Part shown: positions 1 through 64,000 of the stretch, piece after piece | Numbering within the stretch: position 1 is the first letter of the stretch | Layout: each line of letters starts with the position of its first letter | Assembly: GCA_018001225.1 (NCBI GenBank) | Contig: JAGNIJ010000009.1 | Span: forward strand, 821 to 64,820 | DNA: 64,000 bases | Direction: 5' to 3' | Source of the DNA: Kiritimatiellia bacterium | Lineage (GTDB): Bacteria; Verrucomicrobiota; Kiritimatiellia; CAIQIC01; JAGNIJ01 | Translations under genes and position numbers: made by a program | Notes under the pieces: model-generated | Told to the model about the DNA's origin: nothing | Databases searched by the model: none | What the model saw: the letters and a program-made list of their open reading frames with translations, nothing else

Positions 1-21
1 CTGCGCGCGGCGCCGACGCGG

Positions 22-1248
22 ATGGAACGCTGGTACGAGCGGTTGGCCATCCGTTTCTTCTCGCAGGTGCGCAAGGGCCGCCTGGAGCTGGCGCTGCCGG
101 ACGGCAGGACCGTGACCGCGGGCGACCCGTCGGCGCCTCCCGCGGTGCTGCACATTCATTCCCGCGAGTTCTTCCGGCGGCTGATCCTGGACGGCGACAT
201 CGGGTTCGGCGAGTCGTTCATGGAGGGGGAGTGGACCACGCCCGACCTGCCGGGCCTGCTGCGCGTGCTCGCGGACAACCTCGCGTCCGTGGACGACCGG
301 AAGATCGCGCTTTCCTGGATTGGACGCAGCGTCAACCGGGTCCGCCACGCCCTGCGGCGCAACACGGAGCGGTTAAGCCGGCGGAACATCCGCGACCACT
401 ACGACTTGAGCAACGACTTCTTCCGGCTGTGGCTGGACGAGACCATGATGTACTCGTGCGCGGTCTTCGAGTCACCGGATCAATCGCTGTACGACGCGCA
501 GATGAACCGGCTACGTATTCTCATCCGCAAGGCCCGCATCCGCCCCGAGCACCATGTCCTGGAGATCGGCTCCGGTTGGGGCGCGTTCGCCATCGAGGCG
601 GCGCGCGCGACGGGGTGCCGCGTGACCACGATCACGCTGTCGACGCAGCAACTGGAACTCGCCCGGCAGCGGGTCCGCGAGGCGGGGCTGGAGGACCGGG
701 TCACGGTGGAATTGTGCGATTACCGGCACGTGAAGGGGCAATTCGACCGCATCGTCTCCATCGAGATGCTCGAGGCCGTGGGCCACGAGTATTTCGGCGC
801 GTTCTTCGGCGCGTGCGACCGGCTCCTGAAACCGGACGGCCTGGTCGTACTGCAGGTGATCACGATCCCCGACCAGCGCTACGACATGTACCGCCGCGCG
901 ACGGACTGGACCCAGAAGCACATCTTCCCGGGCGGCGTCCTCCCGTCGCTGACCGCGCTGTCCCGCGCGATGACCCGGCATTCGCGGCTCGTCGTCGAGC
1001 ACCTGGAGAACATCGGCCCGCAGTACGCGCGCACGCTGCGCGAGTGGCGTGTGCGATTTCTCGCCGCCCGGGAGCAGGTCCGGGCGCTGGGCTTCGACGA
1101 GGTCTTCCTCCGCAAGTGGGAATACTACCTGGCCTACTGCGAGGCCGGCTTCGCCGCGCGGGTGATCAACGACCTGCACCTCGTCCTGACCCGGCCGAAC
1201 AACGCGGAGTTGGACGAACCGCGAGCCGTGGGCGGCGATCAGGCTTGA
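22..1248 (+). CDS. cfa: Cyclopropane-fatty-acyl-phospholipid synthase family SAM-dependent methyltransferase (408 aa)
   Basis: NIRDHYDLSNDFF, MMYSCAVF, VLEIGSGWG SAM-binding motif, SIEMLEAVG, IFPGG and W.YYLAYCEAGF are all hallmark Cfa motifs. Confidence 0.93.
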   Translation: MERWYERLAIRFFSQVRKGRLELALPDGRTVTAGDPSAPPAVLHIHSREFFRRLILDGDIGFGESFMEGEWTTPDLPGLLRVLADNLASVDDRKIALSWIGRSVNRVRHALRRNTERLSRRNIRDHYDLSNDFFRLWLDETMMYSCAVFESPDQSLYDAQMNRLRILIRKARIRPEHHVLEIGSGWGAFAIEAARATGCRVTTITLSTQQLELARQRVREAGLEDRVTVELCDYRHVKGQFDRIVSIEMLEAVGHEYFGAFFGACDRLLKPDGLVVLQVITIPDQRYDMYRRATDWTQKHIFPGGVLPSLTALSRAMTRHSRLVVEHLENIGPQYARTLREWRVRFLAAREQVRALGFDEVFLRKWEYYLAYCEAGFAARVINDLHLVLTRPNNAELDEPRAVGGDQA

Positions 1249-1280
1249 CTGCCGGGCCGTTCCCTTTAGCGTGGCCGGGT

Positions 1281-2405
1281 ATGGGCATGGCGCTTCTACT
1301 GCTCTGCGGCGGGGCGATCGTCTACACGTTGGCGGTGTTCCCGCTGGCGATCTGGGCCCTGGCCCGCTGGCGGGGCCGGCCGCCGAAGGCTTCCGCGGCG
1401 GGGGAGCCGCCGTTCGTCAGTGTCATCGTTCCCGTGTACAATGAGGCCGGGATCCTGCGGGAGAAGATCGCGAATTGCCTTGCCCTCGACTATCCCGCCG
1501 ACCGCGTCGAGTTCCTCTTCGCGCTCGACGGGTGCACGGACGGCAGCGAATCCGTCTTCGCCGGGGTCCGGGACCCGCGCGTCCGGTGGCGCGTCTTCCC
1601 CGCCAACCGCGGCAAGGCGGCCGTGCTCAACGACGTCATCCCGGAGGCCCGCGGCGGGATCGTGGCCCTCACGGACGCCAGCGGGATGATCAATCCCGCC
1701 GGTTTGCGCGAGGTGGCCGCGCTGTTCGCCGACCCCGAGGTCGGCGGCGTCAGCGGCATCTACCAGGTCCGCCGCGAGGCCGGCACCGAGTTGGACTCGG
1801 CCGAGCATTCCTACCTGGGCCTCGAGATGAAACTGCGCTACTGGGAGGGCCTATACCGGACAAGCTTGAGCGGCACCGGCTCGCTGTTCGCGTTCCGCCA
1901 GGCCGATTTCCAGCCGTTCCCGGCGGGGCTGATCAACGACGATTTCGTGCTGCCGGCGAGCCTGGCCCTGCGCGGCCGCCGCATCGTGTACGCGCCGGGC
2001 GCGCGGGTCTCCGACCGGCTGTCCACCTCCCTGGGCCGCCTGTTCCGGCGGCGCGTGCGGATCGCCTACGGGAACTGGCAGCAACTCGGTCCGCTGCGAG
2101 GACTGCTCAACCCCGCGCGCGGCTACCTCTTCTGGGTGTTCCTTTCCCACAAGCTGATGCGGACGTGGCTGCCGTTCATTGTCGTCCTTTTCCTGGCGTC
2201 GAGCGTGGCCTTCGGCGCGGCGGTATTCGCCGGCGTCATGGGCGCCTTCCTGCTGCTCCTGCTGGCGGGCGCCCTGGGGCTCTGGCTGGACCGCCATTTC
2301 TCGCGCTGGAATCCCCTGGGGCTGCTGGCGCTGATCTTCATCAATTTTGCGGCCGTGTTCGTCGGGACGGCGAAATTCGTCGCCGGGCGGCGGGCGGCCT
2401 GGTAG
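1281..2405 (+). CDS. Glycosyltransferase family 2 (CESA-like), membrane-anchored (374 aa)
   Basis: Start re-assigned to ATG 1281 inside ORF 231..2405. N-terminal TM helix, VSVIVPVYNE, DGCTDGS, NRGKA, TDA, NDDF, RRRVRIAYGNWQ (QxxRW-like region) and C-terminal TM helices. Confidence 0.88.
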   Translation: MGMALLLLCGGAIVYTLAVFPLAIWALARWRGRPPKASAAGEPPFVSVIVPVYNEAGILREKIANCLALDYPADRVEFLFALDGCTDGSESVFAGVRDPRVRWRVFPANRGKAAVLNDVIPEARGGIVALTDASGMINPAGLREVAALFADPEVGGVSGIYQVRREAGTELDSAEHSYLGLEMKLRYWEGLYRTSLSGTGSLFAFRQADFQPFPAGLINDDFVLPASLALRGRRIVYAPGARVSDRLSTSLGRLFRRRVRIAYGNWQQLGPLRGLLNPARGYLFWVFLSHKLMRTWLPFIVVLFLASSVAFGAAVFAGVMGAFLLLLLAGALGLWLDRHFSRWNPLGLLALIFINFAAVFVGTAKFVAGRRAAW

Positions 2406-2413
2406 GAGCGGCG

Positions 2414-3373
2414 ATGCGCATCCGGGTCAACGAGAAGCAGGTCCGGCGGTTCGCGGAGTACTTCGCGGGAATCGGTCAGGTGTCCCCGTTTGATTTCTGC
2501 TCGGCGGCGGAGGGGACGCTCTTCCCGGCGCGCGGCGGGGCGGGCGTGATCGAGTACTTCTTCTTCGTCACCGCGCACCAGTTCGGGTTCTGGCATCTCG
2601 ACGGCGGCCGGTACGGCGGGCCCATGATCGCGCCGGTGGACGGCGTTCCGCGCAAGGGCTCGGATTTCATCGTGGCCTGCGCCACCCGCGCCTGGAATCG
2701 CGATCCCCTGTTTTTCACCCGCGCGGGCCTGGGCCGCGTCGGGGAGGAGGGCTGGGCCGGCATCTTCCGGGACGACGCCGGCGGCAACCCGCTGCCCATG
2801 GGGCCGGAACACCGCGACATCATTGAGCGTTACGCCGGGTGGCTGCGGTCGGCCTCGCGCCCGCCCGTGGAACTCGTGGCGGCGGCCAACGCCGCCCCCG
2901 AATCGCTGAAGGCCTTTCTTGACGAAGCCGGGAAAATCCCCGGCTACGCCGAGGACCCGATGCGGAAAAAGCTGCAATTACTGGCGATCATCCTCGAGAA
3001 CCGGCCGGAGCATTTTCTCCGCGTGAACGACCCGCAGCATCATCGCCCGATCATTGACTATCACCTCATGCGCAGCGCGTTGCGCACGGGGCTGGTGAAC
3101 GTGGACGATCCCGGCGTTCTCGCGGACCTGGAGGCGCGCCGGCTGGTCTCCGCGGAGGTCGAAAAAGAAATCCGAACGGCCGTCTACGATGCCGTGGCGC
3201 GGCTGGTGGAGCAGTCGGGCGTGTCCGTGGCGGCCATTGATTACTTCTTCTTCATGAACCGGACGCGGTGCCCCGAGATGCGCGAGCCCGATTGCCCGGT
3301 CTGCCCGGTGCGGCATCTCTGTGCCCGCCGGACGAAGCTGTTCCAGCCGGTGTTTCGGACCACCGCCTATTGA
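2414..3373 (+). CDS. Queuosine-salvage (QNG1/DUF2419)-like N-glycosylase with C-terminal C-x7-C-x2-C-x5-C motif (319 aa)
   Basis: Start ATG 2414, 8 nt after the GT2 stop. HQFGFW, RKKLQLL, PIIDYHLMR..LRTGLV and EVEKEIR..AV resemble DUF2419 blocks NFCFW, KRAQIL, FADY.VP..L..LG.L and EE.EIR. Ends with CPEMREPDCPVCPVRHLC. Confidence 0.6.
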   Translation: MRIRVNEKQVRRFAEYFAGIGQVSPFDFCSAAEGTLFPARGGAGVIEYFFFVTAHQFGFWHLDGGRYGGPMIAPVDGVPRKGSDFIVACATRAWNRDPLFFTRAGLGRVGEEGWAGIFRDDAGGNPLPMGPEHRDIIERYAGWLRSASRPPVELVAAANAAPESLKAFLDEAGKIPGYAEDPMRKKLQLLAIILENRPEHFLRVNDPQHHRPIIDYHLMRSALRTGLVNVDDPGVLADLEARRLVSAEVEKEIRTAVYDAVARLVEQSGVSVAAIDYFFFMNRTRCPEMREPDCPVCPVRHLCARRTKLFQPVFRTTAY

Positions 3374-3374
3374 A

Positions 3375-3480
3375 TGGAGGGCGACGGGCCTCCGTCGCCG
3401 TTCCTGCGGCGGCCGGGGCCGGCCGCCCTCCAAAAAGGCATTTCGGAGATACTGGAGGGCGGTCGGCCTCGACCGCCGGG
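3375..3480. repeat. Cluster of three REP-like palindromic units headed by TGGAGGGCG
   Basis: TGGAGGGCGACGGGCCTCCGTCGCCG (3375), an inverted unit ending GCCCTCCA (3432) and TGGAGGGCGGTCGGCCTCGACCGCC (3453), lying between convergent genes. Confidence 0.6.
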
Positions 3481-3496
3481 ATTACGAGACAGGTTC

Positions 3497-3611
3497 TAGA
3501 GCGGTTTAAATGAAACTGTAGCCGCCGGCGTAAGCCGGTGGCACGGGAAATCCGAGGATAACGCGGCCACGCCGTTACCGGCGCGGCTACATACAAACTT
3601 AACGCGCTCTA
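3497..3611. repeat. MITE/REP-like element with TAGAGCG...CGCTCTA termini and an inner GTAGCCGC...GCGGCTAC palindrome
   Basis: Terminal inverted repeats at 3497-3503 and 3605-3611; inner TGTAGCCGC (3517) and GCGGCTACA (3583) are inverted; the right terminus supplies the TAG stop of the minus-strand gene. Confidence 0.55.
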
Positions 3612-4778
3612 ATCGTTCCAGTCGGCTCTCCGCACGCAGCGAAAGCCCACCGAGCCGCCCTGCAGGGAAGGGGCAATGTGGCCGCGCGCCGCGCAGCGCA
3701 ACGCCAGGGGATCGGACAGGCTGTACCCGCCTCGCAGCACCCGTTCCGAGCCGGACGCCGGGCCGGCCGGGTTCTCGCCCGGGGAAGCGGAATAGTAGGC
3801 GACGTCGTACCAGTCGCCGCACCATTCGTCCACGTTACCGGCCACGTCGCACAGCCCGAACCCGTTGGCCATGTCCTGCGCGGGGAGCCGGAAGAAGCCC
3901 TCCACGATCACCTGGCTTCCATTGTACCAGCCCGCGGGGGTGGTCCCCGCCTCGTACGCGTCGTCGCTGTCGAGGTAATTGGCATAGGTCCGCCGGATGC
4001 AATTCGTCGGCTGCGGGTCGCGCCCGGGCCAGGGATAGTGATGCTGCGCCAGGCCGCCGCGGGCCGCCTTTTCCCATTCCGCCTCCGTGGGCAGCCGGTA
4101 GCCGGACCGGCCGAAGTCCGTCCACACGGCGTCCACGCTGCCCGTCCGGTAGGGCTGGGTGAAACCGGCGTCGAGGAAGTAGACGGGGGCGAGGAACTCG
4201 GCTTCCGAGCGCGCGTTGCACCACTTGACGGCGTCGTACCAGGTCACGCCCGTCACGGGGTGATTGGACTCCGAGCGTTCGGTCCACAGGGTGAAGTCGT
4301 AGCCGGCGCCGCCGCCGGACAAGTCGGTGTATCCGCGCGCCACGGCCCAGTTCCGCACGCGGTCCCAATTCGCCTTCGTGACCTCGAACTTGTCCGCGTA
4401 GAACGGGTCGATCGAGACCGGGTGGACCGGGGTTTCGTCGCTGCCCGGCGCGTAGTCGCTGCCCATCAGGAAGGACCCGTCCTCCACGAAGGCCAGGCCG
4501 GGCGACGGGGGATTGGACACGAGGGCCACGGCGAACAGGCAGGGCGCTTCCACGCGGTTCGTGGTGGACGGCCCGAACTCCTCCAGCGAGCGCATCGGCT
4601 GCCCGCTTCTCGGCCACCGGTTGGAGGGGGCCGCCCAGAGCACGTGGTAGGACGCGTTGGTCAGCGCGTTGGTCCAGGTGATCGAGCCGGCGGAAACCTG
4701 CGAGGGATGGACGACTCCGGCCGGGGCCGGGAGGGCCAGGGCGGGCAGCGCGAGCAGGGAGAGGAAGAGCTTGTTCAT
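3609..4778 (-). CDS. Secreted FGE-sulfatase (SUMF1/EgtB/PvdO, C-type-lectin fold) domain protein (389 aa)
   Basis: Start ATG 4778 after GGAG RBS. Signal peptide MNKLFLSLLALPALA; GSFLMGS, EVT, VTWYDAVKWCNARSE, YRLPTEAEWEKAARGG, N.FGL.D.AGNV.EW, RGG and GFRCVR. Confidence 0.88.
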   Translation of the reverse strand: MNKLFLSLLALPALALPAPAGVVHPSQVSAGSITWTNALTNASYHVLWAAPSNRWPRSGQPMRSLEEFGPSTTNRVEAPCLFAVALVSNPPSPGLAFVEDGSFLMGSDYAPGSDETPVHPVSIDPFYADKFEVTKANWDRVRNWAVARGYTDLSGGGAGYDFTLWTERSESNHPVTGVTWYDAVKWCNARSEAEFLAPVYFLDAGFTQPYRTGSVDAVWTDFGRSGYRLPTEAEWEKAARGGLAQHHYPWPGRDPQPTNCIRRTYANYLDSDDAYEAGTTPAGWYNGSQVIVEGFFRLPAQDMANGFGLCDVAGNVDEWCGDWYDVAYYSASPGENPAGPASGSERVLRGGYSLSDPLALRCAARGHIAPSLQGGSVGFRCVRRADWND

Positions 4779-4789
4779 GGCGTTTCTCC

Positions 4790-6262
4790 TCACGGATGGC
4801 GGACGCAGCGGAGGCCGATGAAGTCGTTGTGCGTATCCGGCGCGACGGCGAATCGTTGCGCGCAGCGCAGGTTGTAGGGCTTGTCGTACCAGGAGCCGCC
4901 CCGCGCGGTGCGTTCCAGGCCGGCGGCGGGCCCCCGGGGCTCGTCCCGGATCAGCGACGCGTAGTAATCCGCGGCGTACCAGTCCCAGCACCACTCGCGC
5001 ACGTTGCCGGCCATGTCGTAGAGCCCGAGGGGATTCGACATGTCCGTCAGCTGCGGCAGGTCGAAGCCGGCCGCCGCGCCGCCCTGCTGGCTGCCGTTGA
5101 AGAAGCCGACCGGCGTCGCGGCCTGGTCGTACAGGTCCAGCGAGGTGTCGAAGTTGGCCCACGCGCCGAGGATATGGTTCGACCAGGCGCCGCCGAAACT
5201 GCGCCACGGGTAGTGGTGCCCCTTCAGCCCGCCGCGCGCGGCCTTCTCCCATTCCGCCTCCGTGGGCAGGCGGTACCCGTTCGCCAGCCAGTTGACGTGC
5301 CACTCGACGACATCCATCTGGCCGGTCCGGTACACCGTGGAGGGCGTCATGGACCGGCTCGTGTAGTAGCAGGGTTTCAGGCCTTCCAGTTCCGACCGCG
5401 CGTTGCACCATTTCACCGCGTCGTACCAGGTGATGTCCGTGACGGGCCAGTTGTACCCGCTCCCGAACGAGGAGCCGGCCGGGATGTCGACGTACCCGAT
5501 GAACCCGCCCTGCTGCCAGACATCCTGCCAGCGAGCCAGCGAGACCTCGTAGCGGTCCATGTAAAAGGGGCCGGTCTGAACCTCGTGGGCGGGCCCTTCG
5601 TCGGGAAAGCCCTCCGCCCAGCCGTCGCCCATGACGAAGGCGCCTTCGTCGACCCACTCCATCCCGGCCGGCCGGGGATCCCGCGCCAGCCGGTAGAACC
5701 GCGGCACTTCCATGGAAATCACGCCCGCCGTCGGCGCGTCCACGAGATCCAGGCCCTGCCACGAGGCGTGCCAGGGGTGCCGGAGTTCATTCGCCCATTC
5801 GAGCCGGGCGAATCCGTTGGTCTCCAGCGGCTGCCAGTCGGCGCGCCCCCCGCGGTAGCTCCGGAGCACGGACCCGGTGGCGGCGGCGATGCTGGCCAGC
5901 GATACGTGCGCGACGTCCATCAGGCTGATATCGCTCCACGCCTGCACGTCTATCGTGCAGGCATCGGAGCTTCCGGCCGGCGGGGTGATGGAGACGGTGA
6001 TGTTCGTGGACTCCGAGGCGCCGATCCAGACGACGGCCGGGTCCACGACGGCGGCATAGCCGGGGCATATGTTGTCCACGACGAAACTGACACTGGTCCC
6101 GCCGCCGGTCTGGTTGTAGACGCGGAGCGGGAAGATGGCCGTTTCACCGGGCGGTCCGCCCCGGAAGCTGATCTCGGGCCAGATGAAGATGCCGCCGGCG
6201 AGGCTGGAAGCGGCGGGCAGATACAGCAGCGCCTGCACCATGAGGCGGCAGAAGCGTTTCAT
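4790..6262 (-). CDS. Secreted FGE-sulfatase domain protein with N-terminal Ig-like (NEW3-like) region (490 aa)
   Basis: Signal peptide; ITWYDAVKWCNARSE, YRLPTEAEWEKAARGG, GLYDMAGNVREW, RGGSW and GLRCVR; tandem paralog of 3609..4778. Confidence 0.88.
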   Translation of the reverse strand: MKRFCRLMVQALLYLPAASSLAGGIFIWPEISFRGGPPGETAIFPLRVYNQTGGGTSVSFVVDNICPGYAAVVDPAVVWIGASESTNITVSITPPAGSSDACTIDVQAWSDISLMDVAHVSLASIAAATGSVLRSYRGGRADWQPLETNGFARLEWANELRHPWHASWQGLDLVDAPTAGVISMEVPRFYRLARDPRPAGMEWVDEGAFVMGDGWAEGFPDEGPAHEVQTGPFYMDRYEVSLARWQDVWQQGGFIGYVDIPAGSSFGSGYNWPVTDITWYDAVKWCNARSELEGLKPCYYTSRSMTPSTVYRTGQMDVVEWHVNWLANGYRLPTEAEWEKAARGGLKGHHYPWRSFGGAWSNHILGAWANFDTSLDLYDQAATPVGFFNGSQQGGAAAGFDLPQLTDMSNPLGLYDMAGNVREWCWDWYAADYYASLIRDEPRGPAAGLERTARGGSWYDKPYNLRCAQRFAVAPDTHNDFIGLRCVRHP

Positions 6263-6494
6263 TTTCCGTCCTCCTTGACGTGGTTGAAAGGAATGAAGGT
6301 ACGTGAACGTGGGCCGACGCGGATGTCTTGAATCTTGCAGACCGTTATCCGCTCATGCCTCACGGCGGTGGCCATGGCACAACGTCGCATGGGAAAACCT
6401 CCGGGCCCGCCATCCGTATGTCCAATAAATAGCTTGGCCGTTTAAGGCCTTCTTGTACAGGATTAAGTAGGAAGCCGTCTTTTGCCTGTGCCAG

Positions 6495-6923
6495 TCAGGG
6501 CAGCCGTTCCGTCCCCGCCCGGCGGAGGCGCAGGATGTAGTAGCGTTGCCCCTGCGGATCCTCGCCGCGGAAATCCAGTTCCACGAGCAGCCCCGTGATG
6601 GCGCCGCGCCAGCCGGGCGCGGCCGGGGCGGACTCGGCATCCGTGTAGCAGACAAAAGTGTGCCGGCCGGCGACGTGCCGGAACTGCTGGCGCGGACGGC
6701 CGACCTCGTCGGTCTCTGATTTCTCGAAGACGGCCTCCAGGTTGGCGGGCCGGTCAATGAGGGGGCGCACCACTTCGCGGAATACGGCCTCCGGGCTCCG
6801 GGCCAGGTCGAGGTGCTGGAGGATTTCCTCCCAGGTCACGGTCTGCGATGGCGCCTGGGCCTGCGCGGCAGGGGCAAGCCACGCCGACGCGGCCGCGGCC
6901 AACACGATGAACGCTCGTTTCAC
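6495..6923 (-). CDS. Hypothetical secreted protein (142 aa)
   Basis: GTG start at 6923 after AAGGA; signal peptide VKRAFIVLAAAASAWLAPAAQA; no family recognised. Confidence 0.6.
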   Translation of the reverse strand: MKRAFIVLAAAASAWLAPAAQAQAPSQTVTWEEILQHLDLARSPEAVFREVVRPLIDRPANLEAVFEKSETDEVGRPRQQFRHVAGRHTFVCYTDAESAPAAPGWRGAITGLLVELDFRGEDPQGQRYYILRLRRAGTERLP

Positions 6924-6945
6924 AGTTCGATTTCCTTCATGGCGC

Positions 6946-7004
6946 GGGCTCGCGGGAACTCGCCCCTCCAGGGTGCCTTTGGAGGGCGGAGCTCCGCGAC
7001 GCCG
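6946..7004. repeat. REP-like doublet GGGCTCGCGGGAACTCGCCCCTCCA...TGGAGGGCGGAGCTCCGCGACGCCG
   Basis: Near-identical doublet at 47624-47719; shares the TGGAGGGCG head with the 3375 cluster. Confidence 0.65.
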
Positions 7005-7027
7005 CCGGGAGGCCCTGCCGGTGCTTA

Positions 7028-8281
7028 TCACTGGACGTTGGCTTCCAGGATCGGGTCGGTGAACATGACATGCCCGTAGGTCGGCCCCCAGCCGCCGCCG
7101 GCCTGGAGATCCTGGCTGACGTCCACGGTGTAAAGCAGCGTGTCCGCGTTGCGCTTGCCGGCGACCTGGGCCGCCAGGCTGCGCGTGGTGCGGTGGCGCA
7201 GGGCCGTCTGCGTCGTGTCGGTCCACTCGAGCACGCTCTCCTGCTTCCAGTCCGGGCTGATGATCGCCGTTTTCAGCACGCGCGCGCCGGGCTGGGCGCG
7301 CAGGACGAACTGCTCGGCGGATTTCTTCAGGGCCGCCGCGTCGCCGCCGGCGTAGGCGTCCGGCGCCATGCGCGTCTCGGCGACGCGGGCCGCGCGCAGC
7401 CGGGCGTCGGCCCGCTTGAGGCCCTCGATCCGCCGGTTCAGCGCGTTGATCCGCTGGTCGCCGGTCTTCATCAGGCCGGCGGCGCGGTCCACGATCGACT
7501 GCGCGTTGCCGATCAGGTCGCGCTCGGGGAACAGGAATGCTTCCTTCGCGGCCATCCGGGTGTCCTGCTCGCGGATGAACTGCTCCAGGTGGCCGATCGC
7601 CGCGTCGGCGTCCCGCAGGTCCTGGTCGGCGTACTGGCGGCAGGAGGATTGGAACTGGACCAGGGCGTTATCCAGCATGGCGGCCGCCTGCTTCAGTTCG
7701 TCGGTGGCGAGCGCGCCGAGGTTGGCCTTCTTGTATTCCTCCAGCGCCGCCGCGGCCTCACCGTAGATCCCCAGCCGCTTGCGCATGTCCGCCTGGTCCT
7801 GCGTGGCGCTGGGCACGAGGTACTTGTCGGGATCATAGCCCGCCTGGCCGAGGCCGATGACGTACGGCCGCAACCGGGCCAGCCAGGGCACGGAGGCGGC
7901 GCCGGCCTCGGCGGCCTGCTGTTCCTCGGCCGCCTGCGCCTGCTGCATCGCGTCCGCCCGCCCGCCGGCCGCGGCCTCCAGCTTCGCGATCCGGTCCTGC
8001 ATGGCGACGATGTCGGGATGCGCGGGGGAGTACTGGCCGGCGTACCGCTGCTCGATCTCGGCCATCTTTCCGCGCGCCTCCTCCGCGGCGGCCTTCGCGG
8101 TCTCGACCTTCCATTCCTCCGACGCCACCGAGTTGGACTCCAGCGCGCGCTCGGCCCGGGCGAGGATGCGGTCCGCTTCCTTCAGCCGGAACGCGACGTT
8201 GCTCGGCAACTTGTCCTGCGCCGCCGCGATCATGACCCCGAGGCCCAGGAAACATATCGTTGCGATTCTTCGGATGTGCAT
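7028..8281 (-). CDS. Hypothetical secreted protein, long helical/coiled-coil N-terminal part and globular C-terminal domain (417 aa)
   Basis: Signal peptide MHIRRIATICFLGLGVMIAAA; Ala/Glu/Lys-rich helical region; typical codon usage; AAGGA RBS. Confidence 0.75.
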   Translation of the reverse strand: MHIRRIATICFLGLGVMIAAAQDKLPSNVAFRLKEADRILARAERALESNSVASEEWKVETAKAAAEEARGKMAEIEQRYAGQYSPAHPDIVAMQDRIAKLEAAAGGRADAMQQAQAAEEQQAAEAGAASVPWLARLRPYVIGLGQAGYDPDKYLVPSATQDQADMRKRLGIYGEAAAALEEYKKANLGALATDELKQAAAMLDNALVQFQSSCRQYADQDLRDADAAIGHLEQFIREQDTRMAAKEAFLFPERDLIGNAQSIVDRAAGLMKTGDQRINALNRRIEGLKRADARLRAARVAETRMAPDAYAGGDAAALKKSAEQFVLRAQPGARVLKTAIISPDWKQESVLEWTDTTQTALRHRTTRSLAAQVAGKRNADTLLYTVDVSQDLQAGGGWGPTYGHVMFTDPILEANVQ

Positions 8282-8393
8282 GGCCGGTTCCTTGTTTTCT
8301 CCACTCTATCCGAAGGGGACCGGCGGGCAAGTTCTATCGGCTCCGCTTAACCGTTTTGGAGGCGGCGGGTACTGTGAAAAGCCGGGGCGCGGT

Positions 8394-11300
8394 ATGCGAA
8401 AAGCCATGTTTCTTGCGGCGGTCGGAGTCTGGGCCTGCACCGGGAGCCCGGTCCGGGCGGCCACGCGCTACGTCGCGGCGTCCGGCAGCCACGAGTCCCC
8501 GTACACCAACTGGGCCACGGCCGCGCACGACATCCAGTCGGCTGTGGACGCCGCCTCCGCCGGCGAGTCGATTCTTGTCACGAATGGGACGTACGACACG
8601 GGTGGCCGCGCCGTGGACAGCGGCATGACCAACCGTGTGGTGATCAACAAGGCCGTGACGGTCGTCGGGGTCAACGGTCCGGACTTCACGTTCATCGTCG
8701 GCCGGCCGTGCCCGACCAACGACGCGAACGGGAGCGGGGCGGTCCGCGGAGTCTACTTGAGCGGCGGCGCCGCGCTGGCGGGATTCACGGTGACCAACGG
8801 ACATACGCTGGCCCTGGAGGACAGCGGCAGCGCGAAGACCAGCGGGGGCGGGGTGTACGTTTCCGGGGACGGGCTGGTCTCCAACTGCGTGCTGACGGGC
8901 AACGCGGCCTACTACTACGGGGGCGGCGCGGCCGAGGCGCTGGTCCATCGTTCCGTTCTCGACGGCAATCGCGCCCGCATGGGCGGCGGCGGGGCCGACG
9001 AGAGCGACCTCTATAATTGCATCCTCCGCGGCAACACGGCCTACGGCGGCGGCGGAGCGAACTACAGCAGGCTCTACAACTGCACCCTGATCGGGAACAC
9101 GGCCTCCAACCGCGGGGGCGGGGTGGCCTACAGCTATTGTTGCAGCAGCATCCTGGCGGACAACAGCGCGCCGGCGGGCACGCACACGTATTTCTGGTCC
9201 TACACCAACTGCTGCCTCTATCCGGCCGCCACGGCCAGCCGGGACAGTATCACCAATGAGCCCGGGTTCGTGGACTACGCGGGCGGCGACTACCGCCTGT
9301 CGCCCACGTCCGCCTGCATCAACGCCGGGGCGGTCATGCCCTGGATGAGCGGCGCCCGGGATTTCGACCTGAACACGCGCGTCGTGGGCGTCAGCGTGGA
9401 CATCGGCGCCTTCGAGTACCAGGTCCTCATCGATCCGCTCGCGGTGGAAATCGCCGCCGAGGATTTCCAGGCGGTGGCCGGGCACGCCGTTCCGCTGGCC
9501 GGCCGGATCGTCGGCAACGCGCAGGGCTTCGTCTGGCGGTTCGGCGACGGCCGCGGCGCGACGAACCGGCTCTTTGTCACCAACACCTACGCCGCGGCGG
9601 GGCTCTACGAGGTCACGCTGACGGCCTCGAACCTCGCCGGCACCGTCGCGGCCACGGCGACCGTGGAGATCGTCAGCGCGGACTACGCATACTACGTGGC
9701 GACGAACGGCGACGATGCGGCCGCCGGCACGAACTGGGCCACAGCCAAGGCGACGATCCAGGCCGCGGCCGACGCGGCCGGCATTGGCTGTACGATCTGG
9801 GTCACCAACGGCGTCTACGACCGGGGCGGGCGCGTCGTCTACGGCAGCCTGACCAACCGCGTGGCGCTCGACAAGCCGCTCTTCCTCCGGAGCGTCAACG
9901 GGCCGGCCGTCACGATCATCGCGGGCGCCTCGAACTCGGCGGAGAGCCCGGACGGCGACGCCGCCGTGCGCGGCGTGTACATGGCCAGCAACACGGTCCT
10001 CGACGGCTTCACGGTGACCAACGGCCACACGCGGACGGACGGGGACACGACGCGGGAGCAGTTTGCCGGCGGAGTTTATGCCGGTACCACGAACGTGGTC
10101 ATCACCAACTGCGTGATCTCGGGCTGCACGGCCCACTTGAGCGCGGGCGGCTGCTACCGGGGCATGCTGTTCAACTGCCGGTTGGTGGGCAACGCGGCCA
10201 CGAACATGGGCGGAGGCGCGTATTCCGCCGTCCTGTTCGGATGCCTCGTCGCGGACAACGCCGCGCTGAACGGGGGCGGCCTCGCCTATGCCCCGGTCCG
10301 GAACTGCGTCGCGCGCGGCAACCGCGCCGCGCAATATGGCGGGGGGTTCTACGTGGCCTCCGGCGTGGCGGAGAACTGCACGGTGGCCGGCAACAGCGCG
10401 GGGACCAGCGGCGGCGGGGCGTACCGCGGCTCGTTCCTGAATTCCATCGTCTACTACAACAACGCGCCCACCGGCCCCGATTTCTTCGAGGGCGACTTCA
10501 CGAACTGCTGCGCCGCCTCCATGCCCGCGGGCGCCAACAACATCACCAATCCGCCCGGGATCGTCAGCACGCTCGACCCGCGCCTGATGCCGGGCGCCGC
10601 CGTCATCGGGCGGGGCACGAACCAGGCGTGGATGGCGGGCGCCGTGGACTGGGAGGGCGCGCCGCGGATCGCGGGCGCCTCGGTGGACATCGGGGCCTTT
10701 GAGTTTGCCTCGGAACTGGAATGCACCGGCGCGCTGGTCGCGGCGATTTCCTGCGCCTACACGCAGGCCCCCGCCGGCTTCACGGTGCCGTTCGAGGTGC
10801 TGGTTACCGGCCGCGCGCAGGGCTACGAGTGGGATTTCGGGGACGGCGTCCGCGCGACGGGCGGCTGCGTGGTCGGCCACGCCTTCGCGGCGGCGGGAAT
10901 CTTCCCCGTCGTGCTGACAGTCTCAAACCTGTCCGGCTCGGTCGCGGCCACCGCGTCGGTCACCATCGTCGAGGCGGATTGCGAGCTGTTTGTCCGGCCG
11001 GGCGGCAGCGATGCCGCGGCGGGGACGAACTGGGCGACCGCGTTCGCGACGATCCAGGCGGCCGTGGACGCCGCGGGCCTCGGCTGCACGATCTGGGTGA
11101 GCAACGGCGTCTATGCTTCCGGCGGCCGCGCGGTCGAGGCCGGGTTGACCAACCGCGTCGCCGTAGACAAGGTCGTCACCGTCCGCAGCATGAACGGGCC
11201 GGCCTTCACGGCCATCGTGGGCGCGGGCGGTACGGGCGGCGGCGTCGGTACCGGCGCCGTACGCTGCGTGTGGCTCGCGGGCGGGGCGCGGCTGGACGGG

Positions 11301-13001
11301 TTCACGCTGACCAACGGCTTCACGCTCGCGTCGGGCTCCTCCGAGAAGCAGGGCGGCGGCGTCTGGGCCGAGGGCGAACTGGCGGTGATCACCAATTGCC
11401 TGGTCGCCGGCTGCGCCGCGGCCGGGAGCGGCGGGGGCGTGTACGGCGGAACCCTTTACAGCGTCCTGCTGGACGGCAACGCGGCCGCGCGCGGCGGCGG
11501 GGTCAGCGCGGCCGAACTCGCGGGTTGCACGGTCACCAACAACCGCGCGGGCCATGGCGGCGGGGCCGAGAACTGCACGCTGACGGACTGCCGGATCAGC
11601 CGCAATAGCGCGACCAATGGCGATGGAGGTGGCGTGTATGGCGGGACGCTGACGGCCTGCCTGCTCTCCGGCAACACGGCTTGGAATGCCGGCGGCGGCG
11701 CGTACGAGGCCGGGTTGAGCGATTGCGTTTTGTGGAGCAACCGGGTCCTCACCGGTTCCTCCGGCGAGGGCGGCGGCGCGTACGGGGGCGTGCTCGTGGA
11801 TTGCTCGTTGGTCATGAATTCCGTGACCAGTTCCTTGTCCTTCGGCGGCGGCGCGTCGTCCGCCGCGCTGTCGGGCTGCACGCTGACGAGCAACCGGGCT
11901 GACTACGGCGGCGGGGTCTTCGGCGGAAGCCTCTCGAACTGCGCGGCGGGCTGGAACAGCGCGGACTACGGGGGTGGCGCGTACGACAGCCTGGTCTACG
12001 ACTCGTCGCTGCACCACAACACGGCCTCCAATGGCGCCGGGGCCTTCTCGGGCACGGCGTACGATACCGTATGCTCCAACAACACCGCCGTCTCCGGCGG
12101 GGGCGGGGCCGCGGCGGCGACGTTGCACCGGTGCCGGCTGCTGGACAACATCGCGGACGAGGGCGGTGGGGCGGCCGCCGGCGTGCTCTACAACTGCGTG
12201 GTCAGGGGCAATACGGCCGACATGGGCGGCGGCGTGTCGTCGGCCGAGAGCTACAACTGCACCATCGTCGGCAACGACGCGACCTCGTTCGGCGGCGGCA
12301 CGTTCTGGGGCACGCCGCGCAACTGCATCGTCTACTACAACACCGCCTTCGCCTCCGTGAACGCCTACTTCGGCTGGCTCACCAACTGCTGCAGCTCGCC
12401 GATGCCGGACGGGACGGACAACTTCACCGCCGCGCCGAAGATGATGGACTACGCCGCCGGCGACGCGCGGCTCTTGAGCAACTCGCCGTGCATCAATGCC
12501 GGGACCAACCAGGACTGGATGGCCGGCGCCCGCGACGCGGGCGGGAGCCACCGGATCATTCTCAACGTCGTGGACGTCGGCGCGTACGAGTACGATTACC
12601 CGGGCGTGGACCACGACGGCGACGGCATCGAGACCGCCTACGAAACCGGGACCGGCGTCTACGCCGGGCCGGACGACACGGGCACCGACCCGCTATCGGC
12701 CGACAGCGACGCAGACCGGGTCCGGGACGGTGACGAGCTGACGGCCGGGACCGACCCGACGGACGGCGAATCCTTCCTGGGGATGGTTCTTCCCGCCATG
12801 CAGGATGCGTCCGGATTCGTGATCTCCTGGTGGAGCGCGACGGGCAAGAGCTACCGCCTCGAGCGGTCCAGCAACCTGGTTTCAGGCTTCGATTACCTGG
12901 TGCAGACCAACATCTTGGCCACGCCCATTCTGAACACGGTCACCGACACCACCGCGATTGGCACAGGCCCCTTCTACTACCGCGCCGGCGTCGAGCCATG
13001 A
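8394..13001 (+). CDS. Large secreted protein: three parallel beta-helix/choice-of-anchor-Q modules, two PKD domains, C-terminal DxDGDG plus Ig-like module (1535 aa)
   Basis: Start re-assigned to ATG 8394 (MRKAMFLAAVGVWACTGSPVRA signal). Three YV...G...WATA..IQ.A.DAA openers; GGG-x-NC repeats; VDIGAFE/VDVGAYE anchor-Q motifs; PKD W.FGDG motifs; ends FYYRAGVEP. Confidence 0.85.
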   Translation: MRKAMFLAAVGVWACTGSPVRAATRYVAASGSHESPYTNWATAAHDIQSAVDAASAGESILVTNGTYDTGGRAVDSGMTNRVVINKAVTVVGVNGPDFTFIVGRPCPTNDANGSGAVRGVYLSGGAALAGFTVTNGHTLALEDSGSAKTSGGGVYVSGDGLVSNCVLTGNAAYYYGGGAAEALVHRSVLDGNRARMGGGGADESDLYNCILRGNTAYGGGGANYSRLYNCTLIGNTASNRGGGVAYSYCCSSILADNSAPAGTHTYFWSYTNCCLYPAATASRDSITNEPGFVDYAGGDYRLSPTSACINAGAVMPWMSGARDFDLNTRVVGVSVDIGAFEYQVLIDPLAVEIAAEDFQAVAGHAVPLAGRIVGNAQGFVWRFGDGRGATNRLFVTNTYAAAGLYEVTLTASNLAGTVAATATVEIVSADYAYYVATNGDDAAAGTNWATAKATIQAAADAAGIGCTIWVTNGVYDRGGRVVYGSLTNRVALDKPLFLRSVNGPAVTIIAGASNSAESPDGDAAVRGVYMASNTVLDGFTVTNGHTRTDGDTTREQFAGGVYAGTTNVVITNCVISGCTAHLSAGGCYRGMLFNCRLVGNAATNMGGGAYSAVLFGCLVADNAALNGGGLAYAPVRNCVARGNRAAQYGGGFYVASGVAENCTVAGNSAGTSGGGAYRGSFLNSIVYYNNAPTGPDFFEGDFTNCCAASMPAGANNITNPPGIVSTLDPRLMPGAAVIGRGTNQAWMAGAVDWEGAPRIAGASVDIGAFEFASELECTGALVAAISCAYTQAPAGFTVPFEVLVTGRAQGYEWDFGDGVRATGGCVVGHAFAAAGIFPVVLTVSNLSGSVAATASVTIVEADCELFVRPGGSDAAAGTNWATAFATIQAAVDAAGLGCTIWVSNGVYASGGRAVEAGLTNRVAVDKVVTVRSMNGPAFTAIVGAGGTGGGVGTGAVRCVWLAGGARLDGFTLTNGFTLASGSSEKQGGGVWAEGELAVITNCLVAGCAAAGSGGGVYGGTLYSVLLDGNAAARGGGVSAAELAGCTVTNNRAGHGGGAENCTLTDCRISRNSATNGDGGGVYGGTLTACLLSGNTAWNAGGGAYEAGLSDCVLWSNRVLTGSSGEGGGAYGGVLVDCSLVMNSVTSSLSFGGGASSAALSGCTLTSNRADYGGGVFGGSLSNCAAGWNSADYGGGAYDSLVYDSSLHHNTASNGAGAFSGTAYDTVCSNNTAVSGGGGAAAATLHRCRLLDNIADEGGGAAAGVLYNCVVRGNTADMGGGVSSAESYNCTIVGNDATSFGGGTFWGTPRNCIVYYNTAFASVNAYFGWLTNCCSSPMPDGTDNFTAAPKMMDYAAGDARLLSNSPCINAGTNQDWMAGARDAGGSHRIILNVVDVGAYEYDYPGVDHDGDGIETAYETGTGVYAGPDDTGTDPLSADSDADRVRDGDELTAGTDPTDGESFLGMVLPAMQDASGFVISWWSATGKSYRLERSSNLVSGFDYLVQTNILATPILNTVTDTTAIGTGPFYYRAGVEP

Positions 13002-13092
13002 ACGGAGCAGAAGCGGTTTTTATAATTGCAGCGAAACCGCGAAAAGAGCAGCTTCTTTAGCAGGAGGTCAGTGAGCGCAGTCTTCACGGGAG

Positions 13093-13935
13093 GTGGCCAT
13101 GAGGAAATGCATCTGGCTGGTGCTGCTCGGAGTCATGGTGCTGGCGGAGCCGGCGACCGCCGCGCAGAAGGTTCCCATTATTATTCCGCCGCCGCATCTC
13201 AATCCTTTGCTGTACCAGATCATTCAACGCCTCTGGCTCCGCCGGCTGCTGCACCTGGAGCAAACCCTTTATGAAGGCCCCGTCTGGTATTTCCCGGTCC
13301 TGAAACGGTATCCGGCGGAGAGGGCCAGGACCCTGCGGGTCTTCTGGTGGGGACGGTTGGGCGGCATCGTGGAGTCCGACGATAACTACTACTTTCCGAA
13401 CCTCTGGACCAACAACGCCGATATTGCCTCCCTGATGGCGGACATTGGCGTGCCGACCACGCGCACCTATTCCAGCGCCGAAATGTGGAACCGGATGACC
13501 TGGGTCTGGTGGTGGATGTCCAGCCATACGAGCGACGAGGGTGAAAGCTACTCAACCGGCCCCGGCTTTCCCTCCATCGCCGACATGGCCTGGGCCTATG
13601 CGCAACAGGGCTTCATCCACCACGGCACTTGCATGAGCACGGCGCAACTGATGGCGACGCTCTTGGCCCGCGTCGGCATCCCCGTGAACCGGATCGCCCT
13701 GGGGCACGCGCATTATGGCGATACGGCTCAGCACGTGTTCGTGCTCCTGTTGATGGACGAGGGGTGGTACTACCTGGATCCCACCGATTGCCATAGTCAC
13801 AATCAAGTGCCCGAGTATGAAGACCGGGCTTCCCGCGGGTGGCATCCGACCTGCGACTATACCCATCCGTTTGAGGTTAATATCCTGCCGAACTCGAATC
13901 TGAACTCCGTACCCTTATGCCTGGATGCGGAATAA
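13093..13935 (+). CDS. Secreted transglutaminase-like (Cys-His-Asp) domain protein (280 aa)
   Basis: Signal peptide; GTCMSTAQLMATLLARVGIP (catalytic Cys), QHVFV (His), WYYLDPT (Asp); lower GC (about 58-60% in two sampled 60-nt lines). Confidence 0.7.
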   Translation: MAMRKCIWLVLLGVMVLAEPATAAQKVPIIIPPPHLNPLLYQIIQRLWLRRLLHLEQTLYEGPVWYFPVLKRYPAERARTLRVFWWGRLGGIVESDDNYYFPNLWTNNADIASLMADIGVPTTRTYSSAEMWNRMTWVWWWMSSHTSDEGESYSTGPGFPSIADMAWAYAQQGFIHHGTCMSTAQLMATLLARVGIPVNRIALGHAHYGDTAQHVFVLLLMDEGWYYLDPTDCHSHNQVPEYEDRASRGWHPTCDYTHPFEVNILPNSNLNSVPLCLDAE

Positions 13936-13972
13936 CCGGCTGGCGCAAGGAATCTCGAATCGAAGCTGGAAC

Positions 13973-15178
13973 TTAAGCGACTCGGATTCGGCCTTCCGAT
14001 GCTTCCGTGACCAGGCCGATGCGCGCGGCCTGCGCGAGCCCGGCCTTTCGCATGTCGGCCATCGCGGCATCCGCCCGGTCCGCCGGCAGGCCGATGAGCA
14101 GGCCGCCGGAGGTCTGGGCGTCGTAGAGCAGGGCGCGCAGAGGGGCAGGCACGTCGGCGGCGACCTCCGTGATCGAGGCGCTGTATTCCGCGTTGCGCTC
14201 GTTGGCTCCGGAGAAGACGCCGGCCGCGGCGAGGTCGAGCACATCCGGGAGCAGGGGCAGCGCGCCGGCATGAAGCTCCGCCGTGACGCCGCTTTCCTTG
14301 ACCATGCGCGCGAGGTGGCCGAGAAGCCCGAACCCGGTGACATCCGTGCAGGCATGGGCGCCGTGGCGGACCATGATCTCGGCCGCGGACTTATTGAGCG
14401 TGGTCATGCTCGCCGACGCCGCGGCGCGCGCGGCGTCGGAGGCCCGACCGAGCTGGGTGGCCAGGGTGATGATCCCCGTGCCCAGCGGCTTGGTCAGGAT
14501 CAGCGCGTCGCCCGGCCGCGCCCCGCTGTTGGCGGCGAGTTGCTCGCGCGCGACAAGCCCGGTCACAGCGAAACCCGCCTTGATCTCCTCGTCGTCCAGG
14601 CTGTGCCCGCCCAGCAGCGCCGCGCCGGCTTCCTGCAAAACGCTCATGCCGCCGCGCAGGATTTCCGAGAGCGCCTCGCCGGGCAGCACGTGGATGGGAA
14701 AGCCGACAATCGACAACGCCGTCAGCGGCCGCCCGCCCATGGCATAGACATCGCTCAAGGAATTGCAGGCCGCGATCCGGCCGAAGGTGAACGGATCGTC
14801 CACGACGGGCGTGAAGACGTCCACGGTCTGCACGAGCAGCAGGTCGGGCGTCAGCTCGTAAACCCCCGCATCGTCGCCCGTGGAAAGCCCCACGAGCACG
14901 CGCGGGTCCTCGATCTTCGGCAGGCGGGAGAGGACCGCGTGCAGATCCTTCTGGCTGATCTTCCCCGAGCAGCCGGCGCTCCGGACGTAATCGGTCAGGC
15001 GCACCGCCGGGGCCGCCGGGCCGGCGGGCACGTGCTCGCCCGCGCACAGGCAGGTGTCCTTCTCTTTGAAGGTCGGGCAGGGGCAGGGGAGCTTGGGATT
15101 GCATACGCAATGCCCCAGCTTGATCGAGCGGCCCATCACCTGCCGGCGCTTCTCCAGGTTGATGTCGGTGCGCGTCAT
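13973..15178 (-). CDS. selD: Selenide, water dikinase (selenophosphate synthetase), Cys-type, with N-terminal Cys-rich extension (401 aa)
   Basis: AGCSGKIS (C-x-x-K; codon TGC, not TGA), DDAGVY, VQTVDVFTPVVDDPF.FG.IAA.NSLSDVYAMGG, GGHS, TKPLGTG, TDVTGFGLLGH, DAQTSGGLL; adjacent to selB/selA. Confidence 0.95.
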   Translation of the reverse strand: MTRTDINLEKRRQVMGRSIKLGHCVCNPKLPCPCPTFKEKDTCLCAGEHVPAGPAAPAVRLTDYVRSAGCSGKISQKDLHAVLSRLPKIEDPRVLVGLSTGDDAGVYELTPDLLLVQTVDVFTPVVDDPFTFGRIAACNSLSDVYAMGGRPLTALSIVGFPIHVLPGEALSEILRGGMSVLQEAGAALLGGHSLDDEEIKAGFAVTGLVAREQLAANSGARPGDALILTKPLGTGIITLATQLGRASDAARAAASASMTTLNKSAAEIMVRHGAHACTDVTGFGLLGHLARMVKESGVTAELHAGALPLLPDVLDLAAAGVFSGANERNAEYSASITEVAADVPAPLRALLYDAQTSGGLLIGLPADRADAAMADMRKAGLAQAARIGLVTEASEGRIRVA

Positions 15179-15189
15179 GTCGCTTTTTT

Positions 15190-15275
15190 ACCACAGAGGG
15201 CACAGAGGACACGGAGAAAAGCGGATACAATAGCTCTTCGAAGCCCTCCGTGATCCTCTGTGTCCTCCGTGGTTC
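15190..15275. repeat. ACCACAGAG...CTCCGTGGT type palindromic intergenic repeat
   Basis: ACCACAGAGGGCACAGAGGACACGGAG is inverted against CTCCGTGATCCTCTGTGTCCTCCGTGGT, between selB and selD. Confidence 0.7.
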
Positions 15276-17181
15276 ATCCGGGTTTCCTGGCCAGGATGCG
15301 CTCGTCGCCGATCCGCCGGGTCAGGCCCTTGCGATCCCACCATTCCAGGATCGCGATGGAGTATTTCTTCGACGTGCCGAGCACTTCCTTGAATTTCACC
15401 GCGTCCACGCGCTCGTGCTGCGCCAGGTACTCCACCAGCTTGCGGCGCGACGCCTCCAGGTGCTCCGGGTGCAGGATGACCTTTTCGGAGAGCCGGACCA
15501 ACTCCCCGGCCTGGAGCAGCGGCTTGAGCGCGGACTCCGCGCGGGCCGCGGGCCACCCCAAGCGCGCGGGCAATTCGTCCGGGCGAGGCGACTGGAAGCC
15601 CGTCTCCCGGTACACCGCGAGAAGGGCGGCGCCCGATTCGTCCACGACGGTCCGGCCGGCCTCGCTGACCAATTCGCCGCGAACCCGGATGCGGCCGGCC
15701 TCGGCAAGGGAATTCAGCGCCCGCGCCACAAGTTCCTCGTCCGCCGCCAGGCCGCGCCGCAGTTCCGCCCGGGTGAACCCCGCCTGTTTTGGTTGTGTGT
15801 CGTGCAGTCTTTTCAGTGCGGCAGCCAAATCGTCGGCCAGTTTTCGGAATGCGTCCGCGGCGGCGTAGCGGTCCCCGATACGCACCGCGTCTCCGGTTAC
15901 CGTGAGCCGTTCCAGCTCCGCCCGCGCGGCCTGCTCCGTCATGAGCGCGCGATGCGCGGCCTCCTCCGCTTTCAGGGCGGCCGGCCCGGCCGCGCGGAGG
16001 GCGTGGAGCACGGCGGCGGAGGGATCGCGGAGGGCCTGTTCCTCCTCCTCGCGCGAGTCGATCCAGTCGCCTCGCGAGCGGCGAATCTTCTGCTCGTCCA
16101 CGCCAACGAGGGTGCCCCCGCCCAGGGTCCGGGCCGGGCTCAAGGCGCGCGCGACGAACGGGTCGCCGGGCGCGGCGATGACCGGTTCGGCGAGTTGGAT
16201 TTGGACGAAACACTCCGCGCCGGGCGGCAGCGGGTCGAGCGTCGGGAGGACCAGGTGGCCGGGGACATCCGACGTGCCCGTGTGGAATCGGATCGCCGCG
16301 CGCGGCTTCAGCGCGGCCCCGGCGTCCGGGAGATGATGGAACTTCACGTTGAAGAAGCGGGCCGGCTGGAAATAGCCGGGCGTCGCCAGCACGCGTCCGC
16401 GTCCCGCCTCCTCGCGGTCGAGGTCCGAGAGCCGCAGCGCGACGCACTCGCCCGCGCGGGCTTCGTCCGCGTTCGCGCCGTAGACTTGCATGGCGCGGAC
16501 TTTCTTCCGGCGGCCGGCCGGCAGCAGTTCCAGTTCCTCGCCGACCCGCACGCTGCCGGACCGGGGGATCCCGGAGACGATCACGCCGAGCCCCTTCAGG
16601 ACGAACGCGCGCTCGATGTTCATGCGGAAGGGCCCGTCGGCCCGGTGCTCCGCCGTCGCGGCGACGACGGCCGCGAAGGCGTCGTAGAAGGCGTCGAACC
16701 CCGCGCCGGTCTTGGCCGACACGGGCAGGATTTCCGCGCGTTCGAGGAAGCTGCCCGCGACCAGAGCGCGGATCTGTTCGCCGACCTCGGCCAGGCGACC
16801 GGGTTCCACGAGGTCGGACTTGGTGATCGCCACGAGGCCGCGCCGGATCCCGAGGAGCCGGACGATATGGAAATGCTCGACGGTCTGCGGCATCACGCCG
16901 TCGTCCGCGGCCACGACGAGCAGGACGACGTCGATGCCCGTCGCGCCCGCGACCATGTTATGGATGAACCGTTCGTGGCCCGGCACGTCCACGATCCCGA
17001 CCCGTCGCCCGTCCGGCATCGCGCAGGTCGCGAAGCCGAGGTCGATGGTCATGCCGCGCGCCTTTTCCTCGGGCAGGCGGTCCGTGTCGCAGCCCGTCAG
17101 CATTTTTACGAGCGCGGTCTTGCCGTGGTCGATGTGCCCGGCCGTGCCGACGGTGACGTGGATGACGGACGCGGAGGTCAC
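15274..17181 (-). CDS. selB: Selenocysteine-specific translation elongation factor (635 aa)
   Basis: [59 protein letters not shown]; C-terminal winged-helix region ending [20 protein letters not shown]. Confidence 0.96.
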
Positions 17182-18572
17182 GGGAGAATGGACTCGACGG
17201 CCCGCACGACATCGGCGGATTCGCCGGGCAGGATGGTGCGGACGTCCAGCAGCACGCGGTCGTCGCGGATGCGGCCGATCACCGGCGGGTCGGCGCGGCG
17301 CAGGGCGCGGGCCAATTGCTCGGCGGACAGGCCGGGGGCTTGCAAGGCCACGGCGAAGGTGGGCAGGGGAGAGGTCGGCAGCGCGCCGCCGCCGAGCTTG
17401 GATTCGTCCTCGACCACGGCGGCCTGCCAGTCCGGTTGGCGCTTGACGATCCCGTCCCGCAATTCCTCCGCCGCTCGCCGGAGTTCGTCCGGTTTCCGGG
17501 CCAGCATGAAGTAGGTCGGGTGCCGCTCCTCGAGGCGGTCCGGTTCCAGGAACAGGCGCAGGGCGTATTCCAGGGCGGCCAGCCGCAGCTTGTCCACGCG
17601 GAACGCGCGGTAGAGCGGGTGCTTGCGCACGGCGGTGACGAGGTCCGCGCGGCCGACGATGGCGCCGCCCTGCGGGCCGCCGAGGAGCTTGTCCGTGCTG
17701 AACAGCACGAGGTCCGCGCCGTCGCGGAAGCCGTCCTGCACGGTCGGCTCGCCCTCTAGCCCGTATTTCCGGAGGTCCACGAGGTTGCCGCTGCCGAGGT
17801 CGAAGACCACGGGCACGTTCCGCGCCCGGCCGAGGCCCGCGATCTCGCGCAGGGCGGTTTCGGCGACGAAGCCCTCCACGCGGTAGTTGCTGGGATGGAC
17901 CTTGAGCAGCAGGCCGGTGCGGGGACCGAGGGCGGCCTCGTAGTCGCGGAGGTGGGTCTTGTTCGTCGTGCCGACCTCGCGCATCACCGCGCCGCTCTCG
18001 GCCATGATGTCGGGCAGGCGGAACGAACCGCCGATCTCGATCAGCTCGCCGCGCGAGACGATCGCCTCGCGCCCGCGCGCGAGCGCGGCGAGAACGAGCA
18101 GGGTCGCGGCGGCGTTATTGTTGACCACGGCGGCGTCCTCGGCGCCGGTGACGCGCCGGAAGAGGTCGAGCACCACGGCCTCGCGGCGCGTCCGCTCGCC
18201 GGTCTCGAGGTCCATCTGGACGTTGCAGTTGCCGACGGCCTCGGCGAGGGCGGCGAGCGTGTCGCCGGGCAGCACGGCGCGGCCGAGGCCGGTATGGAGG
18301 ACGATGCCGGTGGCGTTGACGACGCGCTTCAGGTTCGGCCGATCCGCCGCGAGCAGGCTGGCCGCGGCTTCCGCCAGGCTGTCCGTGTCGAAATGGGCGG
18401 AAAGGCCGCCACGGATCGCCTGGCGTGTAGCCTCGACGGCGGCGCGGACAGCGCCGGCCACCCGCGCGCGGCCGTGCTGCTCCGCCAGGGCGCGCGCCCG
18501 GTCCGTGTTCAGCACGGCCTCCACCGAGGGAAGGGCGCGAAGGGGCGAACCGTCGCGGGCATCCTTGTTCAT
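17178..18572 (-). CDS. selA: L-seryl-tRNA(Sec) selenium transferase (464 aa)
   Basis: [80 protein letters not shown]; stop overlaps selB start (GTGA); start could be up to 18641. Confidence 0.95.
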
Positions 18573-18674
18573 AGGCCCAAGCTGCCAAAAGCGCCGCCGG
18601 GAGGGCAACCTAATTCCGGCTTCGCTTTCATGCCCGGGCATGGCAGGATGTCCGCGCGGGATCGGGAGGATGGG

Positions 18675-18875
18675 ATGAAAGACGTTTTATTGTGCCTGGC
18701 GGCCTTCCTGCTGCTGACGTGGGTGATCTACCTCAAGGCGGAGATCGTCAAGCTGCTGCAGCAGAACGAGAAGATGGCGGCGATGCTCAAACTGAAACTC
18801 GAGAAGGACAAGGCCGGCATGGAGGTCGGCGGCGACGGTCAGGTGATCGGGAAAAAACCGGTTTGGATGAAATAA
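18675..18875 (+). CDS. Small hypothetical membrane protein (66 aa)
   Basis: GGAGGA RBS 5 nt upstream of ATG 18675; N-terminal hydrophobic helix followed by a coiled-coil-like stretch. Confidence 0.5.
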   Translation: MKDVLLCLAAFLLLTWVIYLKAEIVKLLQQNEKMAAMLKLKLEKDKAGMEVGGDGQVIGKKPVWMK

Positions 18876-18902
18876 TCGGGGTTCGCCGGGTATATTCTTG
18901 TC

Positions 18903-21392
18903 ATGCGATACGCCTTTCTTGGTTTCCTGGCCGCCGCGGCCGCGGCCGACACCACGGCGCCCGTGATTCTGACGTGGTCGGAGGATCCGCAGACCACGGT
19001 TACCGTTTTCTGGCAGCGGAACGATCCCGGCCGCGGCACGGTCCGGTACGGCCTGACCAGCCACTACACGGATTCCGTCTGCGACGCGGGCGGCGCGCGC
19101 CGGCACCGGATCACGCTGCAGGGCCTCGAACCGGGCACGGTCTATCACTACGAGGCGTCATCCACGGACGGTTTTGCCGCCGGCGACCGTACGTTCCGGA
19201 CCGCGCCCGGGCCGACCGGCTCGCTGAATCTGGTCGTGTACGGCGACCTGCAGGGCGGCGCGGATGAGGGGGCGTGCCGCGGCGTGGCGGCGCAGGTCGC
19301 GGCGTGGGCGCCGGACCTGGTGATCCACATGGGCGACTTGTCGGACGAGGAGTACGGGGGCGCCGGGTACGCGACCTGGTCTGCTTTGTTCAACACGGTG
19401 ACCGATGTGTTCGACCGGGCCGTGTTCATGCCGGCGCCGGGCAACCACGATTATCCGGAAAGCGGAAGCTCGCTGTTCTGGCAGTTATTCAGCCTGCCCC
19501 ATCGCGACGTCCCCGGGGGGCCGTATTCCTTCCGCGCGGGCCCCGTGCATTTCACGGTGCTGAACTCGGACGCGGACATGGCGGGGCAGACGAACTGGCT
19601 CATGCGCGACCTGCAGGCGGCGGCGTTCGACACGAACGTGACGTGGCTCGTGCCGTACTTTCACCGGCCGCCGTACTCGTGGGGCGAGCGCGAGGGCGAC
19701 GAGGAGGTCAAGACCAACTGGTGCCGCCTGTTTGCGATGTACGGGGCGGACGTGGTCTTCAGCGGGCACAGCCACAACTACCAGCGCACCGTGCCCATCC
19801 GCGGCGTGACGTACGCGATCGTCGGGGGCGGCGGCGCCTCGCTCTACGATTCCGACTTCACGCCCGGCAGCCACGAGTACGCCACGACGTGCTACCACTT
19901 CGTGGACCTGCGGATCACCGGCTCGGTCATGCGCTACCGCGCGATTCGCAGTGACGGCCTGGTGTTCGAGGATCTTGCCTTCACCAACGCCCGGCGCAAG
20001 GTGCGCGTGGAGCCCGCCTTTCCCGAGCGGGGCGGGACGGCGAAGATCCTCTACGACGCCGCGCAGGGCCCGCTGTTCTACTCCTCGCCCGTGTGGATTC
20101 ACCTCGGGGTGGACGCGTTCGGCAGCGCCCTCGTGGACACCTCGATGACCTGGAACGCGGCCAGCGGCCTCTGGGAGCACACGGTCACTGTGCCCGCCGC
20201 CACCTCGAACCGGATCGCCTTCGTGTTCCACGACGCGGCGGCCACGAACTGGGACAACAACTACGACTACAACTGGCAGGCGCTGCTGGACGACATGCCG
20301 TACGAGGCGCCGACCTCCCCGCCGCCGCGGATCGTCGCGGCCGGAACCCCCGCGATCACCGGCGATCCCGCCGGGCAGAACAACATCGGGGATGCTTTCG
20401 ACTTCGGCACGAACGGCGGGCCGCTGGAGGTTCGGGACGGTTCGGGGTTCGGCGACTTCGGGCGGCTCTATTTCAACCACGACAGCTCGAACCTGTACGT
20501 CGGCGGGATCGGCGCCGACCTGGGCGGGTCGAACAACGTGTTCGTCCTCTTCCTGGGCCTGGACACGCTGACGGACAACGCGGAGAACCTGTGGCACAAG
20601 GCCGGTCCGCCGCAGGCCCTCGACCAGATGCACAACGTCGGGTTCGTCGAGCCGATGGACCTGGCCATGGTCTTCGGAGATGAGTACGGCGACGGGCCGG
20701 CTTTCACGAATTTCACATACGGCGGCTATGATTTCGGACAGGGCCTTTACTACATCGGCACCAACACCGCCGCCTTTGTTCCCGTGCCCAACGCCCGGCT
20801 GTCGCAGTTCGACGGCACGGGCACGACGGCCTGCGTCAGCGCCGACGATGACGGGGACCGGCGCACGGATCGATGGGAGGCCTCGCTGCCCTGGTCGGCG
20901 CTCAACGCGTCCGGGGGGGCGACCTCGCTGACCTGGCTCCTGGTTTCGGGCGTGATCGCCTCCGGCTCCACCAACGGGAACAACCGCTACCTCTCCGCCT
21001 CCCACATCGCGGCGAGGGGCTACGGGACAGAGGATGAGTACGGGAACTTCGGCTATGGCTTTGTGACCCTGGAGCCGGTCAAGATCGCGCTGGAGCACGG
21101 CGACGAGGACGGCGACGGGATGAACAACCGCGCGGAATCCGTCGCCGGAACCCGGCTGGACGACGCCGCATCCCTGCTCCAGGCCCGGGCGGAGGAGGCC
21201 GCCGCGGACCGGCTCGTTCTCCGGTGGAGCAGCGAGTCGAACCGGACGTACGCCCTGCTCGGCGCCACGAACTTGCTTTCAGGCTTCAGCGAACTTACCA
21301 ACAACCTCCCCGCCACGCCGCCCTCGAACTCGCACACGACAAACATCAGTTCCGCGCAAAGCGGGTTCTATCGGGTAGAAGTGAAGCATTGA
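18903..21392 (+). CDS. Secreted metallophosphoesterase (purple-acid-phosphatase-like, N-terminal FN3) with putative starch-binding CBM and C-terminal shared module (829 aa)
   Basis: H...L.GLEPGT.Y.Y FN3 domain; GDLQG, GDLSD, GNHD, FHRPPY, GHSHNY motifs; WIHLG...W...V.VP....FVF.D....WDNN (CBM25/53-like); ends FYRVEVKH. Confidence 0.8.
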   Translation: MRYAFLGFLAAAAAADTTAPVILTWSEDPQTTVTVFWQRNDPGRGTVRYGLTSHYTDSVCDAGGARRHRITLQGLEPGTVYHYEASSTDGFAAGDRTFRTAPGPTGSLNLVVYGDLQGGADEGACRGVAAQVAAWAPDLVIHMGDLSDEEYGGAGYATWSALFNTVTDVFDRAVFMPAPGNHDYPESGSSLFWQLFSLPHRDVPGGPYSFRAGPVHFTVLNSDADMAGQTNWLMRDLQAAAFDTNVTWLVPYFHRPPYSWGEREGDEEVKTNWCRLFAMYGADVVFSGHSHNYQRTVPIRGVTYAIVGGGGASLYDSDFTPGSHEYATTCYHFVDLRITGSVMRYRAIRSDGLVFEDLAFTNARRKVRVEPAFPERGGTAKILYDAAQGPLFYSSPVWIHLGVDAFGSALVDTSMTWNAASGLWEHTVTVPAATSNRIAFVFHDAAATNWDNNYDYNWQALLDDMPYEAPTSPPPRIVAAGTPAITGDPAGQNNIGDAFDFGTNGGPLEVRDGSGFGDFGRLYFNHDSSNLYVGGIGADLGGSNNVFVLFLGLDTLTDNAENLWHKAGPPQALDQMHNVGFVEPMDLAMVFGDEYGDGPAFTNFTYGGYDFGQGLYYIGTNTAAFVPVPNARLSQFDGTGTTACVSADDDGDRRTDRWEASLPWSALNASGGATSLTWLLVSGVIASGSTNGNNRYLSASHIAARGYGTEDEYGNFGYGFVTLEPVKIALEHGDEDGDGMNNRAESVAGTRLDDAASLLQARAEEAAADRLVLRWSSESNRTYALLGATNLLSGFSELTNNLPATPPSNSHTTNISSAQSGFYRVEVKH

Positions 21393-21398
21393 GCATTT

Positions 21399-21503
21399 TG
21401 TCATCCTGATCGCAGCGAAGGATCTCTTGAGGCGCACGGTGGTCGGCATTGAAAGCCGGGTCGTGGGCGGCAGAGGAGATGCCTCGCTTCGCTCGGAATG
21501 ACA
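21399..21503. repeat. TGTCATCC...GAATGACA type palindromic intergenic repeat
   Basis: TGTCATCCTGATCGCAGCGAAGGATCT at left and AGATGCCTCGCTTCGCTCGGAATGACA at right form imperfect terminal inverted repeats between convergent genes. Confidence 0.75.
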
Positions 21504-21524
21504 GACGGGTAATGACCGGCTGGC

Positions 21525-24500
21525 CTACGGTTCCAGCCGGATCCGATAAAACCGGCCGGCGACCCCTTCGACGGCATCCGTGACGGTATTGAGCGGCGGA
21601 TCCGCAGGGAGGTTGGTGAAGGGCGTATCCGTGAAGCCCTCGAACAGGTTGGTGGAGTGCTGGACGCGGTACCGTTGCCCGGTCGCGCTGGACCAGGACA
21701 GGAGGAACGCGCCCGGGGCCGGACCGTGGCGGGGCCCCGAGAGCCCGAGGTAGGAGCCGCCGTCGTTCGGGTTCGTGCCGGCAAGCAACTCGGACTCGTC
21801 CGGCATTCCGTCTTCGTCGGTGTCCCAGGCCGCGAGGACGGCCTCGTAGGCGCCCCGGTCCGCGACGAGGTGCAGGATGCGCGGCCGCCCGTCCAGTTCC
21901 AGCGCGCCTGCCATCCAGGCCCGGTTCGTCCCGGCGTCGATGCAGGGAGAGGCGTCGCCCAGCCGGAAAGCGCCCGAGGCGGCGTCCGCGAAAGCGGGAT
22001 TCGACGCCCCGTTGCCGGCGCCGGCGACGGCGGGCCCCGTGGTGCAGTACCGAACGTCCTGGCCGGACCCGAACAGGACGATGTTCGAGCCCGAGGAGGC
22101 GCTGTTGGCCCAGGCGATGGAGTTGAGCAGGACTGCGCCGCCGTTGAGGTAGACGCCGCCGGCCTCCGCGCCCGAGTTCCTCGCGAACGTGCAGCTCTCG
22201 ACGACCGGCGCCCCGGAGTCGGTGTAGGTGTACACGCCTCCGCCGCGCTCGCCGGCGCTGTTGCCGTAGGCCAGGCAGTTCCGGAGTTCGCCGCCGTTGA
22301 TCAGCGCCGCGCCGCCTCCGCTCTTTTCCGTCGTGTTGCTGTGAAGAATGCAGTTCATCAGCACGCCGCCGCCTTCCAGGCGCGCGCCGCCGCCGCTGTT
22401 CCCGCCGCCAGCTCCCCGGCGAATCGTAAAGCCCTCGACCACCGCTTCCGCGTGCGTCACGTAGAGAACGCGCGTCGCGTTGCCGCCGTCCAGGATCGCG
22501 CCGGCCGGGCCGTTCGTGCTGCGGAGGGTCAGCGCCTTGGCGATGCTGACCTGCGCGGCCAGCGCATACGTCGCTTCGGTCACCAGCACGGTGGCCCCCG
22601 CGGGCGCGTAATCCACCGCGGCCTGGATGCTGGTGGCGGCTGTGCCCCACGTCGTGTACGGCGGCGTATGGCTGCCGGCCGGGGACACGTAGTACGCGGC
22701 CGGCGCATCCGCCGCGAACTGCGCGGTCAGCGACACGGGCGCGGCGACGGTCACGGAGATCGAAGTGGACAGCGACCCGCCCGCCGTGATCGCATTCGTG
22801 TCGCCGGCCCACTGCGCGAACCGGTACCCGTTGCTGGGCGAGGCCTGCAGCGCCACGACCGCGCCGGGCTCGGCCCAGCCGCCCTCCGGCTCGACCCGGC
22901 CACCGCCGCCCGACGTGACGGTCAGCATGTAATTCGTGGTCCAGCGCCAGGTGAGCGCGGCGTCGTTGGTCGCGGTCATCGTCATCCAGTTCGTGCCGCC
23001 GGCTTCCGGGCTGTGGCCGGTCATCACCCAGCCCGCGCAGGCGTAGCGCGCGCCGCCCTGGATGTCCGGCGTGGTGACGCTGTTGGTCATGATCTGGCCG
23101 GCGGCGACCAGGTGCGCCCCCGACGCCGGAGAGGCGGTCCCGTGGTCGGTCCGGATCGTTAACGTGAAGTTCGTCCCGCTGGACTCGTGGCTGCCGGGCG
23201 TGGGCGAGGCGGCGGACCAGCTTGCGGCGTCCGCACCCCACAGGGCGGGGGAGCCGCGCGTCAGCGACGAGCCACCGCCGTCCGCGCCCGCCGGCCACGG
23301 CGCGTCGTCGTCGTAGGCGATCACATCTTCGATCAGCATCGGATAGTACGTGGGCTCGCCCGGGGGCGGGTCGTCCGGCCGCATCAGCCGCACGTCCTCC
23401 CCGCCGTTGTCCAGCGCGCCCGAGTACGCGCCGGCGAGCGGGACGGACGTCGAGATCCCGTAGACCGCCCGGAAGTCCGCGAGCAGCGCGCTGTTCGAGG
23501 GCGCGGCCGGATTGAACGGCAGCACGACCAGGGCCGACTGGGCCCCGATGGCCGTGCCGGTCGGGAACGGGAACGTGACGCCTGTGTCGAGTTGCCAGCG
23601 GGTCAGGTCCACGACCTGGGACAGGGGATTGTAGATTTCCACGAACTCCAGGTGGTTGCTGCCGTTAGGCGGGTTGTACATGACCTCGCTGATCAGCAGC
23701 GGGCCGACGCGCGGGCCGCTGTTGGCCTCGCCGAGGGTCCGGCTGGCCATCGGGTACAGGCTGCCCGAACCGTTCGGCCAGCGCCCGAACGATTCCCCGT
23801 TGGCCGCCGCGCCGAACTCGGGGTGGTCCACGAACCGCTGCAGGTTCCCCGCGGCGTCCGCCTGCATCAGGTAGACGTCGTCCCCGTGCGCACCGTCCAG
23901 CGCGAAGTCGTTGGTGTCCACGCCGCCCGACGTGTTGAAGTGGTTGGTTTCGTCGAACGCGATGTACGCGCCCGCGGCCAGCACCGTGCCGTCCGGGATC
24001 TGGTACTTCGTGTACCGGTCGCTGGTGTCGGTCAGGTACCACCCGCCGATGTCGATCGCGCTCTCGGTCGTGTTGACCAGCTCGATCGCGTCGCACAGCG
24101 GCGGGTCGGTGTGGGTCAGCACCTCGTTGACGACGACCCGGTTGTCCGGCCCGAGCCCCGCCGCGCCCGGCGAGCCTCCGTACTCCGAGCTCGACCGCCA
24201 GTTGAACGGATCGTCGTAGCTCGCTGCCGGGTCGAGCACCTCCAGGCTGCTGCCCTTGCCGTCCGCGCGGCCCGGCCAGTCCCCGCTGTCGTCGTACGTG
24301 AAGGCCTTGAAGACCTGCCCGGCCGCGTTGAGCAGTTGCAGGGCCTCGCCCCCGTTGCTCAAGTTGCCGCTGTACTGGCCGATGACCTGGATGGCCGCGT
24401 TGGTGTAGCGGACGCGGAAGGAGTTGCTGTGCGACGTGATCACGGCGTACTCGCCCGCGCCCAGCGTGAAGGCCGGGAACGTGAACGTGATGCCGGCGGT

Positions 24501-26789
24501 GAACCGGTAGCCTTCGAGCGCCAGCGGAGTGCTGCCGGCGTTGTGCAATTCGAGGAATTCCAGGTTCTGGTCGTCGGTCACCCCCGCGGCGATCTCCACG
24601 GCGGTCCGGGCGTAGGGATTGTAGTTCAGCTCCGTGATGACGAGGGCCGCCGCGGCGTTGGTGACGGTCAGGGTCAGCGCGTAGTTCGTGCCGCCGAAGG
24701 GATGGAAGGTTGCTTGGCCCGTGTTGTCCGACGCCCGCAGGATATAGCGCAGCGAGCCGTTGGTCGTGAACGCGGGGAGCGCCGCGGACCACAGGTCCGC
24801 GCCCCGGTTCGTCAGCGCCGCCTCGTTGGTCGGCCCGCCGTTGAAAGAGTAAACGAACTGAACTGACGCCACCGCCACGTCGTCCGTCACGCGCGCCGAG
24901 ACCGTGAAGGCGTCGTTGACGAACGGGGGATCGGGGTCCAAGGCGAAGCCGGAGATGATCGGCCCGATGTTTTGCAGGTCGAGCTGGGCCAGGGCGTTGG
25001 TCTGCCGGATGCCGATGAATTCCGTGATGCCGTAGTTGTTGGGCACGCCGGCGTAGGGCTGCGCATAGTCGAAAGAATAGAAAAAATGGTCGTAGGTCCA
25101 ATAGGGCCAGTCCCCGGCGTACCGGTCGCGCTCGCGGTCCTTCATGTTGCTGACGCCGCCCGAGAGGATCGGCAGGGCCGCGACGAGGTTGGATCGCGTG
25201 GCATACAGCGCCGGGTTCAGGCGGGCGTTGGAGTACACGGAATCCAGCATCTGCTTCATGTAGAACGAGTAGCGGTTCCGGAACTCCGGCACGTCCATGA
25301 TTTTGGCCGCCAGCGGCGCGCCGTTGGGATTGCCGTCGCCCCAGCCATAGGGCGAGCGGGATTCCCAGTCGAGATCAATCCAGTCGATGCCGAAGCTGTT
25401 GTCGAAATCGTAGGGGAGGAACTGCCAGCGGCCCGAGAGGGGGTCGTGGAAGAGATGGTAGTTGTTGGCGTTGGCCCAGTAGTTGTCCCAGTTGCCGCAG
25501 AGCACGTCGATCGCCATGCGCTTCAGGAAGCCGTCCACGTCGAACGCCTGCATGATCGCGTTGGGAAAGTCGTTGCTGGGCGTCTGGTCGATCAGCGCGA
25601 TGAACTCCGCGAGGTCATCGTAAGATGAGTCGCCTCCGCCGTCGTGCTTCAGCTCGTAGGTCGTGCCGTCCCCGATATAGGAGCTGCCCGTCGGCCCGCG
25701 GTAGGAGAGGTTCGCCGGCCACTGGCGGTAGTTGCACTTGTAAAGGTTGCCCGCGCTGCTGCCGAAGCGCGACTTGACGAACACATCGTCCACCGCCTCG
25801 GTATTGTTGCGCAGCGCGTCGAAGAAGGCGCCGCCGGGATAGTAGGCGCCGCGATCCCAGTTCGGACCGTGCACCACGAGGGCCACGTGGTTCGCGTACG
25901 ACGTCGGCAGGCCGGCCGTGTTGCCGAGGTCGTTCATGAGTTTCGGCCGGGCCGTGGACGGGTCGTTGGCGTCGGAGTTCCAGTACAGGCGCTCCATGCC
26001 GAACAGCCTCTGGCCGGGCACGAAGGCGTTGAGCGCGATGTTGAACGAGCGCGGCTGTTTCTCGCGGCTCGTGTTGCCGCGGCAGCGGATGCCGACGTTG
26101 CTGACCGTGACGTCGATGTCCCCGTGGCGGACGCGCAGCGTGATGGAGCGATAGGTTTCGTTCCACGGATCGTACATCAGCGTGTCCCAGTCCGACTGCG
26201 AGATCGTGATGTCCGCCCGCAGCGCCGAGTCGTCGCAGTAGAGCGGGTGGGGGCCCGGCCGGCAGGTGTTGGCCGCGCCGGGCGTGCGCCGGATCAGGTA
26301 GCCTGCGCGGCCCGCCCACAGCGAGGCGTTTGAGCCGGAGGTCTGCCAGCCGTAGGATACGTCCGGGTACTGGGAGGGGAAGGCTGGGGCGTACTGGCTG
26401 ATCACGTTCGTGCCCGTCGCGTCCACGAGGGCCAGGTACTCGCCGTCCGCGGAGAGCCTGAAGCTCGTGTGCAGGTTCGGGCTCGTCCGGTCCTTCTCCG
26501 AGGCGAAGACCACGAGATAGGCCCCCGCCGCCAGATTGGTCGGGGGGAACGCCCACTTGGCCGGCTGGTTTGTATCGTCCGTCAGGGACCAGCCGCCGAG
26601 GTCCACGTCCGCCGGTCCGGAATTGTAAATCTCGATCCAGTCCGAGTAATCCCCGTCCTCGTCCAGGAGTGCCGCCTGGTTGTCCGCCATGAACTCGCTG
26701 ATCCGCACGGCGGCGCGCGCCGGCAGCCGGGCCGCCAGCGTGAAGAGGCAAACGAAGGCGAGCGTAAGGCGCGCGGATAGCGGTTTCAT
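21525..26789 (-). CDS. Secreted CotH-family kinase with multiple lamin-tail domains, beta-helix/anchor-Q module and C-terminal shared module (1754 aa)
   Basis: Signal peptide; ISEFMA.N...DWIEIYN and three further (V/I)(T/N/S)E..YNP/TH LTD openers; CotH GIRCRGNTS, NWDNYW..ANNY, W.FLPYDFDNSFG; ADRGAYE; ends FYRIRLEP. Confidence 0.87.
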   Translation of the reverse strand: MKPLSARLTLAFVCLFTLAARLPARAAVRISEFMADNQAALLDEDGDYSDWIEIYNSGPADVDLGGWSLTDDTNQPAKWAFPPTNLAAGAYLVVFASEKDRTSPNLHTSFRLSADGEYLALVDATGTNVISQYAPAFPSQYPDVSYGWQTSGSNASLWAGRAGYLIRRTPGAANTCRPGPHPLYCDDSALRADITISQSDWDTLMYDPWNETYRSITLRVRHGDIDVTVSNVGIRCRGNTSREKQPRSFNIALNAFVPGQRLFGMERLYWNSDANDPSTARPKLMNDLGNTAGLPTSYANHVALVVHGPNWDRGAYYPGGAFFDALRNNTEAVDDVFVKSRFGSSAGNLYKCNYRQWPANLSYRGPTGSSYIGDGTTYELKHDGGGDSSYDDLAEFIALIDQTPSNDFPNAIMQAFDVDGFLKRMAIDVLCGNWDNYWANANNYHLFHDPLSGRWQFLPYDFDNSFGIDWIDLDWESRSPYGWGDGNPNGAPLAAKIMDVPEFRNRYSFYMKQMLDSVYSNARLNPALYATRSNLVAALPILSGGVSNMKDRERDRYAGDWPYWTYDHFFYSFDYAQPYAGVPNNYGITEFIGIRQTNALAQLDLQNIGPIISGFALDPDPPFVNDAFTVSARVTDDVAVASVQFVYSFNGGPTNEAALTNRGADLWSAALPAFTTNGSLRYILRASDNTGQATFHPFGGTNYALTLTVTNAAAALVITELNYNPYARTAVEIAAGVTDDQNLEFLELHNAGSTPLALEGYRFTAGITFTFPAFTLGAGEYAVITSHSNSFRVRYTNAAIQVIGQYSGNLSNGGEALQLLNAAGQVFKAFTYDDSGDWPGRADGKGSSLEVLDPAASYDDPFNWRSSSEYGGSPGAAGLGPDNRVVVNEVLTHTDPPLCDAIELVNTTESAIDIGGWYLTDTSDRYTKYQIPDGTVLAAGAYIAFDETNHFNTSGGVDTNDFALDGAHGDDVYLMQADAAGNLQRFVDHPEFGAAANGESFGRWPNGSGSLYPMASRTLGEANSGPRVGPLLISEVMYNPPNGSNHLEFVEIYNPLSQVVDLTRWQLDTGVTFPFPTGTAIGAQSALVVLPFNPAAPSNSALLADFRAVYGISTSVPLAGAYSGALDNGGEDVRLMRPDDPPPGEPTYYPMLIEDVIAYDDDAPWPAGADGGGSSLTRGSPALWGADAASWSAASPTPGSHESSGTNFTLTIRTDHGTASPASGAHLVAAGQIMTNSVTTPDIQGGARYACAGWVMTGHSPEAGGTNWMTMTATNDAALTWRWTTNYMLTVTSGGGGRVEPEGGWAEPGAVVALQASPSNGYRFAQWAGDTNAITAGGSLSTSISVTVAAPVSLTAQFAADAPAAYYVSPAGSHTPPYTTWGTAATSIQAAVDYAPAGATVLVTEATYALAAQVSIAKALTLRSTNGPAGAILDGGNATRVLYVTHAEAVVEGFTIRRGAGGGNSGGGARLEGGGVLMNCILHSNTTEKSGGGAALINGGELRNCLAYGNSAGERGGGVYTYTDSGAPVVESCTFARNSGAEAGGVYLNGGAVLLNSIAWANSASSGSNIVLFGSGQDVRYCTTGPAVAGAGNGASNPAFADAASGAFRLGDASPCIDAGTNRAWMAGALELDGRPRILHLVADRGAYEAVLAAWDTDEDGMPDESELLAGTNPNDGGSYLGLSGPRHGPAPGAFLLSWSSATGQRYRVQHSTNLFEGFTDTPFTNLPADPPLNTVTDAVEGVAGRFYRIRLEP

Positions 26790-26906
26790 ATCGACAACAT
26801 ACGTGCGGGCCCTCGCCGGGTAAAGCCCTTTACCTGCCGTCGCCTCTGTTGTATACGTACGCGTGGGAGTGGTTCATCGTTGCGGACGGGAAAGGGGCTA
26901 TGGGGT

Positions 26907-27683
26907 ATGAAAAAATACGCAATTCTCGGTGTCACACTGGCCCTGCTTCTCGGGGAACCGGCAGGGGCCACTCTGATCGCCGGGGACATCGCCGTCATTG
27001 CCTATCGCTCGGACAATCCCGACGCTTTTGCCTGGGTGGCGCTGACGGATATCGCGGCCGGCACGGTCGTGAATTTCACCGATTCGTCCGTCAGCAATAA
27101 CCTGTTCCGCTGGACCGAGCATCTGGACGGAGGCGGGCCTCTGACTTGGAGCCACGGCGATAACGTGGCCGCCGGGACGGTCATCAGTTTCCATACCAAC
27201 ACGTCCACGTGGAGCCTGGGAACCCTCGGGGGATCTCTGCTGGGGTTGAGCAACGACGGCGACCAGATCTTCGCGTACACGGGCGTCATCACGGACCTGG
27301 GTGGCGGCGATGCGCACCGCGGGGATCCCTCCGGTGCCGTGCTGTTGTACGGCCTAGATTTCGCCAACGGCGGCTGGCTGACCTCCGGGGCCAGCAGTGC
27401 GGGGGAGAGCTATGTGCCCGCCGGTATTTCGGGCGTGAGCGCGGTTTACATCGGCAACTTTGACAACGGATACTACAATGGCATCGTTGCAGGGACGCCG
27501 GACGCCCTGCGCGCCGCCATAGCGGATTCGGCGAACTGGGTGTTGAGCAATACCGCCCAGGATCCGGCGACTTGGAAGGCGGACGGCGCCACCTTCACCG
27601 TTATTCCCGAACCCGGCTCCCTGCCGTTGCTGGGCTTGGCTCTTCTGCTGATCCGCCGCCGTCTGCGGAGACATGCCCAATAA
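26907..27683 (+). CDS. PEP-CTERM sorting-domain protein (258 aa)
   Basis: Signal peptide MKKYAILGVTLALLLGEPAGA; C-terminus VIPEPGSLPLLGLALLLIRRRLRR (PEP motif, TM helix, Arg cluster). Confidence 0.88.
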   Translation: MKKYAILGVTLALLLGEPAGATLIAGDIAVIAYRSDNPDAFAWVALTDIAAGTVVNFTDSSVSNNLFRWTEHLDGGGPLTWSHGDNVAAGTVISFHTNTSTWSLGTLGGSLLGLSNDGDQIFAYTGVITDLGGGDAHRGDPSGAVLLYGLDFANGGWLTSGASSAGESYVPAGISGVSAVYIGNFDNGYYNGIVAGTPDALRAAIADSANWVLSNTAQDPATWKADGATFTVIPEPGSLPLLGLALLLIRRRLRRHAQ

Positions 27684-28974
27684 GGGTAAACGGGCCCGTC
27701 CAGTCCAGCGTCACCGGCGCGATGCGGCCCAGCCGGTCTCCGTCGCCCTCGAAGAACACGAGCTTGTTTTGCGGCGTGCGGCCGCGCCAGCGGCCGTTCT
27801 TCGCCTGCTCTTCCGCCAGGACTTCCACGGTCCGGCCCAGTAACGCGGCGTTTTTCTCCGCCTGGATTTCGGTCTGACGGTCCTCCAGCATTTGCCACCG
27901 CCGCTGCTTTTCCCCCGGCGGCACGTCGTCGTTCAGCGTCCGGGCCGCCGCGGTGCCCGGCCGCACGGAGTACTGCGCGATGTGCGCGACGTCCAGCCGC
28001 AGTTCGTCGAGCAGCCGGTACGAATCCATGAACTGCGCCTCGGTCTCGCCCGGGAATCCGACGATGATGTCCGTCAGCACGGCGGCGTCGGGGATCGTTT
28101 CGCGGATCCGGCCGACCAGCCGCCGGTAGTCGTCCGCCGTGTACCCGCGCTTCATCCGGGCGAGGATTTCGTCGTTGCCCGACTGGAAGGGCACCTCGAT
28201 GTAAGGACAGACTTTTGGCAGGCGCGCCACGGCGTCGAGAAGCCGGTCGGTCAGCCAGTTGGGGTGGCTGGTCAGGAACCGCACGCGCAGGATCTCGGGG
28301 ATCGCGCTGATCTGTTCCAGCAGGCCGGCGAGGTCCGGCTTCCCGTCCAGGTCGAGCCCGTACCGGTCCACGATCTGGCCGAGCAGCGTGATTTCCCGCA
28401 CGCCCTGGTCCGCCAGGCGGCGCGCCTCCCGCAGGATGTCGGCGGGCGGGCGGCTCCGCTCGCGCCCGCGCCGGCCGGGGATGACGCAGAACGTGCAGCC
28501 GTGCGAGCAGCCGAGCACGGCGGGCACGTAGGCCGTGACCGCCCGCGCCTGCTGCGAAGCCGGCAGAACGGGCTCGCCGTCCTGCATCGCGTCGCGCTCC
28601 GCGCGGCGGGTCTTCCCGTGCGCGGCCTCGACGTGGTCGAGCAGGGGCGCGGCGTCCGACGGCGGGGCGAAGACGTCCACCCACGGGAAGCGCTGCTTCA
28701 GCTCGGGCAGTTCGCGGGGCGAAACCATGCAGCCCATGAGCGCGATGACCGTGTCGGGTTTTTTACGCTTGAGCGCCTTGAGCGGGTGGAGCCGACGCAC
28801 GGCGCGGTCCTCCGCCTGCTGCCGGACCACGCAGGTGTTGAGCACGACGAGAGACGCCTCTTCCGCGTGCCGGGCGGGCGCGTAGCCGAGCGCCTCGAGC
28901 TGCGCGGCGACCTTGCGGGAGTCGGCCTCGTTCATCTGGCAGCCGATCGTCCAGATATGGTACGTGCGATCCAT
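27601..28974 (-). CDS. miaB: tRNA-2-methylthio-N6-dimethylallyladenosine synthase (457 aa)
   Basis: TIGCQMNEADS, LNTCVVR..AE, GCM, radical SAM GCSHGCTFCVIP, QSG...L.RMKRGYT, TDIIVGFPGETE.QF, C-terminal TRAM GRTPQNKLV; start ATG 28974. Confidence 0.93.
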   Translation of the reverse strand: MDRTYHIWTIGCQMNEADSRKVAAQLEALGYAPARHAEEASLVVLNTCVVRQQAEDRAVRRLHPLKALKRKKPDTVIALMGCMVSPRELPELKQRFPWVDVFAPPSDAAPLLDHVEAAHGKTRRAERDAMQDGEPVLPASQQARAVTAYVPAVLGCSHGCTFCVIPGRRGRERSRPPADILREARRLADQGVREITLLGQIVDRYGLDLDGKPDLAGLLEQISAIPEILRVRFLTSHPNWLTDRLLDAVARLPKVCPYIEVPFQSGNDEILARMKRGYTADDYRRLVGRIRETIPDAAVLTDIIVGFPGETEAQFMDSYRLLDELRLDVAHIAQYSVRPGTAAARTLNDDVPPGEKQRRWQMLEDRQTEIQAEKNAALLGRTVEVLAEEQAKNGRWRGRTPQNKLVFFEGDGDRLGRIAPVTLDWTGPFTLIGHVSADGGGSAEEPSPATAGSRVRE

Positions 28975-28982
28975 TATCGGAA

Positions 28983-29010
28983 ACCACGGATGGCACGGAT
29001 AACACGGATG
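28983..29010. repeat. Half-unit of ACCACGGA/ACACGGA short tandem-type repeat
   Basis: ACCACGGATGGCACGGATAACACGGATG, similar in architecture to the 15190 and 34538 elements. Confidence 0.45.
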
Positions 29011-29053
29011 GGAACGGGAATCAAACATCCGCGGAAGGCGTTGGTCTTCGCGG

Positions 29054-29476
29054 TCAAATGTCGAAATGGAGAGCGGCCGCGCGCTCGCTCTGTTCGTCCA
29101 GCCGGGCGAGCTCGCGGAGAGAAACGGAATCGAAAACCTCCGACATCGCGGTCTCCGCCCGGCCCCACAGGGTGGTCAGGACATCCCGGGTCGCCTCGGC
29201 GGATTTGCGCGGCGTGAACATCGGCCCCTCGAACAGGCGAATGATGTCCCCGGCGGAGATCTTGCCGGCCGGCCGGGCCAGGAGGTAGCCGCCTTCCTTC
29301 CCGCGCACCGACCGGGTGAAGCCGTTCTGCTTGAGGGTCAGCAGGATGGATTCCAGGAAACGGACGGGGATGTGCCGCGCCCGCGCGATCTCCGCGATCG
29401 TGGCCAGTCCCTTGCCCTCCTTCCGGGCCAGTTCCACCATGGCCCGGAGCGCGTACTGACAGCGATTAGATACCAT
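29054..29476 (-). CDS. Rrf2 family transcriptional regulator, lacking the IscR Cys triad (CymR-like; 140 aa)
   Basis: YALRAMVELA, IAEIA....IP.RFLESIL.TLK..G...SVRGKEGGYLLARP...I...DIIR.FEG; ATG 29476 preferred because ATG 29485 lies inside the TATAAT box. Confidence 0.9.
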   Translation of the reverse strand: MVSNRCQYALRAMVELARKEGKGLATIAEIARARHIPVRFLESILLTLKQNGFTRSVRGKEGGYLLARPAGKISAGDIIRLFEGPMFTPRKSAEATRDVLTTLWGRAETAMSEVFDSVSLRELARLDEQSERAAALHFDI

Positions 29477-29483
29477 GTTTTTC

Positions 29484-29508
29484 ATTATACACTAAAACGG
29501 TCGATTAT
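29484..29508 (-). promoter_or_regulatory. Perfect -10 box (TATAAT) overlapped by an IscR-type-1-like Rrf2 operator
   Basis: Minus strand ATAATCGACCGTTTTAGTGTATAAT resembles ATASYYGACTRwwwYAGTCRRSTAT; TATAAT ends 7 nt before the ATG. Confidence 0.55.
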
Positions 29509-29527
29509 CCAGTCAGGCCGAACATGT

Positions 29528-29565
29528 AAAAAAACGGGGGGCCCGCGCTTGGCGCAGGTCCCCCG
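29528..29565 (-). terminator. Rho-independent terminator of the S8 peptidase gene
   Basis: Minus strand CGGGGGACCTGCGC-CAA-GCGCGGGCCCCCCG followed by TTTTTTT, 15 nt after the stop. Confidence 0.8.
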
Positions 29566-29579
29566 GGGTGGACGGACGG

Positions 29580-32555
29580 CTAGAACTTGTATTGCATCAG
29601 CAGGGCGTCGCCCATGCCCTTGTACACGGCACCGTCATAGGGCCCTTCCGAGCGGCCGGCGGTGTACAGCACATTCGCCCTGGCGGCTACGGCCTTGGGC
29701 TCGGACTTCCATTCGCTGTTCGCGAAGATATTGTCCCGCCACGAGAGCGCGCCGGCCGTTGTGTAGCTGATCAGGTACATGGACGGATGGCCAGAGAATC
29801 CGCCAATGGGAGGGATGTCCTTGGCGCCGATCATGAGGTTGCCGTTCAGCATGCAGATGGACGCGCCTTCGTTGTTCTCCTCGGATCCGAACAGCCGAGT
29901 CCACTGCCAGTCGAGGGCGGCGTTGTATTTCTGCGCGAATCCCTTGGTCTTCAGCATGGCGGGATTGTTCTGTCCGTCCCAGTTGAGCCCGCGCATGTAA
30001 CCGGTGAGGTAGACGTTCTGGGCGCCGTCCAGGGCCAGGTCCGTCGCGATGGCATAGCCGGGGTCGGGCGCCGCGTGCACCACCGAGTCCAGCAGGGCGC
30101 CGGCCGGGCTGTACTTGCGGATGAAGACGGACTGGTCGAGCAGGGCGCCGGTCGGGCCCGCCAGCCACGTGTTGCCGGCGCCGTCCGCGACGATGGAGTA
30201 AGCCCGGTCGAAGTCCGGCGTGCCCCAGAAGCGTGTCCACTGCCAGGCGCCCGCCGGGTTGTACTTCATCACCACCATGTCCGCGTTGCCTTGGAACGGC
30301 TGGCCGTCGAAGGCGGCCTTGGCATCCCCGCCGATGTAGACGTTTCCGGCGTTGTCGCAGGCGATCTTGTTCCCGGCGTCCGCGTCGGCGCTGCCCCGGA
30401 TGCGCGTCCACTTCCAGTTCCCGTTCGTGTCGTACTTGATCACGAAGATATCGCCGACGACCAGGGCTCCGTCCGGATTATTGTTCGGCTGGCCGTCCAG
30501 CTGCTCCTTGGTCATGCCCGTGACGTACACGTTGCCGGCGCCGTCCACGGCGAGGCCCCCGCCGAAGGTCCGGTCACTGCCCTTGGCCTTGGCCCACAGC
30601 AGATTCCCGTCGGCGTTGAACTTGCAAACCGCGATGGAGAAGAAGAGATTGACGCCGTCTGTCTTGCCGAGTTGGCACAAGGTGTACACGTTGCCGGCGG
30701 CGTCAAGGGCCATGTCCACGAACGTTTCATCGTTCACGCCCCCCGTGAGCTTGGTCCATTTCCACTTCGGATCGAGCGTCACCCAGACCTTGTCCTGGTA
30801 GAACTGCTTCGGCCCCTCGACCGTCAGCTTGATGCACCGCTGGTCCACGCGGGCGGCCGCCGGGCCCGCGAGAACGAAGTTCGGGCAGAGATCGCCGTTG
30901 GGCTGCGGCACGAGGCTGCTGTTGATCGGGTTCCAGGCCCCCGGGTTCTCGCCGTGGCCCCATTCCAGCCGCCATTTCGTCATCCCCGTGCAAAACGCCT
31001 TGCCCTTGAATTGAACGGCGTCGCCCGTCCGGATCCGGAAGTGCCGGTCCAGCGGCGTGCGGATGCGCGCGGCGCCGAATCCGTTGTACTTGACGAGGTT
31101 GTTGAGATTGATGCGCCCGTAACCCGTCCGGTAGGACCACGGCCCGCCGTCGGCGCCCTCGGCCGAGGCGCGCAGCAGGGACCGCACCACGTCCACCTCG
31201 TAATTCGGGTGCAGCCCGAGGATCAGCGCGGCGGCCCCGGACACGTACGGCGCGGAGGCGGACGTGCCCGCCATGCGGCAGTACTGGCCGCCGATCACGA
31301 AGGCGTTCAGGTCGGGCGAATGGACCGCCGAGAGCAGGGAGAGAATATTTTCGGGATTCCAGGGGTCCGGGTCGCCGCCGGGGGCGCAGACGTCCAGCCA
31401 GTAGCCCTTGTTGCTGAACTCGCAATGCAGGTCCGCCGGGTCGCTGGCGGCCACGCAGAGCGCGTCCACCTCGCTGCCCGGCGTGTGGTACTTGTCGCAC
31501 GAATCGTTGCCGGCGGAGCAGACGGCCACCACCTTTTTCTGGTAGGCGACCGCCAGGGCCGAGGTGATGACCTTCAGCTTCTTGTAGTCCCCGACGCTCA
31601 AGTTGATTACGCGGGCGTTTTTGTCCACGGCGTAGACGATCGCGGCCGCGGCATCGCTGATCAGGCCCGCGCCCTCCGCGTCGGTGATCGTCAGCGGCAG
31701 GATCTTCGCCTGGGGCGCCACGCCGACGATACCGATCGCGTTGTTGCCCCGGGCGGCGATGATCCCCGCGCAGAAGGTCCCGTGCCCGTGGACGTCCATC
31801 GTGTCGTTGTTGCCCGCCCGGAAGTTCCAGCCATGGACGTCGTCCACGAACCCGTTGCCGTCGTCGTCCACGTTGTTGCCCGCGATCTCCGCCGCGTTCT
31901 GCCAGACCTGCCCGTTCAGTTCCGCGTGGTTGCGGTCCACGCCGGAATCCACGACCGCGACGAGGATGCCCGCGCCGAAGCCCAGGTTCCACGCCAGTTC
32001 GGCGTCCAGCTTGTCGCGCTTGAGCGCCCACAGGTCGTCGTAGAGCTGGCCCCAGGTTCCGGCGCTATGGAAGTAGAAGTCGTTGGGGAGCCACTCCGTA
32101 CGGCACCAGGCGTCGGGCTCGACGGAGAGCACCCCGGCCGTGGCCTCCAGTTTTTCGACGTTCATGGAGGCCGCCGGGTTGGCCAGGCGGATGACGAACG
32201 TGTCGTACAGCGCTGCCCGTTCCGGGCTCGAGGCGCGGTCGGCCTTGGGATTGCGGAACGGCGCGCGCAGGCCCGTCGCGCGGATGGCCGCCAGGGCGTT
32301 GAGGAACGCCTGTTGTCCCGACCAGGCGGGCCGCGACAGGAGCGCTTTCACCCGTTCGTCAAACTCGGCGGGCGACAGCGCAGGAGTGATCATATCCTGG
32401 GCCGCCAGGGCGGCCAGGGCCGGGGACAGCTGAACGATGATACTGGGCGGCGGCTGATCCGTTCTCGGTTTATCGGCCTGCGCCGGGGGCGCGGCGAGCG
32501 GGCTACAGCACGAAACGAGCACAAGGATCTTCCAGCATGTTTTTGCGGTCATCAT
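29580..32555 (-). CDS. Secreted subtilisin-like S8 serine peptidase with C-terminal SBBP-type beta-propeller repeats (991 aa)
   Basis: Catalytic VAVVDSGVD (Asp), HGHGTFCAG (His), AGTSASAP (Ser); repeated D.AGN.Y..G units; signal peptide; GGAG RBS before ATG 32555. Confidence 0.9.
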   Translation of the reverse strand: MMTAKTCWKILVLVSCCSPLAAPPAQADKPRTDQPPPSIIVQLSPALAALAAQDMITPALSPAEFDERVKALLSRPAWSGQQAFLNALAAIRATGLRAPFRNPKADRASSPERAALYDTFVIRLANPAASMNVEKLEATAGVLSVEPDAWCRTEWLPNDFYFHSAGTWGQLYDDLWALKRDKLDAELAWNLGFGAGILVAVVDSGVDRNHAELNGQVWQNAAEIAGNNVDDDGNGFVDDVHGWNFRAGNNDTMDVHGHGTFCAGIIAARGNNAIGIVGVAPQAKILPLTITDAEGAGLISDAAAAIVYAVDKNARVINLSVGDYKKLKVITSALAVAYQKKVVAVCSAGNDSCDKYHTPGSEVDALCVAASDPADLHCEFSNKGYWLDVCAPGGDPDPWNPENILSLLSAVHSPDLNAFVIGGQYCRMAGTSASAPYVSGAAALILGLHPNYEVDVVRSLLRASAEGADGGPWSYRTGYGRINLNNLVKYNGFGAARIRTPLDRHFRIRTGDAVQFKGKAFCTGMTKWRLEWGHGENPGAWNPINSSLVPQPNGDLCPNFVLAGPAAARVDQRCIKLTVEGPKQFYQDKVWVTLDPKWKWTKLTGGVNDETFVDMALDAAGNVYTLCQLGKTDGVNLFFSIAVCKFNADGNLLWAKAKGSDRTFGGGLAVDGAGNVYVTGMTKEQLDGQPNNNPDGALVVGDIFVIKYDTNGNWKWTRIRGSADADAGNKIACDNAGNVYIGGDAKAAFDGQPFQGNADMVVMKYNPAGAWQWTRFWGTPDFDRAYSIVADGAGNTWLAGPTGALLDQSVFIRKYSPAGALLDSVVHAAPDPGYAIATDLALDGAQNVYLTGYMRGLNWDGQNNPAMLKTKGFAQKYNAALDWQWTRLFGSEENNEGASICMLNGNLMIGAKDIPPIGGFSGHPSMYLISYTTAGALSWRDNIFANSEWKSEPKAVAARANVLYTAGRSEGPYDGAVYKGMGDALLMQYKF

Positions 32556-32668
32556 GGGTCCTCCGTTACCTTGTTTCCTTGGCGGCGTGTGGCTTAAACA
32601 TTTGAGCTGCACTGCTGCATACTCAAGAATCCAAGTCGCGTAAGGGGAAGCTTTCTTCCTGCTGGGTG

Positions 32669-32697
32669 GAAAAAAAGCCGGGCCGGGTCAAGCCGGC
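32669..32697 (-). terminator. Possible intrinsic terminator overlapping the ABC ATPase stop
   Basis: Minus strand GCCGG...CCGGC stem followed by TTTTTTT. Confidence 0.45.
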
Positions 32698-33476
32698 ACG
32701 ACCACGCGCCGGGAGCCGGGCAGCGTAATCACTTCGAGGGCATGATGATAGGCCGTGGAAAGGACGCCCGCTGTGAGGACCTGTTCTGGCGTCCCGTCGG
32801 ACGCGATGCGGCCCTGGTCGAGGAGGACCAGCCGGCGGCAGAACGCGGCGGCGAGGTTGAGATCGTGCGAGGAGAAAATCACGGTCGTGCCCCGCTCGCG
32901 GTTCAGCGCGCGGACCAGGTCCAGGAGCCGCCACGCGTGCGGGATGTCCAGGTGCGCGGTCGGCTCGTCGAGCAGCAGGATCTGCGGCTCCTGCGCCAGG
33001 GCGAGGGCCACGAGCGCCCGCTGCCGCTCGCCCGCGCTCAATTCGTCCACGAGTTGCTCGTCCATGCCGTCCAGGTCCGCCTGCCGGAGCGCCGCGCGGA
33101 TGGCCTCGCGATCGCCGGCGGCGAGACGGCTCCACGCGGCCCCGTAGGGACGCCGGCCGAGCGCGACGAAGTCGTGGACGGTGAAGGCCACGGGGAGGTT
33201 CAGCGACTGCGGCACGAAAGCCAGCCGCCGCGCCAGGCTTCGCTTGTCCAGCCGGGACAGGTCGGACTCGCCGAGCCGCAGGTCGCCGCGCATCGCGGGG
33301 AGCTCGCCGCTCAACACCCGAAGCAACGTGGTCTTGCCCGCGCCGTTCGGGCCGATGAGCCCGACGAGTTCGCCGGGCGCCACCGACAGGGAAACGTCAT
33401 GGAGGATTTCCTTCTCGCCGTATCCGGCGGCCAGGGCGCGCGCTTCGAGCTGGAGGGGCGTTATCACGACGAACAA
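32688..33476 (-). CDS. Iron-siderophore/cobalamin ABC transporter ATP-binding protein (FepC/BtuD-like; 262 aa)
   Basis: Walker A GPNGAGKTT, signature LSAGERQR, Walker B LLLDEPTAHLD, SHDLNLA. Confidence 0.92.
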   Translation of the reverse strand: MFVVITPLQLEARALAAGYGEKEILHDVSLSVAPGELVGLIGPNGAGKTTLLRVLSGELPAMRGDLRLGESDLSRLDKRSLARRLAFVPQSLNLPVAFTVHDFVALGRRPYGAAWSRLAAGDREAIRAALRQADLDGMDEQLVDELSAGERQRALVALALAQEPQILLLDEPTAHLDIPHAWRLLDLVRALNRERGTTVIFSSHDLNLAAAFCRRLVLLDQGRIASDGTPEQVLTAGVLSTAYHHALEVITLPGSRRVVVPA

Positions 33477-33484
33477 ACCGTCAG

Positions 33485-33536
33485 GTAGGGGCGTCGCGTG
33501 CGACGCCCGCGGGCGCCGGCCAGCGGCGCCCCTGCA
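33485..33536. repeat. GTAG-type REP element (52 bp)
   Basis: GTAGGGGCGTCGCGTGCGACGCCCGCGGGCGCCGGCCAGCGGCGCCCCTGCA; second copy at 52305 differs at three positions. Confidence 0.8.
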
Positions 33537-33552
33537 TCGCGTGGTGCAGGCG

Positions 33553-34524
33553 TCATCTCCACATCTCCTTCTGCTTCCGCCGCAGCAGCAACAGGAAAAA
33601 CGGCGCGCCGACCAGGGAGGTGATCACCCCGATGGGAACCTCGACGGGATAGAACAACGTTCGCCCAAGCCCGTCGGCGACGACCAGGAACGCCGCGCCG
33701 AGCAGGGCCGAGGCGGGGACGAGGCGACGGTGATTGGGTCCGACCAGCGACCGCGCCGCGTGCGGCGCCGTGAGGCCGACGAAGCCGATCAGTCCGCTGA
33801 CGCACACGGAGGCGGCCGTCAGCAGGGCGGCCAGGGCCAGGAAGACCTTTTTCGCCCGCTCGGCGTTCAACCCCACGTGGCCCGCCATCTCCTCGCCGAG
33901 CAACAGGACGTCCAGGTCCCGCGCCAGCAGGATGGCGACACCGAGGGCGGGCAGGATGAGCGCGGCGGACATCACGACCAGCCGCGCATCGAAGACCTGC
34001 AAGTCGCCCAGCAGCCACCATAGAACGGCGTGCAGGCCCTCGACGCTCGCCTGCGAAACGAGGAACATCAGGAGGCTTCCGCACAACGAGCCCCAGACCA
34101 CGCCGGCGAGGATGAGGGTGTGCGGGCCCGTGACCCGTCCCGCCGAGGCCAGCCGCCAGACCACGACCAGGCTGACCAACCCGCCGCCGAAGCCGGCCGC
34201 CGGCAGCAACAGGCTGCTGAACGCGAGCCCGCCGAGCAGGATTCCCAGTGCGGTGGTGAGGCCGGAGCCCGCGGAGAGCCCCAGCACGTACGGCTCCGCG
34301 AGCGGATTTCGCAGGAGCGCCTGCAGGATCACGCCCGACACCGAGAGTGCCGCGCCCGTGATGGCCCCCAGCGCCACCCGCCAGAGCCGCGCCTCCAGGA
34401 TGCCCCGCCGCGCCGGCTCGAAGAGGCTGGCCGGGTCGCTCCATCCATGGCCCAGAAAGATGCCCGCCGCCACCAGCAACGGACAGGCGGTCAGGAGAAT
34501 CAGATAATGGCTTTGTCTTTTCAT
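33553..34524 (-). CDS. FecCD/BtuC-family ABC transporter permease (323 aa)
   Basis: RLWR...G..TGAALSVSG..LQALLRNPLAEPY.LG.SAG, LLGEE.A..VG, SG.IGFVGL.APH, E.PIGVITSLVGAPFF. Confidence 0.92.
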   Translation of the reverse strand: MKRQSHYLILLTACPLLVAAGIFLGHGWSDPASLFEPARRGILEARLWRVALGAITGAALSVSGVILQALLRNPLAEPYVLGLSAGSGLTTALGILLGGLAFSSLLLPAAGFGGGLVSLVVVWRLASAGRVTGPHTLILAGVVWGSLCGSLLMFLVSQASVEGLHAVLWWLLGDLQVFDARLVVMSAALILPALGVAILLARDLDVLLLGEEMAGHVGLNAERAKKVFLALAALLTAASVCVSGLIGFVGLTAPHAARSLVGPNHRRLVPASALLGAAFLVVADGLGRTLFYPVEVPIGVITSLVGAPFFLLLLRRKQKEMWR

Positions 34525-34537
34525 CCGTCCCAGAAAT

Positions 34538-34598
34538 TCCCGCAGATCACGCGGATAACGCAGATAGGCCCTCTGCGAAAATCTGCGTCATCTGCGGG
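34538..34598. repeat. CCGCAGAT...ATCTGCGG type palindromic repeat
   Basis: CCCGCAGATCACGCGGATAACGCAGA is inverted against TCTGCGAAAATCTGCGTCATCTGCGGG; overlaps the stop of the binding-protein gene. Confidence 0.65.
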
Positions 34599-35436
34599 CC
34601 TCTTCCATGAGCCATTCCGCCAGGGCCTCCGCGCCGTCGAGCATACGCGGGCCCGGCCGCAGGAGCCAGTCCGGGTTGATGCCGGCGCACACGCGGCCCT
34701 CGCGGACGGCCCGGAGCCGGTTCCAGCCCGGCCGTTGCGCCAGCCGTTCCGCCGCCGCGTTCGTGGTCATGTAGGCGAGCACGATGACGTCCGGATCCTG
34801 CTTCAGGATCCATTCCGAGTTCGCGTTCGCGTACGACCGTTCCAGCGCCGCGCCGATATTCCTTCCTCCCGCCAGCGCGACCAGGTCATTCGCGAAGGAC
34901 TCGCGGCCCGCGGTCATCGGCGGGTCGCTCCAGATTTCGAGGTATACGCGGGGCCTTTCTTTACCCGCCCAAAACGTGTTTACGCGCTGCTCGATCTCCG
35001 CACGGCGCGCCGCCATGGTTTCCGCCCATCGGATCCCTGCCTCCGGGTTCCCGAGTTCGCGGGCGATCGCCCGGCCCGCCTCCAGCAGGTCCGTCCAGTT
35101 CTCGCACGGCAGGACCAGCGCCCTGATACCTAGACCCTCTAGGTATCCACGGAGGCCCGGCTTTTCGAGGTCGGTGGCCAGCACCAGATCGGGGTGCGCG
35201 GCCAGCAGGGCCTCCTGGTTCGGCCGGCCGAAATCGCCCAGCACGGGAAGCGCCCGGGCTTCCGGCGGATAGTCGCAGGCCGAGGAGCGCCCGACGAGGT
35301 GATCGCCGAGCCCGAGCGCGAAGACCAGTTCCGTCAGGCTGGGCGCCAGGCTGACCGCCTTGGTCACCGGTGATCCCTCCGCCATGGCCTGACTACGCGT
35401 TAGCAGAAAAAGGAGGGCGAAGCAGGTCGCGCGCAT
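34588..35436 (-). CDS. Periplasmic substrate-binding protein, BtuF/TroA-like (282 aa)
   Basis: VSLAPSLTELVFALG.GD.LVGRS..CDYP, E.LLA..PDLVL, N.EWIL..DPDVIV, WL.RPGPR; the CDYP motif favours the cobalamin-binding BtuF subfamily. Confidence 0.88.
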   Translation of the reverse strand: MRATCFALLFLLTRSQAMAEGSPVTKAVSLAPSLTELVFALGLGDHLVGRSSACDYPPEARALPVLGDFGRPNQEALLAAHPDLVLATDLEKPGLRGYLEGLGIRALVLPCENWTDLLEAGRAIARELGNPEAGIRWAETMAARRAEIEQRVNTFWAGKERPRVYLEIWSDPPMTAGRESFANDLVALAGGRNIGAALERSYANANSEWILKQDPDVIVLAYMTTNAAAERLAQRPGWNRLRAVREGRVCAGINPDWLLRPGPRMLDGAEALAEWLMEEARR

Positions 35437-35442
35437 GGGAGG

Positions 35443-36246
35443 TCACCCGTGCCGCGGGGCCTGGAGGAGTTCGTGGGGCCAGAGGCCGAGCTGGGTGAGG
35501 ACGTTCTTGTGGGTCTCGTTCTCGCGGGCGAGGGCCATGACCGGCGCGGCGAAGTCGCGTTCGACGCGCTCCAGGTCCACCTTGAGCTCGGGCCGGTTCC
35601 CGGCGGCCGGGGCCAGCATGCGGCCGGTGGAGCGCAGGACAAACCACAGCAGGTGCAGGACGGCGTAGAGGTGCGCCCGGTGGTCGGCCGGGTCGTCCGG
35701 GCCGTCGGCCGTGCCGCGGGGCCCGCCGGGCGCGAACGTGACGGGCCGCGTGTAGAACCGCGCCTGCGTCTGGAGGAAATCGTCGCCGAGCCGGGCAAGG
35801 ACGAGCCGGATCGAATCGCCGCCCTGCAGGTTCTGGGGCTTGAGCGCGTCGCCGGAGTAGGCGTCCTGGTAGTCCTTGCGCGCGCTTTTCCCCGAGTTGC
35901 GGGAGAGCCAGACCACGGCGTTCTGCGGATCGTCCAGCCACTTGCCGATGATCAGCGGGGCCTCGACGAACGGCCGGAGGGACGCCCAGGCGCGGGCGGA
36001 CTGGTACTCGGTGAGCGCTTCGAACGCGTTCCGCGCCTGCCGCTGCATGACCTGGAGGAAGGGGGCGGGCGTGATCGCGTCGCGGCCCTTGGCGGAGGGC
36101 AGCGGCCCGACCAGGGAGGCCCAGCGGGGGAAGAGCCTGTCCAGCGCGTCGAAGGACTCGAGTTCCGCCCGGAACTGGAGCAGGAAGATTTCGCGCTGCT
36201 GGTTCAGCGCGGCGCGGTAGCGGAGGAGATCGAAACTGTGGTTCAC
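35443..36246 (-). CDS. Hypothetical alpha-helical protein, weak DUF5677/HEPN-like pattern (267 aa)
   Basis: Uninterrupted ORF ending 6 nt before the binding-protein start; LRPFVEA...KWLDDP.NA..W resembles lRs..E...yl..dp..a..w. Confidence 0.65.
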   Translation of the reverse strand: MNHSFDLLRYRAALNQQREIFLLQFRAELESFDALDRLFPRWASLVGPLPSAKGRDAITPAPFLQVMQRQARNAFEALTEYQSARAWASLRPFVEAPLIIGKWLDDPQNAVVWLSRNSGKSARKDYQDAYSGDALKPQNLQGGDSIRLVLARLGDDFLQTQARFYTRPVTFAPGGPRGTADGPDDPADHRAHLYAVLHLLWFVLRSTGRMLAPAAGNRPELKVDLERVERDFAAPVMALARENETHKNVLTQLGLWPHELLQAPRHG

Positions 36247-36371
36247 GGCATGCCCCTGTCCTGTTGATGATTCCGCATCCTAGCGGCCGGCGCGGATTTG
36301 TTCGACTCTTTTGTTGACCTTTCGCTCGGAACGGCGAATATTTCCCCCCGTTTGTTCATCGAGGAATAACT

Positions 36372-36827
36372 ATGAATCTGCGGAAAGTGATGTCCCCGGC
36401 CACGATCTCCGTGGCGCTGAAGAGCGACACGAAGGAGGGGATCATCGGGGAACTGATGGACCTGCTCATGGCGGCGGGAAAGATCCGGGACCTGAAGGCC
36501 CGGAAGGATGCCCTGGCCGTCGTGCTGGAGCGCGAGAAGAAAATGTCCACCGGCATGCAGAACGGCATCGCCATCCCCCACGGGAAGACGGACACGGTGG
36601 ACTCGCTGGTCGCCGCCATCGGCTTGAAGAAGGAGGGCGTGGATTTCCAGGCCCTGGACGGGCAGCCCTCCCGGATTTTCATCATGACCCTGTCCCCCGA
36701 CACGCGGACCGGTCCGCACATCCAGTTCCTCGCCGAGATCAGCCGCCAGTTGAGCGACGCCGGCACCCGGGAGCGCGTTCTGAAGGCCGCCACGCCGGAA
36801 GAAGTGCTTGACCTGCTCTCGGGCTGA
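36372..36827 (+). CDS. PTS EIIA domain protein (PtsN/fructose-type; 151 aa)
   Basis: K..II.EL, REK.MSTGM..GIAIPHGK (phospho-His), GVDF.ALDG.P, H.QFLA.ISR.L; GAGG RBS. Confidence 0.92.
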   Translation: MNLRKVMSPATISVALKSDTKEGIIGELMDLLMAAGKIRDLKARKDALAVVLEREKKMSTGMQNGIAIPHGKTDTVDSLVAAIGLKKEGVDFQALDGQPSRIFIMTLSPDTRTGPHIQFLAEISRQLSDAGTRERVLKAATPEEVLDLLSG

Positions 36828-36835
36828 AGGCGGCC

Positions 36836-38503
36836 ATGATGCCGCTCCTCCCAGCCCTGGCCACGATCACCGCGGAGGCCGATCCCGGCGCCGGCATGGA
36901 AGGCGCCATGATGCGCCTGGTGCTGCAGTTGGCGGTGATCCTGATCGCCGCGCAGATCGTCGGCCTCTTCTTCCGGCGGGTGCTCCGGCTGCCGGGCGTT
37001 CTCGGCGAGCTGATCGCGGGCATGCTGATCGGGCCCTACGCGCTGGGCCAGCTGCCGATCCCCGGGTTCGGCCCGCTCTTTCCCGCCGCCGACACGCCGG
37101 TGGCTGTTTCGGTGCCCCTGTACGGCCTCGCGACCATTGCTTCGATCCTGCTGCTTTTCCTGTCCGGGCTGGAGACGGACCTCGCGCTGTTTCTCCGGTA
37201 TTCGGTGGTGGGCACCGCGGTGGGGATCGGGGGCGTGGTCTTCTCCTTCGTCCTCGGCGCCCAGTGCGGCATCTGGTTCGGCCTGGCGAATTCCTTCATG
37301 GACCCGGTGGCCCTGTTCCTCGGCGCCATTTCCACGGCCACGTCGGTCGGGATCACGGCCCGTATCCTCTCGGAGAAAAAGAAAACCGACTCGCCGGAGG
37401 GCGTCACCATCCTCGCCGGCGCGGTGTTCGACGACGTGCTGGGCGTGGTGATGCTGGCCATCGTGGTGGGCCTGTCCAAGCTGACGGACCCGGGCGACAA
37501 GGCGCCCTGGGGCGACATCGCCCGGATCGCGGTGCACGCCATCGGCTACTGGCTCGGCTTCACGGCCATCGGCCTGCTCTCGGCCCGGCTGATCTCGCGC
37601 GTGCTCAAGAAGCTGCATTCGATGTCGAGCATTGTCTCGATCGCCTTCGGCCTGGCGCTGCTCTTCGCGGGCCTGCTGGAAATGGCGGGCCTGGCCATGA
37701 TCATCGGCGCCTACGTCACGGGCCTGTCCCTGTCGCGCACGGACCTCGCCCACGGCATCCAGGAGCACCTCCGCGGCATGTACGAGGTGCTCGTCCCGGT
37801 GTTCTTCTGCGTGATGGGCATGCTGGTGGACTTCTCCGTGATGCGCGGGGTGCTGGTCTTCGGCCTCGTGTACGCGGCCCTCGCGATGGTGGCCAAGCTG
37901 GTGGGGTGCGGGCTGCCGGCGTGGCTGCTGTCCTTCAATCTCCGCGGCGCGACGCGCATCGGCATCGGCATGATCCCGCGCGGCGAGGTCGCCCTCGTCA
38001 TCGCCGGGCTCGGGCTCTCGGCCCACGTGATCAACACCGAGGTCTTCGGCGCGGCGATCCTGATGACCATGCTGACCACGCTCATCGCCCCGCCGCTCTT
38101 GAGCGAGTCGTTCGCGGGCGGGTCGGGGCTCAAGGCCCGCATCCGCGCCGGGCAGGACGACACCATCCACACCGTGCCGCTGGAACTCCCGTCGGACGAC
38201 CTGGCCGAGTTCGTGCTGTCGCGCCTCGTCCGCGGATTCCGGGCCGAGGAGTTCTTCGTCTACCGCCTGGGCGGCGAGATCCAGGCCTACCAGATCCGCA
38301 AGGACGACATGCACTTCACCCTGTCCCTGGAGGCCCACCGCGTGCTGCTGACCGCCCCGGCGCGGCATGAGCACGTCGCCCGCTTCATCGTGCTGGAGGA
38401 GATCCTGGAATTGCAGGACATGGCCCAGGCCTTCCAGAAACTGCAGGACATCGACACGATGAAAAGCAGCCTCCTCGAAGGCCTGTTCGACGGGGGAAGC
38501 TGA
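36836..38503 (+). CDS. Cation:proton antiporter (CPA2/Kef-type) with extra C-terminal soluble domain (555 aa)
   Basis: LPGVLGELIAG.LIGP, LLFLSGLETD, ATSVGITARIL, AVFDDVLG, PVFF..MG, IG.GMIPRGEVALVIA. Confidence 0.9.
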   Translation: MMPLLPALATITAEADPGAGMEGAMMRLVLQLAVILIAAQIVGLFFRRVLRLPGVLGELIAGMLIGPYALGQLPIPGFGPLFPAADTPVAVSVPLYGLATIASILLLFLSGLETDLALFLRYSVVGTAVGIGGVVFSFVLGAQCGIWFGLANSFMDPVALFLGAISTATSVGITARILSEKKKTDSPEGVTILAGAVFDDVLGVVMLAIVVGLSKLTDPGDKAPWGDIARIAVHAIGYWLGFTAIGLLSARLISRVLKKLHSMSSIVSIAFGLALLFAGLLEMAGLAMIIGAYVTGLSLSRTDLAHGIQEHLRGMYEVLVPVFFCVMGMLVDFSVMRGVLVFGLVYAALAMVAKLVGCGLPAWLLSFNLRGATRIGIGMIPRGEVALVIAGLGLSAHVINTEVFGAAILMTMLTTLIAPPLLSESFAGGSGLKARIRAGQDDTIHTVPLELPSDDLAEFVLSRLVRGFRAEEFFVYRLGGEIQAYQIRKDDMHFTLSLEAHRVLLTAPARHEHVARFIVLEEILELQDMAQAFQKLQDIDTMKSSLLEGLFDGGS

Positions 38504-38542
38504 CTTGGATACCCCGCCGACCCGGCACCGCCGGGGCGCGGA

Positions 38543-39772
38543 TCACCCGTCGCCGATGCCGCCGGACCAGTCCTCGCCCGAGAAGGCCTCTTCCATCTGG
38601 ACCTGGGTGTCGCGGCGGTACCACCGCTTGTACAGCTTGCCGATCCAGTAGAAGACCAGCAGGGGCAGGGCCACGACGGCCAGCAGGTAGTTCGTCAGCG
38701 AGACGAGGTAGTAGGCCGAGTCGCCGAATCCGCCGATCATCCCTTTCGCCCAGGGCATGGTGAAGACGGGCGTCGGCGCGAACACGTTGAGGTTCCACAG
38801 GATGATCGCGACCGAGATGTAGTTGACCATCTGGTTCGGGAACGGCGAGGCGGACGTGCACCACCGCAGGCCCATCGTCCGCTGCTTCGTGAACGGCGGG
38901 AACAGGTTCGAGCCGAGGTGCCCCGTCTGGTCCACCAGCACGTGGCTCCAGAAGGCGAGGATGGCGATCCAGAACGCCGTCACGGCGAAGCGGTTGGTGA
39001 AGAACGCCGGGAGGTCGCCGCGGAACAGGGCCGGCCAGTCCGCGAAGAGCGCGAACCCGATCGGGCCCATCAGCAGGCCGAGGGTCAGGCTATGCGTCCA
39101 TCGGCGGTGCCACGGGATGAAATCCACGCGCACGCGCCCGTCCTTCTCCGGCACGAACTCGTAGTCGGGCCCGGAGAACACGCCGATCTCCGTGTCCATG
39201 TAATAGGTGTTGTTGATCTCGCTCTGGAACGAGGCGACGTGGCTGGTCGGGCCGGGCGGGATCGTGTCGGGCAGGCACGGCAGGTCCCGGGCCAGCGACT
39301 CCATGAAGGCCGCGGGGCCGTCCTCCTCGATCTTGCGCCGGCGCGTTGCCTCGCTGGGCAGGCGCTCGCCGCGGGCCATGGACTGGCTCATGGTCTTCAG
39401 CGGGCCGATGGTGCAGGTGACCGTCCTGTTCCGGTCGTCGATCTGGACGGCGTAGGCGCGGTAGTGGCTCGGGCCCACGCGGATCGTGTCGAGTTTCAGG
39501 CGGATGGGCCGCTTCTTCTCCGCGGCCTCGTCGATCGCCCGGGCGATGGCCTCGGCGGGGAGGCGCGGGTCCAGGTGGTCTTCGGAAAGCCGGATCTGGT
39601 GATCGATTTTCCAGAAATAGCGCGCGAACTTGAAATCCAGCGTGTCGCAGAGGATGCCGCAGACCCCGCCGAGCACCATGAGGTAGGCCTTGTCCTCGTA
39701 CGCGGTGCGGATGGCGAGCGGGAAGCAGGAGGCCGCCGCCACCCCCGTCAGGAAATGCGTGATGCCTTTCAT
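38543..39772 (-). CDS. Membrane-bound metal-dependent hydrolase (YdjM/DUF457-like) with ~150-aa insertion (409 aa)
   Basis: M.GITHFL.G, (C)DTLD, HRRWTHSL, SHVLVD...G.NLFPPF motifs; long soluble insert between DTLD and HRRWTHS. Confidence 0.75.
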   Translation of the reverse strand: MKGITHFLTGVAAASCFPLAIRTAYEDKAYLMVLGGVCGILCDTLDFKFARYFWKIDHQIRLSEDHLDPRLPAEAIARAIDEAAEKKRPIRLKLDTIRVGPSHYRAYAVQIDDRNRTVTCTIGPLKTMSQSMARGERLPSEATRRRKIEEDGPAAFMESLARDLPCLPDTIPPGPTSHVASFQSEINNTYYMDTEIGVFSGPDYEFVPEKDGRVRVDFIPWHRRWTHSLTLGLLMGPIGFALFADWPALFRGDLPAFFTNRFAVTAFWIAILAFWSHVLVDQTGHLGSNLFPPFTKQRTMGLRWCTSASPFPNQMVNYISVAIILWNLNVFAPTPVFTMPWAKGMIGGFGDSAYYLVSLTNYLLAVVALPLLVFYWIGKLYKRWYRRDTQVQMEEAFSGEDWSGGIGDG

Positions 39773-39788
39773 CGCCCTCGCTCCTCGT

Positions 39789-41126
39789 TCACCGGAACCC
39801 GAGCCATTGCGCGACGCGGTGGCCGACGCCGGCCATGTTGAGGCTCACCGGGACCATCAGCACCGCCAGCAGCGGCACGCGCCGCGTGTGCCAGAAATTG
39901 GGGACGAGCCCGAGCGCCGTGGAGACCGCCATCAGCACGAGCCCGCGCCAGCCCGTCACGAACCCGACCATGGCCACCAGCAGCAGCGCCGAGAAGCCCG
40001 AGATCCAGTGATAGTCCACGCGCCCGGTCGTCCGGGCGCAGAAGCGCGCGAAGCGCGGCAGCAGCCACAGGGTCGCCGCGCCGCTGACGGCGATCACGCC
40101 AGACACGGCCAGGTACTGCTCCACCGTCTCGGGCACGAAGAAGAGGCTGATGTTGATCGCCGCGCCGCCGCGGCGCATGTAGACGTCCGGCATGAAGAAC
40201 AGCACCAGCGCGCCGATGTAGTAGAGGACGCGCGCCGCCCCGCCGCCGACGAGGAACTGCTTGTCGCCGGACGAGCAGGTCGCGTGGGCGCCGATCAGCA
40301 GGGCCGGGCCGGGCGTCAGGCCGGGCGTCAGGCTGGAGAAGAGGCCGGCGACCGTGCCGGTCAGCGCGCCGCGCGCCAGGTCGTGCGGCTCCGCGTCCAC
40401 GCTGCGCGCGAAGTGCTGGGGCGGGATCCGGGTCCGCGTGATGACGGTCATGATCTGGCTCGGCAGCGCGAACAGGCCCATGAACACGGGCATCAGCGAC
40501 TGGAACGCGCTCTCGACCGGGATGATCGTGTTGTAGAAGACGAACATCCCCAGCACGGCGGCCGCGACGAAGGTGAAGAAGCCCATGCCGAGCTGGACCC
40601 AGCCGTCCGCCAGGCGCTGCCGCACGGTCTGGCCCACGCCGTGGTCCTTGGGCCATTCGCCGATCAGGATGAACGCGCAGACCAGGCCGAGGATCCAGTA
40701 GACGTGCGGCCGGATCAGCTCGCGCACCAGCCCGATCGGCTTGGTCAGGAACGGGAAGAGCCCGGCGATCAGCACCAGGGCCGCCAGCGCGCCGAAGCCG
40801 CTCAAGATCACTGCCTCGTACCCGCGTCCCTCGTAGAGGAAGCGCTCGTGCGGCATGATCATCGAGCGGAAGCTGTCGTCGCACGGCTGGAAGAACTGGC
40901 TCGAGACCGTGAAGAGCACCGAGAACCCGACCACCATGCCCAGGATGAAACTCGTCGTCAGCATCGGGTCCAGGGCGTCGAAGAACTCGACGAACGCGAA
41001 GGCCAGCATCATCGTGAAGGCGATCACGTTGTAGATGTGCAGGCCGGGAATGAACGAAAAGACCGCGGCCACGGCCACGCCGAGGAGCGCCGTCGGGATG
41101 CACAGCAGGAGCGTGTTGAGTTCCAT
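39789..41126 (-). CDS. Tripartite tricarboxylate transporter permease (TctA/DUF112), archaeal COG1784-like (445 aa)
   Basis: About 11 hydrophobic segments; FIPGLHIYN, PHERFLYEGRGYEAV.LSG.G, G..SSLTPGLTPG match my recollection of archaeal DUF112 motifs (PG.H.N, P.H...EGRG.EAV). Confidence 0.72.
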   Translation of the reverse strand: MELNTLLLCIPTALLGVAVAAVFSFIPGLHIYNVIAFTMMLAFAFVEFFDALDPMLTTSFILGMVVGFSVLFTVSSQFFQPCDDSFRSMIMPHERFLYEGRGYEAVILSGFGALAALVLIAGLFPFLTKPIGLVRELIRPHVYWILGLVCAFILIGEWPKDHGVGQTVRQRLADGWVQLGMGFFTFVAAAVLGMFVFYNTIIPVESAFQSLMPVFMGLFALPSQIMTVITRTRIPPQHFARSVDAEPHDLARGALTGTVAGLFSSLTPGLTPGPALLIGAHATCSSGDKQFLVGGGAARVLYYIGALVLFFMPDVYMRRGGAAINISLFFVPETVEQYLAVSGVIAVSGAATLWLLPRFARFCARTTGRVDYHWISGFSALLLVAMVGFVTGWRGLVLMAVSTALGLVPNFWHTRRVPLLAVLMVPVSLNMAGVGHRVAQWLGFR

Positions 41127-41129
41127 CGG

Positions 41130-41978
41130 TCAGTCTCCGCCCGTCCCGTCCGCGGGCTCGATGGCCCGGGGATCGCCCCGGGCCGTCTTGATCTCCCAGT
41201 AGCCCATCTTCTCGAAGTACACGAACTGCCCGCGCACGGACACTTTCTGCCCGGCCGCGAGCCGGTGGCCGTCGAACCCGAACACCAGGACCGTGTTGGT
41301 CTGGCCGGGCTCGCGGATCCGGACGATCGGGTGGGCCGCGGCGGCATCGGCCACCTCGGCCGCCGCCACGAAGATCCAGCGGTTGCTGAAGCGGCCGGGC
41401 TCGGCGAGCAACTCGGCGACCGTGGCGGGCAGGTCCTCCCGGGCCTCCCGCGTGCCGTCGGCCGGGCGCGACTTGATCTTGATCATCTGGGCGCTGTTGA
41501 CGCTGACGAAGCGGTACGAGGAGCCCGCGAACAACGAGCCCGCGATCTCGATCACGTCCCCGCGCCGCGGCGGATCCTGCAGCGCCGCGAAATCGAGGGC
41601 CGCCTCGCCCTCCAGCCGTGCGGAAAGGCGTTGGCGGCCGGGCGTGTCCGCGGTCGCCAGGTCCTCCAGTTCAATCCGCACCAGGGGGGCGTTGTAGCGG
41701 TCCTGCGTGATGGAGACGTTGACGACCCGCCCGGCCAGGCGGACCCGTTCGAAGTTCATCTCGGCGGTCAGGTCGCGGAAGTCCGCCAGGCGGGGCCGGT
41801 AGGTCAGCGCCGCGGTGAAATGGATCGCCGCGATCGCGAGCAGGAGCAGCGCGCCCCGGCCGATCCAGGCCGTCGAGATCCGCGTCCGGAGCGAGGCCGC
41901 GCAGCAGCGGCAGACCGTGGCCTCCGCGGGGAGGGGCCGGCCGCAACTGGGGCAGGCGACCTGTTCAGGGTTCGGCAT
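41130..41978 (-). CDS. Zn-ribbon / TM / two OB-fold-like domain protein (282 aa)
   Basis: CPSC-x10-CRCC, TM helix WIGRGALLLLAIAAIHFTAAL, then V.L.G.V...RRGDVIEIAG and AGQKVSVRG.F OB-type strands. Confidence 0.65.
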   Translation of the reverse strand: MPNPEQVACPSCGRPLPAEATVCRCCAASLRTRISTAWIGRGALLLLAIAAIHFTAALTYRPRLADFRDLTAEMNFERVRLAGRVVNVSITQDRYNAPLVRIELEDLATADTPGRQRLSARLEGEAALDFAALQDPPRRGDVIEIAGSLFAGSSYRFVSVNSAQMIKIKSRPADGTREAREDLPATVAELLAEPGRFSNRWIFVAAAEVADAAAAHPIVRIREPGQTNTVLVFGFDGHRLAAGQKVSVRGQFVYFEKMGYWEIKTARGDPRAIEPADGTGGD

Positions 41979-42846
41979 TATCGGCCTTCCATTGCGCTTC
42001 GTCCGCCGGCTGCAGGTCCTCCGGCCCGGCCAGCACCAGCTGCCAGGAGGATTGCTTCTGGCTCCGGTATCGCTGCAGGGCGCCGAAGCACGTGACGTAT
42101 TGGCCCTTGCGCATGAGCTCCTGTGAGCGGTCCGCCGGCCCCGCGCCCCGGGCTTTCATGACATCCTGGGAAATATTCACCGCGAGCCGGTGGCCCCCGT
42201 CATCCTCGATCAGCCAGACCAGGTCGTACGAACTGGGGATGCGCGACTGGACGCGGCCGGTGACCTTCAGGCGCGCGCCCTCCTCGAGCCCCTCGCGGAA
42301 CGCGCGCACGACCTTCCCGAGGGGGGTGGCCTTGTCGGGTCTCTCGCGGACGATCTCGAGGTCTTCCACGGCGCTCAAGATCATGATCTGGCGCCGGGCC
42401 TTGTACTGGTAGTTGCCGATCAGCGAGACGCGGTCGCCGAAGACGGGAATCTTGTCCGCCTTGAGCAGGTCCTCCGTCGTGTCGTCGTAGCAGCGGATCC
42501 GCATCAACCCGGAACCGTCGTCGACCTCGAACTCCAGGCTGCTGTTGCGCCCCTGGTCGTCGGCGGGGTGGTGGCGCAGGTCGCCGCTGAGGCGCCCCTC
42601 GAGGCGGCCCTGCGCGAAGTTCGTCTTGGGGCCCAGGCTGGCGATCCTGACGGTCGGCGAGCCGTACACGCGGCCGAGGTGCGAGAGCAGCACGAGGCCC
42701 GCGAGGGTCAGGAACGGCGTGCTGTACTTCAGGAAGCGCACGATCCGCCGCTTGGGGTTGAACTGGCGGCAGAAGGGACACCTCTCCCACGAGCCGATGA
42801 ATCGCCCGCAGGCCCGGCACGTGGTTTCCGCCGGGTTCTGGCTCAT
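41965..42846 (-). CDS. Zn-ribbon / TM / two OB-fold domain protein (293 aa)
   Basis: CRAC-x9-CPFC, TM helix, LEFEVDDGSG.MRIRCY...GDRVSLIG and KVTGRV...LIEDDGG...KGQYVTCFG, typical OB (tRNA_anti/RPA-like) motifs. Confidence 0.72.
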   Translation of the reverse strand: MSQNPAETTCRACGRFIGSWERCPFCRQFNPKRRIVRFLKYSTPFLTLAGLVLLSHLGRVYGSPTVRIASLGPKTNFAQGRLEGRLSGDLRHHPADDQGRNSSLEFEVDDGSGLMRIRCYDDTTEDLLKADKIPVFGDRVSLIGNYQYKARRQIMILSAVEDLEIVRERPDKATPLGKVVRAFREGLEEGARLKVTGRVQSRIPSSYDLVWLIEDDGGHRLAVNISQDVMKARGAGPADRSQELMRKGQYVTCFGALQRYRSQKQSSWQLVLAGPEDLQPADEAQWKADNAEP

Positions 42847-43021
42847 CACCAGCCGGCTGATCTCGGGGTCCAGTTTGATGCCCGCAGCCTACATGCCCCG
42901 CGGGGTGCCGACAAGGTTAATCCGGCCATCCGCCCCGGGAGGCGAAAAGCGAAAACGTCATGGCCGTCGGATCCGTATTGTGCTACAGGTGGCCACGCGC
43001 AGGACCGATGCGCAGGTACTC

Positions 43022-43960
43022 ATGAGCTGGAGGAAACGACAACGCGGCAGGCTGGAGGTCGGGCTCGTCCGGCTGGCGATGGCCCTCGTCAACCGGCTGC
43101 CGCGGTGCGTCATCCTGGGCCTGGCGCGCTTCCTCGGCGCGGCCGGCTTCGTGCTCGCCCGGCCCCTGCGTCGCGTCGGCCTCGCGAACTTGGAGCTCGC
43201 CTACGGCGACGCGCTGACCGCCCGCGAAAAACGCCGGCTCCTCAAGCGGTCTTTCCAGGCGTTCGCGCTCGTCACGCTCGACGTCTTCTGGTTCTCGCGC
43301 CGCACCGAGGAGCGCATCCGCCGCTGGGTGTCTTTCGAACGGCCGCTTTCGGAGGTGCTGGGCCGCGGCGCGAACGTCTGCCTGACCGGCCACCTCGGCA
43401 ACTGGGAAATCCTGGGCCTCGCCTGCGCCATCGAAGGGTACCCGCTCGCGAGCGTCGCCATGCCGCTGAAGAATCCCGAGGTGGACCTCCTTTTCAACCG
43501 GCTTCGCCAGTCCACCGGACAGACCATCATCCCCCGCGCGGGCGCGGTCCGCGCGCTGCTGCGCCTCCTGCGGGAGGGACGGAACGCGGCCCTGCTGCTC
43601 GACCAGAACACCCGGCCGGAGCACGGCGGGCTGTTCGTGGATTTCTTCGGGAGGCCGGCCACCGTGTCGGGCGCCGCCGTCTTCCTGGCCGCGCGCGCGG
43701 GCTGCGGGATCGTCTCGGGCTTCTGCCTGCCGGACGGGCGCGGCGGGTACCGCGTGCGCCTGCCCGACGGGCTGGGCGTCCCCCCGCCGCGGCCGGATGA
43801 CCGGCAGGTCCTCGAATGGACCGCGCGCATCGCGCGCCTCTACGAGGACGAGGTTCGCCGCCGCCCGGAGTGCTGGCTCTGGACCTATAAGCGATGGCGG
43901 TTCGTCCGGCCGGGGGATGAGCCGGGCGCTTATCCGTACTACGCCTCGGGGCGGAAATAG
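43022..43960 (+). CDS. Lipid A biosynthesis (LpxL/HtrB-type) lysophospholipid acyltransferase (312 aa)
   Basis: NLELAY, TGHLGNWE (HxxxxE), KNP.VD, LLDQ, FVDFFG.PA, PE.WLW.YKRW. Confidence 0.88.
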   Translation: MSWRKRQRGRLEVGLVRLAMALVNRLPRCVILGLARFLGAAGFVLARPLRRVGLANLELAYGDALTAREKRRLLKRSFQAFALVTLDVFWFSRRTEERIRRWVSFERPLSEVLGRGANVCLTGHLGNWEILGLACAIEGYPLASVAMPLKNPEVDLLFNRLRQSTGQTIIPRAGAVRALLRLLREGRNAALLLDQNTRPEHGGLFVDFFGRPATVSGAAVFLAARAGCGIVSGFCLPDGRGGYRVRLPDGLGVPPPRPDDRQVLEWTARIARLYEDEVRRRPECWLWTYKRWRFVRPGDEPGAYPYYASGRK

Positions 43961-44000
43961 CGGCGGCTGGTCGCTCTCCGGCGCCGAAACAGCGGCGAGT

Positions 44001-45605
44001 CTAGCGGTCCTGCAGCCGGCGCCATGGGCGGAGGGCAAACTGCCATAGCCCCGTCGATTCCGGCAGCCGCAGCGCCAGCGTCAGGATGAAATAGACGGCG
44101 ACGGCCGCGGCCATCGCGGCGCCGAGCGCCATGATTTCACCGGGCAGCCCGGCGGGCAGGAGCGCGCGCAGCCGGTCGTGCACCGCGGCGGCGCTGAAGC
44201 CGCAGGCCGCGGCCGCGGCCGCGACGCCGGCCATGAACCCGATCCAGCCCGGGCTTCCCGGGTGAACCAGCCGGCGGAGATAGATGAACAACTGCGCCCC
44301 GTTGATGAACGCGAGCGCGGCCGTCGTGGTCGCCAGCCCCACGTGGCCCCAGCCCAGCACCTTGACCATCAGGAGGTTCAGCCCCAGGTTCACGCCGATG
44401 CCCAGCAGGCCCACGCGCAGCGGGATCCTCGGGCGGTCCAGCGCGTAGAAGCACGGCGCCAGCACCTTGATCGCCGCGTAGCCCGTCAGCCCGAACGCGT
44501 ACGCCCGCAGCGCCAGGGCCGTGGCGGCCGTGTCCGCGGCGGAAAACCGGCCGTGCTGGTAGATGACCCGGATGATCGGCTCGGCCAGCGCGAACAGCCC
44601 CACCGCCGCCGGCAGCGTCAGGAACACCGCCAGGCGCAGCGACGAAGTCACGGTCGACCCGAACGCCGCCAGGTCGGACCGCGCGTGGTGCCGCGCCACG
44701 GCGGGCAGCGTCACCGTGGCGATGGCAACGCCGAAGACGCCGAGGGGGAACTGCATCAGCCGGAACGCGCAGTTCAGCCATGAGCGCGCCCCGTCGATTT
44801 CCGAGGCCAACATGCCGTTGACCAGCACGTTCACCTGCACCGCCGCGCCGGCGATCACGCTCGGCCACATCAGCCGCCAGACCGTGCGGAGCTTCTCGTT
44901 GCGGAAATCCAGCCGCCAGCGGAACCGGTAGCCCAGCCGCCAGAGGGCCGGCGCCTGGATCGCCATCTGCGCCACGCCGCCCAGCAGCACGCCCAGGCTC
45001 ACGCCCCACAGGGCCCGCTCCCCGAAGTGCGGGTGCCGCCAGTCCGGCTGGGGGTCGAAGAGATAGGCCAGGCCGACACCGAGGACGATCGACACGATGT
45101 TGAAGACCGTCGAGGCCGACGCGGGCAGGCCGAAGATGTGCCTCGCGTTCAGCGCGCCCATGATCACCGCGGCGATCGACACGAAGAGGATGAACGGGAA
45201 CAGCACCCGCGTCAACTGCACCGTCAACTCGAACTTGCCCGGGACCTGGTGGAACCCGAAGTTGGTCACGTGCACCAGCAGGGGGCTGGCCGCGATGCCG
45301 AGGATGCACACGCCGCCGAGGATCAGGATCACCGACGACAGCAGCAGGCTCAACAGGCCCCAGGCGGATTCGTCGCCCTCCTTCGCGTGGGTCTTGGTGA
45401 ACGTCGTCGTGAAGGCGACCGACAGCGCGCCCTCGGCGAACAGGTCGCGCATCAGGTTGGGGATCTGGAAGGCCGCGAGGAAGGCGTCGAGGAATTTTCC
45501 CGCGCCGAACATCGCGGCAAAAACCAGCTCGCGGACCAGGCCGAAGACCCGCGAGCCGACCACCGCCAGGCCCACGATGCCCGCCGATTTCCGGGTGCCG
45601 GTCAT
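44001..45605 (-). CDS. murJ: Lipid II flippase MurJ/MviN (534 aa)
   Basis: SRVFGLVRE...AAMFGAG...DAF.AAF.IPNL.RDLFAEGALS.AF, RL.QFPLGVFGVAIATV.LP, I....YQHG.F...DT, FYALD....P. Confidence 0.94.
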   Translation of the reverse strand: MTGTRKSAGIVGLAVVGSRVFGLVRELVFAAMFGAGKFLDAFLAAFQIPNLMRDLFAEGALSVAFTTTFTKTHAKEGDESAWGLLSLLLSSVILILGGVCILGIAASPLLVHVTNFGFHQVPGKFELTVQLTRVLFPFILFVSIAAVIMGALNARHIFGLPASASTVFNIVSIVLGVGLAYLFDPQPDWRHPHFGERALWGVSLGVLLGGVAQMAIQAPALWRLGYRFRWRLDFRNEKLRTVWRLMWPSVIAGAAVQVNVLVNGMLASEIDGARSWLNCAFRLMQFPLGVFGVAIATVTLPAVARHHARSDLAAFGSTVTSSLRLAVFLTLPAAVGLFALAEPIIRVIYQHGRFSAADTAATALALRAYAFGLTGYAAIKVLAPCFYALDRPRIPLRVGLLGIGVNLGLNLLMVKVLGWGHVGLATTTAALAFINGAQLFIYLRRLVHPGSPGWIGFMAGVAAAAAACGFSAAAVHDRLRALLPAGLPGEIMALGAAMAAAVAVYFILTLALRLPESTGLWQFALRPWRRLQDR

Positions 45606-45753
45606 GCCGGACCATAGCACGGCCGGAAAACCGCTTTCAATGCCGGCCTGGTCCGAAAACGAAACGCCCGCCGGCCCGGCGTGGCTCAAAGAGGGCGGGA
45701 AGATACGGGGGGCCCGGTCGACAGGAGCAGTTGTGCAACCGAGGGGAACAGCG

Positions 45754-47352
45754 ATGAAAACATGTATGGTGGCCGCCCTGGTGAGCCTGGGATGCCTCGC
45801 CGCCGCGGCCGAGGATCTTGCCGTGAGAGACGCCGACGAGCTTGCGGCGGCCCTGGCCCGCGCCGAATCCGGCGACCGGGTCCTGGTGAGCCGAGGCCAA
45901 TACGCGGGCAATTTCACGGTATCGCCGGGCGTTTCGCTGCTCGGGGAGCCCGAGTTCATGCCGGGTGGCGGGATCATGCCCGAGTTGTCCCCCTGGGGCG
46001 ACACGCCCATTGTCGTGGCGCTGACCGATGCCGGCGAGAAGCACCCGACACAGGTGCGCGGGCTGTTCTTCACCGGCGCCAAGAGGTCCGCCGTCGAGGT
46101 GCGGGGCGACGGCGTCGGCTATGTCTGCCACAACATGTTCGAGCAGAACCGCGGCCCGCGGGGCGGCGCGATTTACTCCGAGGCCGACGGGACGATCTAC
46201 ATCCAGACGAACTATTTCAGTTCCAATACGGCGGAGACGGACGGCGGGGCCGTGTACATCGGCGGCACGGCCGGCGTTTCGCTGCGCATGAACGAGTTCC
46301 TGCGCAACGGGGCGGGCGCGAGCGGCGGCGGCTTCGCGGTGCGCGGGACCAACCTGGTGGCCTCGGACCGGGATTTCTTCATGGACAACACGGCCGCGCA
46401 GGATGGCGGGGGCGTGTCCGTGGTGCTGAATCCGAAACAGGTCATTCTGAATCGGGCCAGCTTGTTTGACGGCCGGGCCGGTCGCGACGGCGGGGCCGTG
46501 TCGGCGGACCGGGCCACCGTGATCATCCTCTATGGCTCGTCGAGCGGACACAGGGCCGGCCGGCATGGAGGCTTTCTCTCGGTGATCGGCGGCGCCGCCG
46601 GGGTCGGCTCGCACAGTGGCCATTCGGCCACGGCCGCGGAGTGCGGCGGCGGCGTCTACTCGGAGGCTTCCACGCTCTCGTGCCAGGGCAGCGAGTGGAT
46701 GTCCTGCGCGGCGCGGTTTGGCGGCGGCATGGCGATACGGACGATGCCGGCGGCAGGCACTCCGCCGCTTGTCCAGCGCAACACCTTCAAGCAGAACCGG
46801 GCGGTCAAGGACGGCGGGGCGTTGTACCTGGCGGACCTGAAGGAGGCCCGGGTCGAGAACAACGTGCTCTTCATGAACACCGCGGGAATCGGGGACGGAA
46901 TGGTGCTCGAGCCCGATGCGACGGCGCTCGTGGATCACAACACCATCGCCCACATCGAGTATCGTTCAGGCCAGCCCCTGCCGGTGGCCGAGGCCATACG
47001 CGTCCGCGGGGCGGGCAACACCACGCGCGTGGTGAACAACATCATCGCCGGGCACGCCCGCGGCGTCATCGGAGACGCCGGCGGCCGGGTCCAGGTCCTG
47101 GGCAACGATTTCTGGCTCACGCTGCTACCCTGGCGCGACGTGCCGAACCCGGCGGGCCTGCTCAACCGGCAGGGCATCAATCCCGTCTTCGTGCAGTTCG
47201 ATCCGCGGCGGATGATCGGAGACCTGCACCTGCAGCCGAACTCGCCGTGCCGCAACGCGGGCGTCCTGCCGGTCCTCACGACCGTGGACCGCGACGGGCG
47301 GCGGCGCGACGCCCAGCCCGACCGCGGCGCCTACGAACTGCCGGCCCTCTGA
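45754..47352 (+). CDS. Secreted right-handed beta-helix protein with Pmp-like N.A..GGA(I/V) repeats and C-terminal anchor-Q motif (532 aa)
   Basis: Signal peptide; repeated N.A..DGGAVY; DLHLQPNSPCRNAG...DRDG..R...PDRGAYE. Confidence 0.8.
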   Translation: MKTCMVAALVSLGCLAAAAEDLAVRDADELAAALARAESGDRVLVSRGQYAGNFTVSPGVSLLGEPEFMPGGGIMPELSPWGDTPIVVALTDAGEKHPTQVRGLFFTGAKRSAVEVRGDGVGYVCHNMFEQNRGPRGGAIYSEADGTIYIQTNYFSSNTAETDGGAVYIGGTAGVSLRMNEFLRNGAGASGGGFAVRGTNLVASDRDFFMDNTAAQDGGGVSVVLNPKQVILNRASLFDGRAGRDGGAVSADRATVIILYGSSSGHRAGRHGGFLSVIGGAAGVGSHSGHSATAAECGGGVYSEASTLSCQGSEWMSCAARFGGGMAIRTMPAAGTPPLVQRNTFKQNRAVKDGGALYLADLKEARVENNVLFMNTAGIGDGMVLEPDATALVDHNTIAHIEYRSGQPLPVAEAIRVRGAGNTTRVVNNIIAGHARGVIGDAGGRVQVLGNDFWLTLLPWRDVPNPAGLLNRQGINPVFVQFDPRRMIGDLHLQPNSPCRNAGVLPVLTTVDRDGRRRDAQPDRGAYELPAL

Positions 47353-47385
47353 ACGGGGTGGCGGCCTGACTTCAGTTCGGCGCGG

Positions 47386-47410
47386 CCCCTGCCGCCTTGG
47401 GCGGCAGGGG
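47386..47410. terminator. Perfect 11-bp hairpin downstream of the beta-helix gene (possible terminator)
   Basis: CCCCTGCCGCC-TTG-GGCGGCAGGGG; no clear U-tract. Confidence 0.45.
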
Positions 47411-47451
47411 AAGACGTTCATCAACTAACGCGCTACAGCCCCCGAACGTAT

Positions 47452-47616
47452 TCACCCGCGGCGCAAGGCCGCGGGGTCTCCTTGAGCAAGTCAGCCTAAG
47501 TCCAAAGTTTCCAAACATTGGAAAAAAACGGCCTGAATTTTCCAATGATTGGAAAACCCGGCCGCGCCGTTTCCAGGCAGGGGAAGACCGGGCCGCGGAG
47601 CGGGTCTCGGCGTCTT
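47452..47616. repeat. 165-bp direct repeat, copy 1, carrying two TTTCCAA-N3-TTGGAAA palindromes
   Basis: Identical to 47749-47913 except at two positions (CCTAAG/CCCAAG; TCGGCG/TCGACG); offset 297 nt. Confidence 0.9.
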
Positions 47617-47623
47617 AGATTTC

Positions 47624-47719
47624 GGGCTCGCAGGAGCTCGCCCCTCCATGATTCCTGCCACTGGAGGGCGGAGTTCCCGCCTTCGCGCAAGGGCTACGGC
47701 GGGCAAGCTTGCGACGCCG
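47624..47719. repeat. Composite REP-like element: TGGAGGGCG doublet with an inserted CCGCCTTCGCGCAAGGGCTACGGCGGGCAAG hairpin
   Basis: Matches 6946-7004 apart from a ~31-nt palindromic insertion at about 47677-47707. Confidence 0.65.
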
Positions 47720-47748
47720 TTCGTACCGCCTCTCACCCGTACCTGGTA

Positions 47749-47913
47749 TCACCCGCGGCGCAAGGCCGCGGGGTCTCCTTGAGCAAGTCAGCCCAAGTCC
47801 AAAGTTTCCAAACATTGGAAAAAAACGGCCTGAATTTTCCAATGATTGGAAAACCCGGCCGCGCCGTTTCCAGGCAGGGGAAGACCGGGCCGCGGAGCGG
47901 GTCTCGACGTCTT
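47749..47913. repeat. 165-bp direct repeat, copy 2
   Basis: See copy 1 at 47452-47616. Confidence 0.9.
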
Positions 47914-48354
47914 CTCCGACCGGAGGTCGCGGGAGGGCGGAACCGTTCCTCCAGCAGCGGCCGACGCGCCGCGTCTTTGCCGACACGCGGCTATGGAATG
48001 TATCCTGAATGATGGCTACGTCATGTTCGCGATTCCTTTCATGGCACGGACCGCTCCGTGTCCGGTCCCGGATGTGGCGGCGCGGACGATGAAAAGGCGA
48101 AGCGGTGTCCAAGAATAGAAAGGAAGACAGGCGTTCTCATTCCACGAAAAAAGAGGAGAATCTGAAACGGCTTCCGGGCCAAGCGATTGTGACCCCGGCG
48201 AAGGTGGCCGGCCGGAAAATGTGACGGAAGAGCTTGACCCGGTATGTATGGAAAATAAAGTAATAGACCGCCTTAATGGGGAACAGGGAGTTTTCAGGAG
48301 GAACTCCGGGGTGGGCGGCACGGGAGGTTTTTTCAGGAGGCAAGGGGGCGGAGC

Positions 48355-51276
48355 GTGTTTGTATTGGGGAGGGCGGGATTGAAGGCGTCGGGGGTGGCGT
48401 TGGCGATGCTCGCCGGCTGGGCGGGCATTGTTCACGCGGGTCGCGTGTTCTTCCAGGACTTCACTAATTCCACGGACTGGGCCGCGTATCGCGGCGCGGG
48501 ATCGAACTGCTTCAACGCCTTCATCGTCAGCAGCGGCGGGAATCCGAGCAACCAGTACCGGATCGTGGACGAGGCGCTGGAGGCCGCGCGCACCAACTAC
48601 GTCTCCTGGTCGCTATGCCGGCTGACGGACCTGAACGTCAACGGCTACGCGCAGTACGAGATCGAGATGAATATCGTGACGGTCGAACAGGCCGGCGCGG
48701 GCGTGATGCACTTTTACTTCGGCGACGGGCTGCACAGCAACGCGAACTCCGAGGTGACCAGCGTGCTGGCCATGAAGTTTTCGATCGAGACGCTGGACGG
48801 GAACCGGTTCCGCGCGTACTACGGGAACTGCAGTTCCCGGACGAATTCCGGGACCGTCAAGATGACGGTCATCGTCAATTCCTCGGACGAGCCCCGGGAG
48901 TACACCGATCCGCGGGGGCTGATCCAAACCGTCGGCGGCGGGAACGTCGATGCCTGGTGCGGCGACGAGCTGTGGGTGGACGAAATGGGCAAGATCAAGG
49001 CCGGCGTCCGGCCGCGGGAATTCAAGATCCATTCGCAGAGCGGTTTTGCGGTGACCCGTTTCCCGTCGTTCACGGTCTATAACCGGCCGCCCGGGGAAGA
49101 GGAGATCTACGTCTGGGCGGACAGCGCGGAGGACGGTCCCGGCGAGGAGTGGTCCAACGCCTTCCACACGATCCAGGCCGCGGTGGACGCCGCGCCGACA
49201 GGGGCGGTCATTGTCGTGACGAACGGCGTGTACAGCGAGGGCGGCAGGCCGGGCCCTGGCTCGGTCCTGACCAACCGGCTTTGTGCGACCAACGCGATCA
49301 CCGTGCGCAGCGTCAACGGCGCGTCGAACACCGTCATCGTGGGCGCCGGCCCCTGCGGCCCGGGCGCGGTCCGGGGCGTGTACCTGGGAGGGCGGGCGGC
49401 GCTGATCGGCTTTACCGTCCGTGGCGGACACACGCTGACGAACGGGGATCCGGCGCTGGACCAGTCGGGCGGCGGCGTGCTGTGCGAAGCCGGGGCCGTC
49501 GTGGAGGATTGCATTCTCTTGGAGAACGCGGCCTGGCAGGACGGCGGGGGAGTCCGGGGCGGCGCGCTGGTAGGGTGCGAACTGACGGGGAATACGGCCG
49601 GCGGGACGGGCGGGGGAAGCTATGGCGTGAGCTTGAAGAACTCCGTTCTGCAGTTCAACGAGGCGAAGAACTGGTCCGGGGGCGGCGGCGCGGCGGAAAG
49701 CCAACTGACGAATTGTATCGTGCGCGAGAACATTGCCTCCTCGGGCAAGGCGGGCGGGGCCTGGCGCTGCACGCTGGCCGGCTGCGTGGTCAGCGGCAAT
49801 ACCGCCGCCGTCCACGGCGGGGGTGCGAGCGAAAGCGCGCTGCGGAATTGCCTGGTGATCCGGAACCAGGCGGATGAGCGGGGCGGCGGCGCGGCGGCCG
49901 GCGACCTGTATTCGTGCATGATCACCGGGAACCTGGCGCTGGTCGGCGGCGGGGCTTGGAACTGCAGCCTGACCAACAGCACGGTCTCCGGCAACGAGGC
50001 GGACTATGGCGGCGGTGTGGCCGAATGTTTCGGACTGGGCGCCTGCGTGTTGGCGGGCAATCGCGCGACCTGCGGCGGCGGGGCCTGGAACAGTATACTG
50101 ACCGACTGCGAATTGGTCGCGAATGCGGTGAGCAACGGCGCCGGCGGCGGGGCGCACGAGAGCGTGCTGAACGCCTGCCGGCTGGACGGCAATCGTTCGG
50201 ATGGCGCCGGCGGGGGCGCGTACAATTCCTCGCTGGCGGCCTGCGTGCTGAACAGCAACATGGCCGCGTGCGGGGGCGGGGCCGCCACGGGCACGCTTTC
50301 CGGGTGCACGATCGTCGGGAATGAGGCGGAGCAGGGAGGAGGGACCTGGTGGGCGAACCTGACCGCCTGCCTTGTGGCGAGCAACTCCGCGGCGGACGGC
50401 GGCGGGGTGTACGAGGGTTTGCTGAACGGCTGCCGGGTGGAGCACAACGAGGCGGAAAACGGGGGCGGGGCCTGTCATGGCGTCCTGTTCAACTGCCTGC
50501 TGGTGGGCAACCGGGCCACGGGCAGCGGCGGGGGCGGCTGTCACAGCGAGCTTCACAGTTGCACGGTGGTGGGCAACGAGTCGGCCATTGGGGCGGGGCT
50601 TTACAACGGCACCGCCGTCAACACGATCCTGTATGTCAATATCTGTCCCGGCGGGCAGGACCATACGAATAGCGTGTTGAGTTACTGCCGGGCCACGCCG
50701 CCGGCGGACGGACCCGGCAACATGACGAATGACCCCTGCTTCCTGGCGGCCGCCACCGGCGACTACCGGCTGGCGGCGACGTCCTGCTGCATCGGCAGCG
50801 GCGTCGAGGAGAGCTGGATGACCGAGCCGGGTTGCCGCGACATGGCCGGCCTGCCGCGCGTCGTCGGGGAGACGGCGGACCTGGGTGCCCATGAATATCC
50901 CTACACCGCTTCCGGCATTTATGCGCCGTGGCTGGAGCAATTCGGGTTGCCGCTGGACGGCTCCGTCGACGGCCAGGATCCGGATGGGGACGGTTATTCC
51001 ACGTGGCAGGAATGGCGGGCCGGAACCGTGCCCACGAACGGGCTTTCATATTTCCGGTTCGCTTGGAGCGGCGGCGGGCCATCGGACGGCCGCGTGTTGC
51101 GCTGGCCCAGCCTGCCCGGCCGCACCTACGCAGTGGAGCGTACGCAGAACTTGATGATCCCCGGGATGGAGCTCATCGCCTCCGGCCTGCCGGGCCTCGA
51201 GGGGTTCACGACCTATACGGACACCACGGCGAACGCTGCGCAGCCGTCTTTTTACCGCGTGCAGGTCGAGGAGTAG
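48355..51276 (+). CDS. Secreted protein: unknown N-terminal domain, Cys-rich beta-helix/anchor-Q module, C-terminal shared module (973 aa)
   Basis: Signal peptide; IYV.ADS....W.NAFHTIQAAVDAA; many GGG..x.L.xC.(L/V).GN.A repeats; ADLGAHE; DPDGDG; ends FYRVQVEE. Confidence 0.83.
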   Translation: MFVLGRAGLKASGVALAMLAGWAGIVHAGRVFFQDFTNSTDWAAYRGAGSNCFNAFIVSSGGNPSNQYRIVDEALEAARTNYVSWSLCRLTDLNVNGYAQYEIEMNIVTVEQAGAGVMHFYFGDGLHSNANSEVTSVLAMKFSIETLDGNRFRAYYGNCSSRTNSGTVKMTVIVNSSDEPREYTDPRGLIQTVGGGNVDAWCGDELWVDEMGKIKAGVRPREFKIHSQSGFAVTRFPSFTVYNRPPGEEEIYVWADSAEDGPGEEWSNAFHTIQAAVDAAPTGAVIVVTNGVYSEGGRPGPGSVLTNRLCATNAITVRSVNGASNTVIVGAGPCGPGAVRGVYLGGRAALIGFTVRGGHTLTNGDPALDQSGGGVLCEAGAVVEDCILLENAAWQDGGGVRGGALVGCELTGNTAGGTGGGSYGVSLKNSVLQFNEAKNWSGGGGAAESQLTNCIVRENIASSGKAGGAWRCTLAGCVVSGNTAAVHGGGASESALRNCLVIRNQADERGGGAAAGDLYSCMITGNLALVGGGAWNCSLTNSTVSGNEADYGGGVAECFGLGACVLAGNRATCGGGAWNSILTDCELVANAVSNGAGGGAHESVLNACRLDGNRSDGAGGGAYNSSLAACVLNSNMAACGGGAATGTLSGCTIVGNEAEQGGGTWWANLTACLVASNSAADGGGVYEGLLNGCRVEHNEAENGGGACHGVLFNCLLVGNRATGSGGGGCHSELHSCTVVGNESAIGAGLYNGTAVNTILYVNICPGGQDHTNSVLSYCRATPPADGPGNMTNDPCFLAAATGDYRLAATSCCIGSGVEESWMTEPGCRDMAGLPRVVGETADLGAHEYPYTASGIYAPWLEQFGLPLDGSVDGQDPDGDGYSTWQEWRAGTVPTNGLSYFRFAWSGGGPSDGRVLRWPSLPGRTYAVERTQNLMIPGMELIASGLPGLEGFTTYTDTTANAAQPSFYRVQVEE

Positions 51277-51350
51277 TCCGGGCGGCGCCCCTTTCTCCTT
51301 GCATTCCCCACGGGCGTTGGGGATAAAAATGCCGTGGCCGCATTGACGCC

Positions 51351-51728
51351 ATGAACTGTCCCGCGTGCAAAGCATCCATGGCCATCCTGGAGTACAACGG
51401 GGTGGAACTGGATTTCTGTTTTTCCTGCAAGGGCTGCTGGCTGGACGCCGGCGAACTGGGGCTGATCCTCAACGGCACGCCCGACCGGCCCGACGACCTG
51501 AAACTGGAGAGCGCTGCCCGCGGGAAGCGGCGCTGCCCGCGTTGCGGGTCGCGCATGCTTGTCGGCCTGGCGCCCGCGACCGGCGTCGAGGTGGATGCCT
51601 GCCCAGCCGGGCACGGCGTATGGCTGGACGCCGGCGAACTGGAGCAGGTGGCCCGGTCGCGGGAACCTTCGGAGCGGACCGCGGCCGTGGCCGCGTTCTG
51701 CGCGGATGTTTTCGGAAAAGCGAAATAG
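51351..51728 (+). CDS. Double zf-TFIIB-type Zn-ribbon protein (125 aa)
   Basis: MNCPAC...VELDFCFSCKGCWLDAGEL and CPRC...VEVDACPAGHGVWLDAGEL, a tandem duplication. Confidence 0.8.
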   Translation: MNCPACKASMAILEYNGVELDFCFSCKGCWLDAGELGLILNGTPDRPDDLKLESAARGKRRCPRCGSRMLVGLAPATGVEVDACPAGHGVWLDAGELEQVARSREPSERTAAVAAFCADVFGKAK

Positions 51729-51742
51729 AAAAGGAGAACACC

Positions 51743-52294
51743 ATGGGCCTCTGGATTGTCATCGGCGTGCTCGTACTGCTGGTCCTCGCGTACATCGGGA
51801 TGTACAACAGCCTCGTCTCGCTGCGGAACCAGGTGAAGAACGCCTGGTCGCAGATCGACGTGCAGCTCAAGCGCCGCCACGACCTGATCCCCAACCTGAT
51901 CGAGACGGTGAAGGGGTACGTCAAGCACGAGAAGGAAACGCTGGAGAATATCACCAAGGCCCGCACCAGCGCCATGCAGGCCAGCGGCGCGGCCGCGGCC
52001 GGCAAGGCGGAGGGCGAATTGAGCGGGGCCATCAGCAAGCTGATGCTCGTCGTCGAGAACTACCCCGAGCTCAAGGCCAACCAGAACTTCCTTGCCCTGC
52101 AGGAAGAGCTGTCCTCGACGGAGAACAAGGTGGGCTTCTCGCGGCAGTTCTATAACGACGCCGTCCTGCGCTTCAACACGAAGGTCGAGACCTTCCCGTC
52201 GAACATCGTCGCCAACATGTTCGGCTTCAAGCAGGCCGAGTTCTTCGAGATCCAGGTCGCCGCCGAGCGCGAGGCGCCCAAGGTGCAGTTCTAG
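51743..52294 (+). CDS. lemA: LemA family protein (183 aa)
   Basis: TM helix, YN.LV.LRN.V.NAWSQIDVQLKRRHDLIPNL, E.YPELKAN.NF..LQ.EL..TENK..FSRQFYND; AAGGAG RBS. Confidence 0.95.
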   Translation: MGLWIVIGVLVLLVLAYIGMYNSLVSLRNQVKNAWSQIDVQLKRRHDLIPNLIETVKGYVKHEKETLENITKARTSAMQASGAAAAGKAEGELSGAISKLMLVVENYPELKANQNFLALQEELSSTENKVGFSRQFYNDAVLRFNTKVETFPSNIVANMFGFKQAEFFEIQVAAEREAPKVQF

Positions 52295-52304
52295 GAACGG
52301 ATCC

Positions 52305-52356
52305 GTAGGGGCGTCGCTTGCGACGCCCTCGGGCGCCGGCGAGCGGCGCCCCTGCA
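52305..52356. repeat. GTAG-type REP element (52 bp), second copy
   Basis: GTAGGGGCGTCGCTTGCGACGCCCTCGGGCGCCGGCGAGCGGCGCCCCTGCA, compare 33485. Confidence 0.8.
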
Positions 52357-52371
52357 AAGCGTTCTGCCGCC

Positions 52372-53622
52372 ATGTGGGAAACCATCCAGTCGAACAAGCG
52401 CAAGTCGGCGGTGCTGATCGTCCTGCTGGCGTCGGTCCTGATCTTCCTGGGCTACGCGATGGGCATGGCGATCGACCCGGCCGCCGGGGTCCTCGGCGCG
52501 CTGGGCGCGATGATCATCTGGGTGGTCCTGACGCTGGTCGCGTTTTCCGGGGGCGAGAAGGTCCTGCTCGCCTCGGCCGGCGCGCGGGAGGTGTCGCGGG
52601 AGCAGGCGCCGCAGCTCTACAACCTGGTCGAGGAGATGAAAATCGCCTCCGGCCTGCCCGCCATGCCGCGGATTTTCATCATGGACTCCGACGTGCCGAA
52701 CGCCTTCGCCGTCGGGCTCAAGCCCGAGCGCGCGGCGGTGGCGGTGACGACGGGGCTCATGGCGCGGCTGAACCGGGACGAGCTGCAGGGCGTGATCGCG
52801 CACGAGATCGGCCACATCTCCAACCGCGACACCCTGTTCATGACCCTCGCCGGCGTCATGGTCGGCGCGATCGTCATCCTCGCGGACGTGTTCATGCGCA
52901 GCCTGTGGTTCCGCGGAGGGAGCCGCCGCTCCTCGTCGTCGAAGGGGGGCGGCCAGGCCCAGGCGATCCTGGCCATCGTGGCGATCATCGTCGCGATCCT
53001 CGCGCCGCTGCTGGCGCAGATCCTGTACTTCGCCTGTTCGCGCAAGCGCGAGTACCTGGCCGACGCGTCCGCCGCCCAGTTCACGCGCTATCCCGACGGC
53101 CTGGCCTCGGCGCTGGAGAAGATCTCGCAGTTCAAGCCCGGCGCGCTGAAGGTGAACAAGGCCGTTTCGCCGATGTTCATCATCAACCCGCTTGCCGCGG
53201 CGGGCGGCGGCGCGTCCCTGTTTAGCACGCACCCGCCGACGGCGGACCGCATCCGCGTCCTGCGCGGGATGGGCAAGAGCGCCTCGCTGGCGGCGTACGA
53301 GGAGGCCTTCCGCGCCGCGCACAAGGGCTCCGGCGTCATCGCGTCGCGCGACCTCGGCGCCTCGGTCGAGGCCGCGACCCGGGAGGCCGCGGCGGGGCCC
53401 GCGGCCGCCGACCCGGCCGCGCAGTGGCGGTCCGCTCGCGACGTGCTGCACCAGGTCAACCGCTTCCTGGTGCTGCCGTGCGCCTGCGGTCTGAAGATCA
53501 AGCTGCCGCCCGACTTCAAGGACGGTTCCGTCACCTGCCCGCGCTGCGGCACGAAGCACGAGGTGCCCGTCGCGGAGCTGGCCGCGGCCTCCATCGCCCT
53601 CGACGCGGCCGCCCGGAAATGA
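52372..53622 (+). CDS. htpX: HtpX-like M48 zinc metalloprotease with C-terminal Zn ribbon (416 aa)
   Basis: PNAFAVG, VAVTTGL...LNRDELQGVIAHEIGH (HExxH), SRKREYLADA, LFSTHPP..DRI; C-terminal CAC...CPRC. Confidence 0.88.
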   Translation: MWETIQSNKRKSAVLIVLLASVLIFLGYAMGMAIDPAAGVLGALGAMIIWVVLTLVAFSGGEKVLLASAGAREVSREQAPQLYNLVEEMKIASGLPAMPRIFIMDSDVPNAFAVGLKPERAAVAVTTGLMARLNRDELQGVIAHEIGHISNRDTLFMTLAGVMVGAIVILADVFMRSLWFRGGSRRSSSSKGGGQAQAILAIVAIIVAILAPLLAQILYFACSRKREYLADASAAQFTRYPDGLASALEKISQFKPGALKVNKAVSPMFIINPLAAAGGGASLFSTHPPTADRIRVLRGMGKSASLAAYEEAFRAAHKGSGVIASRDLGASVEAATREAAAGPAAADPAAQWRSARDVLHQVNRFLVLPCACGLKIKLPPDFKDGSVTCPRCGTKHEVPVAELAAASIALDAAARK

Positions 53623-54902
53623 CCGGCCCGCGCGCCATCCTCCTCCGCGGCGCGCGCCGCCTCGATCCCGTTCGCGGTCTGGATGAGACCGGCGATGTCT
53701 TTATCGTGGACGGACGCCTGGCCGAGGTTCCCGCCCAAACGCCGGACGGAACCGAAATCATCGAGGCCCGGGGCCTGGCCGTCGCGCCGGGGTTCATCGA
53801 CCTGCACGTGCACCTGCGCGAGCCGGGCGGCGAGGACGCCGAGACGATCGAGACCGGCTGCCGCGCCGCCGCGCGCGGCGGGTTCACGGCCGTCGTCGCC
53901 ATGCCGAACACCCGGCCGCCGCTCGATACGCCCGAACTCGTGGCCGCGCAGATCCGGCGCGCGGCGGAGGTCGGGCTGTGCCGGGTCCTCCCGTCGGCCT
54001 GCATTACGAGCGGCCGGGCGGGCGGCGCGCTCGCGCCGCTGGCCGAACTGGCCGCGGCGGGCGCCTGCGCGTTCACGGACGACGGCTCGACCGTGGCGGA
54101 CGAAGACCTCATGCGCCGCGCGATGGAGCAGGCTGCCGCGCTGGCGCGCCCGATCCTGGACCATGCGCAGGATTCGGCCCGCGAGCAAGAGGGCGTCCTG
54201 CACGAGGGGGCCTGGTCCGCGCGCTGGGGGCTGCCGGGCATTCCGTCGGAAGCGGAAGTCGCGGTCGTCGAGCGGGACATCCGGCTCGCGTGGGAAACAG
54301 AGTGCCGCGTTCACATCCAGCACGTGTCCGCCGCCGGCAGCGTGGAGGCGCTGCGCCGCGCCCTCGCCGCGGGTTGGCCGGTCACCGGCGAAGCCACGCC
54401 GCACCACCTGGCCCTGGCCGACGCCGACGTGCGGCCGGACGACGCCTGTTGGAAGATGAATCCGCCGCTCCGGTCGGAATCGGACCGCGCCGCGCTGGTC
54501 CGGGCGGTGGAGGAGGGGACGCTGTCGGTCCTGGCGACCGACCACGCCCCGCATACGGCGGCCGCGAAGGCGCGCGGGTTTCTCGAGGCGCCGTTCGGCG
54601 TGATCGGGCTGGAGACGGCCGTCGGCGTGACGTACACCGAGTTGGTGATCCGGGGCCGGATGAGCGCGCTCGACTGGGTCCGCCGCTGGACGGTCGGCCC
54701 GGCGCGGGTGCTCGGCCTGGCGGAGCCGTCGCTCGCGCCCGGCGCGCCGGCGGACCTAGTCCTGCTGGATTTGGAATCGGAGTGGATCATCCGCGCGGAG
54801 GCGTTCGCCTCGAAGTCCCGGAACACGCCGTTCGAGGGCCGGCGGGTGCGGGGCCGCGCCGCGCGGACGTTCCTGGGCGGCCGGGTGGTTTCTCGGGCGT
54901 AA
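53619..54902 (+). CDS. pyrC: Dihydroorotase, type I (427 aa)
   Basis: PGFIDLHVHLREPG, AA.GGFT.V.AMPNT.P, FTDDG, HI.HVS, EATPHHL, KMNPPLR, ATDHAPH, AP.GV.GLET, SKS.NTPF.G; ATGA overlap with htpX. Confidence 0.92.
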   Translation: MTGPRAILLRGARRLDPVRGLDETGDVFIVDGRLAEVPAQTPDGTEIIEARGLAVAPGFIDLHVHLREPGGEDAETIETGCRAAARGGFTAVVAMPNTRPPLDTPELVAAQIRRAAEVGLCRVLPSACITSGRAGGALAPLAELAAAGACAFTDDGSTVADEDLMRRAMEQAAALARPILDHAQDSAREQEGVLHEGAWSARWGLPGIPSEAEVAVVERDIRLAWETECRVHIQHVSAAGSVEALRRALAAGWPVTGEATPHHLALADADVRPDDACWKMNPPLRSESDRAALVRAVEEGTLSVLATDHAPHTAAAKARGFLEAPFGVIGLETAVGVTYTELVIRGRMSALDWVRRWTVGPARVLGLAEPSLAPGAPADLVLLDLESEWIIRAEAFASKSRNTPFEGRRVRGRAARTFLGGRVVSRA

Positions 54903-55068
54903 CCGATCATCGAACGGCAGTCATTCTGCCATTGGCGCTTTCCTGCGCCCGAAGCACAGCGGGTTCGTAGCCCCCGCTGCACGTTCAACAGACGTCCACG
55001 GTACAGCAGGCGCTATGAGCCTGCTGTTCTGCCCGGAATGAGAATGGCCGATCGAACGGATGTCCGCG

Positions 55069-55097
55069 TTGACAGCCGGGGCATGGCGTGACATCAT
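55069..55097 (+). promoter_or_regulatory. Putative sigma70 promoter of the FHA gene
   Basis: TTGACA-N17-CATCAT with a TG extended -10; GGAGG RBS before ATG 55129. Confidence 0.55.
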
Positions 55098-55128
55098 TCA
55101 AAAGCGTTGAAACCGGAGGGCACTTTTC

Positions 55129-55629
55129 ATGGCCTCATTGATCGGCATGTCGGCAGAGGTAAAAGGGAAGGCGTTCCCGATCGACCGGGACGAGATCACG
55201 ATCGGCCGCGCCAAGGACAACGTCGTGGCGATCGAGAGCCCGACCGTGTCCGGCCATCACTGCGCCATTCTCCGGGACGGGGTCCGGTACACGCTCAAAG
55301 ACCTGGAATCCACGAACGGCACGCGCCTGAATTCGAAGGACGTGTCCGAGGCCAAGTTACGCCCGAAGGACATCGTGCAGATCGGCTCCGTCGAGTTCCT
55401 GTTCGACGCGGACCAGACGGAGGCCGTGGACACCCACAGCTATGCCGAGGCCCAGATCGAGGTGGCGCCCGGCCCGACGGCCGCGCCGGAGTCGTTCAGT
55501 TCCATCTCGCCGTTCGGCGCGCGCCGGACGGAGTCCTCCGGCATGGGCCTGGTGATCATCACGCTGGTCGGCATCCTGGCCCTCGTCATCGTCGGGCTCT
55601 TCGTGGTCAAGCTCATCTTCTCCGACTGA
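55129..55629 (+). CDS. FHA domain protein with C-terminal TM helix (166 aa)
   Basis: ITIGR..DN...I....VS..HC.I......L.DL.STNGT.LN. Confidence 0.9.
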   Translation: MASLIGMSAEVKGKAFPIDRDEITIGRAKDNVVAIESPTVSGHHCAILRDGVRYTLKDLESTNGTRLNSKDVSEAKLRPKDIVQIGSVEFLFDADQTEAVDTHSYAEAQIEVAPGPTAAPESFSSISPFGARRTESSGMGLVIITLVGILALVIVGLFVVKLIFSD

Positions 55630-55634
55630 CGGGC

Positions 55635-56294
55635 ATGCGGCCTTTGCGACGGATGGCGCGTTCCGGTTTCACCCTCGTGGAGCTCCTGATCGCGATGGCG
55701 ATCGCGGGCCTTCTCGTGGGCGTGGTCTACGCCCTGTACCACACCGTGATGACGGCCGTGTCCGGGCGGCGCGTCCGCGACGAGGAACTCGTCCGGGCCG
55801 GCCGCGCGATCGATGCCGTCAGCGCCGATCTCGCCGCCCTGTTCCCGGCGCCCGGCGAGGAGGGGCGGGTGCGGCTGGGCCTCGAGGAGCCGGGCGCCAC
55901 GAACCGTTCGGATCTCGCGTTCTGCACCCTGCGCCTGTCCCCGGGCGAGGCCGATTCCCGCTGGCTGGAGGTCCGGCGGGTCCGTTACCGGCTGGACCCG
56001 GTCGGCGGGGAAGCGGGGCGGCTGCTCTGCGAGCATCGCCCCGTGTCCGGCCCGGGCGCGGAGGCGATGGCGACGAACGAGCTGTTCGTGGGCGCGGCGG
56101 CGTTCCGGGTCCGATTTTACGACGGGGCCGAGTGGCAGTCCGAGTGGGAGGGAACGGCCGAGCAGATGGCGCCCCGCGCGGCGCGCATCGAGCTGGATCT
56201 CCCGGGCGAAAACCGGAGCTTCCGGACCGAGGTGCTGGTGCACGCGGGCAGCGTGTTCACCAGCCGGCTGGCGCGGGCCCGGGCCGGGCCGTGA
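55635..56294 (+). CDS. Prepilin-type N-terminal cleavage/methylation protein, GspJ-like pseudopilin (219 aa)
   Basis: RSG-FTLVELLIAM prepilin peptidase site; F.VRFYDG.EW..EW......PRAARI.L C-terminal GspJ-like pattern. Confidence 0.8.
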   Translation: MRPLRRMARSGFTLVELLIAMAIAGLLVGVVYALYHTVMTAVSGRRVRDEELVRAGRAIDAVSADLAALFPAPGEEGRVRLGLEEPGATNRSDLAFCTLRLSPGEADSRWLEVRRVRYRLDPVGGEAGRLLCEHRPVSGPGAEAMATNELFVGAAAFRVRFYDGAEWQSEWEGTAEQMAPRAARIELDLPGENRSFRTEVLVHAGSVFTSRLARARAGP

Positions 56295-56312
56295 GCCGGG
56301 CCGGCGGCCGGT

Positions 56313-56552
56313 TCAGGTTTCGCCGGCCTCGTGAGCGAGGTCCAGGAACTCCTCGCGGGACACGTTCTCCAGGCGCTTGCCGCGCCGGCGCAGCTTCTCG
56401 TTGATCTTCATGCAGGTGCCGCGGAGGGTCTCGTGGGTTTCCTCGGAGCCCATGAGCACCGTGAAATTCGGGCCGCGCGTGATCCGCACGTGCCCGTCCT
56501 TCCGGTCGAGCCCGACGCCCAGCATGTGCGCTTTGGCTTGTGTTTCCGCCAT
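56313..56552 (-). CDS. Small conserved hypothetical protein (79 aa)
   Basis: LGVGLD..DGHVRITRG.NF...MGSEETHE looks like a conserved coding pattern; GAGG RBS. Confidence 0.65.
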   Translation of the reverse strand: MAETQAKAHMLGVGLDRKDGHVRITRGPNFTVLMGSEETHETLRGTCMKINEKLRRRGKRLENVSREEFLDLAHEAGET

Positions 56553-56579
56553 GGGGCCTGCATCCTCGGTCCGGCGTTC

Positions 56580-57404
56580 ATGGATATCCTACCCGGCCAG
56601 CCCCCGCGCGGCAAGGCCCGCCTCCGCGGGATCCTCGACCGGGCGTACCGCCGCTATCACCGCCCGGAATATATCGAGCCGGATCCCCTGCAACTCGTGC
56701 GCCGGTACGAGGACCCGCGCGACCAGGAGATCGCGGGCCTGGTCGCCGCGCTGCTGGCCTACGGCGGAGTGGGGGTGATCGTGCGGAATGCCGGGGCGGT
56801 GCTGGACGCGCTGGGGCCGTCGCCCGCCGCGGCCGTGGCGCGGGGCGATCCCCGGGACTGGCCGCGGCGCTTCCGGCGTTTCAAGCACCGGTGGACGACC
56901 GGCGCGCAGGTGGCCGGCCTGCTGCGCGGCATGCGGGGCCTGCTCCGGAAGCACGGCTCCCTCCATGCCGCTTTCCTTGCCGCCTACCGTGAAGGGGACG
57001 AAACGCATCTGCCGGCGCTGCGGACCTGGAGCCGCGCGCTCGCGGCGGCGGGCGGCGCGGCCTGCCGGAGGCTGGTGCCGGACCCCGCGCGGGGCAGCGC
57101 GTGCAAGCGGCTGTTCCTCTACCTGCGGTGGATGGTCCGGCGCGACGAGATCGATCCCGGCGCCTGGGCGGGTCTCCCGGCCTCCAAGCTGGTGGTGCCG
57201 CTGGACGTGCACCTGCACCGCGCCGCGCGGCGGCTCGCGCTGACGCGGCGCCGCGCGGCGGACCTGCGGACGGCGCTGGAGGTCACGGCGGCCTTCCGGC
57301 GGCTCTGCCCGGAAGATCCCGTCCGCTGGGACTTCGCCCTGACCCGGGCGGGGATGGCCGCCGAAAGGGTTCGACCCCGGCGTTTTGCGCCACAGAAGGC
57401 TTGA
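56580..57404 (+). CDS. TIGR02757 (DUF2400) family protein, HhH-glycosylase-like (274 aa)
   Basis: PDPLQ.VRRY...DQEIAGL.AA.LAYG, SACKRL.LYLRWMVR....DPG.W, L.VPLDVH, DPVRWDFAL. Confidence 0.85.
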   Translation: MDILPGQPPRGKARLRGILDRAYRRYHRPEYIEPDPLQLVRRYEDPRDQEIAGLVAALLAYGGVGVIVRNAGAVLDALGPSPAAAVARGDPRDWPRRFRRFKHRWTTGAQVAGLLRGMRGLLRKHGSLHAAFLAAYREGDETHLPALRTWSRALAAAGGAACRRLVPDPARGSACKRLFLYLRWMVRRDEIDPGAWAGLPASKLVVPLDVHLHRAARRLALTRRRAADLRTALEVTAAFRRLCPEDPVRWDFALTRAGMAAERVRPRRFAPQKA

Positions 57405-57429
57405 CGCTTCCGCACGGTTCACCTATCAC
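57401..57429 (+). promoter_or_regulatory. Putative sigma70 promoter of the TPR-exbBD cluster
   Basis: TTGACG-N17-TATCAC about 70 nt upstream of ATG 57499. Confidence 0.4.
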
Positions 57430-57498
57430 ATACAAAAGAGGTAGACCACGCGCGCCGTACGGTCGTAGTAGAAGGTGTAACGAGCCGGTGAGGCCTTT

Positions 57499-60345
57499 AT
57501 GACGAAACTATGCGCCCGTCGTTTCCGTGCCGTTTTGCTCCCCGCCACCCTTCTCCTGATGCTCCAGACCCCGGTCGCTTCCGCGCAGGAAATGAACGTG
57601 GACCAGGATTTCGAGTTCGCGCGCGCGCTGATTCCCCTCGGCTTCGCCGATTACTCCGACAAGGTGGTGCAGAACATCCTCCGGCTTCATCCCGACATGA
57701 AGGACCGCGCGACCGTGGTCCAGGCGGAGATCCTGGTGTCGAGGCGCAAGTTCGCCGACGCCGAGGCCCTGGTCCAGGCGATGGACGCGGCCAGCCCGAA
57801 GGCGCAGGCGATCAGCCTGGCGATCGGCAAGGGCTACTACGCGATCGGCGAGCAGGACAAGGCGCGCGGGATCTACGAGGCCTTCTTCAAGCAGTACGAG
57901 GGCCGCCTGCCCACCGATGCCGACCTGCTGGCCTTCTACCGCGACGCCGCGTTCCAGTTCGGGCAGATGCTGGAGATGGCGGGCGACCTGGCGGGCGCGG
58001 TGGCGGCCTATGACAAGTACCTGCAGACCAAGCCCGATCCCAACGTGGTCCGCGCCCTGATGGCCAAGCAGGCCGAGGCCCACGTCAAGCTGGCGGAGGG
58101 CCTGACCGGGGCCGAGCAGGAGAAGCACCTGGTCGCCGCGGAGAAATTGAGCACCGAGCTGCAGTGGAAAGGACTGGACATCTGGTTCGGCCAGTCGCTG
58201 ATCACCGTGGCCCACGCGCACCTGATCCGGGGCAAGCCGGCGGACGCGCAGAAGTTTCTCAACCAGAACATGGACATCCTCAAGGAGATCGACACCTTTA
58301 TCCGCGACAACGACATGTCCATGAACTTGAGCCCGATGGCCGGCGCGCGGTTCCTGCTGGGAGAGCTCTACCAGAAGGACGCGGAGGCCCTGGCGGCGGG
58401 GGGGAAGAAGGACGAGGCGGTGCCGGCCTACGGCAAGGCGATCACCGAGTTCATCAACGTCTTCGCCCAGTACAGCACCAGCGACTGGGGCCCGAAGGCC
58501 GGGCTGCGCGCGCAGGAGATCAAGAAGATCCTCGAGGAGCAGTTCGGGCGGCAGGTCAAGTGGCAGATGGACGAGAAGGCCGTCGCGCAGGTCAGCGAGG
58601 CGTCGTTCCGGCTGGCCGACAACCTCTACCAGCAGCGGAAATATCCCGAGGCGATCAACGAGTACACGAAGATCCTCCGGCAGTATCCCGAGGGCGAACC
58701 GAGCCAGAAGGCGCTGGCGAACCTGCTGGACTGCTACATCCAGAGCAACGACGCGCTGATGATCAAGGCCACCGCGGAGTACATCGGCGAGCGGTTCAGC
58801 GGGAAGGCGATCCCGGCCATGGCGCTCCTGGCGGCGGGCAAGACCTACTTCGACCGCAAGGACGAGGCGATGTACACGTACATGTACGAGACGTACCTGG
58901 CGCATTTTCCGAAGCACGACCGGGCGGCGGCGATCCTGCTGACCCTCGCCAGCCTGCGGAAGACGGCCGGCGACGAGGCGGGCGCGGCGAAGTACTACGA
59001 GCGGATCGTCGAGAACTATCCGAAGGACCAGGCCTACCCGAAGGCCTTGAGCGCGATGGCGTGGGGTTATTTCCTGGCGACGAATTACGAGGGCGCGGTG
59101 AAGGGCTTCCGGCTCTACCTCCCCGCCGCCCAGCCCAGCCCCGAGAAGGTCCAGGCCCAGTTCGCGCTGGCCGAGTCCCATCGCCTGCTGGGCCAGTGGA
59201 CCGAGGCGCTGGCCGAGAACGAAACGCTGATCGGCTGGCTCGTGCCCAAGAACAACCCGTACGCCACCTCGGCGGCCGACGCGAAGAAGAACGCCGACAT
59301 CCTGGAGAAGGCGGTGTTCCAGCGCGCCTTCTCCTACTCCCGCATGGGCGGCACGCCGGAGGAGATCAAGGAGAACCGGGCCAAGGGCATCCGCGCCTAC
59401 GACCAGTTCATCGCCTCCTTCCCGAATTCCACGCTCGCCTCCAAGGCCCTGGACGCGAAGGGCCGGATGCAGCTCGAGATCGGCCAGTTCGACGCGGCGG
59501 CCAAGACCTTCGACGACCTCGCCGCCAAGCACCCGACGACGGACGAGGGGCGCAACGCGCTCTTCTCGCTGATCCGCAGCGCGGTCGAAGTCAAGCAGTA
59601 CGAGCAGGCCGTGGCGGCCTTCGAGAAGATGTACGGGCAGCGGGACAAGTTCTCGCCGGACGAGTTCGCGCGCGTGGGCCAGCAGATGCTGGAAGGCGGG
59701 CAGTACGCGCAGGCGGTGGAGGCCTTCCAGTACGTCACGGTGAAGGTCCCCGAGGCGGCCCTGGATCCGAAGGAGGAGCGGGCGCTGCTGGAGCGCGCGC
59801 TGTTCGGGCTGGGCCGGGCGGCCTTCGAGCAGGGGCGGTTCGAGGACGCGGCGAAGGCCATGGACGACCTGATGACCCGCTACCCGAAGTCGGGCACCTT
59901 CTACGAGGCGAAGTTCATCCAGGCCCGCGCGAACAAGGAATTGAACAAGACGGCCGAGGCCATCGCGGCGCTGAACGACGTGATGAAGTTCGCCGAGGAC
60001 ACCGTGCTGCGGAACCGCACCACCTACGAGCTGGCCCTGCTCCAGAAGCAGCAGGGGGACAGGACCGCCGCCCTCGCGTCCTACCTGCGCGTGGCCCTCC
60101 TCGCGGACCCGAAGAACCCGGCGCTGACGGAGCTGGTCGAGAAGAGCCTGATGGAAAGCATCGAGCTCGGCATGGAGATGGAGCGCTACCCCGACGTGCT
60201 GGACAGCTGCGAGCAGTACATGCAGGCGTTCCCGCAGGGCCCGCGGATCGAGGACGCGCGCCGGCTGCGCAACGAGGCCCGCATGAAGGCGGCGGCCGCG
60301 GCGGCCCGGCCGGCGGCGACCAACGCGCCGTCGGGCCGGAAGTGA
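57499..60345 (+). CDS. Large secreted tetratricopeptide-repeat protein (948 aa)
   Basis: Signal peptide ending ASA-QE; many A...LA..LY....Y.EA...Y..I...YP TPR units. Confidence 0.85.
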   Translation: MTKLCARRFRAVLLPATLLLMLQTPVASAQEMNVDQDFEFARALIPLGFADYSDKVVQNILRLHPDMKDRATVVQAEILVSRRKFADAEALVQAMDAASPKAQAISLAIGKGYYAIGEQDKARGIYEAFFKQYEGRLPTDADLLAFYRDAAFQFGQMLEMAGDLAGAVAAYDKYLQTKPDPNVVRALMAKQAEAHVKLAEGLTGAEQEKHLVAAEKLSTELQWKGLDIWFGQSLITVAHAHLIRGKPADAQKFLNQNMDILKEIDTFIRDNDMSMNLSPMAGARFLLGELYQKDAEALAAGGKKDEAVPAYGKAITEFINVFAQYSTSDWGPKAGLRAQEIKKILEEQFGRQVKWQMDEKAVAQVSEASFRLADNLYQQRKYPEAINEYTKILRQYPEGEPSQKALANLLDCYIQSNDALMIKATAEYIGERFSGKAIPAMALLAAGKTYFDRKDEAMYTYMYETYLAHFPKHDRAAAILLTLASLRKTAGDEAGAAKYYERIVENYPKDQAYPKALSAMAWGYFLATNYEGAVKGFRLYLPAAQPSPEKVQAQFALAESHRLLGQWTEALAENETLIGWLVPKNNPYATSAADAKKNADILEKAVFQRAFSYSRMGGTPEEIKENRAKGIRAYDQFIASFPNSTLASKALDAKGRMQLEIGQFDAAAKTFDDLAAKHPTTDEGRNALFSLIRSAVEVKQYEQAVAAFEKMYGQRDKFSPDEFARVGQQMLEGGQYAQAVEAFQYVTVKVPEAALDPKEERALLERALFGLGRAAFEQGRFEDAAKAMDDLMTRYPKSGTFYEAKFIQARANKELNKTAEAIAALNDVMKFAEDTVLRNRTTYELALLQKQQGDRTAALASYLRVALLADPKNPALTELVEKSLMESIELGMEMERYPDVLDSCEQYMQAFPQGPRIEDARRLRNEARMKAAAAAARPAATNAPSGRK

Positions 60346-60373
60346 TTTCATAACGACGGAAAGGAAGAAGCCC

Positions 60374-61168
60374 ATGAACACCTATCGAACGAAGAGCGCG
60401 GCGTGGAAGCTGGCCGGCCTGCTGCTGACGGTGGCCGTCGCGGCCCAGGCGGCCTACGTCATCCTGTCGGACGGCCGGCGCATGGAGGGCACGGACATCC
60501 GCATGACCGCCGACGGCTCGGTCGTGCTCACGACGGTCCAGGGGCCCGTCACGCTCACGAAGGGTCAGTTCAAGCTGGCCATGGCCGACAAGGTCCCCGG
60601 CGAGTGGGAGAAGGTCGGGCAACTGGTCCAGGGCAAGAAGTACGACGAGGCCATCGCCCAGCTCAACGAGCTGGCGCGCCGGTACCGCGGCCTGGGCCTC
60701 GACGTGCAGGCGATCCAGTTGCTGGCCAAGGTGCAGATGCTCAAGGGCGACCCGGGCGCGGCGGTGACGGCGTTCGAGACGCTCTTCCGCACGAACCCGG
60801 GCGCCAAGGGCGCGCCGGACGTGGCGTGGTCTTTCCGCGAGGCCCTCCTGGGCGCCAAGCAGTTCGACCGCCTGAACACGGAGCTCAACGAGGTCATCGC
60901 GGGCGGCTCGCGGCCGGACGCGGCCAAGGCGCAGCTCATGCGCGGCGATATCAAGATGGCCCAGGGTCAGGGCGAGGGCGCGGTGATGGACTACCTGCGC
61001 ACGGTGGTTTTCTTCGGCTCGGAGCAGGCCGTGCAGCCCGAGGCGCTGCTCAAGGTGGCGGAGGGCCTGGACAAGCTGCGCGACCCTCGCGCGAAGGACT
61101 GGTTCAAGAAGCTGGTCCAGGAATACCCGAGTTCGCCGGAGGCGCAGCAGGCGCGGTCGCGGATTTAA
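60374..61168 (+). CDS. Secreted TPR protein (CpoB/YbgF-like C-terminus; 264 aa)
   Basis: Signal peptide; ILSDGR..EG N-terminal beta motif; EALLKVAE.L.KL...RA...F.KLV.EYP.S.EA. Confidence 0.8.
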   Translation: MNTYRTKSAAWKLAGLLLTVAVAAQAAYVILSDGRRMEGTDIRMTADGSVVLTTVQGPVTLTKGQFKLAMADKVPGEWEKVGQLVQGKKYDEAIAQLNELARRYRGLGLDVQAIQLLAKVQMLKGDPGAAVTAFETLFRTNPGAKGAPDVAWSFREALLGAKQFDRLNTELNEVIAGGSRPDAAKAQLMRGDIKMAQGQGEGAVMDYLRTVVFFGSEQAVQPEALLKVAEGLDKLRDPRAKDWFKKLVQEYPSSPEAQQARSRI

Positions 61169-61206
61169 GCGGATGGGCAAACGGGCACGAGAATAAGGAG
61201 AGGAAC

Positions 61207-62040
61207 ATGTCGAGCAAATACCTGGTGTGGATGATGCTGGGGATCGCGTTGGTGGCGTGGGGCTCGAAGGCGTGGGCGCAGGAGCCGGCGGCGGCGCCGG
61301 CCGCGGAAGCGGCCCCGGCGGGGGCCGCGACGGACAACGCCCTGGCCTTGAGCGACGAGGCCAAGGCCGCCGAGGAGGCGGCGGCGGCGAAGCCGAAGTC
61401 CGGGTTCTGGGCCATGATCGTGTCCAGCGGCGGGCTGGGCATCACCCTGTGGCTCTGCCTGCTGGCCACGTCCATCGCGACCGCGGCGCTGACGATCGAC
61501 TCGTTCATCAATATCCGCGAGAAGAAGATCGTGCCCCCCACGCTCGTGACCAGCGTCCGGGAGGCCATGGAACAGGGCGACGTGATGAAGGCCCTGAAGA
61601 TCTGCGAGGATTCGCCGGGCTCCCTGGCCAACATCCTCTCCGCCGGCTTCGCCAACGTGAAGGAAGGCTTCGACGTCATCCAGGACGTCGTCGGCGTGGC
61701 CGCCGACCTCGAGGGCGAGAAGCTGCTCCAGCGCGTGGCCTACCTGAACGTCTGCGCCAACCTGGCGCCGATGCTCGGGCTGCTGGGCACCGTGCAAGGC
61801 ATGATCTACGCGTTCGCCGCCCTGGCCACGATGACCGCGGGCGCGGCGCAGCAGGCCGCCCTGGCCATGAACATTTCGCAAGCCCTCTGGACCACCGCCG
61901 CGGGCCTCTGCATCGCCATCCCGGCGGTGAGCTTCTACACCTTCTTCCGCAACCGCGCGACGAAGATCATGCTGGGCATGGAAGGCCTGACCATGGACCT
62001 GATCAAGTCGCTGCGCAACGTCGAGGTCGTGGAAGAGTAA
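61207..62040 (+). CDS. exbB: MotA/TolQ/ExbB proton channel family protein (277 aa)
   Basis: L....NLAPMLGLLGTV.GMI.AF, IS.AL.TTA.GL.IAIPA...Y..F. Confidence 0.9.
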   Translation: MSSKYLVWMMLGIALVAWGSKAWAQEPAAAPAAEAAPAGAATDNALALSDEAKAAEEAAAAKPKSGFWAMIVSSGGLGITLWLCLLATSIATAALTIDSFINIREKKIVPPTLVTSVREAMEQGDVMKALKICEDSPGSLANILSAGFANVKEGFDVIQDVVGVAADLEGEKLLQRVAYLNVCANLAPMLGLLGTVQGMIYAFAALATMTAGAAQQAALAMNISQALWTTAAGLCIAIPAVSFYTFFRNRATKIMLGMEGLTMDLIKSLRNVEVVEE

Positions 62041-62079
62041 GCGCCGGGCCGCCCGGCCTCCAACCGGAGGACTGCCGGT

Positions 62080-62505
62080 ATGCGAAAGAAAGCCGAAGAA
62101 CCGGGGATGAACATGACGCCGATGATCGACGTCGTGTTCCAGCTCATCATCTTCTTCGTCACCACCGTGGACCTGGAGAGCAAGGCCATCGACGAGAACC
62201 TCAAGATGGCCATGGCGCCCCACGGCGTGGCGGTCGAGAAGAAGGATCCGCGCACGATCTTCGTGGACGTGGACTCCGACGGGCGGATCTCGATCGCCCG
62301 GGTCTACATGTCCCCGCCCATGCTGCGCCTGGTCCTGCGCAAGTCCGTCTCGCAGTACGGCCAGACCATCCCCGTGGTCATCCAGGGGGACCGGCGGACC
62401 AAGCACGAAGCGATCAAGCAGGTGATGGACTCGTGCGCGGCGGTCGGCCTGTGGAAGGTCAAGTTCGCCGCGAAGAAGGAAGCCGCGAAAACACCGCAAT
62501 CCTGA
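62080..62505 (+). CDS. exbD: ExbD/TolR family biopolymer transporter (141 aa)
   Basis: MNMTPMIDVVFQLIIFF, V.I.GD....H..I..VM..C. Confidence 0.9.
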   Translation: MRKKAEEPGMNMTPMIDVVFQLIIFFVTTVDLESKAIDENLKMAMAPHGVAVEKKDPRTIFVDVDSDGRISIARVYMSPPMLRLVLRKSVSQYGQTIPVVIQGDRRTKHEAIKQVMDSCAAVGLWKVKFAAKKEAAKTPQS

Positions 62506-62523
62506 CGGGGAAGAGAGGCTGCC

Positions 62524-62934
62524 ATGGCCAGAAAACGCAAAAAAGCGGACATGCCCGCCGCCGACCTGCCGATGACGCCGATGATCGACGTCGTGTTCCA
62601 GCTGCTGATCTACTTCCTGGTCACGATCAAGCCGCTGGACGTCATCGCGCACATGGACGTGTTCCGGCCCTCGCCGGACCCCACCGCGAAGAAGGACGAG
62701 CCCCCTCCGAAGATGATCAAGATCGTGGTCTTCCCCGACGGGTTCGTCATCAACGAGAAGCCGGTGGACCTGCCCGACCTGGACCGCCTGCTGACGCGCC
62801 TCGCGGGCATCGATACCAAGCAGACCATCATGATCATGGTCACGGCGGCATCGCCGCACGAGAAGCTGATCCAGGTGCTGGACCTGTGCTCGAAGTCGAA
62901 GCTGGTCAACCTGTCGGTGGTGAGCACGAACTAG
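62524..62934 (+). CDS. exbD: ExbD/TolR family biopolymer transporter, second copy (136 aa)
   Basis: PMTPMIDVVFQLLIYF, HE.LIQVLD.C. Confidence 0.88.
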   Translation: MARKRKKADMPAADLPMTPMIDVVFQLLIYFLVTIKPLDVIAHMDVFRPSPDPTAKKDEPPPKMIKIVVFPDGFVINEKPVDLPDLDRLLTRLAGIDTKQTIMIMVTAASPHEKLIQVLDLCSKSKLVNLSVVSTN

Positions 62935-62955
62935 GGTGCCGGGAGAAAGGTGCTT

Positions 62956-64000
62956 ATGAAACTGGATGTCCAAAAAGTCGCCCGGTGGATCAAGGCCCAC
63001 ATCTGGGGTCCGACCGGGTCCGTCATCATCCACATCCTGGTGGTCCTGGCCCTGCTCAAGCTGGTCACCGGCCGCTCGTCCGACAAGGCGCCCGAGATCG
63101 AGGTCATGATGATGGAGCCGGACGCCGTGGACCTGGAGGAATTCGAGGAGGAACTGGAGAAGCTGGAGGAGCTGCCGGAGATGGTCGATGCCATCACGCC
63201 GCCCGAGGTGACCCTGACCGAGCAGCCCCCGGACGTCTCCAGCGATTTCGCCGCGCCGGACCCGACCGTGGACTTCGCGGCGCTCGACGTGCAGCAGGAT
63301 TTTTCCAGCCCGCTCGTCATGCAGGGCCTGTTCGCGGGCCGCTCGGCCGGCGGGCGCGCGTCGAGCCTGCGCGAGTACGGCGGCCAGTGGGGCCAGTATA
63401 CCGAGGCGGCCGTGCTGCGCGCCCTCGAGTGGCTCAAGAACCGGCAGAATCCCGACGGCAGCTGGAAGGGGCGGCTCGATCCGGATACCGTGGGCTACAC
63501 CGGGTTGGCCATCCTGACCTTCCTCGCGCACGGCGAGACGACGGCCTCGGAGAAATACGGCGCCACCGTGGAGAAGGGGATCCGCTATCTCATGGGCCGG
63601 CAGGAGGAGAACGGCGCCTTTTTCAAGAAGTTCGACGGCAGCGGACCGGTCTATGCCCAGGCGATCGCCACGTATGCGCTTAGCGAGGCCTATGGATTGA
63701 CCCGCATTCCCGCGCTCAAGCCCGTGATGGACAAGGCCGTCAAGGTGCTCATCGACGGCCAGCAGGCCCGGGGCGGATGGGACTACAGTTACGCCAAGGG
63801 CGCGCGGCGTGACACCTCCGTGACCGGCTGGCACGTCCAGGCGCTCAAGGCGGCCTACATCGCGGGCGCGGAAACGCCGGGCATTCATGAAGCCATGGAA
63901 AAGGCCCTGATGGACATTCGCTCCATCCAGGATCCGGAGACCGGCACCTTCGGCTACACCAGCCAGACCGACCGGAAGTCGGCGAAATCCCTGGGCATGA
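62956..64000 (+). CDS. Membrane-anchored prenyltransferase/squalene-oxidase-repeat (alpha/alpha toroid) protein with TonB-like N-terminus; partial, runs off the window (>348 aa)
   Basis: Not in the ORF track (no stop). My translation: MKLDVQ...TGSVIIHILVVLALL (TM), acidic/Pro linker, RALEWLKNRQNPDGSW, TGLAILTFLAHG, YL..RQEENG, GQQARGGWDY, DTSVTGW..QALKAA. Confidence 0.82.
   Translation, partial: MKLDVQKVARWIKAHIWGPTGSVIIHILVVLALLKLVTGRSSDKAPEIEVMMMEPDAVDLEEFEEELEKLEELPEMVDAITPPEVTLTEQPPDVSSDFAAPDPTVDFAALDVQQDFSSPLVMQGLFAGRSAGGRASSLREYGGQWGQYTEAAVLRALEWLKNRQNPDGSWKGRLDPDTVGYTGLAILTFLAHGETTASEKYGATVEKGIRYLMGRQEENGAFFKKFDGSGPVYAQAIATYALSEAYGLTRIPALKPVMDKAVKVLIDGQQARGGWDYSYAKGARRDTSVTGWHVQALKAAYIAGAETPGIHEAMEKALMDIRSIQDPETGTFGYTSQTDRKSAKSLGM

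What the first reader, a model, noticed from the sequence alone, without database searches (positions are those of the whole stretch)
38543..42846. Four-gene operon: two Zn-ribbon/TM/double-OB-fold proteins, an archaeal-type TctA/DUF112 permease and a YdjM-type metallohydrolase with a large insertion
Seen in sequence: four minus-strand genes are tightly coupled (14-nt overlap, 3-nt gap, 16-nt gap). The first two each have an N-terminal CxxC...CxxC ribbon, one TM helix and two OB-fold-like domains. The third is a ~11-TM permease with PG.H.N and P.(H)...EGRG.EAV motifs. The fourth has the YdjM H/DxxD/HRxxTHS/HxxxD metal ligands plus a ~150-aa insert. Established: bacterial tripartite tricarboxylate transporters need TctB and TctC, and neither is recognisable here; archaeal COG1784/DUF112 permeases have no assigned partners. 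From memory (unverified), similar OB-fold and DUF112 proteins occur in Thermococcales. Inference: an uncharacterised membrane complex in which membrane-tethered OB folds replace the TctC binding protein and capture nucleic acid or another polyanion, the permease imports it and the hydrolase processes it (nucleic-acid scavenging, uptake or sensing), possibly exchanged with archaea.
Basis: partly seen in the sequence, partly recalled or inferred. Interest (0 to 1): 0.82.

Follow-up and report, generated by a model that had tools for sequence, protein, structure and literature searches.

The report
Bacterial OB–TctA-like–YdjM membrane operon
Four coupled genes encode two outward-facing DNA-binding-type (OB-fold) membrane proteins, a divergent TctA-like permease and a membrane metal-hydrolase; this is a bacterial, enlarged version of the gene pair that a methanogen needs to take up DNA, so it is a candidate nucleic-acid uptake route that does not use ComEC.

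Summary
Four minus-strand genes (14-nt overlap, 3-nt and 16-nt gaps) encode two paralogous Zn-ribbon/1-TM/double-OB proteins, a 445-aa TctA-family permease and a 409-aa YdjM-family protein with a ~165-aa inserted domain.

The set is a conserved module. In 80 related genome loci, OB genes lie upstream of the permease in 58 of 68 evaluable cases and the YdjM-like gene lies downstream in 45 of 68. It occurs in Verrucomicrobiota/Lentisphaerota, Wallbacteria, Myxococcota, Planctomycetota, Chloroflexota and archaea. The window's genome has a second copy and no TctB or TctC.

The modelled OB protein matches SSB, RPA and POT1-type tandem OB folds.

Published genetics (PMC10133366) show that an adjacent single-TM OB protein and TctA-like protein are both essential for natural transformation in Methanococcus maripaludis.

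Beyond that paper, this work adds the bacterial occurrence and the conserved YdjM-like third partner, whose His/Asp site probably faces the cytoplasm. It also adds alternative nuclease-like partners (PLD+LTD, NERD) and a conserved AUU/AUC start codon on the first gene.

The function in bacteria is untested. Nucleic-acid capture and uptake is my best reading, at about 45%.

The parts
41965..42879 (-). Gene A: Zn-ribbon / single-TM / tandem-OB protein. It is 293 aa from the ATG at 42846 and 304 aa from the probable ATC start at 42879.
   Evidence: ORF; Pfam PF01336 1.6e-6; AlphaFold model pLDDT 89.7; top-50 PDB fold hits are all tandem-OB DNA binders; start codon analysis.
42877..42879 (-). Probable non-canonical start codon ATC of gene A. 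An in-frame TAG lies 4 codons upstream (42889-42891) and a purine-rich SD-like AGG lies ~10 nt upstream.
   Evidence: In 17 of 17 clade-I homologues this codon is ATT or ATC. The 16 codons after it show a coding pattern (entropy 0.65/0.38/1.24 at codon positions 1/2/3). Conservation collapses upstream except for an SD-like GGAGG/GGTGG. Several homologues have a stop codon directly before it and no ATG/GTG/TTG.
42769..42819 (-). Cytoplasmic CxxC...CxxC zinc ribbon of A (C10, C13, C23, C26).
   Evidence: All four Cys are invariant in 19 homologues. The N-terminal segment has net charge +2 to +5.
42664..42747 (-). Single transmembrane helix of A (residues 34-61).
   Evidence: Model secondary structure.
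42004..42609 (-). Two OB-fold domains of A (about residues 80-166 and 192-281), inferred to be extracytoplasmic.
   Evidence: Model; Foldseek hits to DrSSB 2e-9, RPA70, P. abyssi RPA, Teb1, TEBP, POT1 and HIN. Some relatives carry a lipoprotein-type signal plus a Pro/Thr linker instead of the ribbon and TM helix.
41130..41978 (-). Gene B: paralogue of A (282 aa) with Zn ribbon, one TM helix and OB domains.
   Evidence: ORF; invariant C9/C12/C23/C26; hhalign of the A family against the B family, probability 99.9, E 4e-33; among 20 B-family members, PF01336 in 8 and DUF4131 in 6.
39789..41126 (-). Gene C: divergent TctA-family permease, 445 aa, about 11-12 hydrophobic segments.
   Evidence: Pfam PF01970 4.7e-22, full length. 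The family length is almost fixed at 445 aa, with 60 invariant columns. Hydropathy. It forms a monophyletic clade on a long stem. No PDB relative by sequence.
38543..39772 (-). Gene D: YdjM/DUF457-family membrane protein (409 aa), a putative metal-dependent hydrolase.
   Evidence: Pfam PF04307 5.3e-11; invariant H6 D43 D46 H222 R223 H227 H277 D281; model pLDDT 86.6 with no PDB fold match; only 188 clusters at E<=1e-30 among 1.84 billion representatives.
39119..39610 (-). Family-specific alpha/beta domain inserted in D (residues ~55-218), inferred to be cytoplasmic.
   Evidence: Present in all 33 aligned homologues; shorter (lacking the helical part) in the 333-aa type. K+R counts in the loops give an in/out pattern of 13.6 vs 1.5. 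No Pfam or PDB family.
42880..43021 (.). Intergenic region shared with the divergent LpxL-type acyltransferase gene. It presumably holds the operon promoter.
   Evidence: Sequence; Pfam of the neighbour. The sigma-70 consensus scan found nothing.

Best explanation
This is a bacterial, four-gene version of the OB-fold/TctA-like membrane module that archaea need for natural DNA uptake.

Proteins A and B are anchored by one helix each. Each has a small zinc ribbon in the cytoplasm and two SSB/RPA-like OB folds outside the membrane, where they would capture nucleic acid, most likely single-stranded DNA. The divergent TctA-like protein C, which works without TctB or TctC, provides or gates the route across the cytoplasmic membrane. 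D is a YdjM-family membrane protein with a His/Asp metal site and a novel soluble domain at the cytoplasmic face. It would act on the substrate as it emerges, by phosphodiester cleavage or trimming, or would hand it over to cytoplasmic proteins.

Shown here: the gene architecture, its conservation, the OB fold type and the absence of TctB/C. Shown elsewhere: the requirement of the archaeal pair for transformation. Inferred: the topology, the substrate, the direction of transport and the catalytic role of D.
For: 1. The module is conserved. OB gene(s) lie upstream of the permease in 58 of 68 evaluable loci (48 adjacent), D lies downstream in 45 of 68 (37 adjacent), and both are present in 36 of 58. 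The carriers span at least 6 bacterial phyla and 5 archaeal MAGs.
2. The same genome holds a second, diverged copy on another contig: OB 513 aa, TctA-like 447 aa, YdjM-like 333 aa.
3. The D family is present in 51 of 61 genomes of the same class, and in 28 of 31 high-quality ones.
4. The model of A gives tandem OB folds, and its 50 best PDB matches are all ss/dsDNA binders. DUF4131, the OB region of ComEC, recurs weakly in the B family (6 of 20 members, best 2.7e-4).
5. PMC10133366: in-frame deletions of MMJJ_13020 (OB, 1 TM) and of the adjacent MMJJ_13030 (TctA-like, 11 TM) abolish transformation and are complemented. A TctA-like homologue is also essential in Methanoculleus thermophilus.
6. 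Independent third partners point to phosphodiester or nucleic-acid chemistry. A ~1000-aa secreted protein with two PLD/HKD domains plus LTD repeats follows D in 17 Chloroflexota and archaeal loci. A membrane NERD (nuclease-related) protein follows the OB/TctA-like pair on a Cylindrospermopsis plasmid.
7. The genome has no TctB or TctC.
Against: - No experiment exists for any bacterial member.
- I could not retrieve the M. maripaludis sequences, so the link to them is by family and architecture, not by demonstrated orthology. The window's permease clade sits on a very long branch away from other archaeal TctA-like proteins.
- TctA belongs to secondary transporters thought to move small anions. 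Passage of a polymer has no mechanistic precedent.
- The OB ectodomains are not basic (net charge about -5 to +6).
- D's hydrolase activity is only a family annotation. Neither its fold nor its core profile matched any solved nuclease or phosphodiesterase.
- The organism already has ComEC (two copies) and DprA, so a second DNA importer is not obviously needed.
- Near-universal presence across the class would also fit a housekeeping envelope or nutrient function.
Confidence: 0.45

Rival explanations
1. Nutrient scavenging rather than genetic uptake. The outward OB folds act as membrane-tethered binding proteins (the role of TctC) for oligonucleotides, nucleotides or another phosphorylated polyanion. 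C imports small breakdown products by an ordinary elevator-type mechanism. D dephosphorylates or cleaves them at the inner face.
For: - The TctA family match covers the full length, so a small-solute transport mechanism is the default.
- The module is near-universal in the class and common in sediment and groundwater MAGs, as expected for a nutritional trait.
- Secreted PLD/LTD enzymes are encoded next to it in many genomes and could produce fragments outside the cell.
- ComEC is already present for transformation.
Against: The only genetic data for this kind of pair show loss of transformation with plasmid DNA, which requires uptake of long DNA. Tandem SSB/RPA-like OB folds bind polymers, not mononucleotides.
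Confidence: 0.25
2. Envelope maintenance. The OB folds bind an oligosaccharide or a phosphodiester-linked surface polymer, C moves a lipid-linked or anionic precursor, and D, with the PLD-type partner, acts as a phospholipase- or phosphodiesterase-type enzyme on lipid head groups. The archaeal transformation defect would then be indirect, for example through pili or the cell surface.
For: - PLD/HKD enzymes act on phospholipids as well as on nucleic acids. From memory only, YdjM is classed with phospholipase C and P1 nuclease, which also split between the two substrate types.
- In the window the operon sits between the envelope genes LpxL-type acyltransferase and MurJ.
- The module is widely conserved within the lineage.
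- The OB ectodomains are not basic.
Against: - The envelope-gene neighbourhood is not conserved in other phyla.
- The best structural matches of the OB domains are all nucleic-acid binders.
- The NERD partner in cyanobacteria is nuclease-related.
- The module occurs in bacteria and archaea with very different envelopes.
Confidence: 0.15
3. An ordinary tripartite tricarboxylate (citrate-type) transporter whose partners are encoded elsewhere.
For: Pfam assigns C to the TctA family, and NCBI annotates homologues as 'tripartite tricarboxylate transporter permease'.
Against: - The 95%-complete genome has no TctC or TctB, while the control genomes give hits.
- C is 445 aa, forms a separate clade on a long stem, and is fixed next to OB and YdjM-like genes.
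- tblastn against 72,556 plasmids found only two OB-linked cyanobacterial relatives and no canonical tctA.
Confidence: 0.03

Closest known systems
Methanococcus maripaludis MMJJ_13020 (OB-fold, single TM) and MMJJ_13030 (TctA-like, 11 TM), natural-transformation genes; also the TctA-like SAMN04488571_104187 of Methanoculleus thermophilus (PMC10133366)
   Same: An adjacent OB-fold membrane protein lies upstream of a TctA-family permease of about 11 helices. There is no TctB or TctC. The OB fold is of the nucleic-acid-binding type.
   Different: The host here is bacterial. There are two OB paralogues, each with an N-terminal zinc ribbon, and a conserved third partner (YdjM-like with an inserted domain) that the paper does not mention. 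The permease belongs to a distinct 445-aa clade.
ComEC (DUF4131 OB region + Competence channel domain + metallo-beta-lactamase nuclease)
   Same: The same three kinds of parts are present: an extracytoplasmic OB fold, a polytopic membrane protein and a metal-dependent hydrolase. Members of the B family weakly hit DUF4131.
   Different: There is no homology of C to the Competence domain or of D to the MBL domain. The parts are separate genes. D's metal site appears to face the cytoplasm, whereas the ComEC nuclease domain is placed outside (the latter from memory). The genome also has two true ComEC genes.
Tripartite tricarboxylate transporter TctABC (Salmonella citrate system)
   Same: C is a full-length member of Pfam TctA (PF01970).
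   Different: TctB and TctC are absent. C is shorter, with fewer helices and different conserved motifs, and it has a fixed association with OB and YdjM-like genes.
E. coli YdjM / YbcI (DUF457, COG1988; LexA-regulated inner-membrane proteins of unknown function)
   Same: The Pfam YdjM match is above cut-off. The N-terminal His, the DxxD, the HRxW(S/T)HS and the HxxxD motifs are all present.
   Different: D is twice as long, with a ~165-aa soluble domain inserted after the second helix. The family is small and separate (188 clusters at E<=1e-30) and is fixed next to the TctA-like gene.

Membership tests
Tripartite tricarboxylate transporter (TctABC) | Large permease of the TctA family | tested here: met
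   PF01970 E 4.7e-22, profile positions 4-422 of 423.
Tripartite tricarboxylate transporter (TctABC) | Periplasmic binding protein TctC | tested here: not met
   PF03401 gave no match in the whole genome (95% complete), while control genomes gave matches.
Tripartite tricarboxylate transporter (TctABC) | Small membrane subunit TctB | tested here: not met
   PF07331 gave no match in the whole genome.
Archaeal OB-fold/TctA-like transformation pair (M. maripaludis type) | OB-fold protein with a single TM helix encoded directly upstream of the permease | tested here: met
   A and B. The arrangement is conserved in 58 of 68 loci. Described for MMJJ_13020/13030 in PMC10133366.
Archaeal OB-fold/TctA-like transformation pair (M. 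maripaludis type) | TctA-like protein of about 11 helices working without TctB/TctC | tested here: met
   About 11-12 hydrophobic segments; no TctB or TctC.
Archaeal OB-fold/TctA-like transformation pair (M. maripaludis type) | Sequence orthology to MMJJ_13020/MMJJ_13030 | not tested
   Those sequences could not be fetched with the tools. Other archaeal TctA-like proteins (DPANN, Methanocellales) are 23-28% identical and lie outside the window's clade.
Archaeal OB-fold/TctA-like transformation pair (M. maripaludis type) | Required for natural transformation | not testable with these tools
   This needs genetics. All close carriers are uncultured MAGs.
YdjM / DUF457 (PF04307) | Profile match above the curated cut-off, with the His/Asp motifs | tested here: met
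   42.8 bits against a cut-off of 29; invariant H6 D43 D46 H222 H227 H277 D281.
YdjM / DUF457 (PF04307) | Small all-membrane protein (~180-200 aa) without a soluble domain | tested here: not met
   D is 409 aa, with a 165-aa inserted alpha/beta domain present in all homologues.
YdjM / DUF457 (PF04307) | Metal-dependent hydrolase activity; relation to phospholipase C / P1 nuclease (recalled from memory) | tested here: inconclusive
   No solved structure matched by fold or by core profile. Activity has never been assayed.
ComEC | Competence domain (PF03772) and MBL nuclease domain | tested here: not met
   None of the four proteins hits these families. True ComEC genes lie elsewhere in the genome.
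ComEC | N-terminal DUF4131 OB region | tested here: inconclusive
   Below-threshold hits in B (0.0095) and in 6 of 20 B-family members (best 2.7e-4).
Nucleic-acid-binding OB fold (PF01336) | Five-stranded OB barrel with a profile match | tested here: met
   A scores 28.4 bits against a cut-off of 27. The second-copy OB protein scores 5.8e-25. Fold matches to SSB, RPA and POT1. Binding itself was not tested.

The most novel reading that the evidence does not exclude
The OB / TctA-like / YdjM-like module is a second, ComEC-independent machine for moving nucleic acid across the cytoplasmic membrane. It is shared by archaea and many uncultured bacterial phyla. The TctA-like protein is the translocator, and the YdjM-like protein is a new membrane phosphodiesterase acting at the inner face. 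Its first gene is kept under translational control by a conserved AUU/AUC start codon.
Probability: 0.3. Interest if true: 0.9.

Novelty: new variant of a known kind. Interest (0 to 1): 0.7.

Why it matters
How archaea import DNA is an open question, and the OB/TctA-like pair is the only genetically supported transporter candidate. The same pair turns out to be conserved in several bacterial phyla, together with a fixed third membrane partner and recurrent nuclease-like neighbours. That yields a defined three- or four-protein parts list to reconstitute and solve structurally.

It also suggests that a DNA or nucleic-acid import route other than ComEC may exist in bacteria. That bears on horizontal gene transfer and on extracellular-DNA turnover in sediments and groundwater. 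It would also be the first functional context for the YdjM/DUF457 family.

Tried and rejected
- A literature hit for 'DUF457' turned out to be DUF4579 of Cap1, which is irrelevant.
- PADLOC defence models gave no hit.
- A weak phmmer hit of D's insert to the Drosha dsRBD (E 0.13) was tested with a profile of the insert alone. Nothing appeared in PDB or Pfam, so it was rejected.
- The remembered phospholipase C / P1 nuclease relation of YdjM was tested by Foldseek and by a core-only profile against PDB. Neither gave support, so it stays a memory-based lead.
- The nearest classical archaeal DUF112 proteins (Aenigmarchaeota-type, ~405 aa) lie beside Cdc6 and PolB genes with no OB or YdjM gene, so not every archaeal TctA-like gene belongs to this module. 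A search seeded with one of them reached only DPANN archaea, not Methanococcus.
- The net charge of the OB ectodomains was uninformative.
- The sigma-70 promoter scan found nothing, and only weak terminator-like sites appeared. No inverted-repeat operator was seen upstream.
- The clustering of all neighbouring ORFs found no further partner present in more than 17 of 84 loci.
Full report
**What is there.** On the minus strand lie four ORFs:

| Gene | Coordinates | Length |
|---|---|---|
| A | 41965-42846/42849 | 293 aa from the ATG |
| B | 41130-41978 | 282 aa |
| C | 39789-41126 | 445 aa |
| D | 38543-39772 | 409 aa |

A and B overlap by 14 nt. The set is bounded by genes on the other strand. 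Downstream are a Na+/H+ exchanger and a PTS EIIA-2 gene. Upstream is a divergent LpxL-type acyltransferase, followed by MurJ. It is therefore a self-contained operon.

Pfam assigns the four proteins as follows:
- A: nucleic-acid-binding OB fold PF01336, 1.6e-6.
- B: zinc ribbons, and weakly DUF4131.
- C: TctA, 4.7e-22 over the whole profile.
- D: YdjM, 5.3e-11, in two pieces.

NCBIfam and PADLOC add nothing.

**The proteins.** A family alignment of A has the four ribbon cysteines invariant. The AlphaFold model (pLDDT 89.7, pTM 0.78) shows the ribbon, a TM helix at residues 34-61 and two OB barrels.

Foldseek against the PDB returns 286 hits at E<=0.001. The top 50 are all tandem-OB DNA binders: Deinococcus SSB 2e-9, RPA70 DBD-A/B, Pyrococcus RPA, Teb1, Oxytricha TEBP, POT1 and HIN domains.

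B is a full-length paralogue of A (hhalign probability 99.9, E 4e-33). Among 20 B-family members, 8 hit PF01336 and 6 hit DUF4131, the OB region of ComEC.

The segment before the TM helix is positively charged. In Chloroflexota, some OB partners replace the ribbon and TM helix with a lipoprotein-like signal and a Pro/Thr-rich linker. The OB folds are therefore inferred to be outside the membrane.

C belongs to a family of almost fixed length (445 aa) with 60 invariant columns, including PGLH.YN, EGRGYEAV, EWPK and WHTRR. It has about 11-12 hydrophobic segments and no solved relative by sequence.

D has invariant H6, D43, D46, H222, R223, H227, H277 and D281. Its model is confident (pLDDT 86.6) but matches nothing in the PDB. 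The ~165-aa 'insert' is present in all homologues. Loop K+R counts are 13.6 on one side against 1.5 on the other. This places the insert and the His/Asp cluster on the cytoplasmic side. That placement is inference.

**Is the module real?** Scanning one genome per species found 403 genomes that encode a relative of C, and 80 loci were fetched. Iterated HMM searches of their six-frame ORFs gave these counts:

| Feature | Count |
|---|---|
| OB gene(s) upstream of C | 58 of 68 evaluable loci (48 adjacent) |
| D-like gene downstream of C | 45 of 68 (37 adjacent) |
| Both present | 36 of 58 |

- **Carriers:** all are MAGs, from Verrucomicrobiota/Lentisphaerota, Wallbacteria, Myxococcota, Planctomycetota, Chloroflexota, a few others, and five archaea.
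- **Second copy:** the window's own genome holds a diverged copy on another contig, with an OB protein of 513 aa, a TctA-like protein of 447 aa and a YdjM-like protein of 333 aa.
- **Within the class:** the D family is found in 51 of 61 genomes, and in 28 of 31 high-quality ones.
- **Family size:** the D family is small, with 188 clusters at E<=1e-30 among 1.84 billion representatives.
- **Permease tree:** it separates a clade I from a clade II. Clade I holds the window, Wallbacteria and Myxococcota, with the five archaeal sequences branching at its base. Clade II holds Chloroflexota and the genome's second copy. Both sit on a long stem away from other TctA-like proteins. Archaeal and bacterial members thus interleave, which is consistent with transfer between the domains. 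The direction is not settled because the outgroup branches are long.

**What is known.** A full-text search found Fonseca et al. 2023 (PMC10133366). In Methanococcus maripaludis, transposon hits and in-frame deletions of two adjacent genes abolish natural transformation, and both deletions are complemented in trans. The genes are MMJJ_13020 (OB-fold protein with a single TM helix) and MMJJ_13030 (TctA-like, 11 TM).

A TctA-like homologue is likewise essential in Methanoculleus thermophilus. The authors propose that the TctA-like protein is the missing archaeal DNA transporter. They mention no hydrolase partner and no bacterial homologues, and I found no later paper on it.

Its statement that archaeal DUF112 permeases have no partner or function is out of date. 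I could not fetch the M. maripaludis sequences, so the link rests on family and architecture, not on demonstrated orthology.

**Further context pointing to nucleic acids.** In 17 Chloroflexota and archaeal loci, D is followed by a ~1000-aa secreted protein with two PLD/HKD domains and lamin-tail (LTD) repeats. From my own knowledge, that combination is typical of extracellular nucleases and phosphodiesterases.

tblastn of C against 72,556 plasmids found only two relatives, both in cultured cyanobacteria and both preceded by a TM+OB protein. In Cylindrospermopsis curvispora the pair is followed by a membrane protein with a NERD nuclease-related domain. Three unrelated partner types (YdjM-like, PLD+LTD, NERD) thus accompany the same OB/TctA-like pair.

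**Against ordinary tricarboxylate transport.** The genome (95% complete) has no TctC or TctB, while the controls give hits. The plasmid search returned none of the canonical tctA genes.

**Cautions.**
- The organism has two ComEC genes and DprA, so this would be an additional route, not a replacement.
- TctA-type proteins are secondary transporters of small anions, and polymer transport is unprecedented for them.
- The OB ectodomains are not basic.
- D's hydrolase activity is only an annotation, and its supposed relation to phospholipase C / P1 nuclease (my memory) found no support here.
- D's site seems to face the cytoplasm, so the 'disassembled ComEC' analogy is imperfect.
- Near-universal conservation in the class would fit a nutritional or envelope role equally well.

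I therefore put nucleic-acid capture and uptake at about 0.45, scavenging of small nucleic-acid-derived or other anionic solutes at 0.25, an envelope or lipid role at 0.15, and ordinary citrate-type transport at 0.03.

**A side finding: the start codon of gene A.** In the window an in-frame TAG lies 15 codons upstream of the ATG. Even so, the 11 codons before that ATG encode IKLDPEISRLV, a peptide conserved in Verrucomicrobiota/Lentisphaerota and Wallbacteria homologues.
- Across 17 homologues, the 16 codons from that Ile show a coding pattern, with entropy 0.65, 0.38 and 1.24 at codon positions 1, 2 and 3.
- The Ile codon is always ATT (10) or ATC (7).
- Conservation vanishes upstream except for an SD-like GGAGG/GGTGG 6-10 nt before it.
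- Several homologues have a stop directly before it and no ATG/GTG/TTG.
- In one Wallbacteria record the deposited gene call starts far downstream and omits the zinc ribbon.
- Myxococcota homologues reach the same peptide from a normal ATG.

Gene A therefore most likely starts at ATC 42879. From my own knowledge, this is a conserved AUU/AUC initiation codon of the kind known from infC and pcnB. It suggests low or IF3-sensitive translation of the first gene.

**Earlier notes of this scan.** After I had found the paper, the notebook search showed that other agents had read related operons in at least eight other genomes the same way. These are unchecked AI notes. They agree with my reading but are not independent evidence. 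The archaeal occurrence of the full trio is verified here in five archaeal MAG loci.

**Verdict.** This is a new bacterial variant, with a conserved third component, of a module whose two-gene core is genetically tied to DNA uptake in archaea. Its mechanism and its function in bacteria remain to be shown.

Noticed in passing
window 42844-42893 (minus strand); homologues L001, L005-L020, L022, L028: Gene A appears to start at a conserved ATT/ATC (Ile) codon 11 codons upstream of the ATG. 17 of 17 homologues have ATH there, an SD-like motif lies 6-10 nt upstream, the following codons show third-position variation, and many homologues have an in-frame stop just before it. The deposited Wallbacteria gene call (L001 6438-7073) is truncated for lack of a canonical start.
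   Followed up: yes
own genome, contig C16 (locus L088) 3509-7419: A second, diverged copy of the module in the same genome: OB protein 513 aa (PF01336 5.8e-25), TctA-like 447 aa, and YdjM-like 333 aa (the short-insert type). It groups with the Chloroflexota clade in the permease tree.
   Followed up: partly
L004 8397-11762; L038 12438-15551; L081 12737-15634; 17 loci in all: In Chloroflexota and archaea the YdjM-like gene is followed by a ~1000-aa secreted protein with two PLD/HKD domains plus LTD (or CarboxypepD_reg) repeats. This is a likely extracellular phosphodiesterase or nuclease partner, and it is absent from the window's operon.
   Followed up: partly
L089 (Cylindrospermopsis curvispora plasmid NZ_CP060823) 4222-8400; L090 (Pseudanabaena galeata plasmid NZ_CP112877) 3886-6380: Cultured cyanobacteria carry TM+OB / TctA-like pairs on plasmids. 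In one of them a membrane protein with a coiled coil and a NERD nuclease-related domain follows the pair. These are possible tractable hosts.
   Followed up: partly
L031 333-7688: A Thermoplasmata locus has a 2451-aa surface protein with PKD, OB-fold and LTD domains directly upstream of the OB-OB-TctA-YdjM set.
   Followed up: no
window 35443-36246 (minus strand): A 267-aa ORF with no Pfam family lies between a periplasmic binding protein (Peripla_BP_2) gene and the PTS EIIA-2 gene.
   Followed up: no
window 44001-46082 (minus) and 45097-47352 (plus): The MurJ ORF is open for ~186 codons upstream of the MurJ domain and overlaps the 5' part of a long plus-strand ORF whose C-terminal half has beta-helix/PMP repeats. 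The true starts of both genes need checking.
   Followed up: no
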